64,000 bases of DNA from an uncultured Candidatus Saccharibacteria bacterium (lineage in GTDB: Bacteria; Patescibacteriota; Saccharimonadia; Saccharimonadales; CAYUUR01): positions 4,419 through 68,418 of the forward strand of contig CAYUUR010000004.1 in the NCBI GenBank assembly GCA_964448075.1, read 5' to 3'. A program made the translations under genes and the position numbers. Under the pieces are notes generated by a model. The model saw nothing but the letters and a program-made list of their open reading frames with translations. It was not told where the DNA came from and searched no databases. How positions within the stretch are numbered: position 1 is the stretch's first letter; the number at the start of each line of letters is the position of its first letter. This document shows positions 1 through 64,000 of the stretch, piece after piece.

Positions 1-288
1 GCTGTAAAAGCGCTTGTTGATTCTTCTACAGAGCGTATTGCTGCCGGTGAAACGGTTGCCGAGATTGCACAGGACCCAAATGTGCGCTCAGTTCTGGACT
101 ACATATTAACGGCTAACATACCCGGAGACACAATTAATGCCCCTGAGCAGTTGCAAGAGGCGGCCGACCATCTTGACGCCGACTTGCGCTTGCGTTACGT
201 ACTCATGGACGAGCCTGAGCGAGACGCCGCCGCCATTAACTTGCTCGAAGGATTGATAGACCTAACATTAATGGAAAGAATTAAGTAA
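1..288 (+). CDS. hypothetical protein (5' end cut by window edge)
   Basis: Frame 1 is open from base 1 to TAA 286-288; the listed ORF 82..288 is only its tail. Acidic, Leu-rich C-terminus with no motif I recognise; not GrpE- or HrcA-like. Ends 11 nt before dnaK. Confidence 0.45.
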
Positions 289-299
289 AGGAGAAAATT

Positions 300-2219
300 A
301 TGGGTAAAATTATTGGAATCGATCTAGGAACTACTAACTCAGCTATGGCTGTCATGCAGTCAGGTAAGCCTGAGATTATTGCTAACAGTGAGGGCAACCG
401 TACGACGCCAAGTGTGGTCGCACTCAACAAAAACAACGAACGCTTAGTCGGTCAAGTTGCTCGCCGCCAGCAAGTAACCAACCCAAAAAACACCATTTAT
501 GAAATGAAGCGCCTGATTGGCCGAAGCTGGGAAGACAAAGAAGTCCAGCGCGATATCAAGCTGATGGGCTACGAAATGGTCAAGAGCGGCAAGGCCGTTA
601 AGGTCAAGATGGGTGACAAAGAATACAGCCCAGAAGAAATGAGCGCTATGGTCTTGAGCAAACTCAAAGCTGACGCAGAGGGCTTCCTTGGCGAGCCAGT
701 GACCGAAGCCGTCATTACCGTGCCTGCCTACTTTGATGACTCACAGCGCCAAGCTACTAAAGACGCTGGTAAGATTGCCGGTCTAGAAGTAAAGCGAATT
801 ATTAACGAACCAACTGCCGCAGCCCTCGCTTATGGTCTCGATAAAGGCAGCAAAAAAGACGAGAAGATTGCTGTCTACGACCTTGGTGGCGGTACGTTTG
901 ATGTATCGATCCTTGAACTCGGTGATGGTGTCTTTGAAGTAAAGTCTACCAACGGTGACACGCACCTTGGTGGTGCCGACTTTGACCGCGTGTTGGTCAA
1001 CTACTTTGTTGATGAGTTCAAAAAAGAACATGGTCTTGATATCAAAGACGACAATGCTGCTATGCAACGACTCCGTGATGAAGCAGAAAAAGCCAAGATT
1101 GAGCTTTCTTCGACAAACGAAGTCAACATCAACCTACCATTCCTAACTGCTGACGCCGATGGTCCAAAGCACTTTGAGCACAAACTGACCCGAGCAAAAT
1201 TAGAAAGCTTGGTTGGTGATCTTATCGACAAGACCGCCGTGCCATGCGAAAAGGCACTTAAGGACGCAGGTCTCAAGGCCAGTGATATTGACGCGGTTGT
1301 ATTGGTTGGTGGTATGACCCGTATGCCATCTGTACAAGAAAAAGTGCAGAAGATCTTTGGCAAAGAGCCGATGAAGGGCGTTAACCCGGACGAAGTTGTA
1401 GCTATTGGTGCGGCCATCCAGGGTGGAGTGTTGCAGGGTGACGTCAAAGACGTGCTGTTGCTTGACGTAACACCACTCTCACTCGGTATCGAAACTCTTG
1501 GTGGTGTGGCAACTAAGCTGATTGAACGCAATACGACCATCCCTACCAGCAAATCAGAAGTGTTCTCAACCGCTGCCGATAATCAACCACAAGTAGAAAT
1601 TCACGTAGTTCAAGGTGAGCGCGAAATGGTTGCGGATAATAAATCACTCGGCCGCTTTGTGCTTGACGGGATTCCATCAGCACCGCGCGGTGTGCCGCAG
1701 ATTGAAGTTACTTTTAACCTTGATGCGAACGGTATCTTGAACGTTACTGCCAAGGACAAGGGTTCTGGCAAAGAGCAGAGCATTACCATCCAAGGTAGTT
1801 CTGGTCTCAGCAAAGATGAAGTTGAAAAGATGGCCAAAGAAGCCGAAGCGCATGCTGAAGAAGATAAGAAAAAGCGTGAAGCAATCGACGCGCGTAATGT
1901 TCTAGACAGCGCTGTATACAATGCTGAGAAAATGAAGAACGACAACAAAGACAAGTTGTCCGAGGACGACGTAAAGACTCTAGACGAAGCCGTTGAGGCT
2001 GCCAAAAAAGTCGTGGCCGACGAAAAGGCCGACAAAGACACATTGGAAGCTGCTGCAAAAGAACTCAACGACAAGACTATGCCAATCGGTGCCAAGATGT
2101 ATCAAGAAGCATCAAAGGATGCCGAGACTGAGGATGGTGGATCGGAGACCGAGGAAAAGAAATCTGACAAAGATGAAACCGTAGAGGGCGAAGTCGTCGA
2201 CGAGAAAGAAGACAAGTAA
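300..2219 (+). CDS. dnaK: molecular chaperone DnaK (Hsp70)
   Basis: 639 aa with [21 protein letters not shown] and [10 protein letters not shown] signatures and an acidic C-terminal tail. AAGGAG at 288-293 lies 6 nt upstream of the ATG. Confidence 0.98.
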
Positions 2220-2295
2220 TAACACCAGGCGAAGATCGATTAGTTCATCTAGGCTTTCCATACAAACATAAGCATGATTAAGTAAAGGCAAAATA

Positions 2296-2877
2296 ATGAG
2301 CAGCAAACTACAAAAAATATACGCGTGGATTTTGACAGGGGGCGGCTTGGCCGGGCTGATTGCTATGACATGGCAAGCAGCCGAACGGATTGCGATGCTC
2401 AAGAATCCAACCTCGCCGCTCAGTTGCAACCTTAATCCGGTCATCGACTGTGGGTCTGTGTTGGATAACCGATGGGCGGCGTTGTTTGGTTTCCCTAACG
2501 CGTTCATTGGTATGGCGGTCTTTGCCATGCTCACGCTTGCTGGTATTTTGCTGCTTACCGGCAACAAGCCTAATCGTGCCTTCAAACATGTCATGCTGGC
2601 ACTCAGTACGGTGCTGTTGCTATTTAGTCTGTGGTTTTTCAGCATCAGCCTATATGTGATTGCCAAGATCTGTATATTTTGTCTAGTTGGTTGGGTGGTG
2701 GCGATTCCTATTTTTGTCTACACCTTGCAGTACTGGCTGGACGACGCAAAAAACACCGGCTGGAAGGGCAAGCTGAGCAAGTTTTTGGCAAGTAACCACC
2801 TCAACGTCGTAATAACGAGCTATGTGATTATGGCGGTGATGTATTTTGTAAAATTCAGCGAGTATTACTTCGGATAA
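2296..2877 (+). CDS. vitamin K epoxide reductase (VKOR) family membrane oxidoreductase
   Basis: 193 aa, multi-pass membrane protein. Has a loop cysteine pair (CNLNPVIDC) and a membrane-embedded CIFC (CXXC) motif, as in bacterial VKOR homologues that replace DsbB. Confidence 0.8.
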   Translation: MSSKLQKIYAWILTGGGLAGLIAMTWQAAERIAMLKNPTSPLSCNLNPVIDCGSVLDNRWAALFGFPNAFIGMAVFAMLTLAGILLLTGNKPNRAFKHVMLALSTVLLLFSLWFFSISLYVIAKICIFCLVGWVVAIPIFVYTLQYWLDDAKNTGWKGKLSKFLASNHLNVVITSYVIMAVMYFVKFSEYYFG

Positions 2878-2880
2878 ATT

Positions 2881-3147
2881 ATGGCACTTCAAAAACACGA
2901 GCAGGATTTATGGGATAGCGCTATGGTTAGCCTAGCGGCCGATTCTGATCACGTGGACAATTATCTTCGCGCAGAAGACGAAAGCGTAGATAATGAGAAC
3001 GTTGCCGAAACGCTTGTTGGACACAGGGAGGCTCTTAATCAAAAACTCGGCCACTGTTATGGCCTGAGCGATGATCAGGTTAGTGATGTACTCAAAGAAT
3101 ACCAACGACGTTACGAGTCAGTCCAAGATGACGGGGAGCAGCCTTAA
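2881..3147 (+). CDS. hypothetical acidic protein
   Basis: 88-aa ORF starting 3 nt after the VKOR stop; its TAA shares one base with the dnaJ ATG (TAATG). Asp/Glu-rich, no recognisable domain. Confidence 0.5.
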   Translation: MALQKHEQDLWDSAMVSLAADSDHVDNYLRAEDESVDNENVAETLVGHREALNQKLGHCYGLSDDQVSDVLKEYQRRYESVQDDGEQP

Positions 3148-4244
3148 TGAGTAAGAGGGATTATTATGAAACTCTAGGTGTTGGCAAGAATGCCAGCGCC
3201 GATGAGATCAAAAAAGCCTTCCGCAAGGCGGCTATCGAGCATCATCCTGACCGCGGTGGCGATGAAGCCAAGTTCAAAGAAGTCAACGAAGCCTATGAGG
3301 TACTAAAAGATTCCAGCAAGCGCCAACGCTATGATCAATTCGGTCACGCTGGCGTAGGCGGTTCAACTGGCGCCGGTGGCAATCCTTTTGAGGGGTATGG
3401 TGGCGCCGGTGGTCAGAACGTGCACTTTGACTTTGGTGACCTCGGGCTTGGTGATATATTCAGCAGTTTCTTTGGTGGTCAGCAACAGCAGCAGCATCGT
3501 TCGCGTAAGGGTCGTGATGTTGAGACCCGCGTAGAATTGACATTTGAGCAAGCCGTATTCGGCACGCAACTCGACCTTGACCTCGACCTTAATGACTCTT
3601 GTGAGCACTGTAAAGGAACTACAGTTGAACCGGGCCATGAGCTAAAAACATGTGATGAATGTAAGGGATCAGGCCAGGTCATGCATGTGACGAGGACTGT
3701 CTTCGGCAATATCCAGCAAGCCACAATCTGCCCAAAATGTGAAGGGCGAGGCAAAGTACCAGAAAAGGTTTGTTCAGTCTGTCACGGCAAGGGGGTTAAA
3801 CGTAAAAAGCAAAGCATCAAGCTAAAAGTCCCAGCCGGCGTGGATGATGGCGCGACTATCAGACTACGTGAACATGGCGAGGCGATTGCTAACGGTCCGA
3901 AGGGCGATTTGTATGTAAATCTCCGGGTAAAGCCACACAAGAAATTCACGCGAGAAGGTGATCTCATACTGAGCGAAGAACATGTCAGCATGGTAGAGGC
4001 GGCTCTAGGTACTGAAATAGATGTTGATACTGTCGATGGGCCAGTTCGCATGAAAGTGCCAGCTGGTACTCAGAGCGGCACGGACTTCAAGCTATCGAAT
4101 CACGGTGTACATCACCTTCGTAGTGAAAAGCGCGGCGCTCACATCGTAACTATCATCGTTGATATTCCAAGCAAACTAAGCAAAGAACAGAAAGAAATCC
4201 TGCAACAGTTCGCCAAGTCCCAGGGCAAAAAACACTTCTGGTAA
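3147..4244 (+). CDS. dnaJ: molecular chaperone DnaJ (Hsp40)
   Basis: 365 aa. J domain with HPD, a Gly/Phe-rich linker, four CxxCxGxG zinc-finger repeats and a C-terminal substrate-binding domain. Confidence 0.97.
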   Translation: MSKRDYYETLGVGKNASADEIKKAFRKAAIEHHPDRGGDEAKFKEVNEAYEVLKDSSKRQRYDQFGHAGVGGSTGAGGNPFEGYGGAGGQNVHFDFGDLGLGDIFSSFFGGQQQQQHRSRKGRDVETRVELTFEQAVFGTQLDLDLDLNDSCEHCKGTTVEPGHELKTCDECKGSGQVMHVTRTVFGNIQQATICPKCEGRGKVPEKVCSVCHGKGVKRKKQSIKLKVPAGVDDGATIRLREHGEAIANGPKGDLYVNLRVKPHKKFTREGDLILSEEHVSMVEAALGTEIDVDTVDGPVRMKVPAGTQSGTDFKLSNHGVHHLRSEKRGAHIVTIIVDIPSKLSKEQKEILQQFAKSQGKKHFW

Positions 4245-4350
4245 TAAGCTCGGTGCGACAAATAGATTCAGCCCGGTTTGGTTGCTACACCTATGTCTTA
4301 GTGTTAGCATAAGTGTAATAGGTAAGTTAAGGTTGGTTGTTCTGACGAGA

Positions 4351-6450
4351 ATGAACGTAAGAATACGAAACGTGAGCGGATTTTTTGCCAAACTGTCGTT
4401 GTTAGGGCTATTCGCTATTCCTGTCGTTATGATGACTTTATCAGCTAATGCTGAAACGATAATTACAGACTACGAATATGCCAATATAATGGGCGGTACT
4501 GGGGCCGAAGTTACTAACGCTGTCGCAACTGACAGCAATAATAATGTATATGTAGCGGGTTATTTTAATGGTACTGTCGACTTTGACCCCGGCGCTGGCA
4601 CAGACAACAAAACATCGGCTGGGGGCAGGGATATCTTCGTAACTAAAATCAACGCTGACGGCAGTTACGGCTATACCAAAACCATGGGTGGCGTTGGCAC
4701 TGATGGGGCTAACGCCGTCGCTACCGACCAAGATGGCAATATATACATTGCTAGCCCCTTTAATGGCACCGCCGACTTTGACCCCGGCGCCGGCACTGAC
4801 AATAAAACTTCCGCCGGAAGCACAGATATCGCACTGACCAAAATCAACGCCGACGGCACCTATGGCTATACCAAAACAATCGGTGATACCGGTGCTGATA
4901 CTCCTTATACCCTCGCCACCGACCAAGGCGACAATATATACGTTGCAGGCGCCTTCACTGCCACAGTCGACTTTGATCCTGGCGCCGGCACCGACAACAA
5001 AACATCGGCAGGTGGCACAGATGCATTCCTGACCAAAATAAATGCCGACAGCAGTTACGGCTATACCAAGATTATTGGTGGTGCTAGTGCTGATAGTGCT
5101 TATGCTATTGCTACCGACCAAGACAATAACGTATACATAGCTGCCAGATTCTATGCCACCGCCGACTTCGACCCCGGCGCCGGCACCGACAACAAAACCT
5201 CCGCTGGGAATATGGACGCCTCACTAACCAAAATCAACGCTGACGGTACTTACGGCTATACTAAAACCATAGGCGGCACTGCCTATGATCAAGTGAATTC
5301 TCTCGCAACTGACCAAAACAATAATGTATACATTGCGGGTAATTTCCAAGGTACCGCTGACTTCGACCCTGGCGCTGGTACGGATAATAAAACAGCTACA
5401 GGCGGGTCTGATGATGGTTTTGTGACGCGAATAAACGCTGACGGCTCCTACGGCTATAGTAAGTTTTTCGGCAGTACTAATAACGATAATGTTTATGCCG
5501 TCACCACCGACCAGGATGGTTATATATACTTAGCAGGGGAGTATATAGGCACTTTAGACTTCGACCCGGGCGCTGGCACCGACATTAGAACATCAGTAGG
5601 GTGGTCTGATGCATTTCTCACAAAAATGAATGCCGACGGTACTTATGTCTACGCAAAAACCATGGAAGGACAAAGTGGAGCTGATGAAAGTTATGGTAGT
5701 TCTGTTGCTTCTGACTCGAGTAATAGTATCTATTTAGCAGGCTATTTTTGGGGCACCCTAGACTTTAACCCTGATGTAGCCACAGACAGCAAAACCTCCG
5801 CCGGCAGCAGTGATGTTTTCCTCACCAAACTCACCCAAACCACCTACCAACAAATCACTGGCCTTGCACCATCCCTCGCAGCTAAGACTCTCTCTAACAC
5901 AGACGCCACAGACAACACCATTGAAAACGGTACTAGTGCTACCATACGCCTGTCGCTGAGTGACACCACTCCCATCGCCGACGTCACCACCACCTTCACC
6001 ACTGACCTCAACTGGTCCACCGTGACCGCCGACTCTAACCTCACCACCGGCACTGCCTTTGCCCACAACCTCACAGCTGCAGACGGTACTGCTGGCACCT
6101 TCACTCTCTATGTCCCCAAACTCCCGAACCACACGAGAGTAGGCATCTGTCCTGGAGCGAGCTCCCTAGCAGCAACAACAGAACAATGCGAAGGACTGTA
6201 CTACCTCACAGAAGGAGTAGACAACAACCTCACCACCACAACCATAGATGCCCAAGACTACTGGACCATTACCGGCCTCACCGGCACCGGAGGCTTCAGT
6301 GCAGAGGCTGCAGCAACCACTACAGACGCAGACACCGATACAGACGCTTTGGCGGAGACGGGGGAGAGCCAGACAAATATCTTGTATATTTCGTTGATTA
6401 TTCTAGGGATTTCTATAATTCGTTTGCGAAGTCGATACAGCAAAGCTTAG
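4351..6450 (+). CDS. sortase-anchored surface protein, seven-bladed SBBP-type beta-propeller, LAETG sorting signal
   Basis: 699 aa from ATG 4351 (listed ORF starts at 4282). Signal peptide ends ...TLSANA. Seven ~65-aa repeats follow (DFDPGAGTDNKTSAG..D.F.TKINADG.YGYTK...ATDQ..N.YIAG), then a Thr/Ala-rich stalk. LAETG (6349-6363) is followed by a hydrophobic helix and an RLRSRYSKA tail. Confidence 0.85.
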   Translation: MNVRIRNVSGFFAKLSLLGLFAIPVVMMTLSANAETIITDYEYANIMGGTGAEVTNAVATDSNNNVYVAGYFNGTVDFDPGAGTDNKTSAGGRDIFVTKINADGSYGYTKTMGGVGTDGANAVATDQDGNIYIASPFNGTADFDPGAGTDNKTSAGSTDIALTKINADGTYGYTKTIGDTGADTPYTLATDQGDNIYVAGAFTATVDFDPGAGTDNKTSAGGTDAFLTKINADSSYGYTKIIGGASADSAYAIATDQDNNVYIAARFYATADFDPGAGTDNKTSAGNMDASLTKINADGTYGYTKTIGGTAYDQVNSLATDQNNNVYIAGNFQGTADFDPGAGTDNKTATGGSDDGFVTRINADGSYGYSKFFGSTNNDNVYAVTTDQDGYIYLAGEYIGTLDFDPGAGTDIRTSVGWSDAFLTKMNADGTYVYAKTMEGQSGADESYGSSVASDSSNSIYLAGYFWGTLDFNPDVATDSKTSAGSSDVFLTKLTQTTYQQITGLAPSLAAKTLSNTDATDNTIENGTSATIRLSLSDTTPIADVTTTFTTDLNWSTVTADSNLTTGTAFAHNLTAADGTAGTFTLYVPKLPNHTRVGICPGASSLAATTEQCEGLYYLTEGVDNNLTTTTIDAQDYWTITGLTGTGGFSAEAAATTTDADTDTDALAETGESQTNILYISLIILGISIIRLRSRYSKA
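4474..5835 (+). repeat. seven tandem coding repeats, period about 195 bp (propeller blades)
   Basis: The GACTT[TC]GACCC core recurs at 4579, 4774, 4969, 5164, 5359, 5557 and 5761 (spacing 195, 195, 195, 195, 198, 204 bp), all in frame within the 4351..6450 CDS. Confidence 0.85.
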
Positions 6451-6464
6451 TAACTATCTGTATA

Positions 6465-7064
6465 ATGGTAATGGTGAAAAAGAGAATTAAGTATAGTTAC
6501 GATAAGGGGTTGAAGCGGAATAAATTGATTTCCATAGCTTCGCTTGTGGTCGCATCGGTGTTATTTGCCACGGGTCTCTACTTACTGCTATTAACATTCG
6601 CTCCAGTACTTAACATCCCTGGGCTTAATGCGCCGACTTCCACAGCAGTAAGCAATGACGTTAATCGTGTGGTGATTGAGAAGATCGATGTAGACGTACC
6701 ATTTCATACAGGTGGACCAGAGGCGCTTGAGAAGGGCGCCTGGCACCGTTTTCCTGAACGTGGCGACCCTGAAAATGGCGGTAACTTCGTACTCAGCGCA
6801 CACCGCTTTCAGCTCGGTATCACACCCCAACAGACACGCGCCAAGTCGCCATTTTATAAGCTTGACCAATTAGAAACAGGCGACAAGATAGTAATAACAT
6901 TCAACAAGAAAACATATAACTATGAAGTGACAGATAAATACGATGTAGAACGAACTGCAGTGGAAATCGAAGCGCCGTCAGATGCGCACAAATTAACGCT
7001 ATATAGCTGCTCTCTCAAAGGCGAGAAAGACGGGCGTATCGTGATAGAAGCTAAGCAACTGTAG
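6465..7064 (+). CDS. sortase (class E-like, inferred from LAxTG substrates)
   Basis: 199 aa from ATG 6465. N-terminal TM anchor, then VLSAHR (catalytic His region), LTLYSCS (TLxTC-type Cys) and GRIVIEA (Arg region). Lies immediately downstream of an LAETG protein. Confidence 0.85.
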   Translation: MVMVKKRIKYSYDKGLKRNKLISIASLVVASVLFATGLYLLLLTFAPVLNIPGLNAPTSTAVSNDVNRVVIEKIDVDVPFHTGGPEALEKGAWHRFPERGDPENGGNFVLSAHRFQLGITPQQTRAKSPFYKLDQLETGDKIVITFNKKTYNYEVTDKYDVERTAVEIEAPSDAHKLTLYSCSLKGEKDGRIVIEAKQL

Positions 7065-7067
7065 ACA

Positions 7068-7096
7068 TTGATTTTGTTGTACAAAGGTTGTATAAT
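7068..7096 (+). promoter_or_regulatory. candidate sigma70-type promoter TTGATT-17-TATAAT
   Basis: TTGATT at 7068-7073, a 17-nt spacer, TATAAT at 7091-7096. Lies just after the sortase stop and upstream of the GGDEF gene. Confidence 0.4.
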
Positions 7097-7132
7097 AGGC
7101 ACGATATGGTTTGTTTGGAGAAAAATACTGAA

Positions 7133-7996
7133 ATGAGCGCTAATTTGGGCCATGAGGCTCAGATTGATGGGCTCTACGAGGCCATCAATAATTATGCAGA
7201 AATTGACTCCACAAATCTTTCGTACGAAGAGCTCTTTGTTGCTTACACAGGAGTTATGAGCGTTGCCCAAGATGCATTAGGCATAGCTTCAGTTTTAGCA
7301 GAAGAACGGAATAACGCACATACCGACGCAGTGTTAGAGAAGCATCGTGCTGATGAAGTAACTGCCGAGCGTGATAAGTTGAAGCGTGTAATCAACGAAC
7401 AACAAAGCGGCATAGACAGTACAACATTTGTTGGCAATCGTCCTTCGTTCGAACTACACCTTGAGGATGCCGTTAAGGCTGCTAGTGAACGCGGACATGC
7501 TGAGCTTGTATTAATCGGACTAGACCTTGAAAACCTGCACGGAATTAACGCGTCTTATGGTTACACGTCTGGCGGCGATGCTTTACTTGTGATGCTTGCG
7601 GAAAAGTTACAGAGTGAGGAAGTTCGTACTTCTGGGCAGCTTATGTGGCGAGCAGATGATGTATTCAGATATGGTGGTGATGAGTTCTTTGTTATTTGTC
7701 GTCATATAGCGCCACGAAAAGCGTCAATGAAGCGAGATGACGTTGCTCACGAGGAGCATGTTCGGATTGAGAATGAACTCGATTCCATTATTCACGCTGC
7801 TGCAGACCAACTTGAGCTAAAGGATGGCGAAAAACGGCCTCATGCAGGGGTTACTGTTACCATTGAGTCGATGCGACCAGGTGATAGTGCTAAGGAATTG
7901 AGATCACGCACTTTAGCTTCTTTACGTGGCGCCAAGCGATACAAGCAGTCACTCTTACAACGAAGAGGCATCTCGTATGCTCGTAACGACTATTGA
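7133..7996 (+). CDS. GGDEF-domain protein (putative diguanylate cyclase)
   Basis: C-terminal GGDEF domain (NRPSFELHL, LDLENLHGINASYGY.SGGD, RYGGDEFFVI) follows a ~110-aa helical N-terminus. Start is ambiguous: TTG 7088 overlaps the -10 box, leaving ATG 7106 or ATG 7133 (GGAG at 7117-7120). Confidence 0.75.
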   Translation: MSANLGHEAQIDGLYEAINNYAEIDSTNLSYEELFVAYTGVMSVAQDALGIASVLAEERNNAHTDAVLEKHRADEVTAERDKLKRVINEQQSGIDSTTFVGNRPSFELHLEDAVKAASERGHAELVLIGLDLENLHGINASYGYTSGGDALLVMLAEKLQSEEVRTSGQLMWRADDVFRYGGDEFFVICRHIAPRKASMKRDDVAHEEHVRIENELDSIIHAAADQLELKDGEKRPHAGVTVTIESMRPGDSAKELRSRTLASLRGAKRYKQSLLQRRGISYARNDY

Positions 7997-8029
7997 CTCT
8001 TATAGCACAACCGTTCGATAATAGAACCA

Positions 8030-8140
8030 ATGCATAAGCTTAACCAATCCGGCTTAATTCCCTTACTTGTCACCATTTTAATTATGGTGGTCGCGGTTAT
8101 CGTACTTGTTTTTATGCGCGTCAATCAGGCACAACGCTAG
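8030..8140 (+). CDS. possible 36-aa single-TM small protein
   Basis: ATG 8030 to TAG 8138-8140 encodes MHKLNQSGLIPLLVTILIMVVAVIVLVFMRVNQAQR. Below the ORF-track size cutoff, with no clear SD. Only the hydrophobic-helix pattern supports it. Confidence 0.25.
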   Translation: MHKLNQSGLIPLLVTILIMVVAVIVLVFMRVNQAQR

Positions 8141-8159
8141 ACGATGTTATAGTAGCTAC

Positions 8160-9161
8160 ATGATTAACGCACTCACTATCAAAGACAATACCCTGAGCCA
8201 AACCAAAGAAATGCTCAGGCACGAAATATTAGGGCGTGGTTGGGAGCTCTGGTTCTATGATGTGTCGTATCCACAGATGCGCGTGCGACGTTCCGATGGC
8301 AAGATACTGGAGCTCTACGGATCAACCCCGCCGACTACAAGCTATGCCGCAGGATTAACTGCAGACAATAAGCTCATTTCTTCTATCTTGCATGCAGAAG
8401 CTGGCCTACCTGTTCCAGAAACCTATGCGCTCAGTAGTGCTGATAGCGGCAAAAATATTGCCAATCAACTTTTAGATACACAAAAGAAAATTGTCGTGAA
8501 ACCTTTGGATGCTGCACACGGTAATGGCGTGAGCGTGGGGATTGAAACGATTGAGGCATTTGAGCAGGCGGTTGCGGTTGCGCGTGAATTCAGTAGCACC
8601 GTCATTGTACAAGAGCACCTAACACAAAGTTATGATATAAGACTCCTCTGCATTGACTATGCGTGTGTGGCTGGGCTTTTGCGCTTGCCAGCATCGGTAG
8701 TCGGCGATGGCAAGCAAACGGTCAGCCAGTTAATTGCTCATGAAAACACCGATGAACGCAGAGGTGTTAATTATGCCAAAGAACTCAACATTATAAACAT
8801 TGATCATGCTAAACGCTTCTTAGGCAAACAGATACATGATATTCCGCCAGCAGGTAAGCACGTGCAAGTGGTCGGGACTGCAAATGTTGGTACGGGGGGT
8901 TCAACAAAGGATATATCGCGCATCACTCCAGCCTGGCTGACGGCTATGGCTGAACAAGCAGCAAGAGCTTCGCGTCTGCCGTGCTGTGGTGTTGATTTTC
9001 TACTCAGCAGTGAGCCAAGCTTGCAAGCGACAGAGTCCGAGTTGCAACCCAAGCTCCTAGAAATCAACAAGTCGCCCTCGCTTTTTATTCACGAAACACC
9101 AACAGAAGGCGACTCAATGCCGGTTATCAAACAATACGTTGATTATCTAGCTAGTCTGTAG
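8160..9161 (+). CDS. ATP-grasp ligase resembling the N-terminal ATP-grasp module of cyanophycin synthetase
   Basis: 333 aa from ATG 8160. Collinear with my recollection of CphA: VVKPLDAAHGNGVSVGI, IVQEHL..YDIRLL, VVGDGKQTVSQLI, GTANVGTGGSTKDIS, CGVDFLL, LLEINKSPS. No Mur-ligase module. Confidence 0.75.
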   Translation: MINALTIKDNTLSQTKEMLRHEILGRGWELWFYDVSYPQMRVRRSDGKILELYGSTPPTTSYAAGLTADNKLISSILHAEAGLPVPETYALSSADSGKNIANQLLDTQKKIVVKPLDAAHGNGVSVGIETIEAFEQAVAVAREFSSTVIVQEHLTQSYDIRLLCIDYACVAGLLRLPASVVGDGKQTVSQLIAHENTDERRGVNYAKELNIINIDHAKRFLGKQIHDIPPAGKHVQVVGTANVGTGGSTKDISRITPAWLTAMAEQAARASRLPCCGVDFLLSSEPSLQATESELQPKLLEINKSPSLFIHETPTEGDSMPVIKQYVDYLASL

Positions 9162-10389
9162 AAGTTGTTACATAGACAGCAGTGTTCAGATAATCTACAT
9201 CACGTGTAAACTGCGCAAGGTCAGGATTATGCAGCATGACGACAGCAGTCATTTTGTAACCGTCAGATGATTTACCAATTTTGTCACCTGGCCTATATTT
9301 GAGCTTGTAGTCGATTAATGAGGGCAGCTTCTGTAGTTCTGCCTCGTGTGCGATTCCAGTAAATATACCTGGTGTTTTAGGAAACAGCTCGAACACGCCA
9401 AATGGATCATTTCTCTTTGGGGCGATCAGTGGTGTTTTTCCGAGAGATAAACGCAGCGCGTTACCCGTGATATCGATACCATTTGCTATGTCATGCATAC
9501 GACTGCGGTACCCCCCGTTGCGCGCGCCAATCTCTACTATTCGTGGTCCGTCGGTTGTGAGAATAATTTCGATATGTGCTGCGGTGCTTTTCATGCCGAG
9601 TGCCCGACAGCCCAGAGCGGCAGTTTCACGAATTTCTTGGATCTTGCTTGCGGGCAGGGCAGATGGCAGTAGTCGACTATAGTGAAAGTTATCATCGTAG
9701 CCGATATCGTGTCCGGTTTGATAGTCAACGACCTCTTGTAATACAAAAGGTTGGCCAGTGCTATCTACAAACGCATCGACCGAATGGATGCTTCCTTCCA
9801 TAAATTCCTCGATGATAAACTGAGGTTTCTGATGCGGTGCATAGCGCTTATAAATTGCTGATTGTTTAGCCTGAATACGAGCAAATGATTCGAGCATCTC
9901 AGACTCGTTTGATACCTTGCTCACGAGGAGACTCTTTGCGAGGTTTGTGGGTTTGATGATCAATGGAAAAGCATGATTACGTGCGAAGTCCGTGAGGTCT
10001 TGCGCCGTGTTAACAATTGCAAAGTCTGGACTGATCTTAGCCGGCGCTTGTGCAAATAACTGGCGCATGACGAATTTGTCTGTGCAGGCTTGTGCCGCGG
10101 CAACAGGGCAACCGGCCAGGTCATATCTCTCTGCAAGTTTAGCGGCGATCACGATATATTGCTCGTAGAGCGCATAGACAGCATCAAAGGCGTGCACTTT
10201 ATGTAACTCATCAGCAGCAGCTATAATACTGGATTCATTAGAGAAGTCGCAGAGTACGCGACGCTTTATATGTTTATCTGGGTTAGCAACAGCGTGGTTG
10301 TCGCGCAGCAACACGTATTCGTTACCGTGGTCGAGGATGTATTTGTTGAGGCCACTGAAGCTCTGGCCAACGATTAAAATAGTGCTCAT
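9151..10389 (-). CDS. ATP-grasp carboxylate-amine / L-amino-acid-ligase-type enzyme
   Basis: 412 aa from ATG 10389 (listed ORF uses TTG 10398). Pre-ATP-grasp N-domain, PLIIKPTN, IIEEFMEGS, AHIEIILTTDGPRIVEIGARNGG. Its 3' end overlaps the convergent gene by 11 bp. Confidence 0.7.
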   Translation of the reverse strand: MSTILIVGQSFSGLNKYILDHGNEYVLLRDNHAVANPDKHIKRRVLCDFSNESSIIAAADELHKVHAFDAVYALYEQYIVIAAKLAERYDLAGCPVAAAQACTDKFVMRQLFAQAPAKISPDFAIVNTAQDLTDFARNHAFPLIIKPTNLAKSLLVSKVSNESEMLESFARIQAKQSAIYKRYAPHQKPQFIIEEFMEGSIHSVDAFVDSTGQPFVLQEVVDYQTGHDIGYDDNFHYSRLLPSALPASKIQEIRETAALGCRALGMKSTAAHIEIILTTDGPRIVEIGARNGGYRSRMHDIANGIDITGNALRLSLGKTPLIAPKRNDPFGVFELFPKTPGIFTGIAHEAELQKLPSLIDYKLKYRPGDKIGKSSDGYKMTAVVMLHNPDLAQFTRDVDYLNTAVYVTTSTD

Positions 10390-10391
10390 GC

Positions 10392-10420
10392 TTGACAAAA
10401 TTACCTTTTCATAATAAAAT
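10392..10420 (+). promoter_or_regulatory. candidate sigma70-type promoter TTGACA-17-TAAAAT
   Basis: Consensus TTGACA at 10392-10397, an exactly 17-nt spacer, TAAAAT at 10415-10420, 68 nt upstream of the rimB-like ATG. AAAATTACC is repeated at 10397 and 10416. Confidence 0.45.
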
Positions 10421-10487
10421 TACCATAAATTCATACAGAATTCAAGGTATTAGATACGCGTTTTGATACTATATAAGTGGTTCGTAT

Positions 10488-10985
10488 ATGAAAAAAGATT
10501 ACATTAGAAAAGTCGTTATTGGTCGCGCAGAGCTCTTGCATTTTATGGAGTTCTCGATTGCTGACGTACCCGCAAAGGTAGACACCGGCGCATATCGTTC
10601 ATCAGTCCATGCTGACAATATTGCCTTGAATGATGACGGTACAGAACTAACCTTCCGTCTACTTGGCCAACACCCCTTGTTCAAAACGGTCGCCGAGACG
10701 GTAACTACAAAGAACTTTGAGCGCGTCTGGGTGACAAATTCTTTTGGTCAAAGAGAAGAGCGGTTCGAAGTAAAGCTCAAAGTAAAGATCGGGCCAAAGG
10801 TGTTCTGGGGCAAGTTTACCTTGGCTAACCGGGCAAAGATGCTATATCCGATTCTGCTTGGACGTACGTTGCTCAATAAGCGATTTCTTGTTGACCCGTC
10901 GCTACAAGGTGTTAACAGGCTCGAATTAAAGAAGCAGTATGGTATCGTATTGCCAATAGACGAAGAAGAGGAATACAAAACATGA
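10488..10985 (+). CDS. RimK-associated retropepsin-like protease (RimB / ATP-dependent zinc protease family)
   Basis: 165 aa with AKVDTGAYRSSVHA and PILLGRTLL motifs typical of the family found next to rimK. Its stop overlaps the rimK start (ATGA). Confidence 0.75.
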   Translation: MKKDYIRKVVIGRAELLHFMEFSIADVPAKVDTGAYRSSVHADNIALNDDGTELTFRLLGQHPLFKTVAETVTTKNFERVWVTNSFGQREERFEVKLKVKIGPKVFWGKFTLANRAKMLYPILLGRTLLNKRFLVDPSLQGVNRLELKKQYGIVLPIDEEEEYKT

Positions 10986-11896
10986 ATATAGCAATTCTAT
11001 CCAATGGCCCCGGCAACTATTCAACTAAGCGTCTCAAAGAAGAGGCTTTGCTTCGTGGTCACACGGTACGCATTGTTAAGTATCGTGATTGTTATGCTGC
11101 AATCGAGCGTAGTAACCCGGCGGTAAGCTACCGAGGTGAAGATCTGCGCGGTATTGATGCTGTCATCCCGAGGATTGCTAGCAGCATGACTCGTTACGGT
11201 GCAGCTATTGTGCGTCAGTTCGAGATGCAGGGTGTGTACACGACCTCCACCTCCATTGCAATTGTACGTTCTCGCGACAAGCTGCGTAGCTTGCAGCTGC
11301 TTACTAGAACCGGTGTGGGCATCCCAAAGACTGTCTTCTCGCGGAACACTGCCGATATTGACGATTTGCTAGAGCAAGTCGGTGGCACTCCTGTTGTGAT
11401 AAAGCTGGCCCGTGGAACACACGGCAATGGCGTAGTACTGGCGGAGACCAAAAAGGCAGCCAAATCAGTACTTCAGGCGTTTTATTTGCACAACGAAGAC
11501 GGCACTAACATTCTGCTGCAGGAATTTATCGAAGAGGCTGGCGGTGAAGATATTCGTGCATTTGTGGTTGGCGGACGGGTTGTTGCCAGTATGAAGCGTC
11601 AAAGCCTTGACGATGACTTCCGTAGTAACCTACACCAAGGTGGTGAAGGTTCGGTTGTGAAGCTGACTGACGAAGAAAAGAAAACAGCCATCAAAGCCGC
11701 TCGTGCGATGGGTCTGCCAATCTGTGGCGTAGACATGATGCGCTCAACACATGGACCCCTTGTGCTTGAAGTGAATTCCAGCCCTGGTTTTGGCATCGAG
11801 AAGGTGACCGGACGTAACGTTGCGGCGCCAATTATTGATTATATCGAGCGAAACGCCACCAGCAAACGGGGCAAGCGTGATCGTATCGGCGCTTAA
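10982..11896 (+). CDS. rimK: RimK-family alpha-L-glutamate ligase (ribosomal protein S6 modification type)
   Basis: 304 aa ATP-grasp: MNIAILS.., VVIKLARGTHGNGVVLAE, ILLQEFIEEAGGEDIRAFVVGGRVV, GVDMMRS..GPLVLEVNSSPG. Confidence 0.9.
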   Translation: MNIAILSNGPGNYSTKRLKEEALLRGHTVRIVKYRDCYAAIERSNPAVSYRGEDLRGIDAVIPRIASSMTRYGAAIVRQFEMQGVYTTSTSIAIVRSRDKLRSLQLLTRTGVGIPKTVFSRNTADIDDLLEQVGGTPVVIKLARGTHGNGVVLAETKKAAKSVLQAFYLHNEDGTNILLQEFIEEAGGEDIRAFVVGGRVVASMKRQSLDDDFRSNLHQGGEGSVVKLTDEEKKTAIKAARAMGLPICGVDMMRSTHGPLVLEVNSSPGFGIEKVTGRNVAAPIIDYIERNATSKRGKRDRIGA

Positions 11897-12320
11897 GGCG
11901 CAATGGCGACTTGTTTTCGTTGTAGTATTTTTTCTGTTCTGCGCGCTGTTTGTGCCATTTCTGTATGAGCCGCGCAAGCTTGAAGTAGGATCGCAACTCT
12001 ATAGCATAGAGTACGCGAGTACGTCTGCGAAGCGCGAGATGGGGTTGTCTAATCGTGATTCCTTGCCAAGTGACACTGCCATGATTTTTGACTTTGGTAA
12101 ACCTGGTAAGTACTGCATATGGATGAAAGACATGCGTTTTCCGATCGATATTCTGTGGGTGGGTGCAGACAGGAAGGTTGCTGAAATACGACAAAACGTA
12201 CCACCAGATTCGTACCCAGAAAGTTTCTGCCCTAACACTGACGTCTCCTATGTGATTGAGCTCAATGCTGGCGAGGTAGCGCAGAGTGGTATCAGCGAAG
12301 GTGAACCTATCAGTTTTTGA
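11877..12320 (+). CDS. DUF192-domain protein with N-terminal membrane anchor
   Basis: GLSNRDSLPSDTAMIFDF..YCIWMKDMRFPIDILWV..VIELNAG matches the DUF192 pattern. There is no in-frame ATG before the domain except the listed 11820 start deep inside rimK, so in-frame GTG 11877, overlapping the rimK end, is the likelier start. Confidence 0.65.
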   Translation: MIVSALKAQWRLVFVVVFFLFCALFVPFLYEPRKLEVGSQLYSIEYASTSAKREMGLSNRDSLPSDTAMIFDFGKPGKYCIWMKDMRFPIDILWVGADRKVAEIRQNVPPDSYPESFCPNTDVSYVIELNAGEVAQSGISEGEPISF

Positions 12321-12347
12321 TTCCGCTCATGGTATGATTACTGCTAT

Positions 12348-12839
12348 ATGACGCCGTATATAATTCTTGGTATTTTGTTGGGCCTACCACTTGCTTTGGG
12401 TGTTTTATTTCGTGTTAGTGCGTCCGCGCTGTTCTTTAGTGTCATGGCTGGTGAGCTGCTTGGTCGCTATTTTCATAGTGAGGCAGGTGAAATCGCCCGA
12501 TCGTTCTTTAAGACCAACGCTGCCGCCGAATACGCTGAAGCATTCATAATCGTATTACCGATGTTCCTGACAGCACTCTTTATGCACGGATCAATATCTC
12601 GCGGCAAGACCGTCCTGCATGTTGTGCCTCTCGCAATCACTGGTATTGTACTGGCTGCATTTGTCTTGCCGATCCTACCGTACGAGATTCAACAGCAAGT
12701 TGCTACCATTCCGTTTGGTAAGCAGTTACTGGATACGCACAACATGATTATTGGCGTCGTGGTTTTGTTACAACTGATATCACTCTGGCTGCTCAGCCGT
12801 GCTCCCGGCGAGCCCCACAAAAAGAGCCACAAGAAGTAG
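12348..12839 (+). CDS. hypothetical integral membrane protein
   Basis: 163-aa ORF with about five hydrophobic helices and a basic tail. No recognisable domain. Confidence 0.55.
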   Translation: MTPYIILGILLGLPLALGVLFRVSASALFFSVMAGELLGRYFHSEAGEIARSFFKTNAAAEYAEAFIIVLPMFLTALFMHGSISRGKTVLHVVPLAITGIVLAAFVLPILPYEIQQQVATIPFGKQLLDTHNMIIGVVVLLQLISLWLLSRAPGEPHKKSHKK

Positions 12840-12868
12840 TTAACAGTCATTGTTTGTCGTCTAGCCTA

Positions 12869-13165
12869 TTAAAAGTTTAGGCTGAAACCAAAGAACCATA
12901 CAATGCTTACAGTTGCAATTACCGAGAGCGTGACGATGCTAATTACAGATAAAGATTTACGCTTTTTGAGATAGTATCCAGTAACTGCAAGAGCAAAAAC
13001 AAGTGAATACACATCCGGATGCTGTGCACCATCAAACAACAAAGCATAGTTAGAAAGGTTTGTGTTGAATGATTGCAAATAGAAAAGAGAGGCAATAAAC
13101 GCAAGAATCTCTAGAGGCTGAATTGCGTTAAGCTTATTCTGTGTTTTTTTGTTTGATTTCGGCAT
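12869..13165 (-). CDS. hypothetical small membrane protein
   Basis: 98 aa from ATG 13165 (MPKSNKKTQNK.. then three hydrophobic helices). The listed TTG start at 13243 would include the promoter-like TGTTATAAT. Confidence 0.45.
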   Translation of the reverse strand: MPKSNKKTQNKLNAIQPLEILAFIASLFYLQSFNTNLSNYALLFDGAQHPDVYSLVFALAVTGYYLKKRKSLSVISIVTLSVIATVSIVWFFGFSLNF

Positions 13166-13192
13166 AGGATACCCCACATTTAATTTACCAGA

Positions 13193-13201
13193 ATTATAAC
13201 A
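13193..13201 (-). promoter_or_regulatory. extended -10 element TGtTATAAT
   Basis: The minus strand reads TGTTATAAT (13201 down to 13193), 27 nt upstream of ATG 13165. Confidence 0.35.
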
Positions 13202-13332
13202 TAGGCATATGTACGCCGACTCTTCTGATTGACTTTTTAGCAAAAATAAGCATAATGTAAGAAGTTATTTTCCTAAGTTTGGTGCAAAAAGGAAAAGAGC
13301 AGCCCGAGCAAAACAAAGGTTTTCTCACCTAG

Positions 13333-13409
13333 GGGTCCATAGCTCAGCTGGTTAGAGCACCTGCCTTTTAAGCAGGGTGTCGTGGGTTCGAGTCCCACTG
13401 GACCCTCCA
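13333..13409 (+). tRNA. tRNA-Lys (anticodon TTT), CCA encoded
   Basis: Hand-folded cloverleaf: acceptor GGGTCCA/TGGACCC, D arm GCTC..GAGC, anticodon stem CCTGC/GCAGG with loop CTTTTAA (TTT at 13367-13369), T arm GTGGG-TTCGAGT-CCCAC, discriminator T, CCA. Confidence 0.95.
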
Positions 13410-13447
13410 ATAAAAACGCCTCATCGAAGATGGGGTATTTTTATTGG
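13407..13447 (+). terminator. hairpin whose outer stem starts with the tRNA CCA (CCAATAAAAA...TTTTTATTGG)
   Basis: Outer 10-bp A/T stem plus inner CCTCATC-GAA-GATGGGG stem containing a U-G pair (forms only in the plus-strand RNA). T-rich 3' arm. Confidence 0.6.
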
Positions 13448-13546
13448 TTGATCTCGTAGAGATTGAACGCACGAAGTGGGTGCGTTCATAAGGAGTGCGC
13501 GCAGGAATTTATTCCGAGCACATGACGCAATGGTTCGCAGAACATA
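13411..13546 (+). other. 136-nt module between direct repeats of the tRNA-Lys 3' end
   Basis: Bounded by exact 17-nt repeats (13394-13410 and 13547-13563). Contains hairpins at 13465-13487 and 13504-13515. Collinear blocks are shared with the 137-nt module at tRNA-His. Confidence 0.5.
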
Positions 13547-13563
13547 CCCACTGGACCCTCCAA
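13547..13563 (+). repeat. exact 17-nt copy of the tRNA-Lys 3' end (CCCACTGGACCCTCCAA)
   Basis: Identical to 13394-13410 (3' T-stem, acceptor 3' strand, discriminator, CCA, plus A). Confidence 0.9.
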
Positions 13564-13600
13564 ACAAAATGACTCACCATAGGTGGGTCTTTTTGTTTGG
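13560..13600 (+). terminator. second CCA-anchored hairpin (CCAAACAAAA...TTTTGTTTGG)
   Basis: Same design as 13407-13447. Inner stem GACTCACC-ATA-GGTGGGTC has one U-G pair, followed by a T-rich arm. Confidence 0.55.
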
Positions 13601-13685
13601 TAGTGTTCACCGTGTGAGTTCATCAGCAAAGCCTCGCAGAATAAAACTTATGGTAAACTGAGCGTAATACATAACAAGGATTAAT

Positions 13686-15005
13686 ATGGACGAAAACACC
13701 CCACCACAAGTTCCAAATGCTCAAGCACCCACAGAGCCAGAGCAGCCGCAACCGGCTTATAAATCGCTACCAGAAGAAGGTAATAACAAGCCAAAAAGTA
13801 AAAGAAAAATTGTTATTGTCCTCGTGGTTCTATTGCTTGTCATGGGTGTAGGTGCAGCGGCATTCTTTTTTTTCCGAAGCGAGCCGGCCGTCCAAACTAC
13901 AAATAACGCCGCAACTGAGGAACCCACCGTAAAGCCAACCCCTGCACCAACAAAGCTATGGCTCACATCCTACTACGACAAGACAGATAAGTTTGCAGAA
14001 ATTAGCTACGACGGATCTGAGGTAACATCAGTTAAACAACCCTATACTCCATCGACGAGCAGTAAATACATTGCACGAATTACTGAGAAAGGCGTAGAAG
14101 TATCAGCCGCAAGCAAGCCTGAAGAAGGTGTGGTAGTACTGGAGAAAAAGAAGGGCGAGTCAGTTGATTTTGCTTGGTATGATGATGCCGACGAGCTGAT
14201 TGTTTCAACCAAGCTTATTGCCAACAAGCCTGCAAAACCAGACCAGTACTATATTCCTGATGTTCGTCAGTCGTTTTATAAAGTAAACCCAGACGGTTCG
14301 GGTAAAGAGAAGTTGTTTGATCAACAGACAACCTACGGATCAGCATTCATTATTGGCGCATCTGACAAACGACAAGAATTCTACTGGGGAGTAGAGACGG
14401 AGGGGGGTCCAGCAGCACTACTCAACATCAGCTCTCTTGAAACCGGTGAACTTGTGAAAAAACTAAATCCAAAAGCCAATGATAGTGGAAAAATAACTAT
14501 CCTTGGCAGTAATGCGTACTATATTTCGACAGCTGACACCATCCGCAATATAAGCCTAGACACATACAAAGATAGCTTGGTAGCGAATCCTCTTGGTGAC
14601 ACAGCGGGTATCTCGACGACAGCCCTGACAGCGACATGTTCAGTCGGAGGTTCTATCGAGAGCATGATAAAAGTTTACGATAGTGCAGATACCTTACTAT
14701 TCAGCACTGTTACAAACAAGCCACATAAGAGTGGTATTTACCAATTGAATCTAGAAACAAAGAAGTACGTGAGTCTAACGGGGTTTGATTCAGTCAGACA
14801 AATAAAGTTGCTCGCGAGCACTGAAGAAAAAGTAATTTTCTCAAGAAGCGACGCAAATATATGTAACGCAAAGAACGAAAAATCAGCTCCGAGTACTATT
14901 ACTGTGTTTGACCAGGCCACCAAGAAAAGCACAGAGGTTGATATAGATAGTAGCGAAAAATATATCAATGCTTCAGTTGATTTTTTTGCCAAGCCAGCCA
15001 ACTAG
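13686..15005 (+). CDS. hypothetical N-terminally anchored extracytoplasmic protein
   Basis: 439 aa. Pro/Gln-rich N-terminus, Lys-rich stretch, one TM helix (IVIVLVVLLLVMGVGAAAFFFF), then ~370 aa with no motif I recognise. AAGGAT lies 5 nt upstream. Same architecture as 55982..57313. Confidence 0.65.
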   Translation: MDENTPPQVPNAQAPTEPEQPQPAYKSLPEEGNNKPKSKRKIVIVLVVLLLVMGVGAAAFFFFRSEPAVQTTNNAATEEPTVKPTPAPTKLWLTSYYDKTDKFAEISYDGSEVTSVKQPYTPSTSSKYIARITEKGVEVSAASKPEEGVVVLEKKKGESVDFAWYDDADELIVSTKLIANKPAKPDQYYIPDVRQSFYKVNPDGSGKEKLFDQQTTYGSAFIIGASDKRQEFYWGVETEGGPAALLNISSLETGELVKKLNPKANDSGKITILGSNAYYISTADTIRNISLDTYKDSLVANPLGDTAGISTTALTATCSVGGSIESMIKVYDSADTLLFSTVTNKPHKSGIYQLNLETKKYVSLTGFDSVRQIKLLASTEEKVIFSRSDANICNAKNEKSAPSTITVFDQATKKSTEVDIDSSEKYINASVDFFAKPAN

Positions 15006-15023
15006 TAGCCAGTCAAAACTAAA

Positions 15024-16679
15024 CTATGCAGGTGGAGGAGCAGTCACAATCTTGCGCGATTCTTTTTTGACCTGCTTACCCTGGTCGTCAACTTCATAAA
15101 CAAGTATTTCTCCAAACGGCATTTCTAGTTTGGCGACATCAGCATCGGAAATACCTTCAATGTATTTCATCAGGGCACGGATGGCGTTTCCGTGCGATAC
15201 AACCAGTACGTTCTGACCATCAAGCACTTTTGGCAGAATTTTTTCCGTATAGAACGGCACGGCACGGGCATAGACGTCTTTGAGCGATTCGCCGTTTGGC
15301 ACAGGGAAGTTCCATTCACGCCGGATGCGGTTAAATGTCTCTTCGCCGATGCTGTCGCGCATTTCCCACTTATTCTTGCCCGTATAATCGCCATAGTCAC
15401 GTTCGTTAATTGCATCACTGCGTTCAAATTGAACGTCAAATTGTTGCGAAGAATCGAGGATGCCCTCTAATGTTTCGAGCGCTCGAATCTGCTGGGATGT
15501 GAAAGCATAATCTATTGGCACATCAACAAGTTGCTGACCCAGCAAGGCAGCCTCGCGGAAGCCTTTTTCGCTCAAGTGCACATCCGTACTGCCAGTCCAC
15601 TTGCCGAGCGCGTTCCATTCTGATTCGCCATGACGAGTGATGAGCAGCTTGCCTGTTTTTTTGGTAGGAGGTTTGACCATATTGGTTGGTTTGCCTTCCA
15701 AAAAGCTGACGATGTTTTGAGCGGTCGTTTGGTTGATACGTTGGATTGCTTCGTAGGTGTTGTAGGCTATGTGTGGAGTAATGATGACATTGGGCATCTT
15801 TTTGAGTGCACTGATTTCTACACTCATCTCGAGCATACTTGTTGGTAGTTTTTCACGACGGAGCAAGAGCAGCTCTTCTTCAACGCTGAGTAGTTTTTCA
15901 CCTTCTATCACGTCAAGTCCAAGACCGCCGATTTGACCATTTTGTTTTGCCTCAAGCAGTGCTTTGGTATCAATAAGTTCACCACGGGCAGTGTTGATTA
16001 GCACTGCTCCGCGTTGCATTTTGCTGAGAGTCTCGGCGTTGATCAAGTGGTGATTTTCTGGAGTGTAGGGAATATGCAAAGACAAAACGTGACACTTCTT
16101 AATAGCCGTTTCAAAATCTACATATTCAAAGCCGATTTCCTTGGCGACCTCATCTTTTGGAAAGGGGTCGTAACCAATCACTTCCATGCCAAAGCCTCGA
16201 GCGATGCGCGCCATGTACTGGCCGATATGGCCACAGCCAAGAATCGCTAGGGTTTTGCCTTTGAGGTCATGGCCAGTGAGGGTGGGTGCATTGATGCTTC
16301 CAGACTTGACCGCTTCTAGTGTGCCGGGGATCTGCCTGGTTAAAGATAACAAAAGTGCAAAGGCATATTCAGCAACGGTGTTTTCGCCATAGGTCGGCAC
16401 ATTCACAACGACGATATTTTGAGCAGACACGGCGTTAAAGTCGATGTTGTTGTAGCCAGTCGAACGGCAAGCTATCAGACGGAGTTTGGGCATTTTGGCA
16501 ATTATTTCGGCCGTCACATCACTAGTTACAAATACGGATATAATCTCGGCTTCTGGGTCGGCATTCTCGGCGTTTATTGATTCGCCTACAAACCTATAAT
16601 CTTTCTGGACTTCATTTAATCCGTCTGTTAGATGAGACGTGTCTGTTTGGGTTGCATCATAAAAGACTATACTGGACAT
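15024..16679 (-). CDS. fusion protein: D-lactate-type D-2-hydroxyacid dehydrogenase (N) + 2,3-bisphosphoglycerate-dependent phosphoglycerate mutase (C)
   Basis: 551 aa. Residues 1-~340 carry GKTLAILGCGHIGQ (NAD fold), INTARGELID, LGLDVIEGE and ITPHIAYNT. Residues ~350-551 carry LLITRHGESEWN and VVSHGNAIRAL (histidine-phosphatase dPGM). Domain junction is near 15650. Confidence 0.9.
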   Translation of the reverse strand: MSSIVFYDATQTDTSHLTDGLNEVQKDYRFVGESINAENADPEAEIISVFVTSDVTAEIIAKMPKLRLIACRSTGYNNIDFNAVSAQNIVVVNVPTYGENTVAEYAFALLLSLTRQIPGTLEAVKSGSINAPTLTGHDLKGKTLAILGCGHIGQYMARIARGFGMEVIGYDPFPKDEVAKEIGFEYVDFETAIKKCHVLSLHIPYTPENHHLINAETLSKMQRGAVLINTARGELIDTKALLEAKQNGQIGGLGLDVIEGEKLLSVEEELLLLRREKLPTSMLEMSVEISALKKMPNVIITPHIAYNTYEAIQRINQTTAQNIVSFLEGKPTNMVKPPTKKTGKLLITRHGESEWNALGKWTGSTDVHLSEKGFREAALLGQQLVDVPIDYAFTSQQIRALETLEGILDSSQQFDVQFERSDAINERDYGDYTGKNKWEMRDSIGEETFNRIRREWNFPVPNGESLKDVYARAVPFYTEKILPKVLDGQNVLVVSHGNAIRALMKYIEGISDADVAKLEMPFGEILVYEVDDQGKQVKKESRKIVTAPPPA

Positions 16680-16710
16680 TACTACATAGTATAAGATAAG
16701 CGTAACCGTT

Positions 16711-17970
16711 ATGAAAATACATAAACTATTTGCTCGCCAGATATATGACTCACGTGGCTATCCGACAGTTGAGGCTGAGCTGTATTTAGACGATGGTTCA
16801 TTTGGTCGGGCCTCAGTACCATCTGGGGCGTCAACAGGCACTCATGAAGCTTTAGAATTACGAGATGGAACCAAAGATTATGACGGTAAGGGTGTGGAAA
16901 AAGCTGTGCGAAATATAAATGTTACGATTACGCACGCCCTACTCAAAAAATCATTCGACTCACAACAGCAGCTAGACAAGGCATTAATTGCGCTGGATGG
17001 CACAGATAATAAATCCAAACTTGGTGCCAATGCAATACTGGCGGTTTCTTTGGCGTTCGCTAAGGCTATGGCGGCTTCTGCTCAGCAGCCATTATTTCGA
17101 TACGTTCAGTCTATAGCTGGAGTCCAACAAGTTACTATGCCAGTCCCATATGTGAATGTTTTAAATGGCGGCAAGCATGCTGTAGGCGGCTTGAGCGTCC
17201 AAGAATGCATGATAGTGCCGCATGGCGCCAAGAACATGAACGACTCATTGAAGATGGCCAGTGAAGTATTCCATTCGTTAGGCAAAATTCTATCAGATGC
17301 CAAGCAACCGACGACGGTTGGTGACGAGGGTGGATACGCCCCGAGTTTGCAAAAAGAAGAGGACGGATTAGATCTTCTAGTGAAGGCAATTACTCACGCC
17401 GGCTATCAGCCCGGTAAACAGGTTAGTATCGCTATGGATGTTGCGGCGAGTGAACTGCTGGTCGATGGCAAATACGTATTTGGCAAAAGGCACTACACGA
17501 CTGACGAGCTAATCGCGTGGTATCAGAAACTGACTGAGGATTATCCGATAGTGTCGATAGAAGACGGGCTGAGCGAAGATGACTGGCTGGGTTGGGCCCA
17601 GCTGACAGCTCAGTGTGGCGGCAAGACACAGTTGGTTGGTGATGATTTGTTTGTCACTAATTCCCATCGTTTGCGAGAAGGCATAGACAAGCACGTTGCC
17701 AATAGTATATTGATAAAGCCAAACCAGATCGGTACGTTAACAGAAACAGTCGAGACGGTGCTGTTGGCCAAAGCGAACGGCTACCGAGCTATGGTTTCGC
17801 ATCGCTCTGGCGAGACAGAGGACACTAGCATTGCGCACATTGCCGTCGGGTTGGGTGTGGGTCAGATAAAGACAGGATCGTTTTCGCGCACAGAAAGGCT
17901 CTGTAAGTACAACGAACTACTCAGAATCGCCGAGCTCGTCCCGCATGTCCAATTTGGCAACGGCTTATAA
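16711..17970 (+). CDS. eno: enolase (phosphopyruvate hydratase)
   Basis: 419 aa with ARQIYDSRGYPTVEAE, SVPSGASTGTHEALELRDG, LVGDDLFVTN, IKPNQIGTLTET and SHRSGETEDT. Confidence 0.97.
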   Translation: MKIHKLFARQIYDSRGYPTVEAELYLDDGSFGRASVPSGASTGTHEALELRDGTKDYDGKGVEKAVRNINVTITHALLKKSFDSQQQLDKALIALDGTDNKSKLGANAILAVSLAFAKAMAASAQQPLFRYVQSIAGVQQVTMPVPYVNVLNGGKHAVGGLSVQECMIVPHGAKNMNDSLKMASEVFHSLGKILSDAKQPTTVGDEGGYAPSLQKEEDGLDLLVKAITHAGYQPGKQVSIAMDVAASELLVDGKYVFGKRHYTTDELIAWYQKLTEDYPIVSIEDGLSEDDWLGWAQLTAQCGGKTQLVGDDLFVTNSHRLREGIDKHVANSILIKPNQIGTLTETVETVLLAKANGYRAMVSHRSGETEDTSIAHIAVGLGVGQIKTGSFSRTERLCKYNELLRIAELVPHVQFGNGL

Positions 17971-18008
17971 TCAGTACATAACTGGTATCAAGGGAGTATA
18001 ATGTAGGT

Positions 18009-18899
18009 ATGAAGACAAAGATTGTTGTTGATGAAAACCATGTAAAGCGCATTCGTTCTGAGCTCGTAAAAGTTGGCATGACTAGCTATGGACTGTTGAA
18101 GAGTGAAACCCGTCATTTGCCAGAGCATATTCATGAGGATGAACATATCGGCGGAGTTGTCTACGGGCGTTATGAGCGCGGTTCCGGTATGATTGTGGCA
18201 ACCGACAAACGCATATTATTCCTTGACTATAAGCTGTTCTTCCAATCAACAGATGAGATTAAATATGAAGTGGTGAGCGGCGTAAGTGTTAATAAACAAG
18301 ACGGTACAGCTGGCGTGGTGCTACATACGCGACTCGGTGATTATAAACTGCGTTTTGTGAATCTAAAGTGTGCCAATCATTTTTTGCACTATATTCAAGG
18401 TAAGGCAGTTGAAATGGAAGAGGCCGAATCGGTTACTGCTCCTGCAGAAGTTCCTGCGGCTAGACAACGCAACACCACACAAGAACTATCAGCGGCAGCC
18501 CGCGTTTTCTTAGGCTCACATGAACTAGCCACGCTTTCGACTATTGACCATGAAGGTAACGTGCATGGCGCAGTAGTCTACTATACTGCAGACAAAAATA
18601 GTAACGTCTTTATTGTCACCAAAGAGCAGACTAACAAAGCTCACAATATTGAAGCTTTTCACCAAGTAGCCTTAACTATGTACGACCTGTCTACTATGCA
18701 GACACTACAGATCAGTGGCATCGCCCACGAAGAAGAGGATGCCAAGATACGACAAATGGTACAAGAAAAAATCCTCCGTCCTCGATTCAAAGACGGGAAG
18801 GGAGAGTTGCCTCCAATCTTACATATCCCAGCAGGCAAGTACGTTGTGTTTTGTATTAAGCCACTCACCTACACGTTCAACGACTACAAAAACGACTAA
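18009..18899 (+). CDS. two-domain protein: bacterial PH-like domain + pyridoxamine-5'-phosphate-oxidase-like split barrel
   Basis: 296 aa. The N-half (GGVVYGRYERGSGMIVATDKRILFLDY) resembles YokE-type bPH domains. The C-half (ATLSTIDHEGNVHGAVVYYTADKNSNVFIVTKEQTNK) resembles the PNPOx/general stress protein 26 fold. Confidence 0.55.
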   Translation: MKTKIVVDENHVKRIRSELVKVGMTSYGLLKSETRHLPEHIHEDEHIGGVVYGRYERGSGMIVATDKRILFLDYKLFFQSTDEIKYEVVSGVSVNKQDGTAGVVLHTRLGDYKLRFVNLKCANHFLHYIQGKAVEMEEAESVTAPAEVPAARQRNTTQELSAAARVFLGSHELATLSTIDHEGNVHGAVVYYTADKNSNVFIVTKEQTNKAHNIEAFHQVALTMYDLSTMQTLQISGIAHEEEDAKIRQMVQEKILRPRFKDGKGELPPILHIPAGKYVVFCIKPLTYTFNDYKND

Positions 18900-18939
18900 A
18901 TTTTGAACTTCTAGCCGCTTAAATGGTAGGCTAGGGGCA

Positions 18940-20352
18940 ATGACGGGTGCACGGTCATATTACAGAACTACTTTGTTAAGTACGGCATGCGTTAGTGTGC
19001 TGGCTGGGCTTTGGCTGGCACGCACCGACACCGCGCTAGTCATATATTTTTTGGCATGCATTGGCGTTGCTGGGTTATATCCGAGAACGCGCTATCTTGC
19101 TGTGGCGGCTATCTGCGGATTGCTGCTTGGTTATGTTCGGGGAGTGCAGTACGAGCCGCGACTCGCGATGTATGAATCGTTGCGTGGTCAGGTCGTCATG
19201 TTCCGTGGTACGGCAATAGAAGACAGTATATATGGCAAGGATGGTCAGCTGACGTTTGACACAACTGACATAACAGCAAACAATTCGCTACGATTGTCTG
19301 GTAAGATCCAGGTGGCTGGGCGAGGTGCGCAAATGGTCTACAAGGGGGATCGCATTACAGCAACGGGCAAGCTGTATCCAACCCGAGGTTCACGTCAGGC
19401 ACGGGTGAGTTATGCAACGATAAAGGTTGAATCTCGCTCCAATGCACTGGTAGATAAGATGCGACGTAACTATATGAGTGGCATGTTGTCTGCGCTACCC
19501 GAGCCGCATGCCTCATTTGGCATGGGGTTGTTGATCGGACAGCGTGACACCTTGCCTAAAGACGTTGCGGATGACTTGTCAGCAGTAGGTCTCACCCATC
19601 TTATTGCGGTCAGCGGGTATAACCTGACGATTATTATCATGTTTGCGCGTCGGGCTTTGGGGCGACGTTCAAAATATCAGACTGCAGTTGGTGCGGTTAT
19701 TCTGATGGTCTTGTTTCTGCTTATCACTGGTTTTAGTGCGTCTATTGTTCGTGCTGCGTTGGTGAGTGGTATGAGTTTGTTTGCTTGGTACTTTGGTCGT
19801 ACCTTCAAGCCGTTCCTGCTCATTATGAGTGCTGCGGCTATTACGGCGCTTTGGCATCCGTTTTTTGTTTGGACAGACATTGGCTGGTATTTGTCGTTTC
19901 TCGCTTTCTTTGGAGTGTTAGTGGTTGCGCCTTTAATTTTGCCGCCACCTTCGGGTAATAAACAACCAAATATGGTGAAGAGTGTGGCAGTAGAGAGTTT
20001 TTCTGCGCAGATAATGACGATCCCAATTATCATGTATATCTTTGGGCGTTTTTCTCCGGTGTCCCCGCTCGCTAATCTCCTGGTCGTGCCGCTCGTTCCC
20101 TATGCCATGCTCTCTGCGCTTGCAGCTGGTATTGCTGGCAGCATTGCCCCGGCCATAGCAGGTGTTTTTGCTTGGCCGGCTAAGGTTGTTCTCTCGTATA
20201 TGCTGAGCGTCGTTTCGTTAACGAGTGACTTACCTTTTGCAAGTAAGGAAGTTAAAATTCAGATGAATGTTATGTTGGTGGTTTACGTAGTCATAGTACT
20301 GCTTGTGCTGGTTAAGCAACACCGTCGCAGCCGCGATGATATGTTACAATAA
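18940..20352 (+). CDS. comEC: DNA internalisation competence protein ComEC/Rec2 (no beta-lactamase domain)
   Basis: 470 aa. N-terminal TM plus OB-like segment, then a polytopic competence domain with the LTHLIAVSGYNLTII motif. Ends right after the membrane domain. Confidence 0.85.
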   Translation: MTGARSYYRTTLLSTACVSVLAGLWLARTDTALVIYFLACIGVAGLYPRTRYLAVAAICGLLLGYVRGVQYEPRLAMYESLRGQVVMFRGTAIEDSIYGKDGQLTFDTTDITANNSLRLSGKIQVAGRGAQMVYKGDRITATGKLYPTRGSRQARVSYATIKVESRSNALVDKMRRNYMSGMLSALPEPHASFGMGLLIGQRDTLPKDVADDLSAVGLTHLIAVSGYNLTIIIMFARRALGRRSKYQTAVGAVILMVLFLLITGFSASIVRAALVSGMSLFAWYFGRTFKPFLLIMSAAAITALWHPFFVWTDIGWYLSFLAFFGVLVVAPLILPPPSGNKQPNMVKSVAVESFSAQIMTIPIIMYIFGRFSPVSPLANLLVVPLVPYAMLSALAAGIAGSIAPAIAGVFAWPAKVVLSYMLSVVSLTSDLPFASKEVKIQMNVMLVVYVVIVLLVLVKQHRRSRDDMLQ

Positions 20353-20383
20353 CAGATGAAATAGCAGGAAATGGAGGCTTATC

Positions 20384-21112
20384 ATGTCTGGACACTCCAA
20401 GTGGTCGACGATCAAACGACAAAAAGGTGCCAAGGATGCGGCACGTGGTGCGATATTTACCAAGCTTGGTAATGCGATTGCGTTGGCGGCGCGCGGTGGA
20501 GCAGACCCTGAAATGAACTTTAGTCTCCGGCTGGCAATTGATAAAGCCAAGGCTGCCAACATGCCGATGGCAAATATCCAGCGTTCTATTGACCGTGGCT
20601 CCGGCAAGCTGGGTGGTGAGCAGATACAAGAAGTTTTGTATGAAGGCTACGGTCCTGGCGGCGCGGCTATAATCGTGGAGTGTGCTACGGATAATGTTAA
20701 CCGCACGTATCCAGAAGTGAGATTGGCATTCAGTAAGCATGGCGGCAATATTGCCGAAAAAGGTGCGGTGGCTTTCCAGTTTGATCAAAAGGGTTCAATC
20801 CGCATTCCGAAAAAGGGTGATGAGGCAATGATGGCTGCACTTGATGCTGGCGGCGAGGATGTTATAGAAGACGAAGACGGATCGGTAATCTTGACCAATC
20901 CCAAACAGCTGGCGCAAGTTCGTGAAGCACTTAAGGAAAACGGACATGAAGTTACTGAAGCCGAGTTGGTTTTTGTCCCAAACAATACGGTGACAATTGA
21001 AGATGAAGCGACCGCAGGAAAGCTCATTCGTTTACTGGAAGCCCTTGAAGATAACGAGGACGTCAGTAATACCTATACGAATGTTGCTTCTTTCCCTGAT
21101 AGTAGCAGTTAG
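20384..21112 (+). CDS. yebC: YebC/PmpR family DNA-binding regulator
   Basis: 242 aa, MSGHSKWSTIKRQKGAKDAARGAIFTKL..., full-length family match. Confidence 0.95.
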   Translation: MSGHSKWSTIKRQKGAKDAARGAIFTKLGNAIALAARGGADPEMNFSLRLAIDKAKAANMPMANIQRSIDRGSGKLGGEQIQEVLYEGYGPGGAAIIVECATDNVNRTYPEVRLAFSKHGGNIAEKGAVAFQFDQKGSIRIPKKGDEAMMAALDAGGEDVIEDEDGSVILTNPKQLAQVREALKENGHEVTEAELVFVPNNTVTIEDEATAGKLIRLLEALEDNEDVSNTYTNVASFPDSSS

Positions 21113-21158
21113 CATAATCAATTTGACGTAATGAGTAGGCAGTAGTACCATATGGGTC

Positions 21159-22733
21159 ATGAAAACGGGTGCAATCTTTTTCATTACGTTGTTTGCGGTT
21201 ATATTTGTAGTCCCTCTGCGAGTGCATGCGCAGGGTTCGTCTGTGGTAATTTCACAATTGCAGACCGGTGGAGCAGTCACGGGCACTGCGAGTCATGAGT
21301 ATGTGGAATTCACAAATAATACGAATGCAGACATTGACATTACAGACTGGTGTTTGACCTACTCTAGCGCGTCGTCGACAGGTAGTGGTAGTGATCTAGC
21401 ATGTTTTGCCACACCAAACGTTTCACAGAGGCTTTATCTTGCTTCATTTGGATCGGTGCGCTTGGCGAGTAATGAGTTCTTGGCCGCCAATCCTTCCATT
21501 ACGGTAGATGCAACTTTTCGTGGTTCGGTGAGTGGAACCGGAGGACACGTTCATATTGTAGACTCCAGCCGGAGTATTGTTGATACGCTCGGATGGGGTA
21601 CTGCATTGTACGCAGAAGGTCAGGCCGTTGTTGCACCATCTGGCGGTCAGGTTTTGCAACGCAAGGTTAGTGCAGGTGTATATCAAGACAGCCAAGATAA
21701 CTCAACGGATTTTGTCCAGGCAAGTCTGGTAGTAACACCGGATACAGGATTGTATGAAGCCGTCGATGCGTGTATAAACCAAGACATATTTCCCGGCTTG
21801 CAAACGACGATTCCCGAAGGATTCGAGGTTGATCAATTTGGCGTCTGTCAAGAAATACCGCAACCCCCAGAATGCAAGGGCGTGATATTGTCGGAGATTG
21901 TTCCGAATCCGGCAGGAAATGACGTCGGCAATGAGTATATCGAACTCTTTAACCCAACGGGCGAGACCGTTCAGATGGAGGCCTGTCAATTGATGGTTGA
22001 TGAAGCAGTATACGCCTTTACGGAATCGATAGCTCCTTATGGGTATGCCTTAGTAACCGATATGAGCCTACCAAATAGTTCCGGAGCAACGGTGCGCTTC
22101 ATGACGACTGACGCGGAGGAGCTGGTTACGTATCCTGCTAATATGGCCGATGATGAAGCTTGGGCAGTCATATCTGGCTCTTGGCAGATAACAAACAAAA
22201 AAACACCAGCTCAAACCAACGAACCTTCCACTATTAAAATCGTGCCTGCAAGCGCAACACGTTCACTCGGTCCGTGTCCGGTCGGAAAGATTAGGAATCC
22301 ACAAACGAACCGGTGCCGCTCATTAAAGGGCGGAGGCTCTACACAACAGCCATGCGCGGCTGATCAAATACGAAATCCACAAACTAACCGTTGTCGTAAA
22401 GTTGCGAGTACTGTTGGTGTGCTCACTCCGTGTAGTCCTGGACAACAGCGGAATCCTGAAACTAATCGCTGCCGTAAGGTTACTACCGCAACAAACTTGC
22501 TCAAGCCCTGTGACGAAGGCGAAGAAAGGAATCCGGAGACAAACCGTTGTCGAAAAATTGCAGGTGTGGCCGGCGTGGCATCAACAGCACAAGCAGACAC
22601 TACCCAAATTAGGCAGAACTACCGAGTGGTCATGCTAGCACTCTTGCTTGCTATTAGCTATGGCGTTTATGAATACCGCCAAGAACTTAAAAATGGTGTA
22701 TCCAGGGTGATTGGTAAAGTCTTGCGAAGGTGA
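21159..22733 (+). CDS. membrane-anchored extracellular protein with two lamin-tail domains and four Cys/Arg-rich repeats
   Basis: 524 aa. Signal peptide (..LRVHA/QG), LTD 1 (VVISQLQTGG...HEYVEFTNNTNADIDITDW), LTD 2 (VILSEIVPNPAGNDVGNEYIELFNPTGETVQM), four C-x4-[IQE]RNP[QE]TNRCR repeats, and a C-terminal TM helix with a basic tail. Confidence 0.8.
   Translation: MKTGAIFFITLFAVIFVVPLRVHAQGSSVVISQLQTGGAVTGTASHEYVEFTNNTNADIDITDWCLTYSSASSTGSGSDLACFATPNVSQRLYLASFGSVRLASNEFLAANPSITVDATFRGSVSGTGGHVHIVDSSRSIVDTLGWGTALYAEGQAVVAPSGGQVLQRKVSAGVYQDSQDNSTDFVQASLVVTPDTGLYEAVDACINQDIFPGLQTTIPEGFEVDQFGVCQEIPQPPECKGVILSEIVPNPAGNDVGNEYIELFNPTGETVQMEACQLMVDEAVYAFTESIAPYGYALVTDMSLPNSSGATVRFMTTDAEELVTYPANMADDEAWAVISGSWQITNKKTPAQTNEPSTIKIVPASATRSLGPCPVGKIRNPQTNRCRSLKGGGSTQQPCAADQIRNPQTNRCRKVASTVGVLTPCSPGQQRNPETNRCRKVTTATNLLKPCDEGEERNPETNRCRKIAGVAGVASTAQADTTQIRQNYRVVMLALLLAISYGVYEYRQELKNGVSRVIGKVLRR
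22275..22556 (+). repeat. four tandem 78-bp (26-aa) coding repeats
   Basis: The first Cys codons fall at 22275, 22353, 22431 and 22509 (exact 78-bp spacing). Each unit is C....RNP.TNRCR plus a 10-aa linker. Confidence 0.85.
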
Positions 22734-22769
22734 TGCGTTGCTGGTGCAGAAAGCGTATGATAGTGGGAT

Positions 22770-23249
22770 ATGAGAATACTCGGCATAGATCCCGGTACAG
22801 GTATTTTAGGTTTTGGCATTATTGATACTTTGGCAAACGGCAAGACACGGCTTGTGGATGGTGGCGTGATTAGAACACCAGTAAAACAAGCCGACAGCGA
22901 CCGGCTAGAAACCATCTATAATGAGCTTCACGAACTAATCATCGAGCACGAGCCAACGGTAATGGCGGTTGAGAAGCTGTTTTTTTCACAAAATGTTACG
23001 ACGGCCATGAGTGTTAGCCAGGCGCGCGGCGTCGTGCTTTTATGCGGTAAGCAACATAAGCTCGAGTTGTTTGAATATACGCCGCAGCAAATTAAACAAG
23101 CGCTTACTGGTTATGGACGAGCCGACAAAAAACAAATTCAAGAAATGGTCCGGATTGTACTCTCGCTGCCAGAAATACCCCAGCCAGATGATGCCGCTGA
23201 TGCGCTTGCTGCGGCAATTTGTCACAGCATGAATCAGCGCCCAGCCTAG
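22770..23249 (+). CDS. ruvC: crossover junction endodeoxyribonuclease RuvC
   Basis: 159 aa with MRILGIDPGTGILGFGII, AVEKLFF and DAADALAAAICH. Confidence 0.95.
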   Translation: MRILGIDPGTGILGFGIIDTLANGKTRLVDGGVIRTPVKQADSDRLETIYNELHELIIEHEPTVMAVEKLFFSQNVTTAMSVSQARGVVLLCGKQHKLELFEYTPQQIKQALTGYGRADKKQIQEMVRIVLSLPEIPQPDDAADALAAAICHSMNQRPA

Positions 23250-23295
23250 TTTTGTACGGTGTTGGAAGGTGCCGCTTATGGTATAGTTAAAGGAA

Positions 23296-23721
23296 ATGAA
23301 ACGTGGGTTAACTACAAACCAAGACGGCTTTTCAATCATTGAATTAATGACGACGCTGGCGATATTGTCTTGGGTGATGCTGACAATCATAACGTTCATG
23401 ATTCAGATAGATGGAATCCTTGATAAGACAGAAAGAAGATTGACGGCAATAACGACCTTGTACGAGAAGTACCAAGAATACGAAACAAAGTCATTCACCT
23501 CCCTTACACAAGGAACAGCACTCAATAACTATGAGGTTGAAGATTTTGTAGATGAAATGCCAGCTGATTTGCGCGAGCCTCGTAGTGCAAAAGTTTACAT
23601 TCGTGACGTAACGCCCACATTGAAAAAACTTGACGTGCGGATTAGCTATAAGGAAACTAAAGATAAAGTTCGTACAATCAATATCTCTACCGGTATCCAA
23701 GAGAGCGGAGTAGGCCGATGA
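23296..23721 (+). CDS. type IV pilin-like protein (minor pilin)
   Basis: 141 aa. Prepilin leader and N-methylation motif (NQDG/FSIIELMTTLAIL) with Glu at +5. Confidence 0.8.
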   Translation: MKRGLTTNQDGFSIIELMTTLAILSWVMLTIITFMIQIDGILDKTERRLTAITTLYEKYQEYETKSFTSLTQGTALNNYEVEDFVDEMPADLREPRSAKVYIRDVTPTLKKLDVRISYKETKDKVRTINISTGIQESGVGR

Positions 23722-24431
23722 GAATTCGCAGTAACCAGACTGGCTTCACACTTGTTGAGATGCTCGTAGTTGTACCAATTACCCTCATTGTCTGCGTAGT
23801 CTTGCTATCTATTTTAGTGTCAAAAAACGGCGAGCTATATGAACGCAACGCAAGAGTTAGTTTGCGTATGGAAGGCTTAAATCTATTGGATAAACTACAA
23901 GACGAACTGACCTTTTCAAATAAGTTCAACGCAACATTGATCAGTGATCTTGATGACCCTAATGAGCCTAGTGGCGGATGGGATTATGATTCAACACCAA
24001 GTAATACATTAATAATCAGTCTGCCAGCAATTGATAAGCCTAGAAGCGATCCGTCGCGGCAGTTCGTCTACTATACGACAGGGCCAAATAACGGCGACAT
24101 CGCGATCAATAATATCATCTACTATGTTACAGACACTAACCTTTACCGCAGGGTTATTACGCCAGACACAACTGATGTTTCACCTGCTAATTTCTATAAA
24201 CAGACATGTCCGCCTGGTGATGCTACGCCAAGTTGTCAGGATGACTTAGAGATGTCCTCGAAAGTTGAATCATTAAACGTAACTTACTTTGACGAAAATA
24301 ATGTCGCAGTACAGAATAACCCCAACCTTGCAGATAAGATTAAAGTTACGCTCAATCTGACGGATATGGCAAACGGAAACGTTATTGATGAGACGGTCAG
24401 TATAACAGTAAAGAAATACAATGATTTCTAA
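23718..24431 (+). CDS. type IV pilin-like protein (minor pilin)
   Basis: 237 aa, SNQTG/FTLVEMLVVVPI prepilin motif. Start overlaps the upstream stop (ATGA). Confidence 0.8.
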   Translation: MRIRSNQTGFTLVEMLVVVPITLIVCVVLLSILVSKNGELYERNARVSLRMEGLNLLDKLQDELTFSNKFNATLISDLDDPNEPSGGWDYDSTPSNTLIISLPAIDKPRSDPSRQFVYYTTGPNNGDIAINNIIYYVTDTNLYRRVITPDTTDVSPANFYKQTCPPGDATPSCQDDLEMSSKVESLNVTYFDENNVAVQNNPNLADKIKVTLNLTDMANGNVIDETVSITVKKYNDF

Positions 24432-26277
24432 TAACAAAAACACCAGTACAAAGGGTTTTGTGATGCCGATGGTGCTGATAATGATGAGCACATTGATGAT
24501 TGTGGCAATTCTGATCAATCAAGCTATCGTTGTCAATCAAAGACAGATTACTCGTTATGGCTATGTGCTCATAGCACGTGCAGCAGCTAAAGCAGCAGTC
24601 GATTACGCCAAAGAAGAACTCGACAGTAACATTGCTTATTGTGGCACAGCCGAGAATCGCAATAGTCCGACCGACGATCAAGACTCAACTGTTCTTTACA
24701 ATGATGCAGATTATCAGGTGACGTACCAAGTAGAAATTTACGACAATATATGTAGCGGAACAGGCCGTAATATACGCGCGATCGGTAGAGTGTACATTCC
24801 GGATATTTCTTTGAATGTAGCTTACGTACAGGATATTCGTGTTCGCTTAGTACGAAGCGGTTTGTACACTGAGTCGCCGGATGATTTTTCTCCTGTGGCG
24901 TGGTATCGTTCGGACGTAGCAGCTTCGGTACGTCAGTCATCGGTAAGCGCCTTTGATGATAGCTTTAATGTTGACACAAAACACGAAGAGCAAACAAACG
25001 GCACTACACAAAACGCTGTCTGTGCGGCGAGTAATAATGACCTTGAGTTTCATACCGGCAATGAAAATGTCGGCGAACAAAACATAGGCGTCACATTTGA
25101 CAATGTATCTATTCCTCGTAATGCGACTATCACCAACGCGTATATCCAGTTTAGATCACGTGGCATTAATGGTACGGGCGGAACGAGTGCTCAATTAAGC
25201 CAACCGATAACTACGAGGATTCGTGCTTTTGACACCGCCAATAAAGCTGATTTTACGTGCCCAGGCAATAACCAGTTAAGTTCAACAAGCGGACTTACAT
25301 CAGGTCAAGTCGATTGGGCAATACCGGCATGGAGTACACAGAATCAGAGTGGGGCAGCACAACAAACACCAAGCCTTACTACGATGGTGCAGACTATTGT
25401 CAATCGTTCCGATTGGAATAGCGGCAACAATATGGGATTTCGCTTTCAGAAAGTAAGTGGCTCGGGACTCCGCAGCGCCTCATTCACTAGCCAGAACCAC
25501 ACACGGCTGTATGTCGAATGGACAACTGGTGGCTCTACAACGCAGGCGACCAATGGCTCAACAGTGACGCAATGGGTCGACCAGACAAGTAACGGCAATA
25601 ACCTTGATCTTGTTAACGGTAGTCCGGTACTTCGGACGGGCGTCCTTAACGGAAGGCAGGTTATTGAGTTTGTAGCGACTGGTGATGACCCAGATGTGCT
25701 TGCTAATACCGCGTTGATCCCGACGATCACTAACACGCAAGGCATGACTGCTATTGCTGTTATGCGTCCTATCAGTAGCGGCTCATCAACTGGTAATGAT
25801 CGGTATATTGGCTTGTTGAGTAACTCACAAACAGACGACACGACTGCACCCGCAGCAAGTGGCAACGTTCGTGCCTTTATGAGGAGTGCATTGTCTACGA
25901 GTCTAACCGCAGAGGCAAATGGTTATACCGCGCAAGCGCTGAGCAACGCGATTGGTAACAACTTCTCGTCAGGGTCTTGGGGCGTGTACGCATTCACGAT
26001 ATCAAATACAACAAATGAACGTTACTCTCGTAACGGTGCACCGAGCAATCTTTTTGCTGGTGGTAGCAACACGAGCTTCTCCTTGAACAAGCTGTTACTC
26101 GGTGGCACTACCAATGGTTCAGGAGCATACGTATTACCTGGAGATATGCAGATTGCAGAACTGGTTCTCTACGATAAGCCACTGTCATGTAGCCAAATTC
26201 GGTTAATCGAAAACTATTATGGACAGAACACGAGCTGGAATGTTGATAGTACAAACTATAACTGTCCGTTACAATAA
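24421..26277 (+). CDS. large pilus-associated protein: PilX-like hydrophobic N-terminus + LamG-like C-terminal lectin fold
   Basis: 618 aa. N-terminus KGFVMPMVLIMMSTLMIVAIL has no Glu+5, as in PilX. The C-terminus (WGVYAFTIS...LLLGG....GAYVLPGDMQIAELVLYDKPLS) follows the Laminin_G_3 pattern. Overlaps the upstream gene by 11 bp. Confidence 0.7.
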   Translation: MISNNKNTSTKGFVMPMVLIMMSTLMIVAILINQAIVVNQRQITRYGYVLIARAAAKAAVDYAKEELDSNIAYCGTAENRNSPTDDQDSTVLYNDADYQVTYQVEIYDNICSGTGRNIRAIGRVYIPDISLNVAYVQDIRVRLVRSGLYTESPDDFSPVAWYRSDVAASVRQSSVSAFDDSFNVDTKHEEQTNGTTQNAVCAASNNDLEFHTGNENVGEQNIGVTFDNVSIPRNATITNAYIQFRSRGINGTGGTSAQLSQPITTRIRAFDTANKADFTCPGNNQLSSTSGLTSGQVDWAIPAWSTQNQSGAAQQTPSLTTMVQTIVNRSDWNSGNNMGFRFQKVSGSGLRSASFTSQNHTRLYVEWTTGGSTTQATNGSTVTQWVDQTSNGNNLDLVNGSPVLRTGVLNGRQVIEFVATGDDPDVLANTALIPTITNTQGMTAIAVMRPISSGSSTGNDRYIGLLSNSQTDDTTAPAASGNVRAFMRSALSTSLTAEANGYTAQALSNAIGNNFSSGSWGVYAFTISNTTNERYSRNGAPSNLFAGGSNTSFSLNKLLLGGTTNGSGAYVLPGDMQIAELVLYDKPLSCSQIRLIENYYGQNTSWNVDSTNYNCPLQ

Positions 26278-26281
26278 CCAT

Positions 26282-26839
26282 ATGCATAAACACATACGTA
26301 TAATACGACAACGCGGTTTTACGCTTATCGAGATACTTATTGTTATGGCAATAATGGGCACGCTGGCAGTTGGCTACACCTACCTTTCAAGCCGAAACGG
26401 ACGCGACCGTGCATATCTGGTCCGTGCTGAATCTGAGGTTGTTACATTGGCGAATGCGGTTAAACTAAAGGTACAAGAAACAAATGAATACCCAGCAGAT
26501 GTTAATCGTGGTCTCCCACCGGGAATAGAAGAATACATTTCCACGCCAAATGAGGTCTGGCCAGATGCGCCCTGGCCAGACACGGTCTATGACTATGAAA
26601 ACTGGGACGGAGGCGACACAATTCAGATAAGCGTTCGTTTTTGTAGCCCTGGCGACAATGCGACCTGCAAGGCTAACGCACAAAAGTATCTAAAGAACGT
26701 GGTAGATGATAATGTGCTGGCTAACTGGGATGCTAACAGTTCGGTATATTTCTGTATCAAAGAAGGTAGTTGTCGCTCTCATTCGACCCGACCTGCCTCT
26801 CATCCGGGTTATCGCATACAGATTAGCAGCGCACGCTAA
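26282..26839 (+). CDS. type IV pilin-like protein
   Basis: 185 aa from ATG 26282 (the listed ORF start 26219 lies inside the upstream gene). RQRG/FTLIEILIVMAIMG prepilin motif. Confidence 0.8.
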   Translation: MHKHIRIIRQRGFTLIEILIVMAIMGTLAVGYTYLSSRNGRDRAYLVRAESEVVTLANAVKLKVQETNEYPADVNRGLPPGIEEYISTPNEVWPDAPWPDTVYDYENWDGGDTIQISVRFCSPGDNATCKANAQKYLKNVVDDNVLANWDANSSVYFCIKEGSCRSHSTRPASHPGYRIQISSAR

Positions 26840-26869
26840 CATTATCAGACTGATGGTATACTAAGGCGG

Positions 26870-27454
26870 ATGATTGTTACATTAGAGGGAATTGTATCCG
26901 AAAAACTTACAGACGTGGTGGTATTGAATGTCAATGGCGTCGGCTATGGACTGCTTGTTCCGCATGAGACACAAGCATCACTTCGTCAGTCAGAAACGGC
27001 CAAGCTATTTATTTACGAACATATACGTGAAACTGCGCATGACCTCTTTGGTTTTCAATCCTTTCAAGACAAGCAATTTTTTGAGCTTCTACTGAGCGTT
27101 ACAGGCGTCGGGCCAAAGATGGCGTTGAGTATTATGAATATTGGTAGTGTCGCAAGTGTACGTGCAGCCATAGCTGCCGGAGAGGTCAAGATCATTCAGC
27201 AGGCGAGTGGCGTTGGCAAACGGGTTGCCGAACGAATCGTTGTTGACTTGAAAGATAAGGTCGGTCTGGAGGGTGTTGATCTTGCGGCTACGGGTCTGCT
27301 ATACGGTGACGCAATCGCAAATCAAGATGACGCTGCGCAAGGTTTGATAGCTCTGGGCTATTCGCCACAAGACGCAATAGCCGCGCTGAATGATATTGAC
27401 ACCTCTCTACCAACAGAAGAGCGCATACGTATGGCACTGAAAGAACGGCGATAA
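26870..27454 (+). CDS. ruvA: Holliday junction DNA helicase subunit RuvA
   Basis: 194 aa with MIVTLEG.. OB domain, helix-hairpin-helix GVGPKMAL / [10 protein letters not shown], and C-terminal domain III. Confidence 0.95.
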
Positions 27455-27455
27455 T

Positions 27456-28481
27456 ATGGCTATCGAAAGAATACTGGCTACACAATCAACAGAAGACCCG
27501 GTTGAAGTAGAGCTAGAAATTACCTTGCGTCCCAAGGATTTTGCTAACTATATTGGGCAAGAACGCCTTAAGCAGAACCTACAGCTTGCAATTACTGCTG
27601 CCCAGCAGCGTGGCGAGCCACTTGACCATATACTTTTGTATGGACCACCGGGGCTTGGCAAGACAACACTTGCAAATGTTATTGCGCACGAAATGTCAGC
27701 TAATATTCGCATCACGTCGGGTCCGGCAATTGAGCGGGCAGGCGATCTTGCAAGTCTACTCACTAACCTACAAGACGGTGACATATTATTTATTGATGAA
27801 ATTCATCGCCTGCATCGTTCAGTCGAGGAAGTTTTATATAGTGCGATGGAAGACTACAAGCTGGACATTATGCTCGGCAAGGGCCCGAGCGCGCGAAGTC
27901 TGCGGCTTGATCTACCGCGCTTCACTATTATTGGTGCTACTACGCGAACTGGCGCACTTGCTGCACCACTACGAGATAGATTCGGCATGCTGCATCGACT
28001 AGACTTTTATGCACCAGATGAGATTCGTCAGATCATCGAACGAGCAGCATCGATCCTGAAGATCAAGATTGATACGCAGGCGGCTGAAGCGTTGGCGGAG
28101 CGGTCGCGCCTGACGCCACGTATCGCCAATCGTTTGCTTAAGCGTGTGAGAGACTACGCTGATGTGAACGGTGACGGAATTATCGATACTCATATTCAAA
28201 AGCAAGCTATGGAACTCTTGCAGATTGATGAGCTAGGCCTTGATCCGGGTGATCGTATGCTGCTCGAAGCGATCATTACACACTACAACGGTGGCCCCGT
28301 GGGCGTAGAGACTATTGCTGCAATCACAGCAGAAGAGCGTAGTACCATCGAAGATTTCTATGAGCCATACCTAATGCAGATGGGGCTATTAGAACGAACT
28401 CCGCGTGGCCGTAAGACAACGCCTCGTGCGAATAAACATATTGCCGCAAAAAAGCATAAAGACGACAATAAATTGCTATAA
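27456..28481 (+). CDS. ruvB: Holliday junction DNA helicase RuvB
   Basis: 341 aa with [12 protein letters not shown], Walker [10 protein letters not shown], Walker [11 protein letters not shown], and sensor [16 protein letters not shown]. Confidence 0.97.
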
Positions 28482-28490
28482 TACCAGTAC

Positions 28491-29072
28491 ATGCAACCAA
28501 ATCAATTATCCGGGAATGGGAAAAAACTGTTTGAGCTTATTGAGTTTGATGACCAAGAGCAGCTGTTGTACGAGGTAAGAAAGCATCCATTCGGTCTATT
28601 TGTTATTTACTTAACGGGTGTATTAATCGGAGTCTTGTTGTTTTCAATTTTTGCTGTGGCAGGTTTTGCTTTCGAGGGCGACCCTTTGAACTTAGGTATA
28701 GAACTATCAAACTATAAAGGTATATTTTTGCTGATTGGCCTTTTACTAGCCGTTCTAACGGCAGTTGTAGCTGGAATTGCGGGCTATTTGTACAAGAGTA
28801 ACGTAATTTTAGTAACCAACGACAAAATCGCCCAAGTGCTTTACAGGACACTGTTTGATAGAAAAATCTCACAGCTAAGCATTGGTGACGTACAAGATGT
28901 GACGGTAACGCAAAAGGGCGTGATCGCTCGCTCCTTTAACTTTGGTACCATTGTCGTTGAGACAGCAGGCGAGCAGCAAAACTACACTTTCACCTATGTG
29001 CCAGATCCTTATCAAGCAAGTAAGACCATCATCATGGCGCATGAGATTAATCTCAAACAATACGGCAACTAA
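28491..29072 (+). CDS. membrane protein with bacterial PH domain (YdbS/YdbT-like)
   Basis: 193 aa. Two TM helices after KHPFGLFVIY, then a bPH_2-like domain. Its stop codon abuts the stop of the convergent gene (29070-29075). Confidence 0.65.
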   Translation: MQPNQLSGNGKKLFELIEFDDQEQLLYEVRKHPFGLFVIYLTGVLIGVLLFSIFAVAGFAFEGDPLNLGIELSNYKGIFLLIGLLLAVLTAVVAGIAGYLYKSNVILVTNDKIAQVLYRTLFDRKISQLSIGDVQDVTVTQKGVIARSFNFGTIVVETAGEQQNYTFTYVPDPYQASKTIIMAHEINLKQYGN

Positions 29073-29363
29073 CTATTCGCTGAATGGATTATTGCGCGCG
29101 CGTTCAAATAGTGCACGGACTTCAACGTTCTGATCCTCTAGGTCTTTGATCTTTTGTATTGATTCTTCATCAATTGTCAGACGTTTAATGGCCTGTTCAC
29201 TGACTTGCGAGCTTGGCTCACGTTGTGTGTATGCGCCAATACGGGTGATTAAAAACCCATAGCAGCCGACAAGGCCAGCAATAAATAGAATCACGCGGTA
29301 ACGATAGAGAGCTTGTGAAAGCTTGTGTAGAGAATTGTGAATTCCTTGTGTGTTCATCTTCAT
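29073..29363 (-). CDS. hypothetical bitopic protein, last gene of the pilus machinery operon
   Basis: 96 aa, one TM helix (VILFIAGLVGCYGFLI). Its ATG overlaps the upstream stop by 4 bp. Confidence 0.5.
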   Translation of the reverse strand: MKMNTQGIHNSLHKLSQALYRYRVILFIAGLVGCYGFLITRIGAYTQREPSSQVSEQAIKRLTIDEESIQKIKDLEDQNVEVRALFERARNNPFSE

Positions 29364-29962
29364 TTCTTTATGTACACTCCCAGAATTACGTTAAACGTAA
29401 CCAATGAACGATTATCACTTGATGGTGCGACCGTTAGGCTACTAACTTGCGCGGTGCGACGGTTCTGCTCAAGTTCTCTGAGGAATGACAGCATGGTAGA
29501 GAAGGGAACGTAGGAGGTGCCATCAGTTTGCACGTTAATCTCGAGCTGGTAGACACCAGTAATGCCCTCGACAGGTTCGAGCTGTGTTATAGTACTGTCC
29601 GTTGCCTTTTTCTTTTTGTCGGTAGTTCCCAGCGTCGATGAAGGGAATGAGATGTTGGCAATCTTGATGCCCGTTCGGTTAGCAATGGCAATGATTTCGC
29701 GTACCGTTCTTGCTTGATCTTTTTCTTGAGGCACTACAGTACGGGCTATATTTTCGATCTCAGTATATTGCGCAATATCTTTTTTTGCCTGAACAAGCAC
29801 ACGTTGCTGTTCAGCAAGTTCAACGCTTGAGGATTTCAAATCGTACAGTGCCGTCGCACGTTCTTGGAGTAATTTGTCGCCCATGTAAACCGTGCCCACT
29901 ATGCCTGCACATAGCAGTAGGATTGATCCGCAGAGGAGTATAAACAGCTTTTTACTACTCAT
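29360..29962 (-). CDS. PilO-like type IV pilus assembly protein
   Basis: 200 aa from ATG 29962 (ATGA overlap with the pilN stop). N-terminal TM, coiled coil, then a ferredoxin-like C-domain in the position expected for PilO. Confidence 0.6.
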   Translation of the reverse strand: MSSKKLFILLCGSILLLCAGIVGTVYMGDKLLQERATALYDLKSSSVELAEQQRVLVQAKKDIAQYTEIENIARTVVPQEKDQARTVREIIAIANRTGIKIANISFPSSTLGTTDKKKKATDSTITQLEPVEGITGVYQLEINVQTDGTSYVPFSTMLSFLRELEQNRRTAQVSSLTVAPSSDNRSLVTFNVILGVYIKK

Positions 29963-30567
29963 TGTTTCTTCTCCGAATGAGTAAATACGAAAGGACTGTC
30001 CTTGGCAAAGAGTGCTCGAATGGTAATCTGGCAAGGGTAGTCGTCATTCTCAGAATCTTGATTTTCTTCGCTGGCACAGCTGATGTTTTGAATATCAGCT
30101 TTTTCAAATACTTTGTTGGCAGGGTCAGTCAAGTTAACTTGCACCTGTGTTGCGGTTTGATAATCTGCCGCTGCGAAGATGAGGTCTATGCCGCCACCGA
30201 GATCGTTAGTTATATTTAGATTCTGCAGTGCAGTACCAGGAGGAATTACACTGCCGATTGCTTTAAGTACTTCTGAAAAAAGTACCTCACGGGACAGTAC
30301 TTGATTGGCGAGCTTGACGCTGTTCGATATCTCATTGACCCGGTTCTGGGTATCTTCAAGATTTTGTTTAGCAAGCTGTTCTTTGGTTTCGGAAACCTGT
30401 CGACTATAGGCATCCACCTGGTAGTTAATATAGAGGGTGCCCGCAGCAACAATGGCAATCGTACCTGCTAGCCCTATGAGTAGGGCTACAATCCAACGCA
30501 GCAACGTTCGATTATGTCGTGCATAGGTAACGCTACTGTTAATGTCGGTTGGCAATAGGTTAATCAT
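29959..30567 (-). CDS. pilN: PilN-like type IV pilus assembly protein
   Basis: 202 aa with the typical MINLLP start, one TM helix and a coiled coil. ATGA overlap with the pilM stop. Confidence 0.7.
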   Translation of the reverse strand: MINLLPTDINSSVTYARHNRTLLRWIVALLIGLAGTIAIVAAGTLYINYQVDAYSRQVSETKEQLAKQNLEDTQNRVNEISNSVKLANQVLSREVLFSEVLKAIGSVIPPGTALQNLNITNDLGGGIDLIFAAADYQTATQVQVNLTDPANKVFEKADIQNISCASEENQDSENDDYPCQITIRALFAKDSPFVFTHSEKKQ

Positions 30568-31631
30568 GCAAAGATCTCCCCTGGCTCGATGAGGGCAAGG
30601 CCGGCGACAGTAAGGTACATTGAACGGTCGGCTTCGCTCGGTGGTTGTAGTTTGCCAAAATCAAGATACTCCCACGGGTGACAGGTGCGTACCGGCATGC
30701 GTAGTTTGTTGGTCATGTACTCTGAGACTCCTGGCATGTTTGCTCCACCACCCAGGGTAATGATTTGGCTAATCTTAGCGTTTGGCGCCGCATGCTCTTC
30801 ATAATAACGAATCATTCGCCTAACTTCCTTCATGAGTGAATCGAGCACTGGTCCTGCGGCTTCCAGTATTTGCTTTTGTTTTTTACTGACACCCAATCCG
30901 TATTTAACCTTGATGACGTGTGCTTCCTGGTGACTGACGCCTAGGGTCTGAGCAATGTTTTCTGTGAAGTTATCGCCTCCACCAGCAGCAGTACCTGTAA
31001 CGATTATATTGCGGTCATATATAGTAATGTCCGATGCTAATGAACCAAGATCTATTAAGATTGTCGGCGGGATAGTGCTCCCTTCACTCGAGCGAGCAAA
31101 TAGTCGTGCACCGGCATTAATTGTCGGTTCAATAGCGGCTACTTCTAGTCCTGCCAAGCGCGCAAAAAGAATATAGGAATCAACGAGTTTTTTTGGCGCC
31201 GCAACAAGAAGTAGCTGAGTTTCTGAGTCAGTCTGTTTAGTAATCTCGTAGTCGATGTACAGATCTTCAATTGCATGAGGTATATATTGCTCGGCTTCGG
31301 TCTGCACTGCATCTTTAATGTCTTTGGGGGATAGGTTTGGCAATTGTGCTGCGTGGCTATATGTGCGTGATGCTGGTATCGCCAGCGCGACACGACGAGT
31401 AGTGATCTTGCCTACCAGGTCAGATTTAATAAGTTGCTGCAGTGCCTCGGCTATAAGTTCGGGCTTAACCAGAATGCCATTATCGATAGCGGAGGGGTCG
31501 AACTTTGCCACACCAAAGCCAATAACCTTTGTTTTTTTGCTGCTCTTGGTAACCTGCATGATTTTGATGCTTTTGTAGCCAATATCAAGCGCAAAGATTG
31601 GTTTATCCTTGTATAGTAATGATTCATCCAT
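30564..31631 (-). CDS. pilM: type IV pilus assembly ATPase-fold protein PilM
   Basis: 355 aa, actin/FtsA-like fold (FALDIGYKSIKIMQV, LIDLGSLASDITIY, ITLGGGANMPG). Confidence 0.9.
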   Translation of the reverse strand: MDESLLYKDKPIFALDIGYKSIKIMQVTKSSKKTKVIGFGVAKFDPSAIDNGILVKPELIAEALQQLIKSDLVGKITTRRVALAIPASRTYSHAAQLPNLSPKDIKDAVQTEAEQYIPHAIEDLYIDYEITKQTDSETQLLLVAAPKKLVDSYILFARLAGLEVAAIEPTINAGARLFARSSEGSTIPPTILIDLGSLASDITIYDRNIIVTGTAAGGGDNFTENIAQTLGVSHQEAHVIKVKYGLGVSKKQKQILEAAGPVLDSLMKEVRRMIRYYEEHAAPNAKISQIITLGGGANMPGVSEYMTNKLRMPVRTCHPWEYLDFGKLQPPSEADRSMYLTVAGLALIEPGEIFA

Positions 31632-31710
31632 TGTTTATAACCATAAGCGACATTTCAATAATTATATCAGATAAATCTCTGTACGCATAAGTGTTGTACC
31701 GGGTTCTTGC

Positions 31711-31742
31711 AAAAGAAAATCGCCCGATATCCGGGCGATTTT
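31711..31742 (-). terminator. rho-independent terminator after pilA
   Basis: Minus-strand RNA: AAAATCGCCCGG-ATAT-CGGGCGATTTTCTTTTG. A GC-rich 7-bp core stem extended by A-U pairs and followed by a U tract, 21 nt after the pilA stop. Confidence 0.75.
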
Positions 31743-31762
31743 CAGGAGCGGAGCAACGAGTA

Positions 31763-32239
31763 CTAGTTGTTGTTAAGACCAAGCTTGACGTAAGGGTTTG
31801 TTGTGTTGTCCCCAGGTCGCTCGATAAAGGTCTTTAGTACGTAGCCAGTACAGTCATCAGTACAGCCAGTTGGATATGGTATGTAGAGATATTCTGCATC
31901 CGTATCTGGGTTGGCAACTGCTTGTGCTGCTGTTTGGTCGGCTACTGCTGCATTCGCAACAATCGCTGTACCATCAGGGTCATTGAGGCTTTCCGCGTCA
32001 ATACCTGGTAGGTCGGCTGCTACTACTGTTGATGGGTATGCACCGTTCTCGTTGTAGTACTCTTCTAGTTTGCTATGTACGTTGTTAGTGTCAGTAACAC
32101 GTTGTGTGTCACGAGCCTTTGCTTGCGCACCTTGGAAGTTGTTGAGTACGAGACCTGCCAAGATGGCGATGATTGCGATAACGATCAAAAGTTCGATAAT
32201 CGTGAAACCGCGTTGTGCATTCTTTAGTGTTTTGAACAT
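31763..32239 (-). CDS. pilA: major type IV pilin
   Basis: 158 aa from ATG 32239 (AGGAGG 12 nt upstream). Leader MFKTLKNAQRG/FTIIELLIVIAIIAILAG with Glu+5. C-terminal Cys pair (CTDDC). Confidence 0.9.
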   Translation of the reverse strand: MFKTLKNAQRGFTIIELLIVIAIIAILAGLVLNNFQGAQAKARDTQRVTDTNNVHSKLEEYYNENGAYPSTVVAADLPGIDAESLNDPDGTAIVANAAVADQTAAQAVANPDTDAEYLYIPYPTGCTDDCTGYVLKTFIERPGDNTTNPYVKLGLNNN

Positions 32240-32378
32240 GGGTTTGCCCACCCTCCTTGTTTAATTGTAAAAAGCCCTTTTATTTTTGATTTGGCTTATG
32301 CTTATACAGTACCACAAGCAAACAGAGATGCAAGCCTTTTTGATGATAATTTCAACGTATATTTACAGAGTGCACTGA

Positions 32379-33593
32379 TTAAATCTGACTCGAGAGATTA
32401 CTAATTGGGCCAATAACGCTGGCTGCGATCAGGCCTACCATCACGCCCATCACAACGATCATGATTGGCTCAAGTATTGAACTAAGACTATCGACAGTGG
32501 CATCAACCTCTTCTTCATAAAAATCTGCTACTTTTACCAATATCTCGTCGGTTTGCCCTGTCTCTTCGCCGATAGACATCATCTGACTGACGATGGGCGG
32601 GAACACCTTACTGTTGCCGAGTGGCACAGACAGTGGTTGTCCATTTGCGACTTCCTTGGATGCAGCAAGTAGCTCTTCTTCGATAACAGCGTTGCCAATA
32701 GCCTTTGCGGTAACATTGATTGATTCTAGAACGGTCACACCGGCACCGATGAGGCTCGCGAAAGTTCTTGCAAAGCGCGCGATGGCCACCTTACGAATAA
32801 TCATACTTAATATCGGTAGCTTCAACAGCATGATGTCTTTGTTGCGTCTTCCTTTTGGTGTCTTTATATATCTTCTTAACAGGTAGGACCCAACAAAACC
32901 GAGGATGAGCAGGATATACCAGCGATTGACCATAAAATCACTGATACTGAGCATAATTTTGGTCATGGTTGGCAACTCAGCATCTTCTCCAGCCAGATCT
33001 TTGATGATTGTGCCAATACGCGGCATTACAAACACCATCAGCAACATGAACACGCTCAGCGTAATTGTCAGAAGGATAATCGGGTAGGTCATAGCGCTCT
33101 TAAACTTACCTCTGATCTTGGCATCTTTCTCTTGCTGGACGGCAAGCTTTTTGAGAATGTCGTCCAATATACCGCCTGCTTCACCGGCGCGAACCATGTT
33201 TATGTAGATTGGCGAGAAGACATTAGGAAACTTTTCTAATGCATCGGCAAAAGATGTGCCACCTTCTACGTCTTTAGTAATTGCACTGATGACCTTTTTA
33301 AAATGCTCGTTCTCAGTTTGAACCTGTAACGTAGCCAGTGACCGAACGAGGGGCACGCCTGCATTGATCATGGTAGCGAGCTGGCGCGTGAAGATAACCA
33401 TATCTCTTAGCTTGACCTTTTTGCCGCCAAATTTTAGCAAAGCAAAACCACCAGACTTTTTTTCTGAGACATGCAAAGGCTTTAGTTTGCGTTCTCTCAA
33501 TAAGTCTTGAGCAACTTTTTGCGTTGTCGCCTCAATACTACCGTTTACACGTTTATCTGATTCATCGAGGGCGGTGTAGTTGAATGTTGGCAT
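32379..33593 (-). CDS. pilC: type IV pilus platform protein PilC (GspF family)
   Basis: 404 aa with a duplicated T2SSF domain and three TM segments. Confidence 0.95.
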   Translation of the reverse strand: MPTFNYTALDESDKRVNGSIEATTQKVAQDLLRERKLKPLHVSEKKSGGFALLKFGGKKVKLRDMVIFTRQLATMINAGVPLVRSLATLQVQTENEHFKKVISAITKDVEGGTSFADALEKFPNVFSPIYINMVRAGEAGGILDDILKKLAVQQEKDAKIRGKFKSAMTYPIILLTITLSVFMLLMVFVMPRIGTIIKDLAGEDAELPTMTKIMLSISDFMVNRWYILLILGFVGSYLLRRYIKTPKGRRNKDIMLLKLPILSMIIRKVAIARFARTFASLIGAGVTVLESINVTAKAIGNAVIEEELLAASKEVANGQPLSVPLGNSKVFPPIVSQMMSIGEETGQTDEILVKVADFYEEEVDATVDSLSSILEPIMIVVMGVMVGLIAASVIGPISNLSSQI

Positions 33594-33596
33594 ATT

Positions 33597-35354
33597 TTAC
33601 TCTCTTGTTACGCGGAGGATTTCTTCCAGGCTGGTCAGTCCTAGCATTGCTTTAATAAGGCCATCGAGCTGCATTGTGGTCATACCGTCTTTCACGGCTT
33701 CGTTCTGGATCTCTTCGCTAGTGGCGTTGCTCATGATCATCTTTTGGATGTTTGGCGTAACGGTCAGCGCTTCGTAAATACCCATTCGGCCGCGGTAGCC
33801 GGTTTTGTCTTCGGCGAGGTCTTTCTTGGGGCGCCAGAAGGTAAGCTTGCTCGTTTTTTCTGCTTTGTATGCAACTTGCGCTTCGTTGAACAAGTCCATG
33901 ACACGCTTCCAGTCATCTTGAGACTTAATACCAAAGGCTCGCTCGATTTCTTTGACTTCTTTCTCGTCGGGTGCATAACTCTCAGCATCTTCAGGCACGA
34001 GGCGCCGAACCAGTCGTTGGCCAACCACTACGCGCACAACTGATGCAATGAGGAATGGCTCGATGTTCATGTCAAGTAGACGCGGCAGACAAGTGGCGGC
34101 ATTGTTGGTGTGTAATGTGGAGAATACCAAGTGGCCGGTAAGCGCTGCCTGAACGCCAAGCCCTGCCGTTTCGCTGTCACGAATCTCACCAACCATGATA
34201 ACGTTTGGATCTTGACGCAGTAGTGCACGCAGACCATTTACAAATGTCATGCCCGCAACCGGATTAACTTGTGTCTGGTTGACGCCTTGCAGTCGGTATT
34301 CAACCGGATCCTCCACGGTAGATATGTTCACGTCGGGCTTATTGAGGATGTTGAGCACGCTGTGCAGGGTGGTTGATTTACCAGAACCAGTCGGTCCTGT
34401 TACTAAAACCATGCCGTGTGGTTGTGTTATGGCGCCATTAATGTCACGCAAAGCTTGCCCCCAAAAGCCGAGCTGTTCAAGTGTTGCAGGATCGCTGGAT
34501 TCGTCCAGTACACGCATAACAACCTTTTCGCCATCGGTAATCGGTAAGGTAGATACACGGAAGGCAAAGGTTCGGCTATTCAGCGTAATTTTGAATCGAC
34601 CGTCTTGTGGTGCGCGCCGTTCGTCGATCTTCAGACCCGACAGAATTTTGATGCGTGATACCAGTGCTGCGAGCGTGCGTTTTGGTAGTTTGTTGGCCTC
34701 ACGCAAGACGCCGTCAATTCTGTAACGGACTTGAACATGTTTTTCACGCGGCTCAATGTGTATATCACTAGCACTCGATTTGATGGCGTATTCAATGATT
34801 AGGTTAACCGTTTGGGCTATTGGCGAATCTTCTGTCAGATCCTCTTTGCTGACTTCTTCTTCGGCAGCGTCTTCATCGCCGTCGCCTTCACTCGCTACCT
34901 TGCTAATCTCGCTGCCAATATTACCGCGATACTGGTCAAGTGCGGCGAGGATATTACTTCGTGTGGCAATATAGATGCGAATGCCGGTGCCGATTTGTTT
35001 TTGCAAAAAGTTAATTGCCTGAACATCGTCTGGGTCTTCCATGGCGACTTCTTTGATCTCATCGTCACCAATACCAGTAATGACCGCCATGTACTGTCGG
35101 GCGATACGCTCGGGAATAAGCATCATGAGTTCGTGGTCAAGGCTCTTGGGGTCAATCTCTACAAAAGGAACTTCAATTTCTTCTGCAAAAGCTTTGGTAA
35201 GCTCGGCTTCGCTTAGCAGGTTTGAACTTACGGCGATTTCCTGGAGCGGCTTCTTCTCGGTCTTGACACGCTCCATCAGGCCTTTGAGTTGTTCCCCATC
35301 CACCTTTTTGTTCTTTTTGAGTAGTTTTTCTACAAAAGCATCAGATATACGCAT
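33597..35354 (-). CDS. pilB: type IV pilus extension ATPase PilB (GspE family)
   Basis: 585 aa from ATG 35354. Walker A GPTGSGKST, Asp box, Walker B VIMVGEIRD, His box LTGHLVFSTLHTN. Confidence 0.95.
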   Translation of the reverse strand: MRISDAFVEKLLKKNKKVDGEQLKGLMERVKTEKKPLQEIAVSSNLLSEAELTKAFAEEIEVPFVEIDPKSLDHELMMLIPERIARQYMAVITGIGDDEIKEVAMEDPDDVQAINFLQKQIGTGIRIYIATRSNILAALDQYRGNIGSEISKVASEGDGDEDAAEEEVSKEDLTEDSPIAQTVNLIIEYAIKSSASDIHIEPREKHVQVRYRIDGVLREANKLPKRTLAALVSRIKILSGLKIDERRAPQDGRFKITLNSRTFAFRVSTLPITDGEKVVMRVLDESSDPATLEQLGFWGQALRDINGAITQPHGMVLVTGPTGSGKSTTLHSVLNILNKPDVNISTVEDPVEYRLQGVNQTQVNPVAGMTFVNGLRALLRQDPNVIMVGEIRDSETAGLGVQAALTGHLVFSTLHTNNAATCLPRLLDMNIEPFLIASVVRVVVGQRLVRRLVPEDAESYAPDEKEVKEIERAFGIKSQDDWKRVMDLFNEAQVAYKAEKTSKLTFWRPKKDLAEDKTGYRGRMGIYEALTVTPNIQKMIMSNATSEEIQNEAVKDGMTTMQLDGLIKAMLGLTSLEEILRVTRE

Positions 35355-35493
35355 AGCTATTACAGACAGTATAAAGCATAACAATATTCAATAGGAAGTC
35401 CGATTATTGTATCGCCCCGTGCACCTGTTGCTAAGCAAAGTACAACATTCTATACTATATGTACGTAAGAAATTTCAGTGGAGGAGTGGTGCA

Positions 35494-36531
35494 ATGGCAG
35501 GCAAGACAGCAAAAAAAGAACCTAAAGAGACAAACGAAGACAAGTCAGTAGACGGCAAGGGTAAGGCACTCGGCCTGGCTCTTGATCAGATTGAAAAACA
35601 GTTTGGTAAGGGCTCAATCATGAAGATGGGCGAAGGCTATAAGATTGAGGTTGAATGCATTCCGACCGGCAGCATCTCGCTTGACCTGGCACTTGGCGGT
35701 GGTATTCCAAAAGGCCGAATCATCGAGATATATGGCCCTGAATCATCTGGTAAGACAACGCTGACACTGCATGCTATTGCTGAGATTCAGCGTCAAGGTG
35801 GCACAGCGGCGTTTATTGACGCAGAGCACGCGCTTGACCCAGCCTATGCCAAGCGCATCGGCGTTGACGTTGAGAATTTGCTCTTGAGCCAACCAGATAA
35901 CGGTGAGCAGGCACTTGAGATTACTGAGACTTTAGTTCGGTCATCGGCCGTCGACCTGGTGGTGGTGGACTCTGTTGCGGCATTGGTGCCACGCGCAGAA
36001 ATCGAAGGTGACATGGGTGATAGTCACATGGGCCTTCAAGCACGTCTGATGAGCCAGGCGCTACGTAAGCTAACTGGTGTTATCAATAAGAGCAAGACCA
36101 CTGTTATATTCATTAACCAGATTCGTATGAAGATTGGCGTTATGTTCGGCAACCCAGAGACAACTACTGGTGGTAATGCCCTCAAGTTCTATGCCTCAGT
36201 CCGTATGGATATTCGGCGTATTGGCCAGATCAAGATGGGCGAAAAGATCATCGGTAACCGAACACGCGTCAAGGTAGTCAAAAACAAGATTGCGCCACCG
36301 TTCCGCCAGGCAGAGTTCGACATAATGTACAACCAAGGTATTAGCAAGTCAGGCGATATCCTCGACCTCGCTGTAGAAAACGACATCGTAGAGAAAGCTG
36401 GCGCATGGTTTGCCTATGAAGACGCCAAGATTGGCCAGGGCCGCGAAGCCGCCAAGAAGTACCTAGAGGAAAATCCAAAAGTTCTCGACAAGATCGCCAA
36501 ACAAGTTAAAGAAGCCGCCAGCAAGGAGTAG
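35494..36531 (+). CDS. recA: recombinase RecA
   Basis: 345 aa from ATG 35494 (GGAGGAG at 35481-35487). [65 protein letters not shown]. Confidence 0.97.
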
Positions 36532-36535
36532 ACCG

Positions 36536-36850
36536 ATGGAACGAATAGAGCTGCAAGACATGACACCACGCGCAGAAGGTTGCACGGCTATTCTGCGAGA
36601 TGACGGCATGAGACAAGAAGTCCCAACCTGTATGGGTGGTGCTGCAATTGTCGGCTGTGTTGATTTTGACAATTGCGGCCAGGTTTCTGGCGAGCGTTGG
36701 GATGACCCAAAGCGCGGTCGGGTGATCCAACGTAGCGAAGATGGTACTGTGATATCTGAAGTTACTGTTCGTAGAGGCTCCTTAACCACGAGCGAGGTTA
36801 TGGCGTCAATGGCAGCCAAACAAGCCGCCGAAGCCGCGAAGGAGAATTAG
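36536..36850 (+). CDS. hypothetical Cys-containing protein between recA and recX
   Basis: 104 aa, with AAGGAG 7 nt upstream, starting 4 nt after the recA stop. Four Cys (C16, C32, C40, C46). No known motif. Confidence 0.5.
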   Translation: MERIELQDMTPRAEGCTAILRDDGMRQEVPTCMGGAAIVGCVDFDNCGQVSGERWDDPKRGRVIQRSEDGTVISEVTVRRGSLTTSEVMASMAAKQAAEAAKEN

Positions 36851-36851
36851 T

Positions 36852-37031
36852 ATGGCAGGAACACACGAACTACCATTTAATCTGTCACGACCAGCGAGTG
36901 AGCAGGTTGCTCCACAGTCAGAAGAAACAGACCAAACGGAGCGACGACGATCCAACGCACACGTACTTGCCCAAATGGGCACCAGTGAATATCTAACTGT
37001 TTTACCGGTAAAACCTACGCAGGAAGATTGA
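36852..37031 (+). CDS. possible 59-aa protein
   Basis: ATG 36852 to TGA 37029-37031, with AAGGAG 7 nt upstream (36839-36844). Encodes MAGTHELPFNLSRPASEQVAPQSEETDQTERRRSNAHVLAQMGTSEYLTVLPVKPTQED. Just below the ORF-track cutoff. Confidence 0.35.
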   Translation: MAGTHELPFNLSRPASEQVAPQSEETDQTERRRSNAHVLAQMGTSEYLTVLPVKPTQED

Positions 37032-37094
37032 GCATGACGAATCTTTTCGCGCAAGCGGAAATTGACGGTATGACTAAGATTTGCTAGTCAAGCT

Positions 37095-37709
37095 ATGAAG
37101 ATTACTGATATTAAGAGTCAGGTGAAGCGGCAGGGGCGGTATTCGATTTATGTTGACGGCAAATACTCGTTTAGTTTGAGCGAGAATGAACTACTGACGG
37201 CTGGGCTCAGGATCGGCCAGGATTACACAAAAGAAGAGTTTGATGAGTTGCAGAAAAAGGCGGTGCTGGATAAAGCCTACATGCGCGCCTATGACCAGCT
37301 CTCGCGACGCGCTCGTAGTGAATGGGAAATGCGCGATTACCTCAAACGTAAAGAATACGATGAGCCAACAATCGACAAGATAGTTAACACGTTAAGAGAC
37401 AAAGGTTATATAGATGACTTTACGTTTGCTCAGAGCTGGGTGCACAATCGTCGCCTGCTCAAACCAATGAGCACAATACGCCTGCGTCACGAATTGCGTC
37501 AGAAACGCGTGTCTGATGACGCTATCAGCCGCGCTCTAGAGGAAGACGAATCATCGGAACAAGATGTTCTCAGGGAACTTGTGACACGCAAACGCCAGCA
37601 AACGCGCTATCAAGATGTCGACAAACTAAAGCAGTATTTGCTGAGACAAGGCTTCCGATATGACGACATCCGAACGGCTCTAGAGGATCAAGAGGACGAA
37701 CAATTCTAG
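37095..37709 (+). CDS. recX: recombination regulator RecX
   Basis: 204 aa with three-helix repeat architecture (GRYSIYVDG.., RARSEWEMRDYLKRK, LRQGFRYDDI). Confidence 0.88.
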   Translation: MKITDIKSQVKRQGRYSIYVDGKYSFSLSENELLTAGLRIGQDYTKEEFDELQKKAVLDKAYMRAYDQLSRRARSEWEMRDYLKRKEYDEPTIDKIVNTLRDKGYIDDFTFAQSWVHNRRLLKPMSTIRLRHELRQKRVSDDAISRALEEDESSEQDVLRELVTRKRQQTRYQDVDKLKQYLLRQGFRYDDIRTALEDQEDEQF

Positions 37710-38260
37710 GCTGGTGCGGTGGCGTTAGCTGCGGCTGACTCTGACCCGGCTACTGCTGCGCGTTGCAGTGGTGTTGGCTGCAAAGGGTCTTTAACAACAA
37801 TCTTGCGGTCGGTTATTTCAACAATTTGGTTGCGGTCTACAGTAGTATTGCCGCTTTTCAGACTTTTGAATAGAGAGGTTTGAGTATAGAGCTTTTGAAT
37901 ATAAAATGTGGTGCCTTCAGCTGCAAAGTCAGTCACTTTACCAAGCTTTTGTTTGCTGACAGTCACTACTTGATGACCCATGAGCGGGAAGTGAATAGTG
38001 AGCAGTTCTTTGAGGCGAATTAAGTCATCAGGTTGTGCCAGCACGTCATAATCATCGATAACTAGCCCCTGTGGTAGTACTTCACGAACATCTTGACTGA
38101 GTAGTATCAGCTTCTTCTTGGCGCGAGAATCTTGGCAGTACCACCCCTCAATCTTGAGATTAGTTGGATTGATGATGAGTTCATCGGCGGTGGCAACTTG
38201 ACCACCCACACGAAGGCTCATGACCGGAACGTTCACGAGTGATTTACTGAGTTGCAACAT
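37706..38260 (-). CDS. hypothetical protein with two PRC-barrel-like domains
   Basis: 184 aa. VMSLRVGGQVATADELI.. and LMGHQVVTVSKQKLGKVTDF.. resemble PRC barrels. Shares a palindromic CTAG stop overlap with recX. Confidence 0.5.
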   Translation of the reverse strand: MLQLSKSLVNVPVMSLRVGGQVATADELIINPTNLKIEGWYCQDSRAKKKLILLSQDVREVLPQGLVIDDYDVLAQPDDLIRLKELLTIHFPLMGHQVVTVSKQKLGKVTDFAAEGTTFYIQKLYTQTSLFKSLKSGNTTVDRNQIVEITDRKIVVKDPLQPTPLQRAAVAGSESAAANATAPA

Positions 38261-38322
38261 AGCACTACCAGTATAACGTATTTGCTTTTGCTTGCCAGGG
38301 GTATCGAACAGGCGGTACCATT

Positions 38323-38763
38323 ATGCAGATGTCGCAGACACACATATCCCACTCAGCTGAAGAGACCGAAGCAACCGGTGCTGCCATTGCCGCACGCTTG
38401 CGTGGCGGTGAGGTTATTGAACTGAGCAGCGATCTCGGCGGCGGCAAGACAACATTGGTGCGTGGGCTCGTAGCGGCCACTGGCAGTACAGACCGCGTTG
38501 CCAGCCCCACATTTACTATCAGCAAAGTGTATGAAGCACCACAGTTTGCGATTCATCACTTCGATTTTTATCGTTTGCCAGAAGCCGGCTTGATTCGTCA
38601 CGAACTAGAAGATGTCCTAGGCGACGCAGATATCGTGACAATCATTGAGTGGAGTGATGTCGTAGCTGAGGTGCTGCCAAAAGACACCATACGTATCCAT
38701 ATAAAGACGATAAGCGAAACAGAAAGAGAGATTACTATCACGGAACCAAGGATGACAGACTGA
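38323..38763 (+). CDS. tsaE: tRNA t6A37 biosynthesis ATPase TsaE
   Basis: 146 aa with the P-loop SSDLGGGKTTLVRGL, SPTFTI, and HFDFYRL. Confidence 0.9.
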   Translation: MQMSQTHISHSAEETEATGAAIAARLRGGEVIELSSDLGGGKTTLVRGLVAATGSTDRVASPTFTISKVYEAPQFAIHHFDFYRLPEAGLIRHELEDVLGDADIVTIIEWSDVVAEVLPKDTIRIHIKTISETEREITITEPRMTD

Positions 38764-39155
38764 TGCTGATACTCACCATACGCACTGACAAACCTGAGTC
38801 GGAAATTGGTCTGTATGATGATGAAACACAGATCGCCTACGTCACGTGGCAGGCACACCGCGAACTTGCGGAAACGATACACCACAAGCTCAAAGCGCTG
38901 CTTCAACAAAACAGCAAATCACTTGATGACCTAGAAGCGGTTGTGTGCTACGAGGGCCCCGGCAGTTTTACGGGACTAAGGATCGGCATAAGTGTGGCAA
39001 ATGCGTTGGCTTATAGTTTGGGAATTCCGGCCGTCGCGACCAGTGGTGATAACTGGATAAAACAAGCGATCGATAGACTGTTAAAAGGCGACACTGACGC
39101 AGTCTTGTTGCCAGAGTACGGTGGCGAAATTCATATCACAAAGCCCAAAAAGTAA
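38763..39155 (+). CDS. tsaB: TsaB-like protein (short form, N-terminal domain only)
   Basis: 130 aa with GPGSFTGLRIGISVANALAYSLGIP. About 100 aa shorter than typical TsaB. Start overlaps the tsaE stop. Confidence 0.75.
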   Translation: MLILTIRTDKPESEIGLYDDETQIAYVTWQAHRELAETIHHKLKALLQQNSKSLDDLEAVVCYEGPGSFTGLRIGISVANALAYSLGIPAVATSGDNWIKQAIDRLLKGDTDAVLLPEYGGEIHITKPKK

Positions 39156-39341
39156 ATTGCGTTCGCAAAATTCCCAGCGTATTATATAGTCAGGATTTTG
39201 ATCGTTTTGGGAACAAGTCCATCTAGATAACTAATAACTGATTTTTCAGACTGTCGGTCAAGCCCATGTGTGGGTCGGACTAAAGAAGTGATAGTGATCG
39301 TCCATAGGCTGGCATCTGGTTGATACAGAAAGGAAATAAAC

Positions 39342-40859
39342 ATGGATCCAATTACCATAGTTTTAGTAGCTGTGGCTGGAGTCGCTGCTGGATTTGGCGG
39401 AAGTACCGCCGTTACCAAGAAGCAACTTGGTAGTGCACAAGCCAACGCAGAGAAGGAGCTAGCCAAGGCAAAAAAAGAAGCCAACAAGCTGGTTGACCAG
39501 GCGCGTGAAGAGGCTGCGCAAGCAACTGAAGAAGCGCGCAAAGATGAACAAACACGCCGACGTGAAATCAAGCAGATTGAGCAACGTTTACTGGATCGTG
39601 AAGTCTCGCTTGATAAAAAACTCGACACTATCGATAAGCGCGCAGAATCACTGCGTAAGGCCGAGGATGAAGTAGAGGATCTCAAGAACGAAATCCGCGC
39701 CATTCGCACTAAGCAACAAGAAAAGCTTGAGAAAATCGCCAAGCTGACCAAAGAAGATGCCGCTGACAAGTTGATGAAGATGACCGAACGAGACATCAAA
39801 AACGACATGCTCGGCCTTATCGCCAAGAAGCAAAATGAAGCCCGTGATACTGCCGAGGATCAGGCGGGACTAATCATCGTGCAAGCTATGGAACGCATGG
39901 CCAGTGAAGTAACGGCTGAACGAACCGTAACGAGTATCAAGCTAGAAGATGAAGAGATGAAAGGTCGGATTATCGGCAAGGAAGGCCGTAATATTCAGGC
40001 CTTGCAGCGGGCAACAGGTGTCGACATTATGGTGGACGATACACCGGGCTATGTTGTGCTTAGTAGCTTTGACCCTATCCGTCGTGAGGTGGCTCGTCAA
40101 GCTATGGAAATGCTACTTAAGGACGGTCGTGTACACCCAGGACGCATCGAAGAAGTTGTGGAAAAGGCCCAGAAGAATGTCCACAAAGATGTTATCAAGG
40201 CAGGTGAGGATGCGGCGCGAGAAGTCGGTGTTATTGGTATTCCGCGGGAAGTCTTGGAACTCCTCGGTGAGCTTAAATACCGAACTAGCTACGGCCAGAA
40301 TGTGCTCAAACACAGCACCGAGATGGCACATATTGCCGGAATCATTGCCGAAGAGATTGGTGCAGATGTCAAGACAACCAAGTACGCCGCACTCGTGCAT
40401 GACCTTGGTAAAGCCCTCACCCACAAAATGGAAGGTAAGCACCACCACATTAGCGGAGAAATGTTGCGTAAGTATGGTGCGCCAGAAGAAGTCGCTTTGG
40501 CAGCAGAGCAGCATCATGATGACGTTGAAGCGACCACCAAAGAAGCGTTGGTCGTCCGCGTGGTGGATGCCATTAGCGCCTCACGACCAGGTGCTCGCAA
40601 TATCAGTGCTGAGAACTTCGCTGACCGCATGCGCGACCTCGAAAACGTTGCTACCGGATTTGATGGCGTAGACAAAGCGTACGCAATTAGTGCCGGACGC
40701 GAAGTCCGTGTCTTTGTACAGCCAAAGTCAATTGATGACCTATCGGCTATCAGAATGGCTCGTGATATTGCTACTAAGATTGAGTCGACCATGCAATACC
40801 CAGGAACGATTAAAGTCAATGTCATCCGCGAAACCCGCGCGATCGAATTCGCCAAGTAG
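39342..40859 (+). CDS. rny: ribonuclease Y
   Basis: 505 aa. N-terminal TM, Lys/Glu/Ala coiled coil, KH domain (GRIIGKEGRNIQAL), HD domain (LVHDLGKA). Confidence 0.95.
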   Translation: MDPITIVLVAVAGVAAGFGGSTAVTKKQLGSAQANAEKELAKAKKEANKLVDQAREEAAQATEEARKDEQTRRREIKQIEQRLLDREVSLDKKLDTIDKRAESLRKAEDEVEDLKNEIRAIRTKQQEKLEKIAKLTKEDAADKLMKMTERDIKNDMLGLIAKKQNEARDTAEDQAGLIIVQAMERMASEVTAERTVTSIKLEDEEMKGRIIGKEGRNIQALQRATGVDIMVDDTPGYVVLSSFDPIRREVARQAMEMLLKDGRVHPGRIEEVVEKAQKNVHKDVIKAGEDAAREVGVIGIPREVLELLGELKYRTSYGQNVLKHSTEMAHIAGIIAEEIGADVKTTKYAALVHDLGKALTHKMEGKHHHISGEMLRKYGAPEEVALAAEQHHDDVEATTKEALVVRVVDAISASRPGARNISAENFADRMRDLENVATGFDGVDKAYAISAGREVRVFVQPKSIDDLSAIRMARDIATKIESTMQYPGTIKVNVIRETRAIEFAK

Positions 40860-40897
40860 CACACCAACTTCCACCCAGCGATGACCTAGGCTATACT

Positions 40898-41506
40898 GTG
40901 GCCATGCAACAAGAGATAGAAGTGAAGTTTTTGAACGTTGATTTTGACGACGTTCGTACAAGGCTAATAAAGCTTGGTGCAGTCTGTGAACAACCGATGC
41001 GCCTGATGCGCCGCGTAGTAATTGATTATCCTGACAGAAAAATGCAAGCAACCGGTGATAGTTGGGTGCGTGTTCGTGATGAGGGAGACAAGGTTACTTT
41101 AACCTTTAAAAAGACTACTGAGCATGAATTTGGTGGTGCGCATGAGATTGAAACGACCGTCGGAGATTACCAGAAGACCATTGATATATTCTTGGCAATT
41201 GGATTAATCGTCCACACCGCCCAAGAAACCAAACGCGAAACATGGAAGATTGACGGTGTAGAAGTAGTGCTGGATGAATGGCCATGGCTCAATCCTTACA
41301 TCGAGATTGAAGGGCGGAGCGAGCAAGCGGTGAAGGACGTAGCGCAAAAACTTGGCTATGACTGGAACGACGCTGTCTTTGGTAGTGTCACAACTGCTTA
41401 TCGCCACCAATATCCCGCAATCACCAAGGATGAACACATATCGCAGATTCCAGAGATCAAGTTTGACCTACCAGCTCCAGAATGGTTCTTGAAGGGCAAC
41501 GAGTGA
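40898..41506 (+). CDS. CYTH-domain protein (CyaB-type adenylyl cyclase / triphosphatase family)
   Basis: 202 aa with an N-terminal EIEVKFL (ExExK) signature and a triphosphate-tunnel beta pattern. Confidence 0.8.
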   Translation: MAMQQEIEVKFLNVDFDDVRTRLIKLGAVCEQPMRLMRRVVIDYPDRKMQATGDSWVRVRDEGDKVTLTFKKTTEHEFGGAHEIETTVGDYQKTIDIFLAIGLIVHTAQETKRETWKIDGVEVVLDEWPWLNPYIEIEGRSEQAVKDVAQKLGYDWNDAVFGSVTTAYRHQYPAITKDEHISQIPEIKFDLPAPEWFLKGNE

Positions 41507-42072
41507 ACTTTGTAATTTTGCATGGCACGGATGCTGACCATACAAGCAACTGGTTCCCGTGGCTAAAATCGCAACTTGAAGTGCTTGGTCATAATGTATG
41601 GGCGCCAGATCTTCCTGGTGCTGATCGTCCTGATCCAAAACGCTACAATGAATATTTACTGTCGCGGGGTTGGGATTTCAACGATGCCGTTTTGATTGGT
41701 CATTCGTCGGGGGCACTGGAGATTCTGGCGCTCGTTACTGCGCTACCGGCAGCAACCAAGGTAAAGACAGCCATTTTGGTTGGCTCTTTCACAGAACGTA
41801 TGCTGGATGATCCGAGCTGGGAAATGCTGTCAGAAATTTTCAGTCGTCCATTTGATTTCGATGTCATCAAACAACAAGTGGGAAATTTCATATTTGTGCA
41901 TTCAGAAGATGATCCGTACTGTCCGATTGGCCAAGCTGAGGAGTTACACAGTAAGCTCGGTGGCGAGTTTATACGATTTAAAGACAAAGGACACTTCTGC
42001 CTTAATGATGGGCCAGAGTTTGTCGAGCTACCAGAACTACTTGAGATTATCGAACAGAAAGTGATCGCGTGA
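41503..42072 (+). CDS. alpha/beta serine hydrolase (YdeN/RBBP9-like)
   Basis: FVILHG.., nucleophile elbow LIGHSSGA, and HSEDDPYCP. GTG 41503 overlaps the upstream TGA (GTGA); the listed ATG 41482 is the alternative start. Confidence 0.7.
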   Translation: MNFVILHGTDADHTSNWFPWLKSQLEVLGHNVWAPDLPGADRPDPKRYNEYLLSRGWDFNDAVLIGHSSGALEILALVTALPAATKVKTAILVGSFTERMLDDPSWEMLSEIFSRPFDFDVIKQQVGNFIFVHSEDDPYCPIGQAEELHSKLGGEFIRFKDKGHFCLNDGPEFVELPELLEIIEQKVIA

Positions 42073-42860
42073 ACATTCTATATATCGGCGATGTTATGGC
42101 GGAGCCAGGCGTTCGAGTCGTTGAACGTGTGCTACCAAAATTACGAGCCGAACGCTCAATTGATTTTGTAGTCGCCCAGGCAGAGAACGTCAGTGACGGT
42201 AAAGGATTTGTGCCGGCAGACATGAAACGGTTGCAAAAAGCCGGCGTGGATTTCTTTACTGGCGGTAACTGGACTGCGCACAAAACCGAGATTCATTCTC
42301 TTTTGACTGATCCAAACAGTCCTGTGATCGGCCCAGCCAACATGCATAACTGTCCTGGCGATGGCTGGAAGATTGCGCAAACCAAACATGGCAAAGTTCT
42401 GGTGGTCAGCTTGCTTGGTGCGATTGTGGGGCGGGATGCTGATACTCCGGTAGATAACCCTTTGCATGCCATAGATACGATTATTGCAGAGCAAGGTGAC
42501 GATACTGCTGCAGTAGTTGTTAACTTTCATGGCGATTATAGTAGCGAGAAAGTAATCATTGGACACTATCTTGATGGGCGCGCCAGCTTAGTTGTGGGCG
42601 ATCATTGGCATGTACCAACGGCCGATGCGCGTGTATTGCCAAAAGGCACAGCTCACATAACTGATGTCGGCATGTGCGGCACGCTCAATTCGTCACTTGG
42701 CGTGACGTTTGAATCAGTCCTGACGCGCTGGAAAGACGGCAAAATCGTGAAGAACGAAATAGAAGGCTCCGGCCCAACCCAATTCTGTGCCGTCCTCGCC
42801 GACATCGATGAAACCACAAGCCGCGCTCATTCTATTGAGCAGGTTCGTCTAATCGTTTGA
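42069..42860 (+). CDS. ymdB: YmdB-family metallophosphoesterase (2',3'-cyclic nucleotide phosphodiesterase type)
   Basis: 263 aa with MNILYIGDVMAEPG, QAENVSDGKG, GNWTAHK, VNFHGDYSSEK. GTGA overlap with the upstream gene. Confidence 0.88.
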   Translation: MNILYIGDVMAEPGVRVVERVLPKLRAERSIDFVVAQAENVSDGKGFVPADMKRLQKAGVDFFTGGNWTAHKTEIHSLLTDPNSPVIGPANMHNCPGDGWKIAQTKHGKVLVVSLLGAIVGRDADTPVDNPLHAIDTIIAEQGDDTAAVVVNFHGDYSSEKVIIGHYLDGRASLVVGDHWHVPTADARVLPKGTAHITDVGMCGTLNSSLGVTFESVLTRWKDGKIVKNEIEGSGPTQFCAVLADIDETTSRAHSIEQVRLIV

Positions 42861-42907
42861 CATGATGCTTGTGTATAGCTGATGAGGATCGGGTATACTC
42901 ATATTTC

Positions 42908-43522
42908 ATGAGCGGCATAGCACCAGAAGAGTATGGGTTTAAGGCAGATATGCCAAATAGCTTTCGATATATTCGTGGTATTTTGCCTCGGTCTGCAAGC
43001 GAAGACCTCGCGTATTATGCCCAACTTCCAAAGTTAGCAAAATGCGTTGGGGCACAGATCAGAACAAACGTGCGTCGTGCGGGAATTGATATAATTAGTC
43101 GCGAGGAAAGCACGCAAGTAGTCCGAGAGAACCCAAACATTCGATACGGTGGTTTATACGGTGAGCTCGTTCGGCTGCGTGACAAAACTGCGCCACAATT
43201 GAATGATTATGCCGAAGTGCTGGTGGGAGACGTGGTAACGCGTCAGGTGTCTCCTGATGTGTGCTTGATTTCCCAAGAAATTGCTGCGGAGGATGAGGTG
43301 TGGCTTTCAGAAGAGCGGGCTTTGGTGCTGGCGTCAATTTCTAAAGTCATTAAGGGTGAAGTGAATTTAGCTGAACCTGACAATTACTATTTTGATATTG
43401 CGATGTATCACCCAGAAAACACGGATGGCATAGATATTGTGACTGAATACATTGCAGAAAAGGCGTCAAAAAGTGTTGAAGTAAGCCAAGTTTATTTGTT
43501 CTCTCCGCCAAAACCAACTTGA
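42908..43522 (+). CDS. hypothetical protein
   Basis: 204 aa from ATG 42908 (listed start 42869). No recognisable motif. Confidence 0.45.
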   Translation: MSGIAPEEYGFKADMPNSFRYIRGILPRSASEDLAYYAQLPKLAKCVGAQIRTNVRRAGIDIISREESTQVVRENPNIRYGGLYGELVRLRDKTAPQLNDYAEVLVGDVVTRQVSPDVCLISQEIAAEDEVWLSEERALVLASISKVIKGEVNLAEPDNYYFDIAMYHPENTDGIDIVTEYIAEKASKSVEVSQVYLFSPPKPT

Positions 43523-43530
43523 GCTAGGGC

Positions 43531-43719
43531 CTAGATTTCTTTTTTGCCAGTAAAGCCGACGGCTGCAATGATGACACTCATGAACATGTCGATCATGACT
43601 ATTTTTATCATTGGTAGCTCTGCGTTAACGGCAAGTAGGATAGCGCTTCCAAGCCAGATGGTTGCAATGACGCCCGCTGTGTAGGGGTATTTGATGAACA
43701 AGATCATTTCTTTAAGCAT
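43531..43719 (-). CDS. hypothetical two-TM small protein
   Basis: 62 aa. Its start overlaps the stop of the ABC1 kinase gene by 8 bp, suggesting co-translation. Confidence 0.5.
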   Translation of the reverse strand: MLKEMILFIKYPYTAGVIATIWLGSAILLAVNAELPMIKIVMIDMFMSVIIAAVGFTGKKEI

Positions 43720-45271
43720 TGCTTGGTGTCTCCTTTGGCGCTATCGGCGGTTGTGTCTTCATTCTAATACGTTCGGTCAGTTGACGAAAGAGTGCTGGGT
43801 CACGTTCGGCCACCCGTTCAAGCCAGTTACCAACGATTTCAAGTGCATCAGCGATGTTCATATTGTCATCTTGTTGACTGCTTAACTCTGGATGGTCGTG
43901 TTCTACTTGGCGAATAACAGCGTCAAACACGACAGGCAAAACAATCTTATTTCGCCCGAGGGTTTCTATAAGTGACAGATATGTTTGTGCGGCACGCAGA
44001 ATTTCTGATGCCTCGAGCTTCACGACCAAACCGAACCGATTATTTTTGTTGATCATTTGGTTGACGATTTTGACAATTCTGCCATCAGCAAGCATCGGCT
44101 TAAGATCGGCCGTACCGATGGCACCAGCAAAGGCTTCTTGGGCAACGCGGCCGACTTCGTGCGTGAAGTTGTTCTGTGTTTTTACGACATCTGCTGTGGT
44201 GTTATTTGATAATGCGCTTAGTCTCCTGAGTGCACGGTAGAGATCCCGCACAAAGAATCGCATAAACTGCTCAAACAAATTGCTGATGTTTTGATTGCTT
44301 TCAAACAGACGATTCCATTCGTATATGACCCCAAAGAACGCTGCTTTGTCTGGGGGTGTATGAGCAGCTATACCAAAGTCAATTAGGCCGACGCGATTGT
44401 CCGTTAACAGCTTAATGTTGCCGGGGTGAGGATCGCCCGGTACGCGCTCTAAGTTGAAGATGCCATTAAGTTCTTCAAAACCCAGTGTAATTAATTGTTC
44501 GTCCAGATCAGAGCCAAGCTGGTCAAAGACGTACTTTTTGGGGTCCACGCCTTGTTCTTGTAGTTTGACTATTGCGGCGACTGAAATCCCCTCCATATAT
44601 TCTTGTACGATGATGTGGTCAGTGCAGAGATTAGCAAATGTTTCCGGTATGAGGTATTTTGGATGGTCTTTGTAATGTTCGTACAGTTCGTGTGCAAACT
44701 CGGCTTCTGCCTTGTAGTCGGTTTCTAACAGAGTGGCGGTACGGAATTCTTTGAGCGCCGAGACAACACTGACATCCATGTTTTTGTATAGTTTTGTGAA
44801 GAACGTGCGGCTAAAGGCGCTGAGCAGTTTGAGATCCCAGCGCAATAGCTCGCGAATCATTGGCCTGAGCACCTTGATGATAATTGGTTTACCATTGGCG
44901 TGTTGCCCGTAGTACACCTGACCAAAGCTACCGGCGGCAAACGGTTGCGGTTGCACGAGTGTTATTTGAGAAAGTTGATCAGGGGTAAGTTCTTTTTGCA
45001 GTATGCCAACAATATCGAGCGGTTCTGTCTCTAAGTCCTCAAAGATGCGCAGACGTTCGGGGTTGTGCCATTTTTTCATGACCGTACTTCTGAGCAAGAC
45101 GCCTTGCAAGAACTTCACATAAACACCTCCGAGCGAAACAAACTCGTCACACACAATGGTGTAGAGCCGATCCTCTTGACCGCGTTTGTGCATGTAGTAA
45201 GCGCGCGTTATGAGTCGCGCCAGCCGTGCGGTGCGGTGTCTTTTGATTGCTGCAATTGAGCTTTCGCGCAT
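43712..45271 (-). CDS. ABC1/UbiB-family atypical protein kinase
   Basis: 519 aa from ATG 45271 (TTG 45280 listed). AAGSFGQVYYG, KVLRP, PHPGNIKLL, LIDFGI. Confidence 0.88.
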   Translation of the reverse strand: MRESSIAAIKRHRTARLARLITRAYYMHKRGQEDRLYTIVCDEFVSLGGVYVKFLQGVLLRSTVMKKWHNPERLRIFEDLETEPLDIVGILQKELTPDQLSQITLVQPQPFAAGSFGQVYYGQHANGKPIIIKVLRPMIRELLRWDLKLLSAFSRTFFTKLYKNMDVSVVSALKEFRTATLLETDYKAEAEFAHELYEHYKDHPKYLIPETFANLCTDHIIVQEYMEGISVAAIVKLQEQGVDPKKYVFDQLGSDLDEQLITLGFEELNGIFNLERVPGDPHPGNIKLLTDNRVGLIDFGIAAHTPPDKAAFFGVIYEWNRLFESNQNISNLFEQFMRFFVRDLYRALRRLSALSNNTTADVVKTQNNFTHEVGRVAQEAFAGAIGTADLKPMLADGRIVKIVNQMINKNNRFGLVVKLEASEILRAAQTYLSLIETLGRNKIVLPVVFDAVIRQVEHDHPELSSQQDDNMNIADALEIVGNWLERVAERDPALFRQLTERIRMKTQPPIAPKETPSNA

Positions 45272-45283
45272 GGATGTCAACGC

Positions 45284-45442
45284 CTATTTCTTGGCAAAGC
45301 CAATAAGAAAGAGCACTAAAGTACAGAAGTTAACTGCTAAGAAAAGCTGAAAGATCTCGTCTGGATTTTCTCTGGTAAGCGCCATGAAAATAATTGCCAC
45401 CCAAATCAACAAGATAGTGAAAAATATCGACGCGTACCTCAT
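45284..45442 (-). CDS. possible 52-aa two-TM protein
   Basis: ATG 45442 to TAG 45284-45286 encodes MRYASIFFTILLIWVAIIFMALTRENPDEIFQLFLAVNFCTLVLFLIGFAKK. Ends 12 nt before the ABC1 kinase ATG. No SD seen. Confidence 0.3.
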   Translation of the reverse strand: MRYASIFFTILLIWVAIIFMALTRENPDEIFQLFLAVNFCTLVLFLIGFAKK

Positions 45443-45598
45443 CTAACTGTATTATCCCATACCCCTCGGTGTTACGCCAGAGTAGCATGTACAACATGTC
45501 GCTGATGGCGGGAAACAGAAACATCTGGCGCGATGCACGCTTTTCGGGTATAATCTCCCTCTGTTAGTGTAATTCCCAACAAGTGAAAAGTTCATCAT

Positions 45599-45675
45599 CG
45601 GGGTGTGGCGCAGTTGGCTAGCGCGCGCGGTTTGGGACCGCGAGGTCGAAGGTTCGAGTCCTTTCACCCCGACCA
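45599..45675 (+). tRNA. tRNA-Pro (anticodon TGG), CCA encoded
   Basis: Acceptor CGGGGTG/CACCCCG, D arm GCGC..GCGC, anticodon stem CGCGG/CCGCG with loop TTTGGGA (TGG at 45633-45635), T arm GAAGG-TTCGAGT-CCTTT, discriminator A, CCA. TATAAT at 45549-45554 upstream. Confidence 0.95.
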
Positions 45676-45712
45676 ATCAAAGAGTCCACAGCAATGTGGG
45701 CTTTTTGATTGG
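45673..45712 (+). terminator. CCA-anchored hairpin (CCAATCAAAG...CTTTTTGATTGG)
   Basis: The outer stem uses the tRNA CCA. Inner stem GTCCACA-GCAA-TGTGGGC has one U-G pair. T-rich 3' arm. Confidence 0.6.
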
Positions 45713-45842
45713 TTCTTTGCATTGTAGAAAAGTGATAGTTGATTTTTGAACAGTCTGTGAACTTTACAGGCAGTAATGTTTACGTTTACTGAAAAAAGTT
45801 ATACAATCTTGTTCAACATAAAGCTGACAGGAGGGTTAAAGT

Positions 45843-46694
45843 ATGTCAATTGAGTCAGGGCCTCAGGTAGAGAATTTTGCACCCTTGCCATCTGTTGAAG
45901 TAGTTTCTAATTCAATAGAAAGGAAATTGGTTGGTATTTTGATGGCGGGAGGTTTGCTTATGTCTGCTTGTACTGGATCAGAGAGCAATGAGACAGGAAC
46001 TCCTCCAGGCGGCATAATTGAGACGGGCACTACATCTTCAGTTGATGTGATTGCATGTTCCTTAGGTTCTACAATGGAAGGATGCTACGAGTATACAGAA
46101 ATGTTCGATTTTTACAGAGAAGCAGTCAACCTAGTAGATCCATACCTGCAGGATCAATTTGAACCGGATTTGGTTAGTCCGGAGTATGCATATATTAAAA
46201 GTGGCGATAGTATATCGCGAGCTTGCATGCCAGATTCCAAGGAACCAGCTCCACTCGGCTCAGACGCTTACCTTTACTGCCCTGTTACCCAGGAGATTGT
46301 AATCGGGCAGGATTAACTGTGGTCATTTTATACTGAACAGGGCGATGCAGCACCAGTGGTGGGGTTGGCTCACGAAGTAGGTCACCATATTCAAAACGCT
46401 AGCGGCAATCATGTAAATTTTGGAGTTTATCGAGCGGATACTATTAGATCCGAGAATCAGGCCGACTGCATTGCCGGCGCTTGGTTTAATTATGTAGACC
46501 TACAGGGATATGTAGAATTGGACGACATCGATGACATTGAAGGGCTTATATCTGTGATTGCATCAAGCGAAGCGGATGTATACCGTGATCATGGGACGGT
46601 GCAGGAGCGCACAGAGTCCTTTATATATGGGTACGATAATGGGATACAGGGTTGCAACCAATACTTTACAGACTATCCGATAATCGGAGGCTAG
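45843..46694 (+). pseudogene. YpfJ-type neutral zinc metallopeptidase interrupted by one in-frame TAA
   Basis: ORFs 45843..46316 and 46356..46694 are in the same frame. The only stop between them is TAA 46314-46316. Read-through gives ..YCPVTQEIVIGQD*LWSFYTEQGDAAPVVGLAHEVGHHIQN.. with an intact HExxH. AGGAGG precedes ATG 45843. Confidence 0.7.
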
Positions 46695-46705
46695 TTACTA
46701 GATCA

Positions 46706-47425
46706 TTAGGCAGCAAGAAGGCTGAGCCGATCTTCGGTCAGATCTAATTGTTCGTTGATGTGCGCAATAACGTGTGGCGCCAGCGGGAAGTCGGGACTGC
46801 GAAGCGCAAGACGCATGACTGGCACGGCAGGTGTATATTTGCGCGCGAGTTTAGGGACTTTTGGACCTACCGTATAGATAAGCCCCGTAGCGTTATCCGT
46901 AAAGTCGGACAACTTGATAACACCCAGCCATGGGTCGCCATTGAGGAAGAGATCGCTGACATGTGCAAGGTAGTCTTCGTTTTTGGTTTCGGGGTTAAAT
47001 TCAGGGTTGGTAACGCCTGCCACGAGCCGTGCAACGCGTGGGTTGAACCAAGTGCTAAGCGTGGCTAGAGCAGCGTTTTTGGGGTCAGGAGCGCCATCGC
47101 CAGCGAGGGTTTTGGCGTGGTCTTCGACGCTATCATGCAAGAGCGCCGCACATATGACATCAATATCATCGACTTCGTAGTGAGACATAATCCTCGTCGC
47201 TACCCGGACAATATGATTAATGTATGGTTCACGCGTGCGGTGCTGGTCTTTGTGTAGTTCGTATGCAGCCACGAAGGCTTGATTGGCTTTGTGTTGGTCT
47301 TCAACACTGAAGCGTGAGACTTCGTAGCTAAAACGTTGCACCAGACCTTCCGTACCAAACATTTCTGTTATGGCATGCAAGGGCATGACGGCTATTTGTG
47401 ATTCAGGAGAGTGTAGTGTTTCCAT
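46706..47425 (-). CDS. HD-domain (p)ppGpp-hydrolase-like protein (SpoT/Mesh1 hydrolase type, no synthetase domain)
   Basis: 239 aa. HKDQHRTREPYINHIVRVA and AALLHDSVEDH match the RelA/SpoT hydrolase HD motif. Confidence 0.75.
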   Translation of the reverse strand: METLHSPESQIAVMPLHAITEMFGTEGLVQRFSYEVSRFSVEDQHKANQAFVAAYELHKDQHRTREPYINHIVRVATRIMSHYEVDDIDVICAALLHDSVEDHAKTLAGDGAPDPKNAALATLSTWFNPRVARLVAGVTNPEFNPETKNEDYLAHVSDLFLNGDPWLGVIKLSDFTDNATGLIYTVGPKVPKLARKYTPAVPVMRLALRSPDFPLAPHVIAHINEQLDLTEDRLSLLAA

Positions 47426-47546
47426 GTTTCATTATAGCCATACATGTGGTGTCAGCACAAGCGAAAACTGACTATAATATAGTTGTGGTTTGGAGGCTGT
47501 TATTGCATACTACTGATGAACTTATCGGAGTTTTCGGGACAATTAT

Positions 47547-48176
47547 ATGAGAGAAGAACTACAAACAATTTATACAGAGCGACTCATGCTTCCTAGTGAC
47601 GACCCGAGTGTGGCAGATTTTTTGGGTCGGTACGAAGAAGAACCATGGCGACATTACCATACGCTTACACATATTGAGCAAATGACACATTTTTTGCTAA
47701 TGCGGGAGGGTCGTATTGCCGACATACCAACTGTGCTACTGGCAACGCTAGGACACGATGTTGTTTATGATCCTACAGTTGGCGACGGGCAAAACGAAGA
47801 GCAAAGCGCCATGTTGACCCTAGAGACTTTTGCAGGCAAACAACCAGCAGAACGCTTGCGCAAAGCGTCAGCATATATATTGGCAACGGCTTCGCATCAA
47901 TGGAAAGGGTCTGATCATGATCTTGGCTATTTTTTGGACGCGGACATGTCAATCCTTGCCGCTGAGCCAGACGTCTTTGATGCGTATGATGTGGCTATCG
48001 CTCAAGAATATGCTCATGTTGATCCAGAACTATTTCGCAAGGGCAGAGCAGTTTTTTTGGCAGAATGGGCCGATGAGCAAAAGGTAATTTTTGCCGTGCC
48101 AGAGATTCGCGCAGAGCTAGAAGACCAGGCAAAAGCAAATCTTAGCCGCACCCTAGCCAGCTACCTGAACGAATAG
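47547..48176 (+). CDS. HD-superfamily hydrolase-like protein (tentative)
   Basis: 209 aa. WRHYHTLTHIEQM and LGHDVVYDP resemble the metal-binding His/Asp pattern of a small uncharacterised HD-like family. Confidence 0.55.
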   Translation: MREELQTIYTERLMLPSDDPSVADFLGRYEEEPWRHYHTLTHIEQMTHFLLMREGRIADIPTVLLATLGHDVVYDPTVGDGQNEEQSAMLTLETFAGKQPAERLRKASAYILATASHQWKGSDHDLGYFLDADMSILAAEPDVFDAYDVAIAQEYAHVDPELFRKGRAVFLAEWADEQKVIFAVPEIRAELEDQAKANLSRTLASYLNE

Positions 48177-48246
48177 CTGGCCGTGTAACCTACTTGCCAT
48201 TTTGTTGCGCGTGGCGCAAACTTAAGGTTATAAACGAGGGAATACT

Positions 48247-49725
48247 ATGAGTGGCGAAGCCTTACAACAATCAGAAATACTCGATAATTTTGAGTTTATC
48301 TCGCTCTTATCTGATTGGCAGCAGGAGGTCGCTCGCTATGACAGCAATGACAGCGATTTGTACCAAAGTCTTGTCGACCGTTACGGAGATATGGGCGGGG
48401 TTGATCGAGCCGAGGAAACGGTTTCTTATCTACACGGGCTTTCTTTAGACGCCTACATTGCTGAGCATCGTGATAATGACGGAGTAATTGACAGGCAGTT
48501 TGAACTCCGAGCAATGGCAGAGTCAGAGCGTGAAGCAGCCAAAGCGCAAGTTATTGCTCATGCTGAGCGTCAGGGTGCCGATGTATTTACACTGTATGGT
48601 TTGCAACATTCACTAAGACAGCAGAAGAATACCGATCTATCAGAAGTCGTCAATGAAGTGCGCCAGGCGCGCGATAATTTGCGGGCAGTGGATGAGTTTG
48701 TCCGTGAGCATGGGGGAGAAGTGGTAACGGTGTATGACCAGCTTCAAACAGTGCAAGCCGGCCAACTAACTGGTGAAGGCATAACGATTGTTGACCGTAA
48801 CGTGGTCTTGCCAATTAATCCAGTAACCGCACGGCTGGTTGGGCCAAGTTATCATCCTCAGGAGCTCCAGGTCACAGACGAGGAAGTCCAAGAAGTTGAC
48901 CAAATTACCGTAAATGCAGCTGCTCTCGTCCGCCGTGGTGCAGTTATTGTGTCCCCTGAGGCAGTCCTGGATGCAGAAAAGTGGCTTTCCACCGGCAATA
49001 TAGTAGGTAATGTAGTGTTGACTGCTGGTGAAGTGCCGGCTGGTCCACTGAAAATCCCACATGACAAGGAATCGTATCTTGACCATTACACGCGACGGCT
49101 TAATGCCTTCAGACACGTTGGTAGGTTGGCAGCAGAGAGTATTCGACCTCCGCGTTTGAGCAACGTCGAAGTAATTAATCAGTTGGCTGAACTGGTCGGT
49201 GAGATTCCTTATAACGAAGGTTTGGCTGAATACGGGATCAGATTTACCGCCAAGCCTTTGCAAGATATCGGCGGACGCGCCTGGCGTCTCGAGATAGATA
49301 CTGGTAGCCAGAGGTCTAGCAGGCTGATTGTAGAGCGAGACGATGTGCACTCGCCTGGTTGTGGATCACGCGGTGAGCGGACTGCCAGCACGACGCGCTT
49401 GATTGCCGACTTACGCAGTGGTACGGTGCAAACGCTCACCCAGTCGACACATATTGGGCGAGACGTAATGTTCCCACGGCCATCAGTTGATAGTCCGTAC
49501 GAGTTGCTGAGTCGTTTTGCAAAAAGTAGTACGTTTCTGCTTTTTCGTACTCCTGAAGAAATGTTAGACCTGCTTGAGTACCAGCTCGTATCAGAGCCGG
49601 AAGATTCTTCTGGTTTTGGCAATCGGCGCTCTAAAGTCGTTGCACTTGAAGACGTTGCACTCGAAGACAAGGTGGATAATTTATCGCTTGGTGTAGCTCG
49701 GCTGATGCTTCGTCATCACGACTAA
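48247..49725 (+). CDS. hypothetical cytoplasmic protein (orphan)
   Basis: 492-aa uninterrupted ORF, acidic, with no TM segment, signal peptide or motif I recognise. Confidence 0.55.
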   Translation: MSGEALQQSEILDNFEFISLLSDWQQEVARYDSNDSDLYQSLVDRYGDMGGVDRAEETVSYLHGLSLDAYIAEHRDNDGVIDRQFELRAMAESEREAAKAQVIAHAERQGADVFTLYGLQHSLRQQKNTDLSEVVNEVRQARDNLRAVDEFVREHGGEVVTVYDQLQTVQAGQLTGEGITIVDRNVVLPINPVTARLVGPSYHPQELQVTDEEVQEVDQITVNAAALVRRGAVIVSPEAVLDAEKWLSTGNIVGNVVLTAGEVPAGPLKIPHDKESYLDHYTRRLNAFRHVGRLAAESIRPPRLSNVEVINQLAELVGEIPYNEGLAEYGIRFTAKPLQDIGGRAWRLEIDTGSQRSSRLIVERDDVHSPGCGSRGERTASTTRLIADLRSGTVQTLTQSTHIGRDVMFPRPSVDSPYELLSRFAKSSTFLLFRTPEEMLDLLEYQLVSEPEDSSGFGNRRSKVVALEDVALEDKVDNLSLGVARLMLRHHD

Positions 49726-49774
49726 CAGGTAGACTTGGGCAATACGCTTGTGGTAAAATTCACCGAGTACATTA

Positions 49775-52324
49775 ATGGGTAACACGGTGAAAATAAAGAG
49801 CAGATATCTACTTGCAGTCATAGTCCTTGCAATTGGCGTCATAACGCCGATGTTTTTGTTTGCCCAGAATGCGTCGGCAGCAACCTTCGCAGTTGATTCA
49901 ACACTTGATGCAACGGATGACAACATTGGTAATGGCCTTTGCGATGACGGTGCCGGCAACTGTACGTTGCGTGCTGCAATCCAGGAGGCAAATGCTACGC
50001 CAGCAGCCGATACGATTACTTTTGCCATTGCCGGAGCTGGCCCACATACGATAGCATTACTTGATTTTCTGCCAGACATCACCACCCCAGTAACAATTAA
50101 TGGTACGAGCCAGACAGGTGCGAGCTGTGGAGATTTGGTGCCTGATGTACTCCCGGCAGAGTCGAATGATGTGCATGATTTACGAATTGTACTTGATGGA
50201 TCAGCCCTGACATACGTAGCTGTAGATGTCGCAATGCTAGTCTTCGGAAACGGCTCCTCCGGGTCCGCCGTAAGCGGACTAGCCGTTGTGAATGCTGGGC
50301 AGAATGCAATCGATTCTGTGTCAGGATTAGTAATCGGCGATGGTGTGTCGAACATGACAATTAACTGCAATTATTTCGGTGCGAGTGCTGATGGCGTTAC
50401 GTTTGCCGAAAACCTTGGAACTGACCTCTACTCTTCAAACGCAGGAGGCTCAAATATCACTATAGAGGATAACCTCTTTGCAAAAAGACTCATAGTCAAT
50501 GAAGGTAGTAACTATATTGTGACGTCAAACCTCTTCTGCACTGACGAATCAGGTTTAAATGAACTTACCGACACAGAAGACTATTCTCAGGGGATTTATT
50601 TAGACGGCACGACAGCAAGTCAGGTTAATAACAACGTTGTAGCGGGGTGTGAGAATCAAGGGGTGGGTGTGAATGCTGCCGATGACACTAACATCTCGGA
50701 AAACTACATTGGCGTCAATATGAATGGTGTCGGTCTTGGTAATGGATCGGGTGGTATAGAAGCTACAATTCCTACCTCGTTGACAGTCACTGCAAACTTA
50801 ATTGCGAATAATGATGGTGTTGGTATTCAGGTTTCAGAAGGCACCGGAGAGGCCTTCGATAACACCATCCGAGAAAATTTAAGCGACGGAGCTAGTATCT
50901 CTGGAGCTATCGGAGGCACATTCACGCTTCGCAACAATACGATATTTGATAATCAGCATGGCGTTTCGGCGTTTGCCAACGCCGAGGTAGATGATAATAG
51001 TATCTATAGTAATGATCTCACTGGCGTTAGGGTTAGGAGTAGGGGTGCAGTAGTTACTGGCAACCTAATTGGGCTTAATACTGATGGGGAACCGGCAGGG
51101 AATGGGACTGTCGGAGTTGAGGTATTTTACGGGAGTGACCTGGGCGCTACAGAGGAGCCGTCGATAATAGGTGGAAATACTCCTGAAGAAAGAAATGTAA
51201 TATCTTCAAACACTGATTCTGGCGTACATATCTATAACGATGGTTGTTCAGTGACACGTGACACAAGGATAACTGGAAACTACATTGGTTTGAATGCGGA
51301 TGGTGAGGTTTCAGCTGGTTACGGCAATGGCGGTTCTGGCATACAAGTTAACGAAATATTCACAGAAGATTGTGGCGGCGGTGTTTCGGTCTACAATCAT
51401 GCAATTGGTGGCGACAACCCCGGAGAGCAAAACGTAATTGCTGGCAATGAAGGTGATGGCGTGCAAGTGTTTAGTGTACCTATTGAGATGTGCGACGACG
51501 AGTTTGACGAGTATCCTGGCGATACATATAAGTGTGCAGGCTCGGACGTATTTAACATTGCCATATTGCCAAACAGTATTTATGGTAATGGTGGCTTGGG
51601 AATCAACTTGGCAACCGACACAGATAACGATGGTATTGCCGATATTGAGACGGGTCCGGCAACGAAAAATACCACAGACCCGGCAACGTACCCGGCAGAG
51701 CAGGCCAATCATTTCGTCGCCTACCCAGAGATTACTGATGCGGTATACGGAGACGACTACGTCAAGGTTGTATACGATTTTGATGCTAAGGATGACGACG
51801 GGACTATAGACGTGGTTGGGTATAGGTTGGATTTTTATATAAATGACAGCCAGGATCCGTCTGGCTATGGACAGGGCAAAACGCATCTTGGTCATTTCTT
51901 TGTAGATGGCGACGAAGCGGCAGCAGAACATACCTTCATAACTGATTTAGCGCTTGGCGACTACGTAAATGTATCGGCCACTGCAACGCTGCTGACAACC
52001 GATTCCTTCATTCCCGAAGAAGAAGTGGTTTTTGGTGCTGATGTGTATATTAGTAGCAAAGAGAGCCCTAATATGATTAGCAAGATTAGTAACTTCTTCA
52101 TGCCAACTGCCAGTGCCGCAGAAGTAACACCAACCGAAGGCAGCTATATATATGGCTCAACCTCAGAATTCTCTTCATTCACTAGCCTCAGCGAGGACCC
52201 AGCTAATAGCCTAGCTGATACGGGAGCCTCAAGAACTACCGTGCTGGCTGTTGTGGCTTTGTTGCTAACCGCCGGCGGAGTAGTGTTCTCCACGAAACGT
52301 CGAGTGATCTTTGTACATAAATAG
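49775..52324 (+). CDS. sortase-anchored surface protein: CSLREA-type N-domain + parallel beta-helix repeats + LADTG signal
   Basis: 849 aa. Signal peptide ..AQNASA/ATF, GNCTLRAAIQEAN, many NxxGxG beta-helix turns, and LADTG (52211-52225) followed by a TM helix and a KRRVIFVHK tail. Confidence 0.85.
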   Translation: MGNTVKIKSRYLLAVIVLAIGVITPMFLFAQNASAATFAVDSTLDATDDNIGNGLCDDGAGNCTLRAAIQEANATPAADTITFAIAGAGPHTIALLDFLPDITTPVTINGTSQTGASCGDLVPDVLPAESNDVHDLRIVLDGSALTYVAVDVAMLVFGNGSSGSAVSGLAVVNAGQNAIDSVSGLVIGDGVSNMTINCNYFGASADGVTFAENLGTDLYSSNAGGSNITIEDNLFAKRLIVNEGSNYIVTSNLFCTDESGLNELTDTEDYSQGIYLDGTTASQVNNNVVAGCENQGVGVNAADDTNISENYIGVNMNGVGLGNGSGGIEATIPTSLTVTANLIANNDGVGIQVSEGTGEAFDNTIRENLSDGASISGAIGGTFTLRNNTIFDNQHGVSAFANAEVDDNSIYSNDLTGVRVRSRGAVVTGNLIGLNTDGEPAGNGTVGVEVFYGSDLGATEEPSIIGGNTPEERNVISSNTDSGVHIYNDGCSVTRDTRITGNYIGLNADGEVSAGYGNGGSGIQVNEIFTEDCGGGVSVYNHAIGGDNPGEQNVIAGNEGDGVQVFSVPIEMCDDEFDEYPGDTYKCAGSDVFNIAILPNSIYGNGGLGINLATDTDNDGIADIETGPATKNTTDPATYPAEQANHFVAYPEITDAVYGDDYVKVVYDFDAKDDDGTIDVVGYRLDFYINDSQDPSGYGQGKTHLGHFFVDGDEAAAEHTFITDLALGDYVNVSATATLLTTDSFIPEEEVVFGADVYISSKESPNMISKISNFFMPTASAAEVTPTEGSYIYGSTSEFSSFTSLSEDPANSLADTGASRTTVLAVVALLLTAGGVVFSTKRRVIFVHK

Positions 52325-52350
52325 CTAACATTCCATATGCGATCCGTATT

Positions 52351-52359
52351 TGCTATACT
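52351..52359 (+). promoter_or_regulatory. extended -10 element TGcTATACT
   Basis: TGCTATACT at 52351-52359 lies 13 nt before ATG 52373. This argues against the listed 52337 start. Confidence 0.35.
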
Positions 52360-52372
52360 TAGCATAAGCTAT

Positions 52373-54283
52373 ATGAAAGGCATATCATTGAGAAACAGGA
52401 CAGGCACTTTTTTAGCACTTTCGGTGTTTGTTATTGTAGGTGCGGCATCAATCTTTTTGTATTCCCCTATGGTGTCAGCCGCAACCTTTGAAGTTGATTC
52501 AACGCTTGATACTACAGACAACGATGCAGGTAACGGTATCTGTGATGACGGGTCGGGTAACTGCACTCTACGTGCTGCTATAGAAGAGGCTAATGGTAAC
52601 GGCGGTTCAGACGTTATTAATTTTGCAATATCTGGAGCAGGTGTTCACACCATTGTACTGGAAGAGGCGTTGCCCGTGATATCGGAAACCTTAGTAATTG
52701 ACGGCACTAGCCAATCCGGAGCCAGTTGCGGCGATCTGGTTCCCAGCCTGCCAAGCTCATCCAATATACCCCATAACTTACTGATTGAGGTTACGTACCA
52801 AGATGATGACGCAAGTTCATACGGAACAGCGTTTCTTATTGACTCGTCTGGTTTGGGTGAAGCTAGTAATACGACCATACAAGGATTGGTGATTAACCAT
52901 AATACTACCTGGAACGGCGAGTTTGTGGCCATTAATGTGGGTAGGGATACGGAGGGTGTTTTCTATGATGAGAATGTGTCAATTAATTGTAACTACATCG
53001 GTACAAATGCCACGGGTACGGCTATCTTAGACTCTACTATAGGCGTCAGTTATGGTTCAATTATCGAAGGACTTACAGTAACCAATAATCTTATCTCTAC
53101 TACAGGAGTCGGCGTGAGAGGGGAGAGCCTGCATCAAGCAACAACCTTGAGTAGTAACTTAATTGGCACGGATGCAAGTGGGGAGCAGCCTTTGGGGCAA
53201 GAAGATGGCATTATCGGGAACCTTACAGATACAACTATTCAAGGAAACGTAATATCAGGTAATACAAACGACGGCGTTAGATTTAATTATGGTTCACAAA
53301 GTATAATCGGTAACTATATTGGACTATCCGTGTCCGGTGAGCCACTTGGCAACTTAGGCAATGGTGTGCGGGCAGATTCCGAGAGTATAGATTATCGAAT
53401 CGGTGGAGACATGGCAGGCGAACGGAATATAATATCCGCGAACGGCAACAACGGTGTAAGGATCTATAATCATCTGGAGACAGGCGATAGCTGTTCCGCA
53501 ACGATTAACCAGCGGGGAGCTGTTCAGGGTAATTACATTGGTACGGATGCTGACGGATTGATCGCCGAAGGCTATGGGAATAATCAGAATGGAGTCCAAG
53601 TAAATGAAACTACTACCGCAGCTCCTTGTGGGGTTGCTAATAGTATATATCGTATTCAAATCGGTGGAGATGCCAGTGAGGGCAATGTAATTGCCGGTAA
53701 TGGCAACGATGGTGTGCAGATTTTTCAGGCACCCGGAGCTGACGTGTTTGGTATTTCAGTAATAGGTAACAGTATATTTGGCAACGAGAACCTAGGTATC
53801 AATCTCGCCCAAGACTCTGCTAATGATGACGTAGCGGATGTCGATACGGGCCCAAATGAAAATCGTTCTTTTGCCCTTACCTACCCATCCGAGCAAGCCA
53901 ATAACTACATTAACTATCCAGTTATCAATAGTTCGCGTAGTAATGAAGCAGAGTTAGTTATAAATTACGATTTCACCGCGGGTTTGATTGAAGAAAGCGA
54001 AGACGGTTTATCGCTACGTGCCGAAGACTTGGTGGGGTATCGTTTGGATTTCTACCTAAACGATCAACTTGGTAATCTAGGATACGGTGAAGGTAAACGT
54101 CATATCGGTAGCTTCATCGTTGATGGCAGTGAAGATGATGCAGAACATGTTTTTTCTGGGATCTCTAACATTGACGATAACCTAACTGTTTCTGCAACTG
54201 CAACCGTGCTATGGAGGAACAATAATTGCAACCAGAATTCAAGAAGTGGAAATGGGCCACCATATGTTTCGAATTGTGAGTAA
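52373..54283 (+). CDS. secreted CSLREA/beta-helix protein, paralog of 49775..52324, lacking its own anchor
   Basis: 636 aa from ATG 52373. Signal peptide ..SPMVSA/ATF, GNCTLRAAIEEAN, collinear with the upstream paralog to ..VSATATVL. It then ends with an unrelated 23-aa tail and no LAxTG. Confidence 0.8.
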   Translation: MKGISLRNRTGTFLALSVFVIVGAASIFLYSPMVSAATFEVDSTLDTTDNDAGNGICDDGSGNCTLRAAIEEANGNGGSDVINFAISGAGVHTIVLEEALPVISETLVIDGTSQSGASCGDLVPSLPSSSNIPHNLLIEVTYQDDDASSYGTAFLIDSSGLGEASNTTIQGLVINHNTTWNGEFVAINVGRDTEGVFYDENVSINCNYIGTNATGTAILDSTIGVSYGSIIEGLTVTNNLISTTGVGVRGESLHQATTLSSNLIGTDASGEQPLGQEDGIIGNLTDTTIQGNVISGNTNDGVRFNYGSQSIIGNYIGLSVSGEPLGNLGNGVRADSESIDYRIGGDMAGERNIISANGNNGVRIYNHLETGDSCSATINQRGAVQGNYIGTDADGLIAEGYGNNQNGVQVNETTTAAPCGVANSIYRIQIGGDASEGNVIAGNGNDGVQIFQAPGADVFGISVIGNSIFGNENLGINLAQDSANDDVADVDTGPNENRSFALTYPSEQANNYINYPVINSSRSNEAELVINYDFTAGLIEESEDGLSLRAEDLVGYRLDFYLNDQLGNLGYGEGKRHIGSFIVDGSEDDAEHVFSGISNIDDNLTVSATATVLWRNNNCNQNSRSGNGPPYVSNCE

Positions 54284-54557
54284 GATTACTGTAGCCATAG
54301 TCGTTGTCTTAGCGACGCTTGTATCTATGCCGGCTTATGCACATGCAGCAGAAATCACGCCAGATCCAAGTACATACAGCCATGGTTCGACGTCAGAATT
54401 TTCTGCGTACAGGAATCTGAACGAAGGAGGCGTAACTGACGGTAGCCTGGCTGATACCGGAGACCCGGGTTATTACCACCTCATAATAGGCGGCTTGCTC
54501 TTAAGTGGTGCTGCAGCTTTCTTACTCGTTCGTAAGCAGAAGCACCTAGCGAACTAA
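54246..54557 (+). CDS. small signal-peptide protein with LADTG sortase signal
   Basis: 103 aa (GTG 54246; ATG alternatives at 54252 and 54264). Signal peptide MFRIVSKITVAIVVVLATLVSMPAYAHA/AE. The mature ~45 aa are homologous to the C-terminus of the 849-aa paralog. LADTG (54447-54461) is followed by a TM helix and an RKQKH tail. Overlaps the upstream gene in another frame. Confidence 0.65.
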   Translation: MEMGHHMFRIVSKITVAIVVVLATLVSMPAYAHAAEITPDPSTYSHGSTSEFSAYRNLNEGGVTDGSLADTGDPGYYHLIIGGLLLSGAAAFLLVRKQKHLAN

Positions 54558-54583
54558 AGTCTAGCGACGTATAATGTAGAGCA

Positions 54584-55228
54584 ATGAACTATCTAATCGC
54601 CATTCTCGGTGTGTTGTTTCTTCTGGTCTTGTCCGAGTACTTGTGGCGCGCACAGCACGTTCGCGGGGAGATTGGCCGCAAATTAGTTCACGTCACTGTG
54701 GGCATGTACGTAGCCTTTTGGCCGTACTTTATGTCGTGGCAAGAGATCCGAGTGATGTGTGTGGCGTTTTTCTTGGTAGTACTTGTTTCGCAAAGACTAA
54801 ACACCTTTAAGGCTATTCATGAGGTCAAGCGCAAAACACACGGGGAGTTACTTTTTCCAGTCGGGATTCTCATAGCTTCATTGCTCGCGTCAACAGAACT
54901 TGTCTTTACTGTGGCGGTATTGCACCTCGCTTTAGCCGATGGGTTCGCAGCAATATTCGGCACTATCTATGGTGAGCGTCGCCATTACCGCGTGTTTACC
55001 TATAAGAAGAGCGTGGTCGGCACGGTGACATTTCTCATTATATCGTTCCTTCTGATCGGTTATGTTGTTTTGATGCAGGGTTCTTCCTACGCACTGGCCA
55101 ACATATGGATCGTTATCTGGTTGCCGTTAATCGCTGCATTCATGGAGAACGTTGGCGTGTTAGGAACAGATAATGTGTTGGTACCGCTGGTTGTTGTCGC
55201 TGGTCTAAATACGCTGCAACTTATCTGA
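54584..55228 (+). CDS. cytidylyltransferase-family membrane protein (CdsA / dolichol-phytol kinase-like)
   Basis: 214 aa, polytopic. RKLVHV and LADGFAAIFGTIYG....KKSVVGTVTF follow the CTP-transferase family pattern. Confidence 0.65.
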   Translation: MNYLIAILGVLFLLVLSEYLWRAQHVRGEIGRKLVHVTVGMYVAFWPYFMSWQEIRVMCVAFFLVVLVSQRLNTFKAIHEVKRKTHGELLFPVGILIASLLASTELVFTVAVLHLALADGFAAIFGTIYGERRHYRVFTYKKSVVGTVTFLIISFLLIGYVVLMQGSSYALANIWIVIWLPLIAAFMENVGVLGTDNVLVPLVVVAGLNTLQLI

Positions 55229-55241
55229 TATACTGGTGAGC

Positions 55242-55823
55242 ATGACTAGACAGAAAAACATCCCTAAAAAATCTCCATATCAAAAAGCTAAGCAGCACCT
55301 CGAAGACTACCTGAGTGAATTTGTGTACGGTGGTATTGATGGTGCGGTGACAACCTTTGCGGTTGTGGCCGGTGCAACTGGTGCACGATTTGAGGCCAAA
55401 ATTTTGTTGGTGCTCGGCTTCGCTAATTTGATCGCTGACGGATTCTCCATGGGTGTTGGGTCGTACCTATCTACCAAATCTGAGCAGCAACTTATGGAAA
55501 AGAAGGGTGAGTCAATCGCTGATGAGCCTTCGCCCGTTATTAACGGTGTTACAACGTACGCTTCATTTATACTTGTTGGACTCGTACCACTGTTGGTATT
55601 TACAGCGGACTTTATCTTTAACCTTGGCATGAACAATATGGATGCATTCTACTTAACGGCCTTCATGACTGCGCTCGCTTTTGTGGGTATTGGTTTACTA
55701 AAGAGTCGCGTGGCTCAAGCGCCCCGCGTTCGTTCGATTATGGAAACATTGGTTTTGGGTGTGATTGCGGCAGGCCTTGCCTACGTCTTGGGTGACTTGC
55801 TCGAGAAGCTCATCACTGGATAG
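55242..55823 (+). CDS. VIT1/CCC1-family metal (iron/manganese) transporter
   Basis: 193 aa from ATG 55242 (GTG 55236 listed). FVYGGIDGAVTTFAVVAGATGA and GFANLIADGFSMGVGSYLS. Confidence 0.82.
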   Translation: MTRQKNIPKKSPYQKAKQHLEDYLSEFVYGGIDGAVTTFAVVAGATGARFEAKILLVLGFANLIADGFSMGVGSYLSTKSEQQLMEKKGESIADEPSPVINGVTTYASFILVGLVPLLVFTADFIFNLGMNNMDAFYLTAFMTALAFVGIGLLKSRVAQAPRVRSIMETLVLGVIAAGLAYVLGDLLEKLITG

Positions 55824-55836
55824 ACCAGACCGTCTC

Positions 55837-55845
55837 TGTTATAAT
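55837..55845 (+). promoter_or_regulatory. extended -10 element TGtTATAAT upstream of tRNA-Gly
   Basis: TGTTATAAT at 55837-55845, 21 nt before the tRNA 5' end. Confidence 0.45.
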
Positions 55846-55866
55846 AGCGTGGTCCATCGACACTGT

Positions 55867-55941
55867 GCGGGTGTTGTATAGTGGCTAATATGCTAGCCTT
55901 CCAAGCTGGAGACGAGAGTTCGATTCTCTCCACCCGCACCA
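55867..55941 (+). tRNA. tRNA-Gly (anticodon TCC), CCA encoded
   Basis: Acceptor GCGGGTG/CACCCGC, anticodon stem CTAGC/GCTGG with loop CTTCCAA (TCC at 55900-55902), T arm GAGAG-TTCGATT-CTCTC, discriminator A, CCA. Confidence 0.93.
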
Positions 55942-55984
55942 ATCCTTTGTTCTCCTTGCGCGAGAGTAAAGGATTGGTTTTTTA
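55939..55984. terminator. CCA-anchored hairpin shared with the convergent gene (CCAATCCTTT...AAAGGATTGG + T tract)
   Basis: A 10-bp outer stem, an inner short stem, then TTTTTT. The stop of the minus-strand gene (55982-55984) lies in the T tract, so the hairpin may act in both directions. Confidence 0.55.
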
Positions 55985-57313
55985 GTCGGTAGTGACGCCA
56001 AAGATCGTGGTGTTGTTGTCGCCCTGGAGGATGGTCACTGATTTCTTGGTGGCAACGTCATAATTAGCCATGGTGAAATCATCGGCTTCACCAGTTCTCG
56101 AAATGACGTATTTGTCGCTAATGTAGTCAACATGTTCTATGAGATCTGCGGATTCGTAAAAAAGCAGCCCTTCGTTTTCTTTCACCAGGAAGAGTTGTTT
56201 GTCGGCGGTGTAGTATGGCGTATTGGTGCCAGCCGTGAAGCCAGTCAGCGTGGTCCTGCTTAGAAGTGTGCCGTTGGCATTTTTCTCGCCAGCATTGCCG
56301 ATCCGTGCAATTTCGGTCGGTTTGTCTGTGCCGCCTAACTTCATGAGGTTCACGACATACGGTGGCAACAAGCTTGCGCCTATACCATCGGGATTAGCTG
56401 GGTAAACACCAGTCATGTAAATCATCAGTGAAGTATCGCTTGAAACGGAAATACTCGCAAGTTCGTTAGCCTGGACGTCTTCTAGTAACGCAGTCCGTTT
56501 GGTGCTTTTGGTATCAAAGCTATAGGTGTTTTCTGGTCCGCCGTCACAGTTGTAGCAACCTGTTTGGTAGACCATGCGCTCTGCTTTACTCGACCAGCCT
56601 AGGATGAATGCTCCTGCAGTCTCTGCAGTGAAGAGTGTCTTAGCGTTCTGGCCTGACATATCAATGGTACGCACTTGGTTCTTATCCTTAGTACTTTTTA
56701 GGTAACCAAAGGCCAGTCCCGTATTATCGGCGTCGAGTTTGAGGCTGGTAATCTGTGAACCTGCTTCTCCTTCAAACACTTTCTTGTAGGTTTCTCCGTT
56801 GTCAGTACTGGTGTATATAACGTTATCGTCTACGAATGCTACATTTGGGCCAAAGGTGTCAGCGGCTGTCAGTGCGCTGTCGCGGGTAAGTTTTTGGATC
56901 TCTTTTCGTTCGCCTCCAGCGGCAGGTCGCGTAAATAGCGCAACGGGGTCGGAAGCGACAGCACGGTATGCATAGGCAACGCTGTTTGGCTCGTAAGTAA
57001 GTGTGGCCGGCTTTGTTTCGGCTGGCTGGACGGTTGCTGCGGGTGTCTCTTCTGGACGGTCCTGAGTGAGTAGGTAGCCTACAACTCCTGCGCCGGCCAG
57101 CAGCGCCACCAATATAATCACGGCAATGATAGGCTTCTTTTTTGATTTCTTGGGTGCTACTACAGGGTTTGGAGCAGCCTCTGGTGACGATTCCATTTCC
57201 ATGTGCTGACCAGCTGATTGAAACAGCTCGTCCTCTGTCTTTATTGGTGGGGTTGGTGCGGGCGGTGTGCTTGGTTGTTCGTTTGTGCTAGGAGTTTGCG
57301 GTTCTTGATCCAT
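55982..57313 (-). CDS. hypothetical N-terminally anchored extracytoplasmic protein
   Basis: 443 aa. Pro/Thr-rich N-terminus, KKSKKK, a TM helix (IIAVIILVALLAGAGVVGYLL), then ~360 aa of beta-rich sequence. Same layout as 13686..15005. Confidence 0.65.
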   Translation of the reverse strand: MDQEPQTPSTNEQPSTPPAPTPPIKTEDELFQSAGQHMEMESSPEAAPNPVVAPKKSKKKPIIAVIILVALLAGAGVVGYLLTQDRPEETPAATVQPAETKPATLTYEPNSVAYAYRAVASDPVALFTRPAAGGERKEIQKLTRDSALTAADTFGPNVAFVDDNVIYTSTDNGETYKKVFEGEAGSQITSLKLDADNTGLAFGYLKSTKDKNQVRTIDMSGQNAKTLFTAETAGAFILGWSSKAERMVYQTGCYNCDGGPENTYSFDTKSTKRTALLEDVQANELASISVSSDTSLMIYMTGVYPANPDGIGASLLPPYVVNLMKLGGTDKPTEIARIGNAGEKNANGTLLSRTTLTGFTAGTNTPYYTADKQLFLVKENEGLLFYESADLIEHVDYISDKYVISRTGEADDFTMANYDVATKKSVTILQGDNNTTIFGVTTD

Positions 57314-57363
57314 ACTAATTGGTTTCCGTTTATGCTTAGTAGTATAGGAATATAACCTCTGTT

Positions 57364-57393
57364 TTGCAAGAATAGCACCAGTGAAGGTATAAT
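57364..57393 (+). promoter_or_regulatory. candidate promoter TTGCAA-18-TATAAT for tRNA-Arg
   Basis: TTGCAA at 57364-57369, TATAAT at 57388-57393, 20 nt before the tRNA 5' end. Confidence 0.5.
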
Positions 57394-57413
57394 ATGCCAG
57401 TTAGTCAAGGTAC

Positions 57414-57490
57414 GCCCCGGTAGCTCAGCTGGATAGAGCAAGTGGGTTCTAACCATTAGGTCGGGGGTTCGAATCCCTCCCGGGGTACCA
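57414..57490 (+). tRNA. tRNA-Arg (anticodon TCT), CCA encoded
   Basis: Acceptor GCCCCGG/CCGGGGT (G1-U72), D arm GCTC..GAGC, anticodon stem AGTGG/CCATT with loop GTTCTAA (TCT at 57448-57450), T arm GGGGG-TTCGAAT-CCCTC, discriminator A, CCA. Confidence 0.93.
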
Positions 57491-57528
57491 AGCAAAACGT
57501 CCATGCCCTGCATGGGCTTTTTGTTTGG
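57488..57528 (+). terminator. CCA-anchored hairpin (CCAAGCAAAA...TTTTTGTTTGG)
   Basis: Inner stem GTCCATGC-CCT-GCATGGGC has one U-G pair. T-rich 3' arm. Confidence 0.6.
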
Positions 57529-57720
57529 TCCTACCATGATTCAAACACTCGACGCCAAGGGTCGGGGTGAAAACTGCCCGGTGGCAGTTTGCAAGAGAAT
57601 CTTCACCTGACAACTTGTTGTCATGGCAGAAGTTCTGGGCCTGCTGAAAGTAGGTCGAATCCCTGTCCGCCCTGTCTGGCAGACAGGCGGGCCTCCCTGG
57701 GTAGCATGTCGCTAATGCCT
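57529..57720 (+). ncRNA. candidate structured RNA containing a scrambled copy of the tRNA-Arg T-arm/acceptor 3' part
   Basis: No ORF on either strand is credible. Hairpins: AAACTGCC-CGGT-GGCAGTTT (57571-57590), TGACAA-CTTG-TTGTCA (57609-57624), and an 11-bp bulged stem (57665-57691). TAGGTCG+AATCCCT (57651-57664) and CCTCCCTGGGTAGCA (57692-57706) copy tRNA-Arg. Bounded by terminators on both sides. Confidence 0.3.
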
Positions 57721-57752
57721 AAAAAGACTTCAATAAGAAGTCTTTTTATTTT
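57721..57752 (+). terminator. rho-independent terminator
   Basis: AAAAAGACTTC-AATAA-GAAGTCTTTTT followed by ATTTT, 15 nt before the next ATG. Confidence 0.65.
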
Positions 57753-57766
57753 GCTATAGTTATGCC

Positions 57767-58690
57767 ATGAAGATTGATGCCGAAAAACAGTTTCAGCCAA
57801 CTCAGCAGTCTGTTGCATACATACTGGCCTCCTATGACTTGTCACTAATTAGCTTTGAGCCTGCACAAACTGGCATTGAAAACTGCACGTTGTTCGTGAC
57901 GACAAACAAAGGCGACTTTGTTCTCCGGGTGTATCGGCAGTCTAAAAAGACGAGTGACGAGATTGCACTTGAACTGGATTTTATCCGCTATCTTGATGAG
58001 AACGGTATACCAGTAGCAGCAGCAATTGCCAGTGTAAAAGGAGAGTATGTCATAGCTCACCAAGGTTGGCAGTCAATACTGATGCGCAAAGTAGCGGGTA
58101 AACACGCGCATTCATACGATGGTGAACTTGTTAGGAATCTTTCTGTTCTGCAGGCAAAGATGCACATGCTTTCACAAGAATATAAGAGCACTTTTCCTAT
58201 TTTACAGCCCTTAAGCATCCTAGAAGACACAATATTTATCCCAAAAGTCGATACATCCAAAATTAACAGTGAAGCACACCTACTCTTGAAGCGCGCACTA
58301 GATTATACAGTGTCACTTCCAGTCGGGTTGCCAACCGGTCTGTGTCACCTTGATTATGATGCAGACAATGTTCTGTTTGATGAGGCACAGCAGATAGCCG
58401 CCGTGCTTGATTTTGATGACCTCGCGCTTGCTCCGTTTGTTGTGTGTCTCAGCTACACGTTATGGGACGTTATGTCTCAAGAAGACACGCAGTTAGTCAA
58501 AGACTACATCACTTCATATGCTACAGTCCGAAACCTGACCAATCAGGAGCTAGAATTAATCCCAAAGATCATGCTTTTTAGACACTACATGATTGCCGGA
58601 CTTGTTATGCTTGATGGCGATATGGATGCTGAGACTACTGCAAAGTACATTCGTGTTGAACAGGTAATCATGAGCTGGCAATTAAGCTAA
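57767..58690 (+). CDS. phosphotransferase-family kinase (APH / homoserine kinase II / choline kinase-like)
   Basis: 307 aa with Brenner motif LCHLDYDADNVLF and LDFDDLA. Substrate unknown. Confidence 0.75.
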   Translation: MKIDAEKQFQPTQQSVAYILASYDLSLISFEPAQTGIENCTLFVTTNKGDFVLRVYRQSKKTSDEIALELDFIRYLDENGIPVAAAIASVKGEYVIAHQGWQSILMRKVAGKHAHSYDGELVRNLSVLQAKMHMLSQEYKSTFPILQPLSILEDTIFIPKVDTSKINSEAHLLLKRALDYTVSLPVGLPTGLCHLDYDADNVLFDEAQQIAAVLDFDDLALAPFVVCLSYTLWDVMSQEDTQLVKDYITSYATVRNLTNQELELIPKIMLFRHYMIAGLVMLDGDMDAETTAKYIRVEQVIMSWQLS

Positions 58691-58770
58691 TAGCTATGTC
58701 CTCTGCGATAATATTGGATTGTATAGCTCGTACGCTTGCCTTGAGGGCGCATTTGCTGAATACTTGAATC

Positions 58771-59277
58771 ATGCAGCGGCCAGCACAATTTCGAGACCCA
58801 CAATTAGACACTTCCGGTAATATAATTGGGTTCTATCCGCGTGAGTTTTATGTCTTTGATAACTTCTCGTCCTTCCAGGTTGACTATAGGGGACGACGCT
58901 GGCCAACATCAGAACATGCCTATCAGGCGTCGCACTTCTTTGAGACCGCTCCAGAACTGGTAGAAGCAATCTTTGAGGCGCGTTCGGCCCACGACGCGTA
59001 TAAGATCGCAAAAGCCAATGGGGACAAGGCGCCAAAAAATTGGGAAGAGGTAAAGGTCGGCGTCATGTATGAGATCTGTAAGCTCAAGCTAACTCAAAAC
59101 CCATACGTACTAGAAAAGTTATCATTGAGTGGCGATCTTAATATCATCGAGGATTCTCCAAAAGATGACTTCTGGGGATGGGGGCCAAACCGTGATGGCC
59201 GTAATGAGCTTGGCAAAATCTGGATGAAGCTACGCGATGAGCTTCGCTCTGGTAAAATTACATCACAAAAATCGTAA
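58771..59277 (+). CDS. NADAR (YbiA/DUF1768) family protein
   Basis: 168 aa with FDNFSSFQVDYRGRRWPTSEHAYQASHF and the DFWGWG.. pattern. Confidence 0.8.
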   Translation: MQRPAQFRDPQLDTSGNIIGFYPREFYVFDNFSSFQVDYRGRRWPTSEHAYQASHFFETAPELVEAIFEARSAHDAYKIAKANGDKAPKNWEEVKVGVMYEICKLKLTQNPYVLEKLSLSGDLNIIEDSPKDDFWGWGPNRDGRNELGKIWMKLRDELRSGKITSQKS

Positions 59278-59373
59278 ATTATACACAATTCTTTATCTCT
59301 GTATTACCCTTTACTTAACAGATATACATAAGTAGTATAAGTACATGGCTTTTGGAGGGGCAGTTTTTTTATA

Positions 59374-62300
59374 ATGACGGATGCAGTTAAGGTTAATAAG
59401 AGACGGCTATGGCAGGTCCTATTCACCGTTTTCTCTATAGCTTTGCTTGCCGTGATACTCAGGCCAATTATGACCGAGGCTGCAGCATATACCTGGGATG
59501 GCGGTGGCGCCGACAATAACTGGAGTACCTGTGCTAACTGGACTACAGATTTTTGTCCTGGTGCCAGCGATACGGCAACCTTTAATGGCACATCAACGAA
59601 AGATGTTACTATCGATGGCGGATTTGGTGGAACAGTAACCTCGATAACTATTGCGTCTGGTTACACGGGGACTATAACAATGGCGCGCTCACTAACCGTA
59701 AGTACGTCATTCTCTCAGGCCACCGGCACATTTACGGCAGCAAACCAATCGTTCGATATGAATGGCACTTTCACACTTTCTGGTGGGATCTTCACAGCAT
59801 CGAGCGGTAGCACAACTCTGGCTGGAGCGATGACCGTTTCCGGCAGTCCTACTTTTAATGCAAATAGCGGTACCTGGACGTTTGATGGCACAACGACAGC
59901 AACCTTATCTTGCAATAACATAACGTTTAACCTGGTCACGTTCAATCACGATACAAACGCCGGTAAAACAGTTAGTTCGAACTGTACTTTGCCGCTTGGC
60001 AATAACCCTTCAACCGGAGCATCAACTACTCAGGATTTGACGATCAATGGGACGTTGACAGGGACTGGCACATTAACAATAGGTGCGAAAAACAGCGCCA
60101 ACCTTTTGACTCTCAACAGCGGCGGTTCTCTATCTGGGTTTACCGGGCTGGATGCGGGGTCGGTAACCATAGCGGGTACTTATGATTTCAGTACTTACAC
60201 TACGCTCTTTGCAGTAAGTTCGCCGTATAGTCAAACTTCCGGAACGGTTACACTGCCAAATGGTGCGGACTTCAATAATACGTTCACGGTTAGTAGTGGC
60301 GCTACGCTCAACGCCTCATCGGGCATCACGAACTTTGCAGGTAATTTCACTTTGGACGCGGGGTCGATATTTAATCACAATAATGGCACCCTTGACTTTG
60401 ACGGGGCGAATGCGGGGCTCTTGACGTGCAATGGAGCGAGTATCTATAACGCCACCTTTACGCATACGTCCAACTTCACCAAAACCATCGGCACCACTTG
60501 TACGGTTCCCCTAGGCAACAACCCTACCATAGGCAGTGACGGTACGGCCGATGTTACGGTGAACGGTACGTTGTCTGGTACTGGTACTCTTTCTCATGGG
60601 ACAAAAGCATCTGGTAATCTACTGACTCTTAGCTCCACTGGAGCTTTATCAGGCTTTAGTGGTCTTGGGCCTGGCTCGCTAACTGTCACTGGAGGAACTT
60701 ATGACTTTGGGGCTTACAGCGCTTTAGTGTTCCCCGGGGCTTACAGTCAAACAGCCGGCACGGTTACGATACCTAGCGGCTCTGATTTTAATAGTACATT
60801 CAGTGTGAGTAGCGGAGCTACATTTAACGCTCCGTCTGGTACGGCAACTTTTGCCAGTACGTTTACACTAGCAGCCGGCTCTATTTTTAACGCAAACTCT
60901 GGAACAATTACTTTTGATGGCGCGGTCACGGCTACTATTACCTGCAATAGCGCCGTCTTTAACCTAGTGACTTTTGCTCACAGCAGTAACTTTACCAAGA
61001 CTGTCAGTTCCGGTTGCACATTGCCTTTGGGCAATAATCCAACAGTAGGAAGTGGAAGTTTCCCAGATATTATTGTAGGAGGTACTCTGTCAGGAACTGG
61101 GACATTGACCATTGGCGGAAAGGCAGCACAGAATACACTTATCATAAATAGTGGTGGTTCACTATCAGGTTTTAGCGCACTAGATGCCGGAACTGTTAGT
61201 TTGGCAGCAGGAACCCATAACTTCGGCAGTCTTACTACTTTCGCGACTAGGGCTGATTTCTCGCTCGTGAGCGGAGTTATTTTTACGGCACCAAGTGGAA
61301 CCTTGTCATTGTATGAAGACTTTACTGTAAATGCTGGCGCAACATTCAACGCGAACGGAGGCACAGTTGTTTTCACGGATCCCGGCTATAACTCAGCAAT
61401 AATTAACTGTAACAACGTCACTTTTAATTTGGTGGTATTTGACAACTCACAACCGAGAACTTTCAACAATTGCGCTATGCAAATAGCAGACTCGACAGTT
61501 GACGTAAGTTCTACGCAGATTGTCTTAGGTACGAACTCTTCTATTACTGGGGGTGGCAATACGTATCTTCACGGTATGAGATTAACCATAAACCAAGGCT
61601 CTTCAATTTCGGGCTTTTCTGAGTTACTGATTGCTGAAATAGAACTTAAAGATAATGCTAGTTTGGATATTTCCGCTATGGACTATGTATACATAACAAA
61701 TAACTTAACCATGAGGACTGGTAGTAGTCTAACTCAAGGGACCGCTGAGTTAGAGATCGGTAGCATCGGGATGTCAGACGGTGGCGCATCGCTCATTGGC
61801 GGCAGTGGCCCGATGCTATTTCACAACGATGTAGACATTGTAGGCTCCGCAGATGTATTAACGCTTACGTCTGGCATGGCAAAATTTGAAGGTAATTTGG
61901 AGCTTGGAGGTGCCACTTCGATCGATGCTAACGGTGGTGTGGTTGAGTTTACGGATGACGGCTTTGGTGGTGCGTACACGGTTGCTTGTAACGGCGCAGT
62001 ATTTAATGAAGTGACATTCACAAGGGATATTGGGACGCTGACCATTGCAGACACATGCGAATTTCTACTCGGTAATAATCCGTCTATTACGGTTGGGCCT
62101 GATTTTCGATTATATGGCCAGCTAACTGGCACTGGCACACTGACGGTTATCGGATCGCTTAGCCCAAGAGGTAGCAGTGTCGATCTCTCTGGGTTTACTG
62201 GTCTACAGACTGATGATTTGTTCATAGGGGTTGCTGGAACGGCTACCAGCCTGAACTTAGGAGCGTTTAACACGGTTGATGTAGATGGTGATTTTTCGGT

Positions 62301-63057
62301 GGCAGCTGATGGTGTGTTCACGGCGACATCAGCAAACATGACCGTTGCCGGAGATTTTAGCGTCGATGACGCCGGCACATTCAATCATAATAACGGAACT
62401 GTTATTCTTGATGGTAGTGATCAGACAATCAACGGCACTACTTTTTATAACCTGAACAAGACTGTCGCAACCGCCGCAACACTCACAATGTCAGCCGGTA
62501 GGACTGTGACAATCCAAGGAACGCTCACGCTTAAAGATGCTTCTGGCCAATTACTCAGTATCGTTTCTTCTGATCCCGGGGTTACTCAGTGGGGGATAAA
62601 TGCAAGTGGTGACACGGAGATTAGGTATGTATCTGTAACTGACAGCAATAATGTCGGATCAGCGATTACGGCATTAGACAGTGAAAATGGCGGCAACAAC
62701 ATCAATTGGTTGTTCGTAGATACGTCTATTGATAGCGATCCCGAAGAAGAGGCTACGCAAACTGATGATAGTACCATCAAAGCAATTACCGATGATGAGG
62801 TAGTCACATATTATGAAGAGAGTACAGATAGTACCAATGACGACGATAAGAGTGATAATGAGACAGACGACTATCGTGACGATGGTTTGTCTGATTTCGG
62901 CGCAGCAACGACTGATCAGATCAAGTCACCAGTTACTACAAGTGAAAACAAACTGCCCGCAATAGTTGTGCGCATCGCGCTTGGCGGACTAGTAGCGCTC
63001 ATCGTTTTTGTTCTAGTGAGGTTGTTTGTTCGTCCAGGTGCCCCGCCATTGGAATAG
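59374..63057 (+). CDS. giant repetitive surface protein with C-terminal membrane anchor
   Basis: 1227 aa. N-terminal signal/anchor (WQVLFTVFSIALLAVIL), YTWDGGGADNNWST start, six modules of ~150-190 aa (each FN[AH]N.GT..F[DT]..., C.N..F..V.F, NCTLPLGNNP, G.L.GTGTL), an Asp/Glu/Thr-rich linker, and a terminal TM helix. No LAxTG. Confidence 0.85.
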   Translation: MTDAVKVNKRRLWQVLFTVFSIALLAVILRPIMTEAAAYTWDGGGADNNWSTCANWTTDFCPGASDTATFNGTSTKDVTIDGGFGGTVTSITIASGYTGTITMARSLTVSTSFSQATGTFTAANQSFDMNGTFTLSGGIFTASSGSTTLAGAMTVSGSPTFNANSGTWTFDGTTTATLSCNNITFNLVTFNHDTNAGKTVSSNCTLPLGNNPSTGASTTQDLTINGTLTGTGTLTIGAKNSANLLTLNSGGSLSGFTGLDAGSVTIAGTYDFSTYTTLFAVSSPYSQTSGTVTLPNGADFNNTFTVSSGATLNASSGITNFAGNFTLDAGSIFNHNNGTLDFDGANAGLLTCNGASIYNATFTHTSNFTKTIGTTCTVPLGNNPTIGSDGTADVTVNGTLSGTGTLSHGTKASGNLLTLSSTGALSGFSGLGPGSLTVTGGTYDFGAYSALVFPGAYSQTAGTVTIPSGSDFNSTFSVSSGATFNAPSGTATFASTFTLAAGSIFNANSGTITFDGAVTATITCNSAVFNLVTFAHSSNFTKTVSSGCTLPLGNNPTVGSGSFPDIIVGGTLSGTGTLTIGGKAAQNTLIINSGGSLSGFSALDAGTVSLAAGTHNFGSLTTFATRADFSLVSGVIFTAPSGTLSLYEDFTVNAGATFNANGGTVVFTDPGYNSAIINCNNVTFNLVVFDNSQPRTFNNCAMQIADSTVDVSSTQIVLGTNSSITGGGNTYLHGMRLTINQGSSISGFSELLIAEIELKDNASLDISAMDYVYITNNLTMRTGSSLTQGTAELEIGSIGMSDGGASLIGGSGPMLFHNDVDIVGSADVLTLTSGMAKFEGNLELGGATSIDANGGVVEFTDDGFGGAYTVACNGAVFNEVTFTRDIGTLTIADTCEFLLGNNPSITVGPDFRLYGQLTGTGTLTVIGSLSPRGSSVDLSGFTGLQTDDLFIGVAGTATSLNLGAFNTVDVDGDFSVAADGVFTATSANMTVAGDFSVDDAGTFNHNNGTVILDGSDQTINGTTFYNLNKTVATAATLTMSAGRTVTIQGTLTLKDASGQLLSIVSSDPGVTQWGINASGDTEIRYVSVTDSNNVGSAITALDSENGGNNINWLFVDTSIDSDPEEEATQTDDSTIKAITDDEVVTYYEESTDSTNDDDKSDNETDDYRDDGLSDFGAATTDQIKSPVTTSENKLPAIVVRIALGGLVALIVFVLVRLFVRPGAPPLE

Positions 63058-63112
63058 CGTTAAATTAGTGATCATTCTTTTGAAGGGGGCTATTTTTTGC
63101 TATGCTTGCTAC

Positions 63113-63652
63113 ATGGTCTACGTCTTTGTCGGTATTGTGTTTACAGTATTTCTTCTGAAGATATATCTTCTCATGAAACATCCCAAGGGTCCTGGCCGGG
63201 CAAACCAAGATGCACATAATTTACAGGCTTTGTCGTCACCCTTGGCAGGTACCTACACGTGTGGTTATAGCAACATCGGGTTTTGCACGCTAATAGTCGA
63301 CACCAACGGTGTGAAGTGTGAACAGGCTGGACAGACCATATTCCAGCTAGCAATTACTGATATTGTCGAGGTAAATACCTCATATTGGGCAATCCAGTTT
63401 GTAACATCTACAGAAAAGTACTCAATTACAAGTTTGCATAAGCCTGAAGCAAATCAGCTCGTCGGCGCAGTAAGTAGAAGCGCAATAGCAACCGAGCCAA
63501 GCACGCTAAAGGAATTTGAGCATATCTTAAGTGCTCATAATGTGAGTTTTAAACGAAAAATCACATTGCAAAAACACATGGTTATTGGCCTAGTTGGCGG
63601 TGTTCTCTCATTGCTTTTTCTCGCATACTTGGTCTTTATGGCGCTTCAGTAA
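63113..63652 (+). CDS. hypothetical protein with N- and C-terminal TM helices
   Basis: 179 aa from ATG 63113 (the listed TTG 63026 overlaps the upstream gene). No motif recognised. Confidence 0.45.
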   Translation: MVYVFVGIVFTVFLLKIYLLMKHPKGPGRANQDAHNLQALSSPLAGTYTCGYSNIGFCTLIVDTNGVKCEQAGQTIFQLAITDIVEVNTSYWAIQFVTSTEKYSITSLHKPEANQLVGAVSRSAIATEPSTLKEFEHILSAHNVSFKRKITLQKHMVIGLVGGVLSLLFLAYLVFMALQ

Positions 63653-63668
63653 TAATAGGTTCGTTGTA

Positions 63669-63697
63669 TTGTAAATAAATCATTCCTGGTATATAAT
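63669..63697 (+). promoter_or_regulatory. candidate promoter TTGTAA-17-TATAAT for tRNA-His
   Basis: TTGTAA at 63669-63674, TATAAT at 63692-63697, 16 nt before the tRNA G-1. Confidence 0.5.
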
Positions 63698-63713
63698 CAC
63701 CTCTGTTATTTAT

Positions 63714-63791
63714 GGCGGGCTTAGCTCAGTTGGTTAGAGCGTCGGGTTGTGGTTCCGAAGGTCGTGGGTTCGATCCCCATAGCTCGCCCCA
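63714..63791 (+). tRNA. tRNA-His (anticodon GTG) with encoded G-1 and CCA
   Basis: G-1 at 63714 opposite discriminator C. Acceptor GCGGGCT/AGCTCGC, anticodon stem TCGGG/TCCGA with loop TTGTGGT (GTG at 63749-63751), T arm GTGGG-TTCGATC-CCCAT, CCA. Confidence 0.93.
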
Positions 63792-63829
63792 TGAAAAGAC
63801 CAGTCCTTCCGGGCTGGTTTTTTCATGGG
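63788..63829 (+). terminator. CCA-anchored hairpin (CCCATGAAAA...TTTTCATGGG)
   Basis: A 10-bp outer stem, plus inner ACCAGTCC-TTCC-GGGCTGGT with one U-G pair, followed by a T tract. Confidence 0.6.
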
Positions 63830-63928
63830 CATGTTTATGTGAGCGAACCTGAGAACGCGAAGCGTGGGTTCGACAAACAAAGGCACGCGCAGAAGCTCGC
63901 TTCGAGCATGTCTGCAGTTTGTATCCAT
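63792..63928 (+). other. 137-nt module between direct repeats of the tRNA-His 3' end
   Basis: Bounded by exact 19-nt repeats (63773-63791 and 63929-63947). Contains a further 11-nt T-arm copy CGTGGGTTCGA (63863-63873) and a GAAG-CTCG-CTTC hairpin (63892-63903). Collinear with the tRNA-Lys module. Confidence 0.5.
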
Positions 63929-63947
63929 ATCCCCATAGCTCGCCCCA
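63929..63947 (+). repeat. exact 19-nt copy of the tRNA-His 3' end (ATCCCCATAGCTCGCCCCA)
   Basis: Identical to 63773-63791 (from T-loop A58 through CCA). Confidence 0.9.
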
Positions 63948-63986
63948 AATAAAAATGATCCCAGTTGGGGTCATTTTTATTTGGGG
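63943..63986 (+). terminator. second CCA-anchored hairpin (CCCCAAATAAAAA...TTTTTATTTGGGG)
   Basis: Same design as 63788-63829. Inner stem TGATCCCA-GT-TGGGGTCA has one U-G pair. Confidence 0.55.
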
Positions 63987-64000
63987 CTAACCTGTGTTCG

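Follow-up and report, generated by a model that had tools for sequence, protein, structure and literature searches.

An expanded RimK-type locus with two additional ATP-grasp ligases in a Saccharibacteria genome

Why does a bacterium with a tiny genome carry, beside a known RimK/RimB pair, two further enzymes that form peptide bonds and a pair of membrane proteins? The question is raised by positions 7106-12839 of a 64,000-nucleotide stretch of Saccharibacteria DNA (here called the window; Table 1). A preliminary description of the sequence placed six genes in this region; all six were found there, and Pfam and NCBIfam assignments agree with the identities proposed. One start was moved: the GGDEF gene had been taken to begin at 7133, which is an internal in-frame ATG, and an identical database protein (P0241) starts at the ATG at 7106. 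The region had been called an expanded RimK-type module, which is a fair label, the conserved core being RimB-RimK.

Table 1. Features of the region, in window coordinates
Feature	Position	Strand	Length	Basis
Coiled-coil and GGDEF protein	7106..7996	+	296 aa	PF00990, 53.8 bits; TIGR00254, 50.7 bits
Single-pass membrane ORF between the GGDEF gene and ATPg1	8030..8140	+	36 aa	Read from sequence
ATPg1, stand-alone ATP-grasp ligase	8160..9161	+	333 aa	Homologue of CphA G domain and GshF C-terminal module
ATPg2, L-amino-acid-ligase (LAL)-type ATP-grasp	9151..10389	-	412 aa	ATP-grasp_4, 75.6 bits
Sigma-70-type promoter of the rimB operon, TTGACA-17-TAAAAT	10392..10420	+		Region scan and conservation
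RimB-like retropepsin-type aspartic peptidase, cytosolic	10488..10985	+	165 aa	PF05618, 63.9 bits
RimK, alpha-L-glutamate ligase, ribosomal-protein-S6-modifying type	10982..11896	+	304 aa	NF007764
DUF192 protein, N-terminal membrane anchor	11877..12320	+	147 aa	PF02643, 101.6 bits; GTG start
TM163, polytopic membrane protein, about 5 TM helices	12348..12839	+	163 aa	Hydropathy analysis

The genes rimB, rimK, DUF192, and TM163 probably form one operon under a conserved sigma-70 promoter. The first three had been described as a translationally coupled operon, and the coupling can be read directly from the sequence: rimB and rimK overlap at an ATGA, and rimK and the DUF192 gene overlap by 20 nt. 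We add TM163 as a fourth gene. Start/stop overlaps of the operon genes occur in the window and in loci L001, L004, and L167. The promoter noted earlier is present and is the top promoter-like match of the region (11/12); the total count of such matches in the region was not above that in shuffled sequences. A block spanning it, CTTGACAAA...ATAATAAAATTA.CA, is kept in L008, L011, L012, L013, L167, L168, and L170, and we take the promoter to be real because the block persists in relatives whose proteins are only 45 to 60% identical. The leader of about 65 nt showed no conserved RNA structure and no Rfam match.

The region was compared with about 100 related loci, which were gathered by using ATPg1, RimK, or ATPg2 as the bait, with no dereplication by phylogeny. 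Across this set the conserved Saccharibacteria core is rimB-rimK-DUF192-TM163, located 3' of dnaJ behind the strongly conserved promoter; additions to this core vary and comprise ATPg1, ATPg2, RimK paralogues, a MATCAP-like peptidase, and an S51 peptidase. RimB lies directly upstream of RimK in 39 of the 40 RimK-anchored loci at 66% identity or above, and DUF192 and/or TM163 lie downstream of RimK in 26 of 31 such loci, versus 0 of 24 from other phyla. TM163 closes the conserved block, and its family is a protein of 158 to 171 aa that follows DUF192 in most Saccharibacteria loci. RimK itself is 64 to 83% identical across Saccharibacteria; it is 100% identical in L001 and L008, where the neighboring proteins are 75 to 98% identical, and a DUF192 gene call of the same 147 aa is made in L001 and L173. 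The neighborhood, whose conservation the preliminary description had proposed to check, is thus conserved across Saccharibacteria, but its conserved members do not include the GGDEF gene, and ATPg1 is not obligatory. Taken by itself, gene order says little about shared function, the genomes of Saccharibacteria being small and syntenic and the entire block adjoining the dnaK-dnaJ operon.

RimK scored 336.3 bits with NF007764 (cut-off, 331), 117.9 bits with Rimk_N, and 200.5 bits with RimK. The RimB-like protein matched the NCBIfam models RloA3 at 60 bits and RimB at 53.9 bits, neither score reaching the equivalog cut-off; it contains a DTG motif, within KVDTGAY, and hydropathy analysis gave no hydrophobic N terminus and no signal peptide. 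The Pfam name of PF05618, "Zn_protease," is a misnomer, the protein being a retropepsin-type aspartic peptidase. RimB is also found fused to RimK paralogues, in both orders. In characterized systems RimK adds L-glutamate to a C-terminal carboxylate in an ATP-dependent reaction, its target being ribosomal protein S6 and free poly-alpha-glutamate being a further product; the retropepsin-like RimB dimer binds and stimulates RimK and trims poly-Glu (PMC11957791, PMC12239564, PMC10092738). By homology, the pair in the window would carry out the same glutamate tailing and trimming. No rpsF gene, which encodes S6, was found in the window or in the 167 sequences compared, and S6 is, by homology, the putative target of this RimK.

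ATPg1 matched the NCBIfam cyanophycin synthetase models NF010623 and TIGR02068 at 1e-51 over profile positions 204 to 471, and a PDB sequence search returned CphA1 (7lgn) at 4.7e-34. It had been described as collinear with the N-module of cyanophycin synthetase; the resemblance to CphA holds, but the part matched is the central G (ATP-grasp) domain, roughly residues 160 to 475. With an AF2 model of the protein (pLDDT, 91.4), the top Foldseek matches were GshF and the G domains of CphA1 and CphA2 (TMq, 0.77 to 0.83), with RimK at 0.53. The catalytic residues K114, H120, R161, D279, E301, and N303 are invariant, as are R175 and N242. Two positions differ: the equivalent of E215 is K, H, L, or R in the stand-alone ATPg1 family and acidic in 18/18 CphA sequences (E in 16, D in 2), and that of R458 is F, G, Y, T, or A in the ATPg1 family, R in 18/18 CphA sequences, and K or R in RimK. 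The CphA G domain and the GshF C-module lengthen a peptide by one building block after phosphorylating its C-terminal alpha-carboxylate. Since ATPg1 lacks the residues that hold the arginine side chain of cyanophycin and the alpha-carboxylate of the incoming aspartate, it probably extends some other peptide or protein C terminus, using a different nucleophile.

ATPg1 adjoins RimB-RimK in 20 of the 27 ATPg1-anchored Patescibacteria loci. It is present in only 2 of the 23 RimK-anchored Saccharibacteria loci, so RimBK does not need it, and four loci with the order ATPg1-ATPg2'-DUF192-TM163 contain neither RimB nor canonical RimK, so ATPg1 can work without these. Fusions of ATPg1 to RimB occur in L007, L020, P0098, P0105, and P0109, and a separate one in P0066 has a ligase part of the window's ATPg1 subtype. 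Fusion in at least two independent lineages appears to link ATPg1 to RimB function, and from it we infer that ATPg1 shares its kind of substrate, an acidic tail or peptide, with RimK and RimB and may be a ligase that primes it, caps it, or adds an alternative residue.

ATPg2 is convergent with ATPg1, the 11-bp overlap reported earlier being plain in the sequence at 9151-9161, and divergent from rimB. It scored 28.4 bits with LAL_C2 (gathering cut-off, 29.4), and its best PDB matches were the LAL BL00235 (3vot, 3.9e-16) and BacD. The best 120 of its 865 homologues are at least 53% identical, and the source-named ones among these 120 are all from Saccharibacteria/Saccharimonadales or carry a generic label. 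In many genomes ATPg2 divergently adjoins rimB, even where ATPg1 is absent. Its most likely role would be to supply or join free amino acids or dipeptides. The best explanation of the locus, to which we give about even confidence, is a Saccharibacteria-type rim operon with a conserved sigma-70 promoter to which two ATP-grasp ligases have been added in this lineage.

Three other readings concern the added ligases. They might form a pathway that merely adjoins the rim operon, in which ATPg2 joins free amino acids into a dipeptide and ATPg1 adds a third residue, giving a soluble osmolyte, thiol, or storage peptide by a logic like that of GshA/GshB or Ngg. LALs are known to synthesize dipeptides, and ATPg2 resembles BL00235 and BacD; the closest solved folds to ATPg1 include the GshF C-module, and its further HMM matches include GshAB (144.8 bits) and N-acetylglutaminylglutamine synthetase (144.5 bits); and in L010, L018, L019, and L080, ATPg1 is followed by a co-directional distant LAL copy, without RimB or canonical RimK. 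This reading is possible but doubtful, given that the ATPg1-RimB fusions, each directly followed by rimK, occur in genomes without ATPg2, that ATPg2 adjoins rimB without ATPg1, that ATPg1 and ATPg2 are convergent in the window and not co-transcribed, and that ATPg1 lacks the basic residue with which CphA and RimK hold the alpha-carboxylate of a free incoming amino acid. We regard as highly improbable a cyanophycin-type metabolism, in which ATPg1 would be a minimal CphA2-like polymerase turning scavenged beta-Asp-Arg back into cyanophycin or a polymer with similar branching, the side chains would be put on by the other ligases, and S51 peptidases would break the polymer down. ATPg1-type proteins are labeled cyanophycin synthetase in databases and in a 2026 preprint, and ATPg1 has a Peptidase_S51 gene just upstream in L010, L013, L015, and L016. 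We rejected that label, however: ATPg1 has neither the N nor the M domain and, at 333 aa, is shorter than CphA2 (about 640 aa) and CphA1 (about 880 aa), the acidic residue for the arginine side chain (TeCphA1 E215, StCphA2 D212) and R458 are both lost in its family, and 200/200 NJ bootstraps recover a CphA clade, outside which this family falls. The window's module has no S51 gene, and the S51 protein scored 31.7 bits against a cyanophycinase cut-off of 126.6. That the extra ATP-grasps are a housekeeping D-Ala-D-Ala ligase or glutathione synthetase, as their weak HMM likeness to the Ddl and GshB models might suggest, is effectively refuted by the scores: for ATPg1, 25.9 bits with Ddl (cut-off, 245) and 18 bits with GshB (272 to 299); for ATPg2, 35 to 39 bits with Ddl (243 to 520). 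The closest solved relatives are CphA and the GshF C-module for ATPg1 and LALs for ATPg2.

Two further readings concern the product and its control. RimK and the extra ligases could make an acidic peptide that TM163 would pass across the membrane and the anchored DUF192 protein would handle outside, S6 not being the main target; the analogue would be the Pseudomonas RloABC system, a precedent whose cytosolic ATP-grasp, membrane protein, and retropepsin all act on the envelope (PMC12239564). The RimK-DUF192-TM163 arrangement is Saccharibacteria-specific (26/31 against 0/24 loci), co-directional, and often overlapping. The membrane anchor proposed for the DUF192 protein was borne out as one N-terminal hydrophobic segment within residues 1 to 33, and the closest solved homologue (PDB 3pjy, 3.6e-16) is labeled "hypothetical signal peptide protein," which suggests an exported domain. 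We nevertheless consider an envelope polymer quite unlikely: DUF192-TM163 also stands behind ATPg1-ATPg2' without RimK, and in L071 it lies 1.4 kb from ATPg1, so the link may be positional only; RimB in the window has no signal peptide, and TM163 has no Pfam match and no recognizable transporter domain. The earlier proposal that RimK tailing of S6 is tuned by c-di-GMP from the adjacent GGDEF cyclase also seems unlikely. In its favor, c-di-GMP stimulates the ATPase of Pseudomonas RimK (PMC10092738), and the GGDEF protein retains RYGGDEF, the RxxD motif, and the metal- and guanine-binding residues, with equivalents of PleD D327, N335, D344, and K442 conserved in homologues at 48 to 49% identity. 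L170 keeps the order sortase-GGDEF-ATPg1-ATPg2-RimB-RimK with a GGDEF protein 49% identical, as well as the 36-aa membrane ORF (L001 and L173 also have a gene call for it), and a different coiled-coil GGDEF gene lies between dnaJ and ATPg1 in L010, L018, and L080. Against this, a GGDEF gene occurs in 0 of the 23 RimK-anchored loci with 3 kb of upstream flank and in 5 of the 27 ATPg1-anchored loci, and three of these five, those with the other GGDEF type, have neither RimB nor canonical RimK. Only five homologues of the protein were found in 5.8e9 proteins. The gene is present in few lineages, and together with canonical RimK only in the window's clade, so the case for c-di-GMP control of RimK is weak. 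It is also a separate transcription unit outside the rim operon, about 2.5 kb and two genes from rimB; the equivalents of K332 and R446 are substituted (by H and by Q/K, respectively); and neither the region nor the window yielded a c-di-GMP riboswitch or an EAL, HD-GYP, or PilZ signature. The GGDEF protein is a lineage-specific neighbor with a possible c-di-GMP input, outside the conserved machine.

The Pseudomonas rimABK operon does, as the preliminary description stated, combine c-di-GMP-responsive RimK with the RimB protease and a c-di-GMP phosphodiesterase; under c-di-GMP tuning, the GGDEF cyclase in the window would replace that phosphodiesterase, RimA. In the rim operon with added ligases that we favor, ATPg1 retains the catalytic residues and lacks the CphA-specific equivalents of E215 and R458.

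The preliminary description had drawn an expanded RimK-type module from the sequence, and every gene and junction in it was borne out by the ORF list, direct reading of the sequence, Pfam, and NCBIfam; the two extra ATP-grasp genes, ATPg1 and ATPg2, do overlap convergently by 11 bp, and rimB and rimK do share an ATGA. The RimK protein carries the Rimk_N (PF18030, 117.9 bits) and RimK ATP-grasp (PF08443, 200.5 bits) domains and passes the curated equivalog cut-off, which places it, as judged by its sequence, in the S6--L-glutamate ligase family. Directly 5' of rimK, and translationally coupled to it, is the gene for a RimB-like peptidase, which has a DTG motif (KVDTGAY) and no hydrophobic N-terminus or signal peptide, as expected of a cytosolic protein. 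It scores 53.9 bits against the NCBIfam equivalog NF052261 (cut-off 200) and 60.1 bits against RloA3 (cut-off 210), which makes it a divergent RimB/RloA superfamily protein rather than a curated equivalog; the "Zn_protease" label of PF05618 is a historical misnomer. RimB of Pseudomonas physically binds RimK, stimulates poly-α-Glu synthesis, and cleaves poly-Glu tails (PMC11957791, PMC12239564, PMC10092738). The pair is known and widespread, both genes being present in 44% of rim-containing genomes. The substrate in the characterised systems is S6 (RpsF), polyglutamylated at its acidic Glu-Glu C-terminus. No match to rpsF/S6 was found in the window and 167 related sequences by tblastn or with a three-sequence HMM, and a literature search returned no paper connecting RimK and Saccharibacteria.

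Features of the module and its surroundings (window positions)
Feature	Position	Strand	Properties
722-aa LAETG protein	4282-6450	+	
Sortase (PF04203)	6186/6510-7064	+	directly 3' of the LAETG protein
36-aa ORF	8030-8140	+	single-pass membrane protein, MHKLNQSGLIPLLVTILIMVVAVIVLVFMRVNQAQR
ATPg1	8160-9161	+	333 aa; best models NF010623 and TIGR02068, 1e-51
ATPg2	9151-10389	-	412 aa; ATP-grasp_4 75.6 bits; LAL_C2 28.4 bits, under cut-off 29.4
Promoter TTGACA-17-TAAAAT	10392-10420		top match of a simple promoter scan
RimB-like peptidase	10488-10985	+	PF05618 63.9 bits
RimK	10982-11896	+	NF007764 336.3 bits (equivalog cut-off 331)
DUF192 protein	start GTG 11877	+	overlaps rimK by 20 nt; PF02643 101.6 bits (gathering 27)
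TM163	12348-12839	+	163 aa, ~5 TM; co-directional with rim genes
tRNA	13333-13406	+	RF00005 73.9 bits; ~500 nt 3' of the rim block
551-aa ORF	15024-16679	-	fusion-like (translation reading alone)

The C-terminal tails of RimB fall into clade-specific classes (related loci L005-L022 vs L006, L023-L025, and L090-L133). A tail of the form FP[INSD]DEEEGR(E) is found in most loci with ATPg2 adjoining rimB, and also in L005, which is without ATPg2; the window's tail is LPIDEEEEYKT (10950-10985), and other clades have N.EL..DPY.FH.KY. The acidic DEEE terminus was considered as a possible self-substrate; its codons are purine-rich and lie 8-20 nt 5' of the rimK ATG, so they may be just the rimK ribosome-binding site.

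ATPg1, previously taken for a counterpart of the N-module of cyanophycin synthetase (CphA), matches the central G domain instead (profile positions 204-471). Next in score come the models for the GshAB C-terminal module and for N-acetylglutaminylglutamine synthetase, and a sequence search of the PDB gave CphA1 first (7lgn, 4.7e-34), then GshAB and CphA2, with RimK far weaker. The AlphaFold model (pLDDT 91.4) aligned with a TMq of 0.77-0.83 to GshF and the G domains of CphA1/CphA2, and of 0.53 to RimK. In genomes from beyond Patescibacteria, ATPg1 is closest to full-length CphA proteins (850-930 aa), which it matches from about residue 183-217 onwards.

These matches might suggest a cyanophycin synthetase, an assignment that we rejected. 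CphA1 has an N-G-M architecture, with a MurE-like M domain that adds Arg, and ATPg1 aligns to the G domain alone, the N and M domains being absent. In a neighbor-joining tree, the CphA G domains formed a clade in 200/200 bootstraps, and the main Saccharibacteria stand-alone group fell outside it. Residue roles were taken from studies of TeCphA1 and StCphA2 (PMC9427784, PMC10273328) and compared across 18 CphA and 25 stand-alone proteins. The acidic residue by which CphA binds cyanophycin's arginine side chain (Te215/St212) is E in 16/18 and D in 2/18 CphA proteins, and K, H, L, R, or T in the stand-alone proteins (L66 in the window); Arg458, which holds the α-carboxylate of the incoming Asp, is R in 18/18 CphA proteins, K or R in RimK, and F, G, Y, T, or A in the stand-alone proteins (F309 in the window). 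The basic residues that take the place of E215 in part of the family could hint at an acidic acceptor, an argument judged too weak, the window having Leu and RimK Asp or Asn. The general catalytic set of the G domain is present (the ATP-binding Lys, P-loop His267, Arg309, Asp431, and Glu450, CphA numbering), and ATPg1 residues K114, H120, R161, D279, E301, and N303 are invariant; such general residues are common to RimK too, and so are not CphA-specific. On this evidence, ATPg1 is not a cyanophycin synthetase but probably a competent ligase on a C-terminal carboxylate, and the database names, together with the reading in a 2026 preprint, are therefore over-annotations. That metabolic reconstruction of Saccharimonadia lists "cyanophycin synthetase" genes in 5/21 MAGs (bioRxiv 10.64898/2026.09.16.751625); if these are 333-aa stand-alone G-domain proteins, the inferred synthesis of cyanophycin is doubtful. 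Our analysis indicates that the stand-alone CphA-G-like ligase is mislabelled in current annotation, and the label has entered at least one metabolic reconstruction of Saccharimonadia.

Housekeeping roles as D-Ala-D-Ala ligase (Ddl) or glutathione synthetase (GshB) were likewise rejected for both extra ligases, which score far under the curated cut-offs: ATPg1 gives 25.9 vs 245.65 for Ddl and 18.3 vs 272 for GshB, and ATPg2 gives 35-39 bits vs Ddl cut-offs of 243-520. The best PDB matches of ATPg2 are L-amino-acid ligases (LALs; 4e-16 to 5e-14, the top one at 62.1 bits and 3.9e-16), and against NCBIfam BacD it scores 56.8 bits (cut-off 850). Of 865 homologues, the best 120 share at least 53% identity, and all those of the best 120 with a named source are labelled Saccharibacteria/Saccharimonadales or generically. 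ATPg2 is divergent beside rimB even in loci without ATPg1.

The ATPg1 family comprises 162 representative clusters at E ≤1e-30 in an exhaustive search; most members are 310-340 aa, some reach 455-490 aa, and a handful are giants built of several ligase modules. The giants P0265, P0267, P0277, P0310, and P0331 (1100-2400 aa) have two or three ATPg1-like stretches as tandem ligase modules. Genomes were scanned with a narrower alignment (A2), the 16-sequence alignment A1 being too diverse. The closest genome record with ATPg1 is "Patescibacteria group bacterium MAG_90" (ATPg1 90% identical, gene order unchanged), and the remoter loci are labelled Candidatus Saccharibacteria or Saccharimonadales.

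The strongest evidence for functional membership of ATPg1 with RimB and RimK comes from gene fusions. In two loci (L007 and L020) and three further database proteins (P0098, P0105, and P0109), the C-terminus of ATPg1 is fused to a RimB domain with its DTG intact; rimK lies directly 3' of the fusion in both loci whose flanks were inspected (L007 and L020). In a separate fusion of this kind, P0066, the ligase half is of the window's own subtype. Fusions of RimB with a RimK paralogue also exist, in both orders, and the RimB-then-RimK order is that of a published, proteolytically active RimBK hybrid (Little et al. 2025). As Pseudomonas RimB acts with RimK and on its product, the RimB fusions point to ATPg1 working with RimB and RimK, and thus to a second tail ligase whose substrate is open to experimental search. 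Four loci (L010, L018, L019, and L080) have ATPg1, a distant LAL, DUF192, and TM163, without RimB and canonical RimK, and most RimBK loci are without ATPg1; the components can therefore work in varied combinations.

Conservation of the neighbourhood was assessed in locus sets that are biased by their baits and whose counts are not dereplicated by phylogeny. With ATPg1 as bait, family HMMs were mapped on ORFs of 27 Patescibacteria loci, the window included, from genome contigs and exact-protein look-ups. RimB and RimK were adjacent in 20/27, the TM163 family was present in 20/27 and DUF192 in 16/27, dnaJ lay just upstream in 20/27, and ATPg2 or a distant LAL paralogue was found in 14/27; a MATCAP-family (PF08014) peptidase and a GGDEF gene each occurred in 5/27, and Peptidase_S51 directly upstream in 4/27. 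With RimK as bait, metagenome contigs were split into those at ≥66% identity and those at 49-59% identity, the latter from other phyla. RimB was directly upstream in 39/40 vs 11/22, DUF192 and/or TM163 downstream in 26/31 vs 0/24, ATPg1 upstream in 2/23 vs 0/15, and GGDEF upstream in 0/23 vs 0/15, respectively. From comparison of the three baits (ATPg1, ATPg2, and RimK), we therefore take dnaJ ... rimB-rimK-DUF192-TM163 as the conserved core. The dnaJ-to-rimB interval is a variable island of ATPg1, ATPg2, RimK paralogues, and MATCAP-like and S51 peptidases, to which the window adds the GGDEF gene and a sortase with its LAETG substrate. In small genomes, conserved gene order says little about common function.

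The number of ligases also varies. One ATPg2-bait locus holds four ATP-grasps, and in L021 (1683-7109), L013, and L169 four or five ATP-grasp ligases stand side by side, namely RimK, a RimK paralogue, ATPg2, and ATPg1 in one or two copies. In L021, the second copy of ATPg1 groups with true CphA G domains and keeps Arg458. In many Saccharibacteria a putative metallopeptidase of the MATCAP family (PF08014/TIGR02421 "QEGLA") is encoded just upstream of ATPg1 or RimB (L005, L006, L007, L017, L020, L093, L097, L098, L101-L103, and L105-L108); among the loci compared, this gene and ATPg2 did not once occur together. Peptidase_S51, with weak similarity to cyanophycinase/PepE far under the cut-offs, is upstream of ATPg1 and divergent from the ligase genes in L010, L013, L015, and L016. 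A literature search found no paper pairing DUF1704 with ATP-grasp.

The DUF192 protein, whose PDB relatives are 3pjy and 3m7a, belongs to a family for which our literature search found no functional study, and its setting in Saccharibacteria gives DUF192 a first consistent functional neighbourhood. The total of promoter-like matches in the region does not exceed that in shuffled sequences. A block around the rim promoter, CTTGACAAA..TTTT.ATAATAAAATTA.CA, is kept in seven loci (L008, L011, L012, L013, L167, L168, and L170) despite protein identities of only 45-60% to the window, and this conservation at sequence level is stronger evidence for a promoter than the scan score. The rimB leader (~65 nt) gave no consensus secondary structure with RNAalifold and no Rfam match; a permissive Rfam search of 6500-13500 returned a tRNA as its sole match, and no c-di-GMP riboswitch. 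None of the seven module proteins matched the PADLOC models of anti-phage defence.

The GGDEF protein matches PF00990 (53.8 bits) over profile positions 3-97 of 161, its C-terminal half being divergent, and has just five detectable homologues (100, 91, 86, 49, and 48% identity). By comparison with PleD and WspR, the GGDEF motif, D140 (metal), N148 and D158 (guanine), and K277 (phosphate) are kept, also at 48% identity; an RxxD motif lies one residue nearer GGDEF than usual, and two positions are substituted, the K332 equivalent by His and the R446 equivalent by Gln or Lys. On these residues, the protein is plausibly active as a cyclase. At the locus of the 49% homologue, the order is dnaJ-sortase-GGDEF-ATPg1-ATPg2-RimB-RimK-DUF192-TM. 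A second coiled-coil GGDEF type, 30% identical over 76 residues, stands between dnaJ and ATPg1 in three loci, all without RimB and canonical RimK. GGDEF thus recurs between dnaJ and the ligases, yet it does not track RimK, nor is it in the operon: the window's signalling gene forms a separate transcription unit. The module holds no EAL protein, and so no RimA-type phosphodiesterase co-transcribed with rimBK, and a crude motif scan for EAL, HD-GYP, and PilZ signatures gave no match in the window. Pseudomonas RimK binds c-di-GMP and is stimulated by it, at a site that even crystal structures have not located (PMC10092738). The proposal that RimK is tuned by c-di-GMP from the adjacent cyclase is accordingly left weakly supported.

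Several other features lie nearby. Between the GGDEF gene and ATPg1, the 36-aa ORF is well kept in L170, where the flanking GGDEF is just 49% identical, and is therefore probably a real small gene. The 722-aa protein has many DFDPGAGTDNKTSAG-type repeats, and its C-terminus, LAETG followed by a hydrophobic stretch and RLRSRYSKA, is a sortase sorting signal; it and the sortase were inserted as a pair between dnaJ and the ligase island in the window's lineage. The N-terminal half of the 551-aa ORF resembles D-2-hydroxyacid dehydrogenases (GCGHIGQ NAD motif), and the C-terminal half resembles the histidine phosphatases/phosphoglycerate mutases (RHGESEWN).

What was observed is the identity of the genes, the conservation of the core and its promoter, the fusions, and the pattern of residues; a mechanism can be built on these. 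RimK would tail S6, ATPg1 might extend the same type of acidic tail with a different residue or an amine, ATPg2 might supply or join amino acids, and DUF192 and TM163 could participate. On a bolder reading, which we consider improbable, Saccharibacteria would have a modular system that writes and erases C-terminal tails, as a bacterial equivalent of the tubulin code, or else makes an acidic peptide. Its writers would be RimK and up to four further ATP-grasps (CphA-G-like, LAL-like, and RimK paralogues), and its erasers the RimB retropepsin, the MATCAP-like metallopeptidase, and the S51 peptidase. The product would be tails of mixed composition rather than poly-Glu alone, carried by S6 or a different protein, or, alternatively, an acidic peptide passed to the conserved membrane pair DUF192/TM163, and c-di-GMP would be an input in a few lineages.

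Three elements appear to be new: the Saccharibacteria-specific operon extension by DUF192 and TM163, the stand-alone CphA-G-like ligase with its RimB fusions, and the variable ligase/peptidase set around the rim core; our literature search found no paper on any of them. To our knowledge, ribosome tailing by RimK and RimB has been studied almost solely in E. coli and Pseudomonas. The epibiotic Saccharibacteria have genomes of ~1 Mb, and that such genomes keep RimK at 64-83% identity across the group, with its RimB pairing and usually the two membrane proteins, suggests that the system is important there.

The closest known system is rimABK/rimBK of Pseudomonas, with which the window shares RimB directly 5' of a coupled, equivalog-passing RimK and a DTG-type RimB without signal peptide. 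It differs in having no RimA/EAL, a GGDEF protein encoded separately and in few lineages only, extra ligases, and an operon that continues into DUF192 and a 5-TM protein. Like the RimBK hybrids (Desulfotalea psychrophila DP2392; Little et al. 2025), relatives of the window fuse a RimB-type peptidase to an ATP-grasp; the published hybrid has RimB at the N-terminus, whereas Saccharibacteria also have N-terminal ATPg1 fused to RimB and the reverse RimK-paralogue-RimB order. The window's own genes are unfused. The closest sequence family of ATPg1 is the CphA1/CphA2 G domain (30-37% identity by tblastn to CphA loci; 21-31% in Foldseek alignments to solved structures, TMq about 0.8), with a shared fold (Gcore, Glid, and Gomega) and shared catalytic residues including the P-loop His. 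Unlike CphA, it is a stand-alone protein of a separate clade, without N and M domains, the acidic residue for the Arg side chain, or the Arg for the Asp carboxylate. Its top Foldseek matches are to the GshF C-module (3ln6 and 3ln7), which adds one residue onto a peptide C-terminal carboxylate; ATPg1 has no GshA module, scores far under the GshAB cut-off, and has the P-loop His of CphA and RimK where GshF has Tyr or Phe (PMC9427784). ATPg2 resembles LALs (BacD/YwfE, BL00235, RizA/RizB, and DdaF) in its ATP-grasp_4 core and LAL_C2-like C-terminal region, although similarity to the characterised enzymes is low, there is no recognisable antibiotic cluster, and it forms a conserved Saccharibacteria family divergent from rimB. 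Pseudomonas RloABC (a secreted retropepsin, a 7-TM pseudo-transglutaminase, and an ATP-grasp) offers the same combination of retropepsin-like peptidase, ATP-grasp, and membrane protein, but the window's peptidase is predicted to be cytosolic, and DUF192 and TM163 are unrelated to RloB. Tubulin TTL/TTLL and MATCAP/CCP provide an analogy alone, several ATP-grasp C-terminal ligases with dedicated tail peptidases; the window has no MATCAP gene and no tubulin, while its relatives carry a MATCAP-family (PF08014) peptidase at the position that ATPg2 occupies in the window.

Follow-up and report, generated by a model that had tools for sequence, protein, structure and literature searches.

Why is the 3′ end of a tRNA gene repeated exactly a short distance downstream of the gene, and what is the DNA enclosed between the two copies? 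The question arises at the tRNA-Lys(UUU) gene of an uncultured Candidatus Saccharibacteria bacterium, located at 13333-13409 (ARAGORN; Rfam tRNA, 73.9 bits) of the 64-kb stretch of DNA that we analysed as a whole, hereafter the window; this gene and all the window features described below lie on the plus strand. The 17-mer CCCACTGGACCCTCCAA, composed of the last 16 nt of the tRNA (13394-13409) plus one base, occurs at 13394-13410 and again at 13547-13563, where it corresponds to tRNA-Lys positions 61-76 plus one base. The Lys locus is identical across its whole length in an independent assembly of the same organism (Logan SRR16481186), and thus the module between the copies is not an assembly artefact. 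It holds no plausible gene either: the ORF list of the 136-nt module contains only spurious frames of 47-61 aa that overlap the tRNA and the terminators.

The initial annotation of this DNA had described the exact repeat, two hairpins starting at CCA, a hairpin with an 8-bp stem and a 7-nt loop, and a GGAA-TTTA-TTCC hairpin, and all of them are present as stated. The first CCA hairpin is the terminator T1 (13407-13447), whose stem, CCAATAAAAACGCC...TTTTTATTGG, starts from the tRNA CCA and in which the terminator scan recognized an inner stem at 13418-13436 and a T-run. It is followed by a mini-hairpin, GATCTC-GTA-GAGAT (13450-13464), an optional upstream part with analogous triloop hairpins in many of the family members described below, and then by hairpin 1 (13465-13487), where GAACGCAC and GTGCGTTC form the 8-bp stem around the 7-nt loop. 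When reverse-complemented, the tRNA T-arm resembles the 5′ arm of hairpin 1, whose 3′ arm includes a T-stem copy, GTGGG, and a T-loop-like GGTGCG. The conserved core of the module, which we call the rod, lies at 13493-13525 and consists of a stem GAGTG/CATGA around CGCGCAG, the hairpin GGAATTTATTCC (13504-13515), and CGAGCA; it is supported by covariation across 49 sequences and scores 60.2 bits with the covariance model. From the rod, a linker (13526-13546) leads to the second tRNA-end copy. It takes part in a 13-nt inverted repeat with 85% complementarity, and the minimum-free-energy fold allows a T-arm-like stem that encloses the rod, with AGTGGGTGCGTTC (13475-13487) on one side and GAACATA of the linker plus CCCAC on the other. 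The second copy is followed by the CCA-anchored terminator T2 (13560-13600), found in the sequence and by the terminator scan; both T1 and T2 score as intrinsic terminators, with a G+C-rich hairpin and then a T-run. The adjacent segment, at 13601-13650, is probably a decayed, rod-less remnant of an older module, as weakly suggested by a direct repeat and by the alignment of GTGTGAGTTCATCA...GCAAAGCCTCGCAGAA with the module flanks.

A counterpart with collinear blocks had been reported at tRNA-His, and the comparison of the two loci bears this out. The tRNA-His(GUG) gene (63715-63791; ARAGORN and Rfam) is the second host gene of the window, and its module is collinear with that of tRNA-Lys, sharing the core at fixed spacing. 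Here the repeat is the 19-nt ATCCCCATAGCTCGCCCCA, found at 63773-63791 as the last 19 nt of the tRNA and at 63929-63947 as a copy of tRNA-His positions 58-76. Terminator T1 (63788-63829; terminator scan) has a 19-bp stem that includes CCCA...TGGG. Hairpin 1 (63844-63872; sequence and fold) pairs CGAACC with GGTTCG around an inner mini-hairpin, ACGC-GAA-GCGT, and contains GTGGGTTCGA, a copy of the 5′ half of the tRNA-His T-arm. The rod (63881-63913; covariance model, 65 bits, and fold) is formed by AGGCA/TGTCT around CGCGCAG, the hairpin AAGCTCGCTT, and CGAGCA. T2 (63944-63986) was recognized from the sequence; it is absent from the terminator-scan list, and the sole support from searches consists of chance matches to hairpin-type miRNA-precursor models at 63943-63986. 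The His fold also displays a pseudo-acceptor stem, GUGAGC/GCUCGC, which we consider a coincidence, nothing comparable being visible by eye in the Lys module or in the loci L100, L095, and L114 of other genomes.

From what the Lys and His modules share we took the pattern GGTNCG-N13-CGCGCAG-N10-CGAGCA, with fixed spacing; the same core pattern is present at the tRNA-Lys locus of the relative L005. The scan covered one genome per species and gave at least 120 stretches. About 50 of those listed are copies in low-GC Saccharibacteria/Patescibacteria, and the other matches are chance occurrences in high-GC genomes. A small repeated family, with copies in relatives as the proposed check, had been suspected from the window, and it is indeed what the scan recovered. 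Among the matches listed, a tRNA ends 57-102 nt upstream on the same strand in 37 copies, nearly all of those whose upstream DNA could be read, and the host tRNAs represent 14 specificities (Gln, Glu, Ser, Met, Asp, Tyr, Lys, Leu, Pro, Trp, Asn, Arg, Gly, and His) and 21 anticodons. Most of the copies with no called tRNA are cut by the end of a contig, and a few follow the apparent end of a larger integrated element. As a separate observation, larger elements of integrase-type appearance, with conserved arm repeats, abut tRNA ends in L054, L011, and L136.

At the loci having one, the second copy of the last 16 nt of the tRNA lies 128-167 nt after the tRNA end. Among the 37 listed tRNA-linked modules, the second copy is perfect in 17, carries one to three mismatches in 9, and is decayed or shortened in 11. 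Inspection of the imperfect repeats showed no A-specific mismatches of the kind left by diversity-generating retroelements (DGRs). The duplicated piece is a defined tRNA segment of 12-60 nt; 12 of the listed copies have a repeat starting at position 58 and 7 have one starting at position 59 (with T as the module base in place of position 58 in 6 of these 7), and this repeat runs to CCA. The Lys repeat, from position 61, is slightly short compared with this usual start. In general, what is repeated is the 3′ portion of the tRNA from the T-loop onward, as tRNA-integrating elements require. We also considered whether the modules could be deletion remnants of a larger island and discarded this reading: in the 37 listed copies a second tRNA end or its remnant comes right after the module and never kilobases away, no distant second repeat of the kind expected of a large island was found within 1-7 kb of them, and no kilobase-scale cargo lies between the repeats in the loci with a second copy. 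On sequences taken for other reasons, 1 of 20 tRNAs (that of L128) has a module, and none of the 19 bystander tRNAs does, which indicates a few copies per genome; two modules among the five tRNAs of the window is a high number.

A covariance model was built from 49 family members. It scores the two window modules at 60 and 65 bits (E ~1e-11 to 1e-12), matches that are partly by construction because both modules are included in the model, and the next-best match in the window reaches 11 bits. When Rfam (15) was searched with the window and with both loci, at gathering and permissive thresholds, only the tRNAs reached a gathering score; the other matches were far below, mostly of the chance hairpin type and mainly to miRNA precursor models. 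No motif of small-ribozyme cores (hammerhead and others) or of a group I or BHB intron was seen by eye or matched in Rfam, and the literature searched gave no description of such a tRNA-linked element. The Lys module is thus a member of a previously undescribed family of small, gene-less, folded insertions behind Saccharibacteria tRNA genes, and its reading as a local, one-off scar does not hold.

This bears directly on the simplest explanation, namely that the tRNA end and its terminator were duplicated locally, or that the repeat arose by chance. The shortness of the repeat and the shared design of T1 and T2 would fit it, and the initial annotation had in fact described the second hairpin as being of the same design as the first. 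The likeness is real (30/45 positions), but the terminators of unrelated tRNAs are alike at 29-34 of 45, and a CCA-anchored terminator is present at all five tRNAs of the window. Since unrelated terminators are equally alike, the common design is a habit of the genome and no proof of terminator duplication, and we rejected T1/T2 homology as a sign of a duplicated terminator for the window; terminator duplication applies only to L100 and L114, and probably to L031. Furthermore, a local event is contradicted by the ~50 homologous copies at many tRNAs and in many genomes among the matches listed, by the E-values of the two window modules against the family model (of which they are part), and by the strong covariation described below. 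We therefore regard this explanation as extremely improbable.

The initial annotation had singled out two neat hairpins in the Lys module. Both are present; the conserved, covarying part of the family is instead an irregular rod together with a CGAACC/GGTTCG hairpin. In general, a module consists, behind the terminator, of an optional mini-hairpin, hairpin 1, the rod, sometimes a third hairpin with a triloop, A(T)-N-T, and finally the tRNA 3′ segment. In hairpin 1, (T/C)GAACC pairs with GGTTCG, often around an inner C-GNA-G triloop hairpin. The expected number of modules with GAAC in the 50 nt upstream of GGTNCG is 6.9, and 33 of 49 have it. The rod, ACGCGCAG - variable hairpin - CGAGCA, is irregular and is laid out as a variable stem around C-GC-G-C-A, then a variable hairpin of 4-5 bp, then G-A-GC-A.

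Across 49 sequences, pairing in the rod amounts to 91.5%, against 22-40% in slid controls. Double changes affect 8 of the 12 rod pairs and amount to 108 cells, compared with 37 ± 7 in shuffled data, and none of 500 shuffles was as high. Further copies, polymorphic sites, and a similarity above that of shuffles were all found, contrary to what the initial annotation had set as refuting. In 15 sequences tandem G.A/A.G replace two Watson-Crick pairs, on the plus strand only. The opposite strand would give C.T/T.C at these places, and therefore the rod fold belongs to the tRNA-sense strand. The rod hairpin is imperfect, with fixed mismatches and a bulged A. The invariance of the internal-loop bases of the rod is partly an ascertainment effect, as the search pattern demanded them, and copies found otherwise do deviate: L128 reads CTCACGCAG...CGAGTA, and the second module of L031 has a different rod.

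The sequences around the rod are related to the tRNA itself. Immediately before TTCG, six bases agree with positions 46-51 of the cognate tRNA much more frequently than with those of non-cognate tRNAs (113 of 222, against 72.6 ± 6.6; p < 1e-4). In hairpin 1, the 5′ arm frequently equals the reverse-complemented intact T-arm, positions 58-60 included. GGT(T/G/A)CG precedes the rod in all copies, by design of the pattern, positions 58-76 follow the rod, and the 3′ hairpin is optional. The anatomy of the module is thus [inverted copy of ~46-60] - loop - [46-57] - rod - [58-76]. From the sense copy of 46-57 and the inverted T-arm copy it follows that the rod interrupts a partial tRNA copy between positions 57 and 58.

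A fold tied to one strand and followed by a tRNA end could also belong to a functional small RNA, in which the rod and hairpin 1 would form a protein-binding scaffold with a tail identical to the 3′ end of the host tRNA. Enzymes or toxins that target tRNA 3′ ends could possibly be titrated by such an RNA, serving as a decoy or competitor. Alternatively, by analogy with the omega RNA of TnpB or the homing crRNA of CAST, it might be a guide pairing with the antisense strand of tRNA-derived DNA, for example the tRNA gene or the attP carried by elements that integrate into tRNAs. Consistent with this explanation are the covariation, the internal-loop bases that distant genomes conserve, and the strand-specific G.A pairs, as well as the layout of a ~100-nt scaffold, a 17-19-nt target-identical 3′ segment, and a terminator. 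In addition, GGTTCG before the rod and positions 58-76 after it reproduce the TAM, element, guide order of IS605-type elements, and about half of the second copies are perfect among the matches listed. On the other hand, each window module lies directly behind a strong terminator, and no sigma-70-like promoter site was found between T1 and the module at either the Lys or the His locus; on these grounds the tRNA-3′-end-mimicking small RNA considered in the initial annotation, whose tRNA-like tail is indeed there, is weakened. The tRNA-end copy is decayed or shortened in about one-third of the copies while the rod is intact, distal tandem copies are decayed, and few tRNAs per genome carry a module, in sets that differ between relatives. 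Lastly, no partner gene was found nearby, and there was no Rfam match, including the IS605-orfB/omega RNA models, with E allowed to reach 10 for Lys and 5 for His. Overall, we consider a functional small RNA unlikely.

The comparison of related loci shows turnover of the unit and indicates mobility. In the window, tRNA-His is followed by T1, the module (W), the repeat, and T2. In L128, where the neighbouring protein is 92% identical, the same tRNA is followed first by a new terminator and then by a degenerate module unlike W, by an exact repeat, and by the window's own T1, and in L131, L129, and L130 (71% identity) there is no 3′ module at tRNA-His. Polymorphic sites, which had been suggested as something to look for, thus exist at tRNA-His among the window, L128, and L131. 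For tRNA-Lys, the proposed comparison of orthologous loci gave no empty site: the closest relatives, L001-L004, are without synteny, with Peptidase_S51 and not the tRNA at the corresponding place, and L005 has a different module subtype with a decayed repeat. Among the relatives compared, no empty/filled pair of otherwise identical alleles was found. The modules at tRNA-Arg in L087 and at tRNA-Met in L113, which belong to different genomes, were counted as 93% identical from CGAACC to the junction, and their terminators and spacers are unrelated and their repeats host-specific. At tRNA-Glu(CTC), at least four rod subtypes occur across genomes. In the tandem arrays of L031, L086, and L082, an intact unit lies beside the tRNA and a decayed unit distal to it. 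Exact duplications from the T-loop to the end of the terminator span 60 nt in L100 and 52 nt in L114, which indicates recent events.

We estimate at roughly 0.6 the probability that the window modules belong to a family of non-autonomous mobile elements, ~90-110 nt long, gene-less, and specific to Saccharibacteria. The miniature tRNA-targeting element named in the initial annotation is accordingly the best current reading: tRNA-targeting mobile DNA with an undescribed conserved structure.

Which machinery could move such an element? The initial annotation had noted attL/attR geometry with no integrase nearby, and this was confirmed by a repeat running from the T-loop to CCA and by the absence of any recombinase Pfam match among the 45 scanned ORFs of the window (chiefly of ~140 aa or more). 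In the same ORFs Pfam gave no integrase, reverse transcriptase, transposase, HUH protein, or tnpA/tnpB. Nor was a reverse transcriptase, integrase, transposase, or HUH protein linked to any copy. The window is core genome, with DnaK/J, RecA, RecX, RuvABC, a type IV pilus, and RNase Y; ComEC and enolase were recognized by Pfam on the orthologous genes of the relative L001.

One explanation is that the modules are miniature integrative elements, similar to CIMEs or IMEX, for which a gene elsewhere would supply the recombinase (tyrosine or Xer-type); the repeats would be attL and attR, with a crossover in the T-loop. The rod and hairpin 1 would be binding sites, possibly as folded single-stranded DNA, by analogy with integron attC or CTX-phage attP. 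Integrases that target tRNAs classically leave a repeat reaching from the T-loop to the 3′ end, tandem arrays have their newest unit beside the tRNA, and in L128 the incoming unit brought its own terminator and pushed the old one to a distal position. The imperfect hairpins, with their fixed mismatches and bulged A, and the AAC...GTT of hairpin 1 also point in this direction, and so do the integrase-type-looking larger elements at tRNA ends in L054, L011, and L136. However, such an element would need a matching 19 nt for each of more than 20 isoacceptors, whereas L087 and L113 share the rod and hairpin unit only, and neither the repeat nor the terminator. Moreover, the rod would lie inside the would-be attR core (57/58) and would disrupt a normal core site. 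There is no integrase in the window or in the few neighbouring regions that were looked at. No copy was found in viral contigs, where the core pattern gave four chance matches in coding DNA, or by BLAST of the module against phage and plasmid collections. We assign a low probability to this explanation.

The reading as a mobile element that copies the tRNA 3′ end, probably from RNA, and is then spread by recombination gives, in our opinion, the best explanation of the data as a whole, with odds that we judge to be about even; an RNA-templated origin of the repeat, taken by itself, is doubtful. The ends of the copies are informative here. In copies whose distal flank is unrelated, the last base is A76 (L087, L068, and L080) or C74 (L015, L038, and L090); in the two youngest copies (L100 and L114) the end is that of the terminator. 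Mature tRNA, tRNA minus the terminal CA, and the primary transcript have their 3′ ends at these points. The match with RNA 3′ ends, together with the left end at position 58, therefore favours copy-choice from tRNA or pre-tRNA. In L087, the terminator and a spacer lie, unduplicated, between the tRNA end and the insertion point. The junction of L114 carries 5 nt of foreign T-loop/T-stem (AGTCT), which looks like a switch at microhomology. Lastly, as L087 and L113 share only hairpin 1 and the rod, we infer that this unit alone would move between tRNAs and that the 58-76 copy would be made afresh at each new one.

On the preferred reading, the element would be inserted de novo beside the terminator of a tRNA, and the tRNA-end copy would arise by copy-choice from the tRNA or the primary transcript. 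Synthesis would start from an RNA 3′ end (CCA, C74, or the terminator end), and the switch onto the element would occur in the T-loop, either at a block that a putative m1A58 would impose, by analogy with retroviruses, or at the conserved microhomology A-N-N-C-C. In retroviral primer-binding sites (PBS), m1A58 stops reverse transcriptases at position 58. The rod would be the cis site for a putative trans-acting protein, such as a reverse transcriptase, nickase, or recombinase. The finished unit would then lie between two tRNA sequences, to its left the gene and to its right the 58-76 copy, and after DNA uptake it could home by RecA recombination into the orthologous tRNA gene of a naive genome, leaving the tRNA unbroken. 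RecA, RecX, RuvABC, and the type IV pilus of the window, with the ComEC orthologue, indicate a capacity for recombination-based spread, and RecA spread between orthologous tRNA genes would explain L128 and the loci that pair a perfect repeat with an unrelated terminator.

Some observations do not fit this scheme easily. The absence of a reverse transcriptase, integrase, transposase, or HUH protein among the scanned ORFs of the window counts against it. The inverted T-arm and the tRNA-specific 46-57 copies, present in many modules, are not naturally produced by a template switch. The many perfect repeats with dissimilar terminators need strain import, gene conversion, or selection on the repeat, and the 19-nt right arm is short for RecA. 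A more speculative version, which we consider rather unlikely, is a parasite provided with homology arms: a putative enzyme recognizing the rod would copy any tRNA or pre-tRNA 3′ end, up to the T-loop, onto the element, which would then harmlessly enter the corresponding tRNA gene of any competent relative. In a related form, scaffold and tail would be the guide RNA of a putative CPR effector directed at the tRNA gene or attP.

Comparison with known systems shows partial likeness to several of them. Tyrosine-integrase att sites at tRNA genes reportedly fall into T-loop or 3′-end sublocations, a distinction attributed to Williams in 2002. The modules resemble tRNA integrative elements and CIMEs in the direct repeat of the 3′ segment from the T-loop, in the intact tRNA, and in the position of the newest tandem unit beside it, but differ in lacking an integrase, in the constant size of the unit (~130-165 nt), in the presence of one unit at many tRNAs with a matching 19 nt, and in the rod placed between positions 57 and 58 of the distal copy.

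In Neurospora, template switching by the reverse transcriptases of the Mauriceville and Varkud retroplasmids onto the 3′ ends of tRNAs yields hybrid cDNAs, which homologous recombination inserts at tRNA genes. Like a retroviral PBS, the module has an 18-19-nt copy of the tRNA 3′ end bounded at position 58. Unlike these PBS and retroplasmid systems, its copy is in tRNA sense on the structured strand, the host is bacterial, an additional inverted T-arm copy is present, and no reverse transcriptase was found in the window. In favour of an RNA template, Patescibacteria have their own clade of DGR reverse transcriptases (PMC8144416); against it, 95 complete Patescibacteria genomes contained no group II introns (PMC13011429).

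With the PATEs of IS200/IS605 and the omega RNA of TnpB, the modules have in common a small size and strand-specific imperfect hairpins; candidate further likenesses are a fixed motif (GGTTCG) directly 5′, in part demanded by the search pattern, and a 3′ flank identical to what would follow the motif in an uninterrupted site. In contrast, no TnpA/TnpB was seen, Rfam gave no IS605-orfB match, and the module sits in a partial tRNA copy beside the intact gene and not in a free target. Integron attC and CTX-phage attP(+) likewise form, on one strand only, an imperfect hairpin with a bulged base and mismatches at fixed places, conserve structure and few bases, and recreate the target duplex (here the T-arm, in hairpin 1) as a stem. 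The module differs from attC in having no cassette and no attC consensus beyond AAC/GTT. Finally, MITEs, REP sequences, and other interspersed repeats are, like the modules, non-coding, ~100 nt long, structured, multi-copy, and polymorphic between relatives. The modules show neither terminal inverted repeats nor a short target duplication of fixed length, their hairpins being internal only, and they are strictly associated with tRNA 3′ ends.

These results mean that the tiny, streamlined genomes of Saccharibacteria tolerate the recurrent insertion of a structured, gene-less element at essential tRNA genes. Assemblies probably break where the modules follow tRNA genes, and left-over tRNA-end copies could pass for att sites of integrated islands. 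The family represents a new conserved nucleic-acid structure with no counterpart in Rfam and a clean natural case of target-specific insertion with no adjacent mobility gene. It raises the question of how an element of ~100 nt gains the exact 3′ end of more than 20 tRNAs, and answering it could bring to light either a novel guide-RNA system or, in CPR bacteria, a novel activity of reverse transcription, template switching, or recombination.

In the window, every tRNA is directly followed by a terminator whose stem starts at the encoded CCA (CCAA...TTGG), at positions 13407-13447, 45673-45713, 55939-55977, 57488-57529, and 63788-63829. These hairpins resemble one another, and the design is genome-wide. 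Since the stem begins at the CCA, the mature tRNA 3' end is buried in the terminator helix while it is still part of the primary transcript.

At the tRNA-Lys locus, the region 3' of the second terminator, which is anchored on the CCA of the second copy of the tRNA end, can be aligned to both flanks of the Lys module (the gene-less unit inserted 3' of the tRNA). This region (13601-13650, GTGTGAGTTCATCA...GCAAAGCCTCGCAGAA) lacks the covarying rod and probably represents an older insertion that has decayed; the Lys locus would then be a tandem array.

Repeats were also found on the 5' side of tRNAs. The 23-nt motif GGAAAAGAGCAGCC(C/G)GAGCAAAA lies within the ~70-nt 5' leader of tRNA-Lys (13291-13313) and again, in the close relative L128 (1054-1076), within a ~125-nt insertion in the tRNA-His 5' leader. 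It may represent a second small repeat family. In L131 (2064-2166), and likewise in L129 and L130, three relatives at 71% identity, a partial 5' copy of tRNA-His (positions 1-19, GCGGGCTTAACTCAGTTGG) is located upstream of the intact gene; it is followed by ~45 nt and then by the D-arm copied in inverted orientation (CTCTAACCAACTGAGTT). This arrangement resembles a D-loop equivalent of the T-loop module, lying 5' of the gene.

Some Gln-type modules are preceded not by a tRNA but by a conserved ~80-nt "arm" (GTTTCGTGTCCCxTTTGTCTCACTTTTTGT...CCCTGTAAAG...CAGCCA), namely in the stretches L054 (~150-200), L011 (~560-640), and L136 (190-270, minus strand). The arm probably marks where a larger element, inserted into the tRNA 3' end, terminates. 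L136 also carries two near-identical modules 4 kb apart (77-102 and 4151-4176, minus strand), both with the tRNA-Gln 3' copy; between them lie an alginate lyase gene and one for a beta-helix protein, and no intact tRNA was called on this contig.

Elsewhere in the window, the ~230 nt intergenic stretch 3' of tRNA-Arg (57530-57760) contains several G+C-rich hairpins, the T-arm-like GGTCGAATCCC, and its own terminator, and may represent a small RNA not described before. Searched against Rfam at E up to 1, it matched no family except, weakly, ctRNA_p42d, whose match falls on the hairpin of that terminator (57721-57754) and scores 22.4 bits (E 0.015), where the gathering score is 50. Several large ORFs, of 1227 aa (59374-63057), 648 aa (52337-54283), and 492 aa (48247-49725), matched nothing in Pfam at E up to 0.001.

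Lastly, one genome (L039) carries 100% identical modules after tRNA-Leu(GAG) and tRNA-Leu(CAG) (3124-3179 and 5196-5251), and the repeat at each gene is acceptor-specific. The limits of the identical block coincide exactly with the T-arm sequences common to both tRNA-Leu genes. This points to gene conversion or to a copying event in the very recent past.

Follow-up and report, generated by a model that had tools for sequence, protein, structure and literature searches.

A probable bifunctional protein of Saccharibacteria joining an LdhA-type dehydrogenase to a cofactor-dependent phosphoglycerate mutase beside the enolase gene

A single reading frame in the DNA of an uncultured Saccharibacterium joins a D-2-hydroxyacid dehydrogenase to a phosphoglycerate mutase, and the locus raises the question of whether such a chain is real, what each of its halves would do, and why the two enzymes should have been joined. 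The gene is located in a 64,000-nucleotide stretch of DNA, hereafter the window, where it lies back to back with an enolase gene. The reading that we favour, at a probability of about 0.72, is that it encodes a bifunctional enzyme of Saccharibacteria (class Saccharimonadia) that arose by the merging of operon genes and is expressed from a leaderless mRNA. The features of the locus are as follows.

15024..16679, minus strand: whole fusion gene, 551 amino acids plus stop, ATG start; D-lactate dehydrogenase (D-LDH)-type dehydrogenase, linker and short cofactor-dependent phosphoglycerate mutase (dPGM)
15675..16679, minus strand: dehydrogenase half, residues 1-335; LdhA-type D-2-hydroxyacid dehydrogenase
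15651..15674, minus strand: linker KPPTKKTG, residues 336-343; eight residues rich in Lys and Pro, from the alignment of relatives
15024..15650, minus strand: dPGM half, residues 344-551 plus stop; short-form cofactor-dependent phosphoglycerate mutase
16680..16710, no strand: divergent intergenic region, 31 nt exactly
16688..16701, minus strand: putative promoter-like element, GCTTATCTTATACT, from a consensus scan and conservation
16711..17970, plus strand: enolase, 419 amino acids; divergent partner of the fusion gene

The Pfam domains of the chain are 2-Hacid_dh (PF00389, residues 10-334, 104.9 bits) and 2-Hacid_dh_C (PF02826, residues 107-305, E 3e-56, 190.1 bits), both above the gathering cut-off, followed by His_Phos_1 (PF00300, residues 345-539, E 1.3e-42). 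The motifs KPPTKKTGK, RHGESEWN and SHGNAIRAL were located at residues 336-344, 349-356 and 495-503, respectively. Reading frame, domains and motifs thus agree with a preliminary description of this DNA, which had proposed one 551-residue chain made of a complete D-LDH-type module and a complete dPGM module; the enolase partner that it had placed across 31 bp is likewise found there, on the opposite strand.

That description had also warned that an assembly or frameshift artefact could have joined two separate genes, and an error of gene calling would have the same effect. The same 551-residue protein, identical throughout, is present in an NCBI contig and in two independent Logan assemblies, SRR16481186 and SRR31893885. 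The comparison was extended to 80 species loci, which are GTDB species representatives and the best 80 of 493 genome matches; in each of these genomes a single tblastn alignment spans the junction, and in 79 of them the fusion is one uninterrupted reading frame. In the remaining one (L027) the reading frame contains a stop near codon 28, and its junction is unaffected. Furthermore, 118 full-length homologues, from clusters of approx. 550 residues, have an identical architecture at 55-91% identity. These independent assemblies and orthologous loci (best 80 of 493) exclude an artefactual origin, to which we assign a negligible probability. The linker varies in sequence among relatives and is nearly constant in length, except in one homologue (P0123) where the alignment shows 26 additional residues. 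An internal start that would yield a free mutase was also considered and rejected, given that M334 is not conserved in the aligned relatives. In both halves, every residue assigned to catalysis or cofactor binding is the same in all 118 homologues, and at this level of divergence such invariance indicates purifying selection on each half.

The genomes that carry the fusion have titles that are nearly all Saccharibacteria or Saccharimonadales, contigs of 0.8-1.2 Mb included (best 80 of 493). The architecture is not rare but the standard form across many Saccharimonadales, being conserved in at least 80 species of Saccharibacteria. The preliminary description had considered that it might turn out to be both common and already characterised: it is common, within one bacterial class, and no characterisation of it was found. 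The literature retrieved by full-text search does not mention the fusion, in a coverage that leaves out most subscription journals, so that this absence is not proof. Its annotation is one-sided, since NCBI names it dPGM and JGI names it D-lactate dehydrogenase. As each pipeline names one half, reconstructions that allow one function per gene could drop the other, so that the mutase or the lactate dehydrogenase would go missing. It has been reported that D-LDH is present only in clade G6 (PMC8386444) and that PGM is enriched in animal-associated Saccharibacteria (PMC8406219); annotation of half of the protein might bias claims such as these.

The C-terminal half has the residues of a dPGM. The RHGxxxxN motif, with R349, the phospho-histidine H350 and N356, is accompanied by the second catalytic histidine (H496) and by E426, and these five residues are invariant in the 118 homologues. 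The mutase-specific residues R399, R427, Y429, K437, R453/R454 and N498, which align with those of the Schizosaccharomyces pombe enzyme, are equally invariant, with R453 found in at least 90% of the homologues; from the yeast and E. coli structures, we take their roles to concern the carboxylate and the second phosphate of phosphoglycerate. His_Phos_1 also includes many RHG phosphatases of approx. 210 residues, and PspA, PhoE, CobC and FBPase-2 are among the PDB matches of this half, which could in principle be a PspA-like phosphoserine phosphatase or a sugar-phosphate phosphatase instead of a mutase. This is very improbable in view of several comparisons: the half matches the TIGR01258 (pgm_1) model, whose cut-off is 81.7, with 175.1 bits; its score with E. 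coli GpmA is 134 bits and with YtjC 52; and in the PDB the 28 top distinct sequences are all PGM or BPGM (87-152 bits), after which the score drops to 63 bits for the phosphoserine phosphatase PspA and 58 for PhoE. On this last ranking a phosphatase identity was rejected; the conserved mutase-specific residues, R427 to N498, and the adjoining enolase gene also speak against it. Family placement makes the C-terminal half a genuine dPGM rather than a phosphatase of the same superfamily, and it would carry dPGM activity, the 2,3-BPG-dependent interconversion of 3-PG and 2-PG.

In the N-terminal half, the NAD motif G148-x-G150-x-x-G153 with D171, the substrate residue Tyr97 and the catalytic residues R232, E261 and H303 are invariant in the 118 homologues, and the last four align with the Tyr and the Arg-Glu-His triad of the Aquifex and E. 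coli D-LDHs. The insertion that characterises LdhA-type enzymes between the catalytic Glu and His is present at approx. residues 262-297. When compared with the E. coli paralogues, fetched from MG1655, this half scored 199 bits with LdhA, 156 with GhrB, 108 with SerA, 65 with GhrA and 59 with PdxB, and in a neighbour-joining tree it is the sister of LdhA. This answers the question of placement among LdhA, SerA and GhrB that the preliminary description had left to phylogeny, and its SerA-like alternative is not supported for this protein, given the score of SerA and the presence of the insertion; on the same paralogue comparison, GhrB and PdxB identities were discarded as well. In the PDB the top seven distinct sequences are of D-LDH type, five of them labelled D-LDH, and the best matches include the D-LDHs 3kb6, 5z20 and 5z1z, the last of which, like 3wx0, is the E. 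coli enzyme. D-LDHs also head the Foldseek list obtained with an AlphaFold model of the fusion (pLDDT 87.9, pTM 0.64), with target-normalised TM values of 0.81-0.90. From the rankings, the tree, the insertion and the structural model, we conclude that the dehydrogenase half is LdhA-like. It would be an NAD-dependent D-lactate dehydrogenase interconverting pyruvate and D-lactate. Neither half holds new chemistry, both being ordinary enzymes.

The NCBIfam profiles are less decisive, since none of the dehydrogenase models of any subfamily reaches its curated cut-off, and substrate specificity is thus not fixed by profiles; the D-LDH model NF006374, with a cut-off of 356, gives 174, but these models are narrow equivalogs, and a failure to reach them does not exclude the LdhA subfamily. 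The top raw score belongs to the PGDH model TIGR01327 (220 against a cut-off of 454), with glyoxylate reductase next, which would fit a dehydrogenase whose substrate is not pyruvate but a C3 acid akin to the substrate of the mutase half, such as a hydroxypyruvate/glycerate or 3-phosphoglycerate dehydrogenase. Under such an assignment the two halves would share one metabolite or use neighbouring ones, as in the SerA-like alternative mentioned above. Another lineage also pairs the same dPGM, fused or adjacent, with a dehydrogenase resembling GhrB and glyoxylate reductase; this pairing indicates that the association of dPGM is with 2-hydroxyacid dehydrogenases in general and not with LdhA alone. 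We consider such a substrate improbable, however, because all the NCBIfam scores are far under their cut-offs, SerA scores well below LdhA among the E. coli paralogues, and the active-site segments match those of the lactate-bound Aquifex D-LDH structure, including an identical TPHIAY. In addition, alignments with PGDH structures end at approx. residue 261 of the fusion, as do those with glyoxylate reductases, because these proteins are without the LdhA insertion. No ACT domain was detected in the fusion with Pfam, and no genes for glycerate kinase, SerC or SerB were seen in the neighbourhoods listed.

The genes around the fusion point to the pathway in which an LdhA-type dehydrogenase and a dPGM would meet. 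The enolase of this locus has the Pfam domains Enolase_N and Enolase_C, and its TIGR01060 score is 570 bits (cut-off 300). An enolase gene adjoins the fusion in 73 of the 80 species loci (best 80 of 493), in divergent orientation in 61, co-directional in 11 and convergent in one; in the 61 divergent species the gap has a median of approx. 47 bp and is 84 bp or shorter in 52. Loss of enolase in CP064992 was ruled out by a tblastn match to an intact gene 473 bp upstream. A PEP synthase gene that passes the equivalog cut-off follows downstream on the same strand in half of the loci (40/80), and a gene similar to pyruvate kinase is found nearby in approx. 28 (both among the best 80 of 493), neither of the two genes being present in this window. 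As to adjacency, the link to enolase drawn in the preliminary description is correct; that pair is embedded in a wider conserved module, in which PEP synthase and pyruvate kinase are often found as well.

As to whether relatives carry split or fused forms, the fused state prevails as stated above, in 79 of the best 80 of 493 matches; in another lineage, one locus (L009) is split. In it a GhrB-like dehydrogenase and a dPGM lie in frame, with one TAA and three codons between them, in an operon that continues with pyruvate kinase and enolase. The L009 dehydrogenase belongs to another 2-hydroxyacid dehydrogenase subfamily, so that this locus is an analogue of the precursor and not the precursor itself. 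A second fusion (P0128), present in two independent assemblies, joins a GhrB-like dehydrogenase to the same dPGM, again with enolase adjoining. Given its location within a conserved lower-glycolysis module, the fusion of the present locus is best explained by the merging of neighbouring operon genes: loss of a stop codon would have united the dehydrogenase and dPGM genes of a lower-glycolysis and fermentation operon that comprised dehydrogenase, dPGM, pyruvate kinase and enolase.

The segment in question would run from 3-PG through 2-PG, PEP and pyruvate to D-lactate, the fusion catalysing its first and last steps and the middle ones being encoded beside it, by enolase in nearly all species and by PEP synthase and pyruvate kinase in many. 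The statement that the fusion ties two non-consecutive steps together, made in the preliminary description, therefore holds. Since the steps are non-consecutive and there is no intermediate to channel, the two active sites are most likely independent, and the fusion may have been retained because it fixes the 1:1 co-expression of both ends of the segment in a very small genome. A minimal genome would in this way pack the conversion of 3-PG into D-lactate in a compact and possibly co-regulated module.

The presence of PEP synthase also allows the module to be read in the opposite direction, as a mainly gluconeogenic route in which the dehydrogenase half would oxidise host-derived D-lactate to pyruvate, whose further conversion by PEP synthase and enolase, and finally by the mutase half, would supply 3-PG for the synthesis of sugars and cell wall. 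The neighbour in 40 of the 80 species (best 80 of 493) is indeed PEP synthase and not pyruvate kinase, and the path from lactate to 3-PG has exactly four steps, those of D-LDH, PpsA, enolase and PGM. In E. coli, growth on lactate or pyruvate requires PpsA. A flux model of TM7x and its host, as cited in a preprint, points to lactate exchange. This direction is nevertheless unlikely in our view; the gene similar to pyruvate kinase in approx. 28 of the 80 loci (best 80 of 493) speaks against it. NAD-dependent D-LDHs of the LdhA type are normally pyruvate reductases, and the NAD+-linked oxidation of lactate is thermodynamically unfavourable. Published reconstructions assign the D-LDH of Saccharibacteria to fermentation (PMC6031116).

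With fermentation as the preferred direction, the fusion may still be more than a device for co-expression, either as the core of D-lactate assimilation or through control of the mutase half by the NADH-binding half, although we regard this as doubtful. The pTM of 0.64 means that the arrangement of the domains is not fixed by the model, and a functional contact between them is possible. If it were so, a module of D-LDH, PpsA, enolase and PGM would feed Saccharibacteria on host D-lactate, or the flux through lower glycolysis would be coupled to the redox state via the dehydrogenase half; likewise, the recurrent and independent pairing, by fusion or adjacency, of the same short dPGM with two dehydrogenase subfamilies and with pyruvate kinase would represent a physical assembly of lower glycolysis typical of Patescibacteria.

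Both halves have well-studied relatives. The LdhA-type D-LDHs of Aquifex aeolicus (3kb6), Pseudomonas aeruginosa (5z20) and E. coli (5z1z/3wx0) match the N-terminal half over its full length with 33-36% identity, and share with it the triad, the Tyr, the GxGxxG-Asp NAD site and the insertion between Glu and His; these are stand-alone proteins of approx. 330 residues, whereas here a mutase is joined at the C-terminus. The C-terminal half is colinear with residues 9-207 of the S. pombe dPGM (1fzt, 211 residues; 152 bits), and both are without a segment of approx. 25-30 residues of the long dPGMs while keeping the catalytic and substrate residues. In contrast to 1fzt, it is not a free protein, and has neither an N-terminal Met of its own nor a conserved internal start. 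As a fusion, the closest parallel is PGK-TIM of Thermotoga maritima, likewise a covalent union of two non-consecutive glycolytic enzymes from neighbouring genes, whose advantage has been called enigmatic (PMC7729029). The enzymes differ, and Thermotoga makes free PGK besides the fusion, whereas nothing suggests two products here; the present protein would be a second natural case of such a fusion. In 6-phosphofructo-2-kinase/fructose-2,6-bisphosphatase, a different catalytic domain acting in carbohydrate metabolism is likewise followed by a C-terminal His_Phos_1 domain, but those two activities work in opposition on a single regulatory metabolite, while the halves described here would act on different pathway intermediates.

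Another aspect of the locus is how so short an intergenic region could serve the fusion gene. A -10-like TATACT ends 8 nt before its ATG, with no Shine-Dalgarno sequence after it. Among the divergent loci, 40 of 50 have a -10-like hexamer 7-11 nt away from their ATG, and a sequence similar to Shine-Dalgarno is found in only 2 of 49. In this region a scan with the promoter consensus gave 5 sites where 4.8 were expected, that is, not above chance, and the case for a promoter comes entirely from conservation. A conserved -10-like motif without a ribosome-binding site suggests a putative promoter for a leaderless or near-leaderless mRNA; the fusion gene is thus probably transcribed from a conserved, extended -10-type promoter in the region common to it and enolase. 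A leaderless mRNA would explain the tiny gap between the two genes, and the element would be among the few cis-elements defined in an uncultivated phylum. The motif CTTAT[GC]N1-3ATA[AC]T has 40 matches in the 80 loci (approx. 750 kb; best 80 of 493), most of them directly upstream of the fusion. With this distribution, CTTATG...ATAAT was discarded as a promoter motif in general use in these genomes; the window contains one other, loose match.

The LdhA-dPGM fusion is a real and conserved domain architecture, apparently undescribed, that is made of two ordinary enzymes. As the preliminary description stated, it is encoded as one polypeptide of 551 residues, and its start codon lies exactly 31 nt from that of a divergent enolase gene. 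The features of this region are the following:

Features around the fusion gene in the window
13686-15005, convergent with the fusion: membrane-anchored protein, 439 aa
15024-16679, minus strand: fusion gene, one ORF with an ATG start, 551 aa
16688-16701, minus strand (that of the fusion): promoter-like element GCTTATCTTATACT, its -10-like hexamer ending 8 nt before the ATG
16711-17970, plus strand: enolase, 419 aa
18009-18899, plus strand: bPH_3 (bacterial PH domain) and pyridoxamine-5'-phosphate-oxidase-like gene

Pfam assigns 2-Hacid_dh and 2-Hacid_dh_C to residues 10-334 and His_Phos_1 to residues 345-539, all far over their gathering cut-offs, and the motifs named earlier (the KPPTKKTGK linker, RHGESEWN and SHGNAIRAL) are all present. 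The enolase is a standard one (TIGR01060, 570 bits versus a cut-off of 300), and the 64-kb window contains no further copy of either half of the fusion. The stops of the fusion and of the convergent membrane-anchored protein are separated by 18 nt (15006-15023), in which no terminator-like hairpin was reported.

The possibility that an assembly or frameshift artefact had joined two genes, raised in the preliminary description, was ruled out, since the same protein with unchanged neighbours is recorded in an NCBI contig and in two independent Logan assemblies, and the junction is spanned by one tblastn alignment in all 80 species loci examined; in a single locus the frame is interrupted by a stop, close to codon 28 and well away from the junction. 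These loci are the best 80 of 493 relatives that were confirmed when a single genome of each GTDB species was scanned; they represent 80 different species, each matching both halves, and almost every record title reads Saccharibacteria or Saccharimonadales. At least 120 clusters of some 550 aa, all with the same three Pfam domains and 55-100% identity, were retrieved from 5.8 billion protein clusters, and several belong to 0.8-1.2 Mb contigs. At the level of 50% identity (1.84 billion representatives), full-length fusions fall into very few clusters, with P0121 as the main one; P0123 is at 44% identity, and P0128 has a different dehydrogenase half. Therefore, the architecture is restricted to a lineage, yet standard inside it.

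NCBIfam does not decide the identity of the dehydrogenase half, as every dehydrogenase model stays below its cut-off; the PGDH model has the top raw score (220 versus 454). The first seven distinct sequences in the PDB ranking belong to D-lactate dehydrogenase (D-LDH) type enzymes and align over the entire half, whereas PGDH and glyoxylate-reductase structures align only up to approximately residue 261, because of an LdhA-type insertion of about 35 residues between the catalytic Glu and His that the fusion has in common with the D-LDHs of E. coli, Pseudomonas and Aquifex. Compared with the paralogues of E. coli MG1655, the fusion scores 199 bits with LdhA, 156 with GhrB, 108 with SerA, 65 with GhrA and 59 with PdxB; these scores and the truncated PGDH alignments leave the SerA-like identity considered earlier unsupported. 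The phylogenetic placement called for at that time locates the fusion clade beside LdhA in a neighbour-joining tree that includes these paralogues. Likewise, the AlphaFold2 model of the fusion (pLDDT 87.9, pTM 0.64) finds its best PDB fold matches among D-LDHs (target-normalised TM 0.81-0.90). The PDB ranking, the insertion, the paralogues with the tree, and the predicted fold agree in indicating an LdhA-type dehydrogenase, and disfavour an enzyme linked to hydroxypyruvate or 3-phosphoglycerate (3-PG), which we consider improbable.

The C-terminal half was correctly recognized as a cofactor-dependent phosphoglycerate mutase (dPGM): it exceeds the TIGR01258 cut-off (175 bits versus 81.7) and is colinear with the short 211-aa dPGM of S. 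pombe (152 bits), which is followed in the PDB ranking by 27 more PGM/BPGM entries before the scores drop to 63 bits for PspA, a phosphoserine phosphatase, and 58 bits for PhoE. These results, and the higher score of E. coli GpmA (134 bits) versus the phosphatase-like YtjC (52 bits), speak against a phosphatase role for this half, to which we assign only a very slight chance.

When 118 fusion proteins are aligned, the dehydrogenase triad (R232, E261 and H303), the carboxylate-binding Y97 and the NAD-site residues G148, G150, G153 and D171 are invariant, as are R349, H350, N356, R399, E426, R427, Y429, K437, R454, H496 and N498 of the mutase, where R453 is kept in at least 90% of the proteins. 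Judging from these residues, both halves seem to be catalytically intact. Relatives differ in the sequence of the linker and hardly in its length; Met334 is not conserved, so that a conserved internal start yielding free mutase is unlikely.

The surroundings of the fusion are those of lower glycolysis.

Neighbours of the fusion in the 80 species loci
Divergent enolase directly upstream: 61
Enolase ahead of the fusion on the same strand: 11
Convergent enolase downstream: 1
No enolase found in the locus DNA searched: 7
PEP synthase just downstream, same strand: 40 (L014-L073, also L001)
Pyruvate kinase (PK)-like gene nearby: about 28

Among the divergent loci, the gap between enolase and fusion has a median of about 47 bp (84 bp or less in 52 of the 61), and the 31 bp of the window are the norm. 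The neighbouring PEP synthase passes both NCBIfam equivalog cut-offs (e.g., 792 aa at 8787-11165, plus strand, of L001). The window, which has neither a PEP synthase nor a PK gene in its 64 kb, belongs to a lineage that retains only the enolase-fusion pair. Thus, the first and last steps of the route 3-PG to 2-PG to PEP to pyruvate to D-lactate reside on one protein, with genes for the middle steps adjoining. In published reconstructions the D-LDH of Saccharibacteria is a fermentative, NAD+-regenerating step (PMC6031116); the frequent proximity of PEP synthase would suit a gluconeogenic operation from D-lactate to 3-PG, a direction that seems rather unlikely. The called genes of L001 omit an intact enolase (4280-5527, minus strand) that tblastn recovered, revealing that gene tables are incomplete. 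The bPH_3/oxidase-like gene recurs near the pair in several lineages (L010-L012, L040 and L042, also L004 and L006).

The promoter-like element follows the pattern CTTAT[GC]N1-3ATA[AC]T, which is kept at this spot even in relatives of about 55% protein identity, and an element at the same position, some 22 nt ahead of the fusion ATG, is present in L014-L075. Most of its 40 matches in about 750 kb of loci lie directly upstream of the fusion, and within the loci examined the pattern is specific to this gene. In 40 of 50 divergent loci a -10-like hexamer precedes the start codon by 7-11 nt, and a Shine-Dalgarno-like sequence is found in only 2 of 49; in some of the loci where the fusion follows a co-directional enolase, GGGTGGG- or GAGG-like ribosome-binding sites take the place of the element. 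A promoter scan alone gave chance level in the 31-bp region. From these sequence patterns we infer that the fusion mRNA is leaderless or near-leaderless, transcribed from a conserved putative element without a Shine-Dalgarno sequence. In many loci a second conserved block, TCTTCTCAT, lies nearer to enolase.

Split as well as fused forms, a comparison also proposed earlier, were found among relatives. In another lineage, one operon of L009 (1030-4692, plus strand) encodes a GhrB-like 2-hydroxyacid dehydrogenase (324 aa), a dPGM (210 aa, 54% identical to the C-terminal half of the window fusion), an unusually short PK (267 aa, its score just equal to the TIGR01064 cut-off) and enolase; the dehydrogenase and dPGM genes share one reading frame, with one TAA and three sense codons between them. 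P0128 is the fused counterpart of this pair and a second type of fusion, a GhrB/glyoxylate-reductase-like dehydrogenase with the same short dPGM, present in two independent assemblies (L099, 5001-6596; L100, 3019-4614) with enolase next after it. In both, this enolase is broken up into ORFs of 252 and 166 aa, and JGI labels P0128 as 'glyoxylate reductase' alone. The same short dPGM also occurs in fusions with a PK barrel, placed before or after it, and with a PPDK_N fragment (P0178, P0267 and P0242), although some of these could be gene-calling artefacts. Therefore, the merging of neighbouring lower-glycolysis genes is recurrent in this group, and the Saccharimonadales LdhA-dPGM fusion, which probably originated in this way, as the L009 and P0128 pairs illustrate, is its most successful case.

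In the full-text-searched literature on Saccharibacteria or CPR metabolism D-LDH or PGM are mentioned, but the fusion is not. Of the systems described, the Thermotoga PGK-TIM fusion comes closest; it likewise joins non-consecutive steps, and its benefit is unexplained (PMC7729029). The fusion is no surprise in kind; it helps the annotation and understanding of the compact carbon metabolism of Saccharibacteria.

Two other proteins combine or resemble these modules. P0129 (929 aa) has an N-terminal His_Phos_1 without the RHG motif followed by two LdhA-like dehydrogenase modules, and possibly represents a third and independent joining of these folds. P0126 (L008, 4001-5026) is a stand-alone 341-aa D-LDH, 51% identical to the N-terminal half of the fusion, with a linker-like C-terminal end (...NKVPPAPHI); it is encoded after ParB-ParA-L21, like the P0123 fusion in L097, and may have secondarily lost its mutase domain.
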